Positions 1 through 32,947 of a stretch of 32,947 nt of DNA are shown one piece after another (the first letter of the stretch is position 1; each line of letters starts with the position of its first letter). Where the stretch lies: contig CAAGEF010000077.1 of the NCBI GenBank assembly GCA_900768805.1, positions 1-32,947 of the forward strand, given 5' to 3'. Source of the stretch: Clostridia bacterium (GTDB lineage Bacteria > Bacillota > Clostridia > TANB77 > CAG-508). The translations under genes were made by a program, and so were the position numbers. The notes below the pieces were generated by a model. It was not told where the DNA came from, ran no database searches, and saw only the letters and a program-made list of their open reading frames with translations.

Positions 1-165
1 GCGCTTGTTGAGCTTAATCCTGATCAGCACGATACGCGAAGAACAACATGGAAAGAGTTTGAACTGATTGAATCTTCAAGGTTTGAACCATACAGAAGAG
101 AAATAACATGGGGTATTTTCAACGAAAAAGCAAACAGATTTGCAAATATGCTTTTGGGGAGAGGA
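1..165 (+). other. In-frame fragment resembling the N-terminal region of an AMP-forming acyl/acetyl-CoA synthetase, possibly a chimeric junction with rplX
   Basis: Frame 1 is open from nt 1 and reads ...TWKEFELIESSRFEPYRREITWGIFNEKANRFANMLLGRGIKKGDKV. The x-Y/W-x-E-L-N-E-x-x-N-R-F-A-N-x-L-x-x-x-G-I-K-K-G-D-x-V pattern is typical of adenylate-forming enzymes such as Acs. Hand-counted GC is 45% for nt 1-60, against about 30% elsewhere. The expected upstream gene rplN is not seen. Confidence 0.45.
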
Positions 166-468
166 ATAAAAAAAGGTGATAAAGTAGAAATCTTATCAGG
201 AAATGATGCAGGTAAAACTGGAGAAGTTTTACAAGTACTACCAAAATCTTCAAAAATAGTTGTTAGTGGTGTTAATGTAAGAAAAAAACATGTTAAACCT
301 AGAAAACAAGGTGAAGAAGGTGGAATAATCTCTAAAGAATGTGCAATTCCAAGCTGTAAAGCTAATGTTGTATGTTCAAAATGTGGTAAAGCAACTAAAG
401 TTGGATATATCATAGAAAAAGATGAAAAAGTTCGTGTATGTAAAAAATGCGGTGCTAAATTAAAATAA
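148..468 (+). CDS. rplX: 50S ribosomal protein uL24, Cys-containing C-terminus
   Basis: KKGDKVEILSGNDAGKTGEVLQVLPK...VVSGVNVRKKHVKP is the KOW motif of L24. It sits in the canonical position before rplE. The ATG at 148 has no Shine-Dalgarno and the frame is open upstream to nt 1, so the true start is uncertain. Confidence 0.85.
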   Translation: MLLGRGIKKGDKVEILSGNDAGKTGEVLQVLPKSSKIVVSGVNVRKKHVKPRKQGEEGGIISKECAIPSCKANVVCSKCGKATKVGYIIEKDEKVRVCKKCGAKLK

Positions 469-486
469 TAAATGGAAGGAGGAATA

Positions 487-1032
487 ATGAAAATGGAAAA
501 ATTAAGAGAACAATATGAGAAAGAAGTTGTTCCAGCATTAATGAAAAAATTTAACTATACTTCAATTATGGAAGTTCCAAAATTAGAAAAAATAGTTATA
601 AATATAGGTTTAGGAGAAACTAAAGATAATCCTAAAGCTTTAGATAATGCAATGAATGATTTAACAATAATTACTGGTCAAAAACCAATCATAACAAAAG
701 CAAAAAAATCAATTGCTGCTTTTAAATTAAGAGAAGGTGCAAAAATAGGATGCAAAGTTACTTTAAGATCAGGAAGAATGTATGACTTTGCACAAAAATT
801 ATTTAATGTAGCTCTTCCAAGAGTTAGAGACTTTAGAGGAGTTTCAGCAAATTCTTTTGATGGTAGAGGAAATTATTCAATGGGAATTAAAGAACAATTA
901 ATATTTCCTGAAATCGAATATGATAAAATAGATAAATTAAGAGGTATGGATATTATATTCGTAACAACTGCTAAATCTGATGAAGAAGCAAAAGAATTAT
1001 TAAAATTATTAGGTATGCCATTCAAAAACTAA
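487..1032 (+). CDS. rplE: 50S ribosomal protein uL5
   Basis: [44 protein letters not shown] matches the L5 N-terminus. GGAGG lies at 478-482. ATG 487 or ATG 493 is preferred over the track start at 472. Confidence 0.95.
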
Positions 1033-1098
1033 TAAAATTGATGACTACCAAATTGCAATTTGCAAGTAAAGATACCATTAAGAAAGGAGAAAAAATTA

Positions 1099-1284
1099 AT
1101 GGCTAAAAAATCTTTAAAAGTAAAATGTGCAAGACCACAAAAATACAAAACAAGAGAATATAATAGATGTAAAATTTGTGGAAGACCACATTCTTATATA
1201 AGAAAATTTGGAATTTGCCGTGTTTGCTTCAGAGAATTAGCTCATAAAGGAGAAATTCCTGGAGTTAAAAAAGCAAGTTGGTAA
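1099..1284 (+). CDS. rpsN: 30S ribosomal protein uS14, type Z (zinc-binding, 61 aa)
   Basis: [61 protein letters not shown] carries the CxxC...CxxC motif. An AAGGAG Shine-Dalgarno lies upstream. The internal ATG at 1099 was chosen over the track start at 1060. Confidence 0.95.
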
Positions 1285-1318
1285 TAGTTTAAAATAAAAT
1301 TTAAAAAGGAGGGTAAAA

Positions 1319-1717
1319 ATGAATACAACTGACCCAATTGCAGATATGTTAACAAGAATAAGAAATGCAAATAGCGCTAAATTCAAGACTGTTGATGTAC
1401 CTACATCAAAAATAAAAAAAGCTATTGCAGAAACATTACTTGAAGAAGGATATATAAAAGCTTTTGATGAAATAGATGATGGAGCACAAGGAATTATCAG
1501 AATTACTTTAAAATATGATGAAAAAGGTAATAGAGTAATTGATGGTTTAAAAAGAATCAGTAAACCAGGTTTAAGAATATATGCATCAAAAGATGAATTA
1601 CCAAGAGTTTTAAATGGTTTAGGTATAGCTTTAATATCTACATCAAAAGGAATTGTTACAGATAAAAAAGCAAGAGAATTAGGCATAGGTGGAGAAGTAT
1701 TAGCTTATGTTTGGTAA
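1319..1717 (+). CDS. rpsH: 30S ribosomal protein uS8
   Basis: [13 protein letters not shown]... and a C-terminal GGEVLAYVW are S8 hallmarks. An AAGGAGGG Shine-Dalgarno is present. Confidence 0.97.
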
Positions 1718-1809
1718 TTTGAAATAAAATTTCAAGTTTGAGATTTAGAACGTTTAATCTCAAAAAAATATATAAACACTTTAATAATAAAGAAGGAGGG
1801 AAAACTCAA

Positions 1810-2349
1810 ATGTCAAGAATAGGAAATAAACCTATTACAGTACCAGCTGGCGTTGAAGTAAAAATAGATGGTCAAAAAGTTACTGTAAAAGGACCTAAAG
1901 GAACATTAGAAAGAGAAATACATAAAAATATGACTGTTTCTCTTGAAGGAAATGTTCTTACAGTTACAAGACCAGATGATGAACCAGCAAATAGAAGTTT
2001 ACATGGTTTAACAAGAACATTATTAAATAACATGATCGAAGGAACATTAAATGAATTCCAAAGAAAATTAGAAATAAATGGAGTTGGATATAGAGCACAA
2101 AAACAAGGAACAAAATTAGTTCTTACTTTAGGATACTCTCATCCAGTTGAAATGGAAGCTCCTAATGGAATTACTTTCGATGTACCAAATCCTAATGAAA
2201 TAATAGTAAGAGGTATTGATAAAGAATTAGTTGGTCAAACTGCTGCTGTTATTAGAACAAAAAGACCACCTGAGGTTTATAGAGGAAAAGGTATTAAATA
2301 TGCTGAAGAAGTTATTAGACGTAAAGAAGGTAAAGCAGGTAAAAAATAA
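1810..2349 (+). CDS. rplF: 50S ribosomal protein uL6
   Basis: [33 protein letters not shown] is the L6 N-terminus. The Shine-Dalgarno AAGGAGGG lies at about 1791-1799. The internal ATG at 1810 was chosen over the track start at 1738. Confidence 0.96.
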
Positions 2350-2383
2350 AAATTAATTTATAATAAATTATAAATGTTCAAAT

Positions 2384-2462
2384 TAGGTTAAATAAGTGAA
2401 CTTTAGGGGTATATTTAATCCCTTAAAGGAAGGGATTGAATATGCCCCTAGAAGTAAACCTA
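2384..2462 (+). promoter_or_regulatory. Long RNA stem-loop filling the rplF-rplR spacer
   Basis: Nt 2404-2424 (taggggtatatttaatccctt) pair with 2430-2450 (aagggattgaatatgccccta). That gives 21 consecutive pairs including 2 G-U pairs, with loop aaagg. An outer helix taggtt (2384-2389) / aaccta (2457-2462) ends just before the rplR Shine-Dalgarno. Confidence 0.6.
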
Positions 2463-2476
2463 GAAAGGAGTTATAA

Positions 2477-2836
2477 ATGATAACAAAAATCAACAGAAAA
2501 GAAGAAAAAGATAGAAGACATAAAAGAGTTCGTACAAAAATTAGTGGAACTCCAGAATGTCCTAGACTTGCTGTTAATAGATCAAATAAAAATATCAGAG
2601 TTCAAGTAATTGATGATGTTAATAAAGTTACTTTAGTTTCTGTTTCAACTTTAGATAAAGAAATCAAAACTAAAAAAGCTAATATAGAAGCTGCTAAAGA
2701 AGTTGGAGCTGCTATAGCAAAAAAAGCTTTAGATAAAAAAATCGAAACAGTAGTTTTCGATAGAGGTGGATATATTTATCACGGAGTTGTAAAAGCTGTT
2801 GCAGAAGCAGCTCGTGAAGCAGGATTAAAATTTTAA
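2477..2836 (+). CDS. rplR: 50S ribosomal protein uL18
   Basis: [34 protein letters not shown]...[28 protein letters not shown] is L18. A GAAAGGAG Shine-Dalgarno is present. Confidence 0.97.
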
Positions 2837-2872
2837 TAAATAAAAGAAATTTTGAAGGGAGAAAACAAACCT

Positions 2873-3361
2873 ATGGAAGAAAAAGCAGTAGAGTTAAAAG
2901 AAAAAGTAGTTGCTATCAATAGAGTTGCTAAGGTTGTAAAAGGTGGTAGAACTTTCAGATTCAGTGCTGTTGTTGTTGTTGGAGATGAAAATGGACATAT
3001 CGGTGTTGGAAATGGAAAAGCTTCAGAAGTTCCTGATGCAATCAGAAAAGCTATTGAAGAAGCTAAGAAAAACTTAATTACTGTACCTGTAGTTGGAACA
3101 ACAATTCCTCATGAATTTGTTGGAACATTTGGTAGTGCTAAAGTTATGTTAAAACCAGGACCTAAAGGATCTGGAGTTATCGCTGGTGGTAGCGTAAGAC
3201 CAGTATTAGAACTTGCTGGATATAAAGATATCAAAACAAAAGTTATTGGAACTAATAATCCAAGAAATGTTGTTTATGCTACTATCGAAGCATTAAGAAG
3301 CATGAATACAGTTGAAGAAGTTGCTAGAAAAAGAGGTAAAAAAGTTAGTGAAATTATGTAA
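2873..3361 (+). CDS. rpsE: 30S ribosomal protein uS5
   Basis: [49 protein letters not shown] is S5. ATG 2873 follows AAGGGAG. TTG 2852 is an alternative start. Confidence 0.95.
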
Positions 3362-3364
3362 TTG

Positions 3365-3392
3365 TTTTGTGGGCGATTTTCGTTCCACAAAA
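3365..3392 (+). other. Hairpin directly after the rpsE stop, in the spacer where rpmD normally lies
   Basis: ttttgtgggcga / tcgttccacaaaa forms a stem of about 12 bp with a 3-nt loop. No U-tract follows, so it is not a canonical intrinsic terminator. Confidence 0.4.
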
Positions 3393-3488
3393 TATATTAA
3401 AAAAATATATTAATTTTTTAGAAAAAAAGTCTAGTAAAAATGAAATTTTAATTATATAATAAATTCAATTTAGAGGAGGTGTAAAAAA

Positions 3489-3923
3489 ATGGAATTAGGA
3501 AATCTACATCCAACAGTTAAGACTAAAACTAAAAAAAGAGTTGGTCGTGGTATTGGTTCTGGTTTAGGTAAAACATCAGGAAGAGGTCATAAAGGACAAA
3601 AAGCAAGATCTGGTGGAGGTGTTAGAAGAGGGTTCGAAGGAGGACAAACACCTTTATATAGAAGATTACCTAAAAGAGGATTTAAGAATATAAACTCTAA
3701 AACATATACAGAAGTAACTTTAACAATGCTTAACAAATCAAATGCAACAGAAGTTACTGCTGAAACTTTATTAGAAGAAGGAATAATCGGAAAAATAAAC
3801 GATGGAATAGTTGTTTTAGGAACTGGAAGCTTAGAGAAAAAATTAACAGTTAAAGCAACAAGATTTACTAAAGCTGCTGCAGAAAAAATACAAGCTGCAG
3901 GTGGAAAGATTGAGGTGATTTAG
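3489..3923 (+). CDS. rplO: 50S ribosomal protein uL15
   Basis: [51 protein letters not shown] is L15. An AGAGGAGGTG Shine-Dalgarno is present. Confidence 0.97.
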
Positions 3924-5255
3924 TTGTTAAAAACGATAAAGAATGCTATTAAAACACCTGAAGTAAGAAAAAAACTACTATATACACTATTATTAATTGT
4001 AATATTTAGATTTGGTTGTTATATTGTAGTTCCAGGTGTAGACTCATTTGCTATGGCTGAACAAATGAGTTCTTCAACATCGAGTTTAGCTGGATTAATA
4101 AATACAATATCAGGAGGTGCGTTCTCAAGATTATCTGTTTTCGCATTGTCAATAACTCCTTATATTACAGCATCAATTGTTATCCAATTATTAGGTTGGA
4201 TAATTCCATCATTAGAAAAAATGATGAAGGAAGGTGGAGAAGTTGCTAAAACAAAAATTAATAAATATACAAAGTTATTAGCTTTAGTTTTAGCATTTAT
4301 CGAAGCTTTAGGATTATATATATCTTATAGCAAAGGCTATACTGGTGTTTTTATAAATCCAGGATTTTTGACTGGTGCATTAGTAGTTTTAACTCTAGTT
4401 ACAGGAACTTCTATGTTAATGTGGTTAGGAGAACAAATTACTAACAAAGGTATTGGAAATGGTATATCAATGTTAATCTTCGTTGGTATAGTTTCAAGAT
4501 TACCATCTGGTTTAGTAACATTATGGAATCTTGTAGTTACTAATTCTGGAGTAAGTACACAAGGAATTTTAACAGCTTTAACAATAGTGGTTGGAGCAGT
4601 ACTTTTAGTAGCTGGTGTTGTTTTTGTTCAACAAGCTGAAAGAAGAATTCCAGTACAATATGCAAAAAAAGTTGTTGGAAGAAAAATGTATGGTGGTCAA
4701 AATACTCATATTCCACTTAAATTAGCAATGGCAGGGGTTATGCCTGTAATATTTGCTTCATCATTTATGACATTTCCAGCAATGCTTATACAAATATTTG
4801 CTGCTGATAAAATTGGTGGAACAGGATTTTTAGCTGGCTTATATAAATTCTCAATAGCAACATCTTCATCAAGTGTTGGCTGGGGATATTCATTAGCAAA
4901 TGCAATACTTTATTTATTGTTAATAGTTGGATTTACATTCTTCTATACATTTGCAACATTTAATCCAGCAGAAGTTTCTACAAATATTAAACAAAATGGA
5001 GGTTTTATTCCAAGTGTAAGACCTGGAAAGCCTACTACAGAATATTTAAAAAATATTTTAATAAAATTAACATGTTTTGGTTCAATATTCTTAAGTTTAA
5101 TTGCAGTACTTCCAATGTTATTAAGATTTACTAATTTGAATATAGCTTTTGGTGGTACCTCAATTCTTATCGTTGTAGGGGTTGCTTTAGAAACAGTTCA
5201 ACAATTAGAATCTCAATTAGTAGTAAGACATTATAAAGGATTTTTAGATAAATAA
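3924..5255 (+). CDS. secY: Preprotein translocase subunit SecY
   Basis: This 443-aa polytopic membrane protein contains ...GGAFSRLSVFALSITPYITASIVIQLL... and GISMLIFVGIVSRLP. The TTG start lies immediately after the rplO stop, with GAGGTG 7 nt upstream. Confidence 0.96.
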   Translation: MLKTIKNAIKTPEVRKKLLYTLLLIVIFRFGCYIVVPGVDSFAMAEQMSSSTSSLAGLINTISGGAFSRLSVFALSITPYITASIVIQLLGWIIPSLEKMMKEGGEVAKTKINKYTKLLALVLAFIEALGLYISYSKGYTGVFINPGFLTGALVVLTLVTGTSMLMWLGEQITNKGIGNGISMLIFVGIVSRLPSGLVTLWNLVVTNSGVSTQGILTALTIVVGAVLLVAGVVFVQQAERRIPVQYAKKVVGRKMYGGQNTHIPLKLAMAGVMPVIFASSFMTFPAMLIQIFAADKIGGTGFLAGLYKFSIATSSSSVGWGYSLANAILYLLLIVGFTFFYTFATFNPAEVSTNIKQNGGFIPSVRPGKPTTEYLKNILIKLTCFGSIFLSLIAVLPMLLRFTNLNIAFGGTSILIVVGVALETVQQLESQLVVRHYKGFLDK

Positions 5256-5265
5256 TAAATTAAGG

Positions 5266-5307
5266 TGAGAGGTTTGAGGAAAATAAGTACTCACCTCTTG
5301 CTTTTTT
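5266..5307 (+). terminator. Weak intrinsic terminator or attenuator between secY and adk
   Basis: The stem pairs tgagaggt (5266-5273) with acctcttg (5293-5300), using 6 Watson-Crick and 2 G-U pairs around a 19-nt loop. The run cTTTTTT follows. Confidence 0.35.
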
Positions 5308-5328
5308 AATTTTAGTAGGAGGAAAATT

Positions 5329-5994
5329 ATGGTTATAATTATGTTAGGAGCGCCAGCTACAGGAAAAGGTAGTGTAGCAGAACTTCTTTCTGGAGAATTA
5401 AATATTCCTAGTATTTCTAGTGGAGATATATTCAGAAAAAATATAAGTGAAGGAACAGAGTTTGGAAAAAAAATAAAAGAATTCATGGATAAAGGAGAAC
5501 TTGTTCCAGACAGTTTAGTTTTAGAAATGATTACATCAAGATTAAAAGAAGATGATGTAAAAAATGGAGTAATACTAGATGGTTTTCCTAGAACATTACC
5601 ACAAGCAGAAGCTTTAGATAAGATGCTTGCTGAAGAAAATAAAAAAATAGATATGGTTGTTAATTTAGAAACACCAAGAGATGAATTAATAGAAAGAACA
5701 ATAAATAGAAGAAATTGTTCTAACAAAAATTGTAATGCTATTTACAATTTAATATTACATCCACCTAAAGTAGAAAATGTTTGTGATAAATGTGGAAGTC
5801 CTTTATATCAAAGAGATGATGCAAAATTAGAAGTTGCACAAAATAGATTAGAAGTATATGATAGAGAAACAGCACCATTAGTAGAATATTATAAAGAAAC
5901 AGGAGTATTATATACTACTGTGTTAAGTCAGAGAGCAAACAGAATGAGAGAAGAAGTTACAAAAGATGTTGTTGAACAATTAAAAAATAAATAA
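5329..5994 (+). CDS. adk: Adenylate kinase with a Cys4 zinc lid
   Basis: The P-loop is GAPATGKGS, which deviates from the usual GPPGAGKGT. The protein also has DGFPRT and the lid CSNKNC...CDKCG...QRDDD. An AGGAGG Shine-Dalgarno is present. Confidence 0.93.
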   Translation: MVIIMLGAPATGKGSVAELLSGELNIPSISSGDIFRKNISEGTEFGKKIKEFMDKGELVPDSLVLEMITSRLKEDDVKNGVILDGFPRTLPQAEALDKMLAEENKKIDMVVNLETPRDELIERTINRRNCSNKNCNAIYNLILHPPKVENVCDKCGSPLYQRDDAKLEVAQNRLEVYDRETAPLVEYYKETGVLYTTVLSQRANRMREEVTKDVVEQLKNK

Positions 5995-6006
5995 AGGAGC
6001 AAAATC

Positions 6007-6783
6007 ATGGTAACTATAAAATCACAAAGAGAAATTGAGTTAATGGAAGAAGCGTGTAAACTTGCAGCAGCAACTCATGACATGATTGCAGAAAATATAA
6101 AACCTGGAATGTCTACTTATGATTTAGATATTATGGCAGAAAAATTTATAAAACAAAACGGAGGGATTCCAGCTCAAAAAAATTATCCAAGTGGTGTAAG
6201 AGGAGTTCCTGCTTTTCCAGCAACATTATGTGTATCTATAAATGATGTAGTAATTCATGGAATTCCATCAAAAAAAGATATAATTAAAGATGGCGATATT
6301 GTCAGTATAGATTTAGTTGTATTAAAAAATGGATATCATGGAGATGCAGCAAGAACACATTTAGTTGGAAATGTTTCTCCAGACGCTAAAAAATTAGTAG
6401 AAGTAGCAAAACAAGCATTTTTTGAAGGAATTAAATATGCTAAAAAAGGATATAGAATTGGAGATATATCTTATGCTATAAACGAATATGTTGAAAAACA
6501 TGGTTTTGTAGTTGTAAGAGAATTTCAAGGACATGGTATAGGAAAAGAAATGCATGAAGATCCGGGTATACCAAATTATGGTAAAAAAGGTAGAGGTTTA
6601 AGAATAGAACCAGGTATGACACTAGCAATAGAACCTATGGTTATACAAGGTAATCCAGACATTATGGAGCTTGATGATGGTTGGACAATAGTAACAGAAG
6701 ATGGTTCTTTAGCCGCACATTATGAAAATACAGTTTTAATTACAGAAAATGAACCAAAAGTGTTGACAAGAAGTAAAAATTAA
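6007..6783 (+). CDS. map: Type I methionine aminopeptidase
   Basis: GDIVSIDLVVLKNGYHGDAARTH, FQGHGIG, TLAIEPM and AHYENTV are the MetAP metal-ligand motifs. Confidence 0.95.
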   Translation: MVTIKSQREIELMEEACKLAAATHDMIAENIKPGMSTYDLDIMAEKFIKQNGGIPAQKNYPSGVRGVPAFPATLCVSINDVVIHGIPSKKDIIKDGDIVSIDLVVLKNGYHGDAARTHLVGNVSPDAKKLVEVAKQAFFEGIKYAKKGYRIGDISYAINEYVEKHGFVVVREFQGHGIGKEMHEDPGIPNYGKKGRGLRIEPGMTLAIEPMVIQGNPDIMELDDGWTIVTEDGSLAAHYENTVLITENEPKVLTRSKN

Positions 6784-6880
6784 GGTATACTGTAATAGCT
6801 TATTGCTGAGAAATATAAATAAACGAATATAAAGACGTGTAAAAAGCGTCTAATTTCGAGTTTTATAGGGGGAAAATAAT

Positions 6881-7099
6881 TTGTCTAAAGAGGATGTAAT
6901 TGAAGTTGAGGGAATTGTTGTTGAAACTTTACCAAACACTAATTTTAAAGTAGAATTAGAAAATGGACACCAAGTTTTAGCACATATTTCAGGAAAACTA
7001 AGAATGAATTATATAAAAATTTTGCCAGGTGATAAAGTAAAACTAGAGTTATCTCCTTATGATTTAACAAAAGGACGTATTACTTGGAGAGCAAAATAA
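6881..7099 (+). CDS. infA: Translation initiation factor IF-1
   Basis: [69 protein letters not shown] is IF-1. It has a TTG start with an AGGGGGA Shine-Dalgarno. Confidence 0.96.
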
Positions 7100-7140
7100 T
7101 TCTATAATTGCATATATTAACAAAATAGGAGGGAAAAGTA

Positions 7141-7254
7141 ATGAAAGTAAGACCATCTGTAAAGAAAATTTGCGAAAAATGCAAAGTTATCAAAAGAAAA
7201 GGTAAAGTTAGAGTTATTTGTGAAAACCCAAAACACAAACAAAGACAAGGTTAA
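7141..7254 (+). CDS. rpmJ: 50S ribosomal protein bL36 (37 aa, not in the ORF track)
   Basis: My own translation gives [37 protein letters not shown]. The Shine-Dalgarno AGGAGGG lies upstream, and the gene sits in the canonical position after infA. Confidence 0.95.
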
Positions 7255-7485
7255 TTTAAAATTATTGATATTAACATAAGTATGTAGCGGCTGTCAGTTT
7301 ACCTGATATCATATTTATGTTTATATATATTGTCTAAAGACTTAAATGAATATAAATAATTGAAATTAAAAGAAAACAATCCACTTTTTGTTTCAATTTT
7401 TTGTGTTATTTAAGTGCATTTCACCTTTAGACGAAATTTATACTATTACTAAAAAATTAAAAAATATTTGGAGGTGCAAAAATTT
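7255..7485 (+). promoter_or_regulatory. 231-nt structured spacer or leader upstream of rpsM
   Basis: Hairpin 7273-7284/7310-7321 has 12 bp. A terminator-like hairpin pairs ttgaaa (7360-7365) with tttcaa (7391-7396) and is followed by T6. A long-range 8-bp complement gtctaaag (7332-7339) / ctttagac (7425-7432) brackets that hairpin. Confidence 0.45.
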
Positions 7486-7851
7486 ATGGCTCGTTTAGCA
7501 GGAGTTGATTTACCTAGAGAAAAAAGAGTAGAAATAGGTTTAACTTATATTTATGGTATAGGTTTACCAAGTTCACAAAAAATACTTGCAGAAGCTGGAG
7601 TAAATCCAGATACTAGAGTAAAAGATTTAACTGATGATGAAGTTGCTAAAATAAGAAAAGCAATGGATGGATATAAAGTAGAGGGTGACTTAAGAAGAGA
7701 AGTAGCTTTAAATATAAAGAGACTTACTGAAATTGGTTGCTATAGAGGAATTAGACATAGAAGAGGTCTTCCAGTTAGAGGGCAAAGAACAAAAACTAAT
7801 GCTCGTACTAGAAAAGGACCAAGAAAATTAGTAAGTAAAAGTAAAAAATAA
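7486..7851 (+). CDS. rpsM: 30S ribosomal protein uS13
   Basis: [26 protein letters not shown] is the S13 N-terminus. GGAGGTG lies at 7470-7476. The internal ATG was chosen over the track start at 7468. Confidence 0.96.
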
Positions 7852-7893
7852 AAAGCTTAATGGTTAAAGAATTTATAAGGAGGGAAAAACCAA

Positions 7894-8295
7894 ATGGCAA
7901 AAGCTAATAGCGTAAAGAAAACAGGAGTTAGAAGAAGAGAAAGAAAAAATATAGATAAAGGTTCTGCTCATATTCATTCTAGCTTTAATAATACAATAGT
8001 TTCTATTACAGATACAAAAGGAAATGTTATTTCATGGGCTAGTGCTGGAGAATTAGGATTCAAAGGTTCAAGAAAAAGTACACCATTTGCTGCTGGTCAA
8101 GCTGCAGAAACAGCTTCAAAAGCCGCAATGGAACATGGATTAAAAAGTGTTGATGTATATGTAAAAGGTCCTGGTAGCGGACGTGAAGCTGCAATAAGAG
8201 CTTTACAAACTGCAGGATTAGAAATAACTATGATTAAAGATGTTACTCCAATTCCTCATAATGGTTGTAGACCACCAAAAAGAAGAAGAGTATAA
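7894..8295 (+). CDS. rpsK: 30S ribosomal protein uS11
   Basis: [28 protein letters not shown]...[13 protein letters not shown]...[18 protein letters not shown] is S11. Confidence 0.97.
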
Positions 8296-8356
8296 TTTAG
8301 TTATATATAAGAGATTTTAAATAAAAAAGAATTTTAGAAAGAGGTGTAATTATTAC

Positions 8357-17353: not shown

Positions 17354-18346
17354 ATGAAAGATGTTTATATAATGGGAATTGAATCAAGTTGTGATGAAAC
17401 TTCTGTTTCTATTGTAAAAAATGGAAGAGAGGTTTTATCAAATTGTATTAATTCTCAAATAAAAATACATGAAAAATTTGGAGGTGTTGTTCCTGAGATT
17501 GCTTCCAGATGTCATGTTGAAGTAATAAATGAAATAATGAAACAAGCATTAAAAGATGCAGGTTTAACATTGAAAGATATAGATGGAATTGCTGTTACTT
17601 ATGGACCAGGTCTAGTCGGAGCTTTACTAGTCGGTGTTTCTTATGCCAAAGCATTAAGTTTTGCAACAGGTATTCCTTTAATACCAGTAAATCATATAGC
17701 AGGTCATATAGCTGCAAATTACATAACATATAAAGATTTAAAACCACCATTTTTATGTTTAATAGTTTCTGGTGGACATACTCATTTAGTTAATGTTAAA
17801 GATTATAATGAATTTGAAATATTAGGAAAAACTAGAGATGATGCTATAGGTGAAGCTTTTGATAAAGTTGCAAGAGTAGTTGGTTTAGGCTATCCAGGAG
17901 GACCAAAAGTTGATAAACTTGCCAAAGAGGGTATACCAAATATAAATTTACCATTAACACATATGGATAATTTAGATTTCAGTTTTAGTGGTATAAAAAC
18001 AGCTGTTATAAATTTAAATCATAAGAATCCAAACATTAATAAAGCTGATTTATGTGCGAGTTTTGAAAAGGCAGTAACAGATATGCTTTTAATAAATACA
18101 AAAAAAGCAGTTGAAATGTATAAAGTTGATAAAATAGCTTTAGCTGGTGGTGTTTCAAGCAATTCGTATATAAGAGCTGAATTTGATAAATTAGCCAAAG
18201 AAGAGGGAATTAGTGTTTTATATCCAGAACTTGGATTATGTACTGATAATGCTGCAATGATAGCTGCTAGTGGATTCTATAATTTTATAGAAGGAAAACA
18301 TGGAGATTTAAATTTAAATGCAATTCCAAATTTAAAGCTTGATTAA
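17354..18346 (+). CDS. tsaD: tRNA N6-adenosine threonylcarbamoyltransferase
   Basis: [40 protein letters not shown] and GHIAA are Kae1/TsaD motifs. Confidence 0.95.
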
Positions 18347-18418
18347 AAATAATATAACAACAAATTATTCTAGAAAATAGAAATTAATTATTTTTCTGGA
18401 GTGGAAAGGAGAATTTTT

Positions 18419-19126
18419 GTGTCAATATATGCAATAGGTGATTTGCATTTATCATTTAGTACAGATAAACCAATGGACATTTTTGGAAAAAATTGGGAAA
18501 ATCATAGTGAAAAGCTAAAATCTGATTGGATAGAAAAAGTTAAGGAAAATGATACAGTAATATTGCCTGGAGATTTTTCTTGGGCAACATATTTAGAAAA
18601 TACATATAATGATTTTGAATATTTAAATTCTCTTCCAGGAAAGAAAATTATGCTAAAAGGAAATCATGATTATTGGTGGAGTACTTTAGCAAAAATGAAT
18701 AAATTTTTACAAGAAAATAATTTTGAAAATATTGAATTTTTGTATAATAATAGTTTTTGTATAGAAAATAAAATAATTGTTGGAACTAGAGGGTGGATTA
18801 ATACAAATTTAAAATCAGAGGAAAATCAAAAAATCTTAAAAAGAGAAAATGCAAGATTAAAATTGTCGTTAGCTGATGGTATAAAAAAATATGGAGAGGA
18901 AAAAGAGATATTGGTGTTTTTTCATTATCCACCATTTTATAAAGAAGCTGTTATAGAAGATATGGATTTTATTAAAACAATGAAAAAGTATAATGTAAAA
19001 AAATGCTTTTATGGACATCTTCATAGTGATTCTCATAAAGAAGCTATTGAAGGTGTAATTGATGGTATTGAATATAAACTTGTAAGTTCAGATTATATGA
19101 ATTTTGAATTATTGAAAATAAATTAG
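18419..19126 (+). CDS. Metallophosphoesterase (calcineurin-like)
   Basis: GDLHL, PGDFSWA, GNHDYWW, FHYPP and GHLH are present in the canonical order. GTG 18419 lies 7 nt after AAGGAG. Confidence 0.85.
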   Translation: MSIYAIGDLHLSFSTDKPMDIFGKNWENHSEKLKSDWIEKVKENDTVILPGDFSWATYLENTYNDFEYLNSLPGKKIMLKGNHDYWWSTLAKMNKFLQENNFENIEFLYNNSFCIENKIIVGTRGWINTNLKSEENQKILKRENARLKLSLADGIKKYGEEKEILVFFHYPPFYKEAVIEDMDFIKTMKKYNVKKCFYGHLHSDSHKEAIEGVIDGIEYKLVSSDYMNFELLKIN

Positions 19127-19138
19127 TTCGGAGGTAAT

Positions 19139-20956
19139 ATGCAAGAAAAGCAAAAAAAAATAAGAAATTTTAGTATTATTGCACATATAGATCATGGTAA
19201 GTCTACACTTGCTGATAGAATAATTGAAATGACTGGTGTTTTATCTTCAAGAGAAATGGAATCTCAAGTTCTTGACAATATGGATATAGAAAAAGAAAGA
19301 GGTATTACTATTAAATCCCAAGCTGTAAAAATGAATTATAAAGCAAAAAATGGGGAAGAATATGAATTCAATTTAATAGATACTCCAGGACATGTTGATT
19401 TTAATTATGAAGTTTCAAGAAGTTTGGCTGCTTGTGAAGGGGCTATTTTAGTTGTTGATAGCACTCAAGGAGTGGAAGCACAAACACTTGCTAATGTTTA
19501 TTTAGCAATAGAAGATAATCTTGAAATTTTACCAGTTATAAATAAAGTAGATTTGCCAAATGCAAGACCAGAAGAAGTAAAAAAAGAAATTGAAGATTTA
19601 ATAGGAATTCCAGCTATGGATGCTCCTTGTATTTCTGCAAAAACAGGCTTGAATGTTGAAGAGGTTTTAGAAAGAATTGTTACAGATATTCCTTGTCCGA
19701 AGGGTGATGAAGATGAAAAATTACAATGTTTAATTTTTGATTCTGTTTATGATAATTATAAAGGTGCTTTAAGCTATGTTAGAATAAAAAATGGTAAAGT
19801 AAAAGCAAATGATGAAATTTTATTTATGGCTACTGGAAAAACATTTACTGTTACAGAGGTTGGATATTTTGGTGCAGGTCAATATATACCTACAAAAGAA
19901 TTAGTTGCAGGAGAAGTTGGATATATTGCTGCAAGTGTAAAAACTGTATCAGATTTACATGTTGGTGATACAATTACTCATAAAAATAGTCCAGCAAAAG
20001 AGCCACTTCCAGGATATAAACAAGCGGTATCAATGGTGTATTGTGGAATGTATCCTGTAGATGGAAGTGAATATGAACCATTAAAAGATGCTTTAGAAAA
20101 ATTAAAATTAAATGATGCGGCTTTAAATTATGAACCAGAAACTTCTGTTGCTTTAGGATTTGGATTTAGATGTGGCTTTTTAGGATTACTTCATATGGAA
20201 ATCGTAATGGAAAGATTAGAAAGAGAATTCGATATTGGTCTTATTACTACTTCTCCATCTGTTATATATAAAGTTCATAAAACAAGTGGAGAGGTTATTG
20301 AACTATATAATCCAGTGGATTTACCTCCAACTACTGAAATTAGTTATATAGAAGAACCAATTATGAAGGTTGAAATTATGATTCCAAAAGAATTTGTTGG
20401 AAATGTTATGGAAATTTGTCAAAATAGAAGAGGTACTTATGTTGATATGAGATATCTTGATGAATCAAGAGTTACACTTGAATATGATATGCCACTTAAT
20501 GAAATTATTTACGATTTTTTTGATTCATTAAAATCAAAAACTAAAGGATATGCATCTTTAGATTATGAATTTAAAGAATATAGAAGAGCAGATTTGGTTA
20601 AACTTGATATTCATATTCATAATGAAGCTGTTGATGCTTTATCATTTATAGTTCACAAAGATTCTGCATATAACAGAGGAAGGAAAATGGCTGAAAAATT
20701 AAAAACAGTTATACCAAGACATTTATTTGAAATTCCAATTCAAGCTGTTGTAGGTGGAAAAATAATTGCAAGAGAAACAATATCTGCAATGAGAAAAGAT
20801 GTTTTAGCAAAATGTTATGGTGGAGATATAACTAGAAAGAAAAAATTATTAGAAAAACAAAAAAGAGGAAAGAAAAAAATGAGACAAATAGGAAATGTAG
20901 AAGTTCCTCAAGAAGCATTTTTATCAGTATTAAAATTAAATGATGATGAAAAATAA
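19139..20956 (+). CDS. lepA: Translation elongation factor 4
   Basis: [28 protein letters not shown] and NKVDL are present, along with the characteristic LepA C-terminal domain (605 aa). Confidence 0.96.
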
Positions 20957-20976
20957 AATATAGAAAGGTAGAGGAA

Positions 20977-21870
20977 ATGAGAGAGTCATATAGAGATAAA
21001 CAATCTAGAAAAGCTAGAATAAATAATGAAAAAAGAGATAAGGATTTTCAAAAAAAGAATTCTAAAAAAAGAATTACTTCAAAACAACCAAGAGTTGAAG
21101 AAAAAACATATAGAGAAGATAATTTTGTAAAAGAAGAAAAAATTTATGATGATGTAGTTGCTGGAAGAAATGCTGTTATAGAGCTCTTAAAATCTGATAA
21201 AGATATAAATAAAATATTTATAGAACGAGGAGAAAAACATGGTTCTATAAATGAAATAGTAGCCAGAGCAAAAGAAAATAAAATTGTTTTAGTAGAAGTT
21301 GATAAATCAAAATTAGATACAATGGCAGAAAATCATCAAGGTGTTGTAGCAGTAGTTCCACCATTTAATTATTGTGAAATAGAAGATATTTTAGAAGTTG
21401 CTAAACAAAAAGAAGAAGATCCATTTATTCTAATATTAGATGGAATAGAAGATCCACATAATTTAGGAGCAATAATAAGAACTGCAGAAACTGCAGGGTG
21501 TCATGGAATAATTATTCCTAAAAGAAGAAATGCAGCAGTTAATAGTACAGTTACAAAAGTATCAGCTGGAGCTACAACTTATGTAAAAATAGCAAGAGTA
21601 AATAATTTAAATGATACAATTAGAAAACTAAAAGATTCAGGCTTATGGGTAATTGGAACAGATGGCTCTGCTAAAACTATGTATTATAATCAAGATTTAA
21701 GAGGCCCTTTAGCAATAATAATTGGAAGTGAAGGTTTTGGAATGAGTAAACTTGTAAAAGAAAATGCTGATATTCTTATTAAAATACCAATGAAGGGTCA
21801 AATAACCTCTTTAAATGCATCAGTATCTGCGGGAATTGTTATTTATGAGGCTGTAAAACAAAGAATTTAA
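20977..21870 (+). CDS. rlmB: 23S rRNA (guanosine-2'-O)-methyltransferase, SpoU/TrmH family, with a basic N-terminal extension
   Basis: LDGIEDPHNLGAIIRTAE, IIGSEGFGMS and IPMKGQITSLNASVSAGIVIYE are present. The first 55 aa or so are rich in K and R. Confidence 0.85.
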   Translation: MRESYRDKQSRKARINNEKRDKDFQKKNSKKRITSKQPRVEEKTYREDNFVKEEKIYDDVVAGRNAVIELLKSDKDINKIFIERGEKHGSINEIVARAKENKIVLVEVDKSKLDTMAENHQGVVAVVPPFNYCEIEDILEVAKQKEEDPFILILDGIEDPHNLGAIIRTAETAGCHGIIIPKRRNAAVNSTVTKVSAGATTYVKIARVNNLNDTIRKLKDSGLWVIGTDGSAKTMYYNQDLRGPLAIIIGSEGFGMSKLVKENADILIKIPMKGQITSLNASVSAGIVIYEAVKQRI

Positions 21871-21882
21871 TAATAAATAGTA

Positions 21883-21930
21883 AAAAATAAAATGTCGAAT
21901 TTTATAAAAATATTGACATTTTATTTTTTT
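21883..21930 (+). terminator. Rho-independent terminator after rlmB
   Basis: Arms aaaaataaaatgtc (21883-21896) and gacattttattttt (21915-21928) form the stem, and a T-run follows. Confidence 0.75.
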
Positions 21931-21996
21931 ATATGTAAATTTTATATAGCAAATACATATGTAAGTAAACCGTTTCTTAATTAAGGAGGAGTTATT

Positions 21997-23859
21997 ATGT
22001 TAAAAAATTATGATTGCGAAGGTTTTTCAAAAAAGGTAATTCCTGTTGAAGAACTTGAAAATGGTAAAAAGTTTAAAGTATCTGTCCGGATACCAATGTG
22101 TTTAGGGTGGATAGAAAGAGTAAAATTTTCTGTAGCTACATTTAATGGCAAAAGTGCATTTCAGTTGGATTTTGCAAATAAAGATGAAAAATTTGCATAT
22201 TTTGAAGGAGAAGTTTTTCTTGAAAATAGTGCTTTATATCATTATTATTTTTCATTTGAGGCAAGTGGAAAATTTATGTATTACAAAAAGCAAAATATTA
22301 CAGGAGATACAAGCCTTAGTAAAATTGAATGTTGGAAGATGTCTGTTGGCTTTGAAACTCCAGAGTGGGCTAAAGGTGCAATTATGTATCATATTTTTGT
22401 GGATCGGTATTGCAAAGGAAAAAATACCGAATTGGAGCAAATGCCTAATAGGACAATTCACGAAAATTGGGATGACAAACCTGTTTTAGGACCAGATGAA
22501 AATGGAAATTGGAATATTGACTTTTTCGGTGGAAATTTAAAAGGTATTGAAGAAACTATAAGCTATATAAAAAGTTTAGGAGTAACAATTATTTATTTAA
22601 GTCCTATCGTAAGAAGTCAATCTAATCATAGGTATGATACTGCTGATTATGAAAATGTAGATCCATATGCTGGTACAAATGAAGATTTAAAAAAACTTTG
22701 TAAAATAGCACATCAAAAAGGTATGAAAGTTATTTTAGATGGTGTATTTAATCATACTGGTAATGATAGCAAATATTTTAATCAATATGGAAATTATGAT
22801 GTTTTAGGCGCTTTTCAAAGTGATCAATCTCCATATTATCCTTTTTACAAACGTTCTTGGAATAATGGAAAAAAGGGATTTGCTTATTGGTGGGGAATGC
22901 AGAATTTGCCTGAATGTGATGGAAATTCGAAAGAATGGAAAGAATACATTTTAGGTGTAGGAGGAATAATCGATCAATGGTTTAAACTTGGAATTGATGG
23001 ATTAAGACTTGATGTTGCAGATGAGCTTACAGATGAATTTATTGAAGGAATTAGAATCGCTGTTCATAGAAATAAAAAGGATGGCTTCATAATTGGTGAA
23101 GTTTGGAAAAATCCTATGAGAATGAATAGAGGTTATATTAGTTCTGGAAAAGGAATGGATTCTGTAATGAATTACCAACTTGTTGATGCTTTAATAAGAT
23201 ATTATAAATATTGTGATATAAATAAACTAAAGAATACTGTAAGTGAAATACTAATAGAATATCCAGATGATACTATCCATACACTTATGAATTTTACTTC
23301 AACTCATGATATTTCAAGAATAATTGAGATTTGTGGTTGTAATTGTTTTCAACAATATGGAGAGTGGTCTTGGAATCTATTAAATGACAATATTGATTGG
23401 GTAAAAAATCATGAAATGACAAAAGAAGAATATTCGTATGGGAAAAATATTTTAAAATCTTATGTTACAGCATTAGCTTTTCTGCCTGGTATCTTTTCAA
23501 TTTTTTATGGAGATGAAGTTGGGGTAAAAGGAATTGGTAATCTGATGAATAGAGGTACATATCCTTGGGGAAAAACAGATAAAACTTTATTAGAATTTTT
23601 TAGAAGCATTTGTAGGATAAAAGAAGAGTATGAATTTTTAAAAAAAGCAGAAACTAAAGTTTTGAGTGTAGATGAGAATATATTTATGTATGAAAGATAT
23701 AATGAAGATAATTCTTTATTAGTAATTACAAGTAGAACTCATCATGAAAAGAATCTGATTTTACCAAGTATTTTCAATGATTACAAATTGCTTTGGCATT
23801 TACCTAATTGTAAAAATAATTATCTTACTTCATATGGTGCAATCATTTTAAAGAAATAA
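21997..23859 (+). CDS. Glycoside hydrolase family 13 (alpha-amylase superfamily, neopullulanase/cyclomaltodextrinase-like), cytoplasmic
   Basis: The four GH13 regions are DGVFNHTG, GIDGLRLDVADEL, IIGEVW and NFTSTHD. There is no signal peptide. Confidence 0.9.
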   Translation: MLKNYDCEGFSKKVIPVEELENGKKFKVSVRIPMCLGWIERVKFSVATFNGKSAFQLDFANKDEKFAYFEGEVFLENSALYHYYFSFEASGKFMYYKKQNITGDTSLSKIECWKMSVGFETPEWAKGAIMYHIFVDRYCKGKNTELEQMPNRTIHENWDDKPVLGPDENGNWNIDFFGGNLKGIEETISYIKSLGVTIIYLSPIVRSQSNHRYDTADYENVDPYAGTNEDLKKLCKIAHQKGMKVILDGVFNHTGNDSKYFNQYGNYDVLGAFQSDQSPYYPFYKRSWNNGKKGFAYWWGMQNLPECDGNSKEWKEYILGVGGIIDQWFKLGIDGLRLDVADELTDEFIEGIRIAVHRNKKDGFIIGEVWKNPMRMNRGYISSGKGMDSVMNYQLVDALIRYYKYCDINKLKNTVSEILIEYPDDTIHTLMNFTSTHDISRIIEICGCNCFQQYGEWSWNLLNDNIDWVKNHEMTKEEYSYGKNILKSYVTALAFLPGIFSIFYGDEVGVKGIGNLMNRGTYPWGKTDKTLLEFFRSICRIKEEYEFLKKAETKVLSVDENIFMYERYNEDNSLLVITSRTHHEKNLILPSIFNDYKLLWHLPNCKNNYLTSYGAIILKK

Positions 23860-23870
23860 TGAATAAAGGA

Positions 23871-23906
23871 AAATGAATAGTGAATTAATTTCATTATTCA
23901 TTTTTT
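23871..23906 (+). terminator. Rho-independent terminator after the GH13 gene
   Basis: The 14-bp stem pairs aaatgaatagtgaa with ttcattattcattt (one G-U pair), has loop ttaat and is followed by a T-run. Confidence 0.8.
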
Positions 23907-23954
23907 ATTCAGTAGGAAATTTTCTATTATTTTTATAAAAAATTCCAATAACTA

Positions 23955-23983
23955 TTGAAATTAATAAACAGAATATATATAAT
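23955..23983 (+). promoter_or_regulatory. Sigma-A promoter for the 41-aa ORF
   Basis: TTGAAA (23955-23960), a 17-nt spacer and TATAAT (23978-23983). Confidence 0.55.
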
Positions 23984-24018
23984 CAATATATCAAAAACAA
24001 AAGATGAGGAGTGATATT

Positions 24019-24144
24019 ATGGAACAAAATAATCAAAATAAAACAAATAAAACACCAATAAAAATTGGTTTAGTAGATTGGATAATAATTCTTATGGCAT
24101 GCAGTACAATTGCATTAGGGGCTATATATTTTATAGCTAAATAA
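24019..24144 (+). CDS. Small membrane peptide (41 aa, not in the ORF track)
   Basis: My own translation gives MEQNNQNKTNKTPIKIGLVDWIIILMACSTIALGAIYFIAK. The Shine-Dalgarno GAGGAG lies 7 nt upstream. The peptide has a polar N-terminus and one C-terminal TM helix, and the gene has its own promoter. Confidence 0.5.
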   Translation: MEQNNQNKTNKTPIKIGLVDWIIILMACSTIALGAIYFIAK

Positions 24145-24146
24145 TA

Positions 24147-24175
24147 TTGAAATTTAAAAAACAATATGTTAAAAT
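24147..24175 (+). promoter_or_regulatory. Candidate pyrG promoter
   Basis: TTGAAA (24147-24152), a 17-nt spacer and TGtTAAAAT (-10 at 24170-24175). Confidence 0.45.
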
Positions 24176-24200
24176 AAATTTGTTGAAAGAATTAAATTCA

Positions 24201-24240
24201 AAACAGATAAAAAAAAAACCCTTTTTTTATCTGTTTTTTT
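24201..24240 (+). terminator. Intrinsic terminator hairpin in the pyrG 5' leader, candidate attenuator
   Basis: The stem pairs cagataaaaaaa (24204-24215) with tttttttatctg (24222-24233), has loop aaaccc and is followed by T7. It lies about 55 nt upstream of the pyrG ATG and downstream of the candidate promoter. Confidence 0.6.
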
Positions 24241-24293
24241 ATTTATTATTTAATAATAAATAATTGTTTTAAGGGTGTGGAAGGAGTTTATTC

Positions 24294-25889
24294 ATGAGTA
24301 CAAAGTACATTTTTATTACAGGTGGAGTTGTATCTGGTTTAGGAAAAGGAATTACAGCATCATCTTTAGGAAGATTATTAAAAAATAGAGGATATAAGGT
24401 AATAAATCAAAAATTAGATCCTTATATAAATGTAGATCCAGGAACAATGAGCCCTCATGAACATGGAGAAGTTTTTGTAACAGAAGACGGTGCTGAAACA
24501 GATTTAGATTTGGGTCATTATGAAAGATTTACTGATGTTAATTTAAATCAAAATTGTAGTATGAGTTCTGGAAAAATATATCAAAATGTGCTAAATAAAG
24601 AAAGAAGAGGAGACTATTTAGGAAAAACAGTACAAGTAATTCCTCATATAACGAATGAAATAAAAGAAAAAATTTATAGCTTTGAAGATTCTGGAGTAGA
24701 TATTGTTATAACAGAACTTGGAGGAACAATTGGAGATATTGAGAGTTTAGCTTTTGTAGAAGCAATTAGACAAGTGGGGTTAGAAAAATATCCTGAGGAT
24801 GTTGTTTATATACATGTTACTTTACTTCCATACATAAGTGGTTCTTGTGAATTAAAGTCAAAACCAACACAACATTCTGTAAAAGAATTGCAATCATTAG
24901 GAGTAAAACCTGATATTTTAGTATGTAGAACAGAAATAGAAATTCCAGAAGAGATTCAGGCAAAGCTTGCACTATTTTGTAATGTTAGACCAGAAAATGT
25001 TATTCCTAATATGACAGCAGAAAATTTATATGCAGTACCTTTAATGCTTGAAGAAAATGGTTTGGCAAGAGCTGTATGTAAACATTTACATTTAGAAAAA
25101 ATGGAGCCTCAAAATCAAGAGTGGGAAAAAATGATTGAAAACATTAGAAATTCAAATCAAGAAATTGATATTGCGATTGTTGGAAAATATATGCAATTAC
25201 AAGATTCTTATTTATCTGTTGCAGAGAGTCTTCGTCATGGTGGTTTTGCAAATAATGTAAAAGTTAATGTTTCATTTATAGATTGTGAAGAAATTAATGA
25301 TAGCAATGTAAAAGATATTTTAGGTTACTATAGTGGAATAGTAGTTCCAGGAGGCTTTGGAAATAGAGGAGTTGAAGGGAAAATTGCTACAATAAAATAT
25401 GCTAGAGAAAATAATGTTCCTTTTTTAGGAATATGTTTAGGAATGCAAATGACTGTTGTAGAATTTGCAAGAAATGTGCTGGGAATTAAAGATGCAAATT
25501 CTGCTGAATTTGATCCAGAATGTAATAATCCAGTTATACATATTATGGATGAACAAAAAAATATTACAGAAAAAGGTGGAACAATGAGACTTGGAGCTTA
25601 TCCTTGTAAAATAAAGGAAGGAACTTTAGCAAAAGAAATATATGGAGAAGAATTTATAAGTGAAAGACATAGACATAGATATGAATTTAATAATAAATAC
25701 AAAGAAATGTTAGAAGAAAAAGGTCTTATTTGTTCTGGTACATCTCCAGATGAATCATTAGTAGAAATTGTAGAATATAGAAATCATCCTTTTTTTATAG
25801 CTGGACAATTTCATCCAGAATTTAAATCAAGACCAGATAGACCAGCTCCTTTATTTAAAGCTTTAGTAAAAGCTGCTAAAGAAAAATAA
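24294..25889 (+). CDS. pyrG: CTP synthase
   Basis: [23 protein letters not shown] is present, along with the glutamine amidotransferase motifs GICLGMQ and HRHRYEFN. Confidence 0.97.
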
Positions 25890-25934
25890 CTATTTTATTC
25901 AGACCTACTCCAGAGAAATTTCTTACTGAATAAC

Positions 25935-25970
25935 AAAAGCTGAAAAGAAAGTAATCTTTTCAGCTTTTTT
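25935..25970. terminator. Bidirectional terminator shared by pyrG (+) and the convergent minus-strand gene
   Basis: The 13-bp stem pairs aaaagctgaaaag with cttttcagctttt and has an 8-nt loop. It is A-rich on one side and T-rich on the other. Confidence 0.8.
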
Positions 25971-25977
25971 GTACGAT

Positions 25978-26697
25978 TTAGAAAATATCATTATTTGTTG
26001 AACTTATAATTTTAGTGTTGCATGAAATCATAATGTTTACACAATGACCAAAATTTTCTACTTTGTTACCGTTCTGATCTGTAGTTCCATATTTTTCAAT
26101 TTGAGTTCGATAATCTGTTAGTGTAGCAGAACATGAAAGTCCATTTCCATATCTGTATCCAAGAAAAAAAGCTGATTCTGCATTAGCGTCTTGGATATCT
26201 GGAGATTTTGGATCAAGATTGAAAAAGAGTGGAAGAATTGCCTGAGTTATTGGATTATGCAAATGTTTGAATATTACTGTATTTAAATAAGTGAATATTT
26301 CATTAAAAGAAATATTATATACAGTTAAATCTATGTTGTTTATAATCCCTTTTGGAATACTATTAACATTATCTGTATATGCAATAACCTTTTTGTTTAA
26401 AGCTAAAGCATAGCCACATTCCCAAGCTGTTCCAGAATCACAAGCTGGATTTTCGATTGTGCCTCTGAAATTTGACAGATTTGCGATTACATAATCACAA
26501 GCTTGAATCGTTTTAATATTAGCCTCTACAATAGCTTTAGCAGTAACTTCTGGAGTTTTTCCTTTGATAGCATTATTTAAAGGATATAAACCTTCAAATC
26601 CATTGGCTTTACAAATTTTTTTGTGGATAGAACCAATGGTATCTGCTTCAGGAAAAAAGATTTCAGGTCCAGCTAAATATATTTTCCGGTTTGCCAT
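25978..26697 (-). CDS. Nucleoside 2-deoxyribosyltransferase/Rcl-like N-terminal domain fused to an unrecognised C-terminal half
   Basis: The N-terminus KIYLAGPEIFFPEA and ...ACDYVIANLSNFRG....PACDSGTAWECGYALALNKKVIAY match the NDT-family hallmarks (AGP motif; D-x-G-T-x-x-E-x-G-Y-A). A strong GGAGG Shine-Dalgarno is present. It is the only minus-strand gene here and uses CGG for Arg, which is rare in this window. Confidence 0.7.
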   Translation of the reverse strand: MANRKIYLAGPEIFFPEADTIGSIHKKICKANGFEGLYPLNNAIKGKTPEVTAKAIVEANIKTIQACDYVIANLSNFRGTIENPACDSGTAWECGYALALNKKVIAYTDNVNSIPKGIINNIDLTVYNISFNEIFTYLNTVIFKHLHNPITQAILPLFFNLDPKSPDIQDANAESAFFLGYRYGNGLSCSATLTDYRTQIEKYGTTDQNGNKVENFGHCVNIMISCNTKIISSTNNDIF

Positions 26698-26750
26698 AAA
26701 AATTCCTCCTTAGAATTATCTATTTTCGGTTGAATAACGGATGATAACTG

Positions 26751-26779
26751 ATTATAACATATTTTTGGGGGATTGTAAA
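26751..26779 (-). promoter_or_regulatory. Promoter for the minus-strand NDT-like gene
   Basis: On the minus strand, TTACAA (26774-26779) is followed by a 17-nt spacer and TGtTATAAT (-10 at 26751-26756). Confidence 0.5.
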
Positions 26780-26868
26780 ATAAAATATAGAAATGAACTA
26801 ATCAATTTTATCATAAATAATAATTTTATAATTTTTATCAAATACCTATACACAAAAAAAATTTTTAA

Positions 26869-26877
26869 TGATATAAT
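26869..26877 (+). promoter_or_regulatory. Extended -10 element upstream of mutL
   Basis: TGaTATAAT lies about 40 nt upstream of the mutL ATG. I see no good -35 box. Confidence 0.4.
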
Positions 26878-26918
26878 GCAAAAAAAAGTATATACGTAAG
26901 ATATGTTGGAGGAAAGAG

Positions 26919-32947: not shown

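Follow-up and report, generated by a model that had tools for sequence, protein, structure and literature searches.

In the nucleoside 2'-deoxyribosyltransferases (NDTs), the nucleophilic glutamate stands at the start of helix α3 and is preceded by a conserved aspartate (Asp92 and Glu98 in LlNDT, Asp94 and Glu100 in DpNDT). A tyrosine at the end of β1, which is Tyr7 in both LlNDT and CtNDT, positions the nucleophile, and a further acidic residue is located in α2 (Asp72 in LlNDT, Asp74 in DpNDT, and Asp62 in CtNDT). At the position of DpNDT Asp74, the very active enzymes TbPDT and LmPDT both carry Asn (PMC12372993), and the D62N variant of CtNDT retains about 50% of the efficiency (PMC10913048). 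In the solved NDTs, the deoxyribose pocket of a subunit is completed by its dimer partner, which provides a loop with Asn and Met (or Tyr), the Asn-x-Met loop; in EfPDT of Enterococcus faecalis (7m5h), changes in the so-called inserted region, which lies between β4 and α4, re-wire the quaternary structure, and the end of this region again completes the partner pocket (PMC12372993). Duplicated, pseudo-dimeric, or long-form NDTs were not found described in the literature restricted to NDT.

A long-form NDT is encoded on contig CAAGEF010000077.1 of a Clostridia bacterium (TANB77; CAG-508; assembly GCA_900768805.1), the forward strand of which was analyzed over a stretch of 32,947 nt, hereafter termed the window. 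The gene and its putative expression signals are the following:

25978 to 26697, minus strand: coding sequence of the long-form nucleoside 2'-deoxyribosyltransferase, 239 amino acids plus stop codon (open reading frame list, ATG start, PF05014)
26705 to 26710, minus strand: Shine-Dalgarno sequence AGGAGG, 7 nt 5' of the ATG (direct reading of the sequence)
26751 to 26779, minus strand: sigma-70-like promoter TTTACA-17-TATAAT with an extended -10 TG upstream (consensus match at 11 of 12 positions)
25935 to 25968, both strands: 14-bp hairpin in the interval where pyrG and the NDT gene converge, flanked by T/A runs that give U-runs on both strands (folding)

The neighbours in the window are pyrG, mutL, and miaA. 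Convergence with pyrG (24294-25889), divergence from mutL (26919-29405), and the strong Shine-Dalgarno sequence had all been noticed in the initial annotation and are confirmed. The promoter, previously read as TTACAA-17-TGtTATAAT, is recovered by consensus match alone as TTTACA-17-TATAAT at 26779..26751; it is the top-scoring site of a region in which the number of such sites does not exceed the shuffled expectation. On the minus strand, the hairpin folds with a dG of -18.4 kcal/mol (z -5.75, 0/200 shuffles), and the same hairpin folds on the plus strand, so that the common terminator claimed for the two genes at 25935-25970 is borne out by folding and the element is likely a bidirectional terminator. 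Direct folding was required to reveal it, since a simple terminator scanner made no call at this hairpin; an Rfam scan of the whole window returned no matches. That the NDT gene is the only minus-strand gene of the window is plausible: every other minus-strand open reading frame of at least 90 amino acids overlaps plus-strand reading frames, and the three of them checked against Pfam gave no match.

The GC content of the gene is 30.7%, compared with 28.1% for the window, 29.6% for pyrG, and a span of 24.8-34.3% for the open reading frames of the window. The elevated value of 32-36% reported earlier is not reproduced; a value of 33.9% is attained in the first third of the gene alone, and there is no compositional anomaly. 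A compositional islet was rejected on these grounds. A weak oddity is seen in the arginine codons, two of four being CGN versus about 6% across the window.

The N-terminal NDT domain that had been assigned to residues 1-110 is confirmed by PF05014, which matches residues 6-113 with 110.6 bits against a curated cut-off of 28.8 (E=6.2e-32), and by PDB alignments. PF15891 remains under its cut-off (E=0.008), and an NCBIfam search with the whole protein matched no family. The best PDB sequence matches, 2a0k and 6qai, each align over two separate stretches (residues 3-108 and 193-233), and five parts of the protein can be delimited:

26368 to 26697, minus strand: residues 1-110, catalytic copy (β1 α1 β2 α2 β3 α3 β4) with Tyr7, Asn60, Asp87, and Glu93 (PDB alignment, Foldseek)
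26260 to 26367, minus strand: residues 111-146 (C'), predicted remnant of the Asn-x-Met/β5/α5 end of copy 1 (hhalign, shuffles)
26230 to 26259, minus strand: residues 147-156, variable linker joining the two copies (column entropy)
26116 to 26229, minus strand: residues 157-194 (B'), predicted degenerate second β3-α3-β4 copy (hhalign, shuffles, fragment model)
25981 to 26115, minus strand: residues 195-239, inserted region of the Tb/LmPDT type (DxRxxxEKYG...VEDF..P.NIM) and final strand (PDB alignment)

Residues 1-110 correspond to 9-107 of the T. brucei NDT 2a0k and to 6-103 of the L. mexicana enzyme 6qai, and residues 193-233 to 106-146 and 101-141, respectively; judged by these alignments, the latter segment is what trypanosomatid-type NDTs normally have as their C-terminal part. 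Within it, residues 193-225, which hold the inserted region, pair with 106-137 of 2a0k and 102-133 of 6qai. The C-terminal half had been described as unrecognized, which does not hold for its last ~45 residues, these being the regular remainder of an NDT, while the insertion of approximately 80 residues in the middle is indeed novel. By profile comparison this insertion is itself an NDT-derived duplication, of a kind not described for any characterized NDT. The protein thus possesses the β4-α4 inserted region that marks the "group 2" NDTs, following here the duplicated β4' and not β4; in place of the single-copy subunit of ~150-165 amino acids of that group, it has 239 amino acids including an extra NDT-derived module.

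Among 54 full-length homologues (225-265 amino acids), Tyr7, Asp87, Glu93, Asn221, and Met223 are invariant. Tyr7 sits in the motif KIYLAGP. The glutamate of AWECGY had been proposed as nucleophile, and this is supported, as Asp87 and Glu93 of CDSGTAWECGY align with their counterparts in 2a0k, 6qai, and 7o62; the codon of the nucleophile Glu93 is found at 26419-26421, those of Asn221 and Met223 at 26035-26037 and 26029-26031, respectively, all on the minus strand. The α2 position aligned with the catalytic Asp74 of DpNDT is occupied by Asn60 instead of Asp, and Asn73 stands where the "ADLS" motif of Tb/LmPDT has Asp. In the C-terminal segment, Asn221-Ile-Met223 aligns with the N-L-M of 2a0k and 6qai, and Phe216 and Gly204 are likewise invariant. 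An acidic pair at positions 214-215, which is Glu-Asp in the consensus and Glu-Asn in the present protein, precedes Asn221 by 6-7 residues; with the same spacing, Asp111 of CtNDT, which contacts the leaving base, precedes Asn118 of that enzyme (PMC10913048). The Asn-x-Met motif belonging to copy 1 is degenerate, with Pro115 invariant and Asn120 present in 52% of the sequences. In B', the position of the nucleophile is taken by an invariant Phe177, the glutamate being lost, and the segment has its own conserved residues Asp162, Asp170, and Gly180. Conservation is highest in segments B (β3-α3-β4) and I (the inserted region) and lowest in C' and the linker; column entropy along the protein peaks in the latter (3.35 bits), where not one column is conserved.

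The internal duplication was examined by profile-profile comparison. With hhalign, the β3α3β4 segment of short-form NDTs matched residues 150-196 over 43 columns (probability 95%, E=2e-8), residues 60-110 of the long form itself matched the same stretch with E=1.2e-5, and the short-form β5-α5 segment matched residues 109-156 with E=1.8e-4 and a score of 17.0, compared with 5.4±1.2 after shuffling. Control comparisons gave E=0.18-0.53, and none of the three observed scores was reached by column shuffles (0/200 each; z=14 and z=8 for the two B' comparisons). When the insertion was compared with the whole N-terminal half, a weak 21-column match was the sole result (P=7e-4, probability 26%), and an alternative alignment of the full profiles was non-significant (E=0.38). 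The duplication is apparent solely with segment-level profiles and shuffle controls.

The AlphaFold2 model of the full protein has a mean pLDDT of 94.3 and a pTM of 0.92. Its N-terminal core superposes on 6qai_A with an rmsd of 2.0 Å over 111 columns (Foldseek), whereas alignment of the full model with a 2a0k monomer, over 238 columns, leaves an rmsd as high as 12 Å. All significant Foldseek matches are chains of NDTs, DNPH1, or related N-glycosidases (BcmB). A separate model of the fragment 109-239 superposes on 2a0k and 6qai over 79-80 columns at 2.0-2.2 Å, which is ~35 columns beyond the canonical C-terminal segment and therefore supports an NDT-derived duplication. A strand is predicted for residues 124-127 in the full model and not in the fragment model, from which domain 1 is absent. 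In the models, the C-terminal module packs on B' in the way in which it packs on α3-β4 in 2a0k, and not on the catalytic copy. A foreign domain within the insertion was considered and rejected, Foldseek with the fragment model having found nothing significant besides NDTs.

Of the ~2,900 clusters that represent the NDT family, only 7 are long forms, and their known occurrence is limited so far to uncultured gut Clostridia and Saccharibacteria. The gene had been regarded as an orphan in a single-gene islet, neither of which is sustained by the full-length homologues and by the comparison of the pyrG-mutL interval, which uncovered conserved syntenic orthologues. The NDT gene adjoins pyrG in five lineages and mutL in four of these; the order mutL-NDT-pyrG is kept in three other lineages at 49-62% NDT identity, and a fourth lineage has ruvA-NDT-pyrG. 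In another clade, the gene is part of an apparent operon YjjG-like nucleotidase-NDT-RdgB/Ham1 with overlapping stop and start codons. Further neighbours across lineages are dCMP deaminase, which is near the long form in one case among the Saccharibacteria MAGs, and IMPDH/GMP synthase, all of them housekeeping or nucleotide-metabolism genes. An AbiEi/AbiEii pair is located ~6 kb from the NDT gene in one clade. In one lineage comparison, the NDT diverges faster than its flanks (60% identity versus 93% for pyrG and 98% for the N-terminus of mutL). This fast divergence and the rare arginine codons fit low constraint, and a conflict gene would look alike.

No conserved defence partner was found in 12 distinct gene neighbourhoods. 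PADLOC gave no significant match, its sole hit being ThsB with E=0.009 and 13 bits over 27 residues. A tblastn search of 50,697 phage and 72,556 plasmid records retrieved no long form and short-form NDTs alone, at up to 58% query coverage; equally, a fold search of the viral structures of BFVD yielded short-form NDT-like viral proteins and no long form.

Profile and structure comparison support the interpretation of the protein as one and a half copies of an NDT fused into one chain. In this architecture, copy 1 (residues 1-146) is a complete catalytic domain whose own Asn-x-Met loop has decayed, and copy 2 (residues 157-239) has been left without β1-α2 and without the nucleophile, the invariant loop Asn221-Ile-Met223 being kept. 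Because solved NDTs take this loop from the dimer partner, the dead half-copy is likely to supply it in cis; it would replace the partner subunit and complete a single active site within one chain. The chemistry would be that of the family: Glu93, positioned by Tyr7, would attack C1' of a 2'-deoxynucleoside with release of the base, and from the covalent deoxyribosyl-enzyme the deoxyribose would be handed over, the acceptor being a different free base or water. The gene is chromosomal and probably vertically inherited, its product falling into the group of the purine deoxyribosyltransferases of Trypanosoma brucei and Leishmania mexicana, and the gene neighbourhoods suggest a role in deoxynucleoside salvage and base exchange rather than in phage defence, possibly with an extra role in the recycling of deoxyribose from non-canonical nucleosides. 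Taken as a whole, the reading of the gene as a chromosomal salvage NDT, in which a dead half-copy completes a single active site in cis, is considered the probable one.

It may further be speculated that the long forms are natural single-chain NDTs. Through partial duplication and complementary decay, an obligate homodimer of symmetric build, with its two shared sites, would have become a single chain with one composite site, to which Tyr, Asp, and Glu come from the live domain and the Asn-x-Met loop from the dead half-domain. According to this proposal, the same solution would have arisen independently in P0098, and the asymmetric acceptor pocket might shift the substrate range, for instance towards non-canonical bases handled with the YjjG-like and RdgB/Ham1 proteins. 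In this extended form, the idea falls somewhat short of being probable.

The alternative that survives best, although it is judged unlikely, holds that the protein is a dimeric NDT of the canonical type whose insertion is decorative or regulatory. The Asn-x-Met loop would then be swapped between chains as in TbPDT and LmPDT, and the insertion would change only the oligomeric state, stability, or regulation, much like the inserted region of the tetrameric EfPDT. Insertions between β4 and α4 are known to re-shape the quaternary structure of NDTs, which occur as dimers, tetramers, and hexamers (PMC12372993), and conservation within the protein is lowest in the insertion. On the other hand, Asn221-x-Met223 is invariant while its equivalent in copy 1 has decayed, the second copy lacks the nucleophile and carries the invariant Phe177, and P0098 displays the reciprocal pattern; these features are predicted by a one-site pseudo-dimer and are not required by a symmetric dimer. 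The predicted packing of the C-terminal module on B', reflected in the rmsd of 12 Å, also speaks against this alternative.

More doubtful still is a hydrolase or other N-glycosidase, such as a DNPH1/Rcl-like enzyme, a ribonucleoside or CMP N-glycosidase, or a non-canonical nucleoside cleaner, in which the half-domain would re-shape the acceptor-base site. Structural matches to DNPH1 and to the CMP N-glycosidase BcmB reach significance (E=1e-5 to 1e-4), the operon with the YjjG-like nucleotidase and RdgB/Ham1 suggests the handling of non-canonical nucleotides, a degenerate half-copy in place of a symmetric partner could alter the acceptor-base pocket, and Asn73 replaces the Asp of the "ADLS" motif. 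Bona fide NDTs and PDTs, however, rank first by both sequence and structure, with the DNPH1 chains placed under all NDTs by Foldseek (E=1e-5 versus 5e-8, 15-17% identity); the Asn-x-Met loop and the acidic pair 214-215 match transferases, and PF15891 does not reach its cut-off.

A nucleotide-centred defence effector encoded by a single-gene islet, that is, an N-glycosidase depleting or editing nucleotides or NAD or attacking modified phage nucleotides, which was the explanation preferred in the initial annotation, is very improbable: the NDT-like effectors of retron Ec86-type systems, the relatedness of the fold to TIR, the weak ThsB match, the fast divergence, the arginine codons, and the AbiE pair of one clade would be in its favour, but they are outweighed by the position between mutL (or ruvA) and pyrG conserved in five lineages, the housekeeping and nucleotide-salvage genes in the other contexts, the normal GC content, the negative PADLOC result, the absence of a partner sensor gene and of long forms from the phage, plasmid, and viral-structure collections, and the fact that the closest characterized relatives are salvage enzymes, so that the plain salvage enzyme, then named as the alternative, is favoured.

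With regard to defence, the outcome is thus deflationary, a conserved salvage-type enzyme taking the place of a new defence islet. The long form is regarded as an NDT of salvage or house-cleaning, a known enzyme in a structural form that is both new and rare. It would offer a clear case from nature in which an obligately homodimeric enzyme was rebuilt as a single chain via partial duplication and complementary loss. NDTs serve as biocatalysts for the synthesis of nucleoside analogues, where oligomeric state and stability matter in practice (PMC12372993, PMC9570332); for this reason, an NDT that is monomeric and has a single site would make a useful scaffold. A route by which deoxyribose may be recycled from damaged nucleotides is suggested by the recurrence of the nucleotidase-NDT-Ham1 operon.

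In comparison with known systems, the best sequence and structure matches of the long form are the "group 2" NDTs TbPDT (2a0k/2f62) and LmPDT (6qai), with which it has in common the Tyr, the α2 Asn, the Asp and Glu of D-x-G-T-A-x-E-x-G, and the inserted region EKYG...VE(D/N)F..P.N(I/L)M after β4 with its Asn-x-Met loop. It differs from them by ~80 extra residues between β4 and the inserted region, comprising a β5-α5-like remnant and the dead second β3-α3-β4, by a loop before Asp87 that is four residues longer, by Asn73, and by the lack of the C-terminal α5. Each of these two enzymes forms a symmetric homodimer that has two active sites (PMC12372993), whereas the long form looks like one chain with one site. 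DpNDT of Desulfotalea psychrophila (7o62) and BpNDT of B. psychrosaccharolyticus (6evs), which are devoid of the inserted region, align contiguously with the long form from residue 1 to ~130, the alignments running through residues ~127-132; unlike the long form, the tetrameric EfPDT and DpNDT and the hexameric BpNDT are built from single-copy subunits and contain no internal duplicated half-domain. With retron Ec86 (Retron-Eco1), which has an NDT-like effector, and with TIR/ThsB domains, the long form shares the broad fold class; in contrast to the retron Ec86 and ThsB systems, it has no significant PADLOC match and no reverse transcriptase, ncRNA, or sensor partner, and its context is a conserved housekeeping one. 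The closest parallel in design is P0098, a protein of 352 amino acids from the representative-protein search, in which two complete NDT domains are fused in tandem, the first apparently dead and the second live: copy 1 is without Tyr and Glu and has kept N-L-M, while copy 2 has kept Tyr, Asp, and Glu and has lost N-L-M. The complementary logic is the same as that of the long form, albeit with both copies complete, the dead copy placed first, and only distant kinship between the two proteins.

The minus-strand reading frame between pyrG and mutL encodes a protein of the nucleoside 2'-deoxyribosyltransferase (NDT) family. The gene, its signals and its neighbours are the following.

24294-25889: pyrG (CTP synthase), convergent with the NDT gene
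25935-25968: 14-bp hairpin between the converging pyrG and NDT genes, with U-runs on either strand (dG -18.4 kcal/mol, z -5.75)
25978-26697, minus strand: NDT coding sequence, 239 aa, ATG start
7 nt ahead of the NDT ATG, minus strand: Shine-Dalgarno sequence AGGAGG
26779-26751, minus strand: promoter-like site TTTACA-17-TATAAT with TG upstream, 11/12 positions matched
26919-29405: mutL, divergent from the NDT gene

The initial annotation is borne out in that this is a genuine gene with its own promoter-like site, a Shine-Dalgarno sequence and a hairpin shared with pyrG. Every other minus-strand ORF of at least 90 aa in the window overlaps plus-strand genes, and none of the three that were tested has a Pfam match. 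The GC excess ascribed to the gene is not sustained, its 30.7% falling inside the range of the window ORFs (24.8 to 34.3%; window, 28.1%; pyrG, 29.6%); a weak oddity is seen in the Arg codons, two out of four being CGN versus ~6% across the window. Beyond mutL, the window contains miaA, an HlyD-like gene, sepF and divIVA.

Upstream of pyrG, a 434-bp AT-rich gap separates it from an alpha-amylase-family gene. Within this gap lies a small plus-strand ORF (24020-24142, 41 aa, MEQNNQNKTNKTPIKIGLVDWIIILMACSTIALGAIYFIAK) with a GAGGAG Shine-Dalgarno sequence and one predicted hydrophobic helix. An A/U-rich 16-bp hairpin, AAACAGAUAAAAAAAA...UUUUUUUAUCUGUUU, followed by a U-run, is located at 24200-24243, ~50 nt before the pyrG start (24294); it has no match in Rfam and could be a pyrG leader attenuator or the terminator of this small ORF.

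The N-terminal NDT domain recognized earlier is covered by PF05014 (nucleoside 2'-deoxyribosyltransferase; residues 6-113, E=6e-32, Pfam). The C-terminal half had been considered unrecognisable, which is not correct in detail. The PDB sequences of the purine deoxyribosyltransferases of T. brucei (TbPDT, 2a0k) and L. mexicana (LmPDT, 6qai) are matched in two pieces, residues 3-108 corresponding to chain positions ~5-101 and residues 193-233 to ~101-141; this half consists, therefore, of an insertion of ~80 residues and, behind it, the C-terminal part that is usual in this NDT subgroup. In TbPDT, LmPDT and the E. faecalis enzyme EfPDT, the equivalent stretch is the "inserted region" that separates β4 from α4, and its end completes the pocket in which the partner subunit binds substrate (PMC12372993). 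The full architecture is common to 54 proteins of 225-265 aa (long form); relatives of ~160 aa (short form) are devoid of the insertion. Invariant in the 54 long-form sequences are Tyr7, Asp87, Glu93, Asn221 and Met223. Asn60 pairs in the alignment with the catalytic Asp74 of DpNDT; the same Asn is carried by two highly active enzymes, TbPDT and LmPDT (PMC12372993), and CtNDT with the corresponding D62N exchange retains about half its efficiency (PMC10913048). Asn73 stands in place of an Asp found in TbPDT and LmPDT.

The insertion is itself NDT-derived, according to segment-level profile-profile comparison with a column-shuffle control (200 shuffles).

Profile-profile comparison of NDT segments
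Short-form β3-α3-β4 and residues 150-196: probability 95%, E=2e-8, 43 columns; shuffles 0/200, z=14.1
Long form's own β3-α3-β4 (60-110) and residues 150-196: E=1.2e-5; shuffles 0/200, z=8.0
Short-form β5-α5 C-terminus and residues 109-156: E=1.8e-4; shuffles 0/200, z=9.5
Control pairings of unrelated segments (n=4): E=0.18-0.53

BpNDT (6evs) and DpNDT (7o62), which have no inserted region, align contiguously up to residues ~127-132, placing the decayed Asn-x-Met of the first copy near Pro115-Asn120.

Architecture of the long form
A: β1 α1 β2 α2
B: β3 α3 β4, holding Glu93
C': decayed Asn-x-Met position, then β5 α5
Linker: between C' and B'
B': β3' α3' β4', nucleophile position taken by Phe177
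I: inserted region with Asn221-x-Met223, then β5'

The AlphaFold2 model built with the 54-sequence alignment (pLDDT 94.3, pTM 0.92) shows an ordered insertion that adds three strands and several helices. Significant Foldseek matches of the full model in the PDB are confined to NDTs, DNPH1 and related N-glycosidases, none being found outside these groups, and cover only ~40-46% of the query. The N-terminal core lies on 6qai_A at 2.0 Å, and the alignment extended to the C-terminal piece at 12 Å, so that in the model the C-terminal module occupies a different place than it does in the monomer of TbPDT. Residues 109-239 modelled separately (pLDDT 86) align with 6qai and 2a0k at 2.0-2.2 Å over 79-80 columns, which is ~35 columns beyond what the canonical C-terminal segment explains; the strand at residues 124-127 is seen in the full but not in the fragment model, i.e., only with domain 1 present.

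All solved NDT structures have a dimer as their catalytic unit, in which each chain finishes the pocket of the other (PMC12372993). The first copy of the long form has kept the nucleophile set and lost the Asn-x-Met loop (Pro115 invariant, Asn120 in 52%); in the second, partial copy it is the nucleophile that is gone, and the Asn-Ile-Met is invariant. The simplest reading is that a single chain acts as a pseudo-dimer and has only one, composite, active site, to which copy 1 would contribute the nucleophile set and copy 2 the Asn-Ile-Met, finishing, as we infer, the pocket of the same chain in cis. This logic is supported by the distantly related P0098 (352 aa) from the representative search, in which two complete NDT domains are fused in tandem and show a reciprocal decay pattern. 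There, the dead copy comes first; its β1 Tyr is replaced by Cys and its nucleophile Glu by Asn, but E-N-L-M is kept, while copy 2 has kept Tyr, Asp and Glu and shows V-G-I where N-L-M is expected. P0098 looks like an independent single-chain pseudo-heterodimer.

Concerning function, a defence effector on a single-gene islet had been preferred, with a salvage enzyme as the alternative. The position next to pyrG is, however, kept in relatives.

Gene order in relatives' loci and identity to the window
L087: mutL-NDT-pyrG; pyrG 93%, mutL N-terminus 98%, NDT 60%
L094: mutL-NDT-pyrG; pyrG 85%, mutL 92%, NDT 62%
L001 (rabbit-gut Clostridia MAG): miaA-mutL-NDT-pyrG-polC; pyrG 85%, miaA 78%, NDT 49%
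L095: ruvA-NDT-pyrG; pyrG 83%, NDT 47%

Across these loci the NDT evolves at a much higher rate than the syntenic genes on its flanks, least conserved being the C' segment and the linker. MutL of the window itself has a long Lys/Glu/Asn-rich low-complexity linker that varies strongly in length and sequence between relatives (whole protein 828 aa versus 901 aa for L001:7087-9792, 58% overall identity), its N-terminal ATPase domain being almost identical in the two.

The sole defence-type neighbour found is an AbiEi/AbiEii pair (toxin-antitoxin or abortive infection) ~6 kb from the long-form NDT of the P0035 clade (L085:12303-13720, L086:6876-8293). That region also holds a PDDEXK_2 transposase-like gene besides several genes for HTH regulators; both kinds of neighbour are present on the related P0031 contig (L096), which stops short of the AbiEi/AbiEii position. 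No defence partner recurs across the long-form neighbourhoods examined, PADLOC returned nothing beyond an insignificant ThsB fragment, and the long form is absent from the phage, plasmid and viral-structure collections searched. Together with the kept mutL/ruvA-NDT-pyrG position, this speaks against the defence-effector islet.

In a clade of spore-forming Clostridia, the long-form NDT is the middle gene of an apparent three-gene operon (L089:3079-5100, L090, L091:5160-7155, L092, L093). It is preceded by a non-canonical pyrimidine nucleotidase of YjjG-like type (141-146 bits, just below the cut-off of 159.9) and followed by an XTP/dITP diphosphatase (RdgB/Ham1), the start of which overlaps the NDT stop. 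Upstream of this operon there is an Rrf2/WYL regulator gene and also, ~1 kb away in L091 and L093, a deformylase gene; P0069 (342 aa, 85 member sequences) is a peptide deformylase (PF01327) fused to a short-form NDT domain. Other long-form loci include a HAD phosphatase, IMPDH and GMP synthase, a NUDIX hydrolase and thioredoxin reductase, or ribosomal and tRNA-modification genes. Among genome representatives, long forms occur in two Saccharibacteria MAGs, one copy lying near a dCMP deaminase gene, and in one Clostridia MAG. Given these housekeeping and nucleotide contexts and the lack of a defence signal, deoxynucleoside salvage and base exchange is the most likely role, possibly coupled to house-cleaning of the nucleotide pool.

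The long form is rare. Among 1.84 billion representative proteins, 2,896 NDT family members were picked out by a profile search (E≤1e-3), only seven of which are full-length long-form representatives; the weakest of these long forms scores 269 bits, the remaining family members 200 bits or less. A duplicated or single-chain NDT is not described in the NDT literature searched. Summarizing, the protein is not a novel kind of system but a novel structural variant within the known NDT enzyme family.
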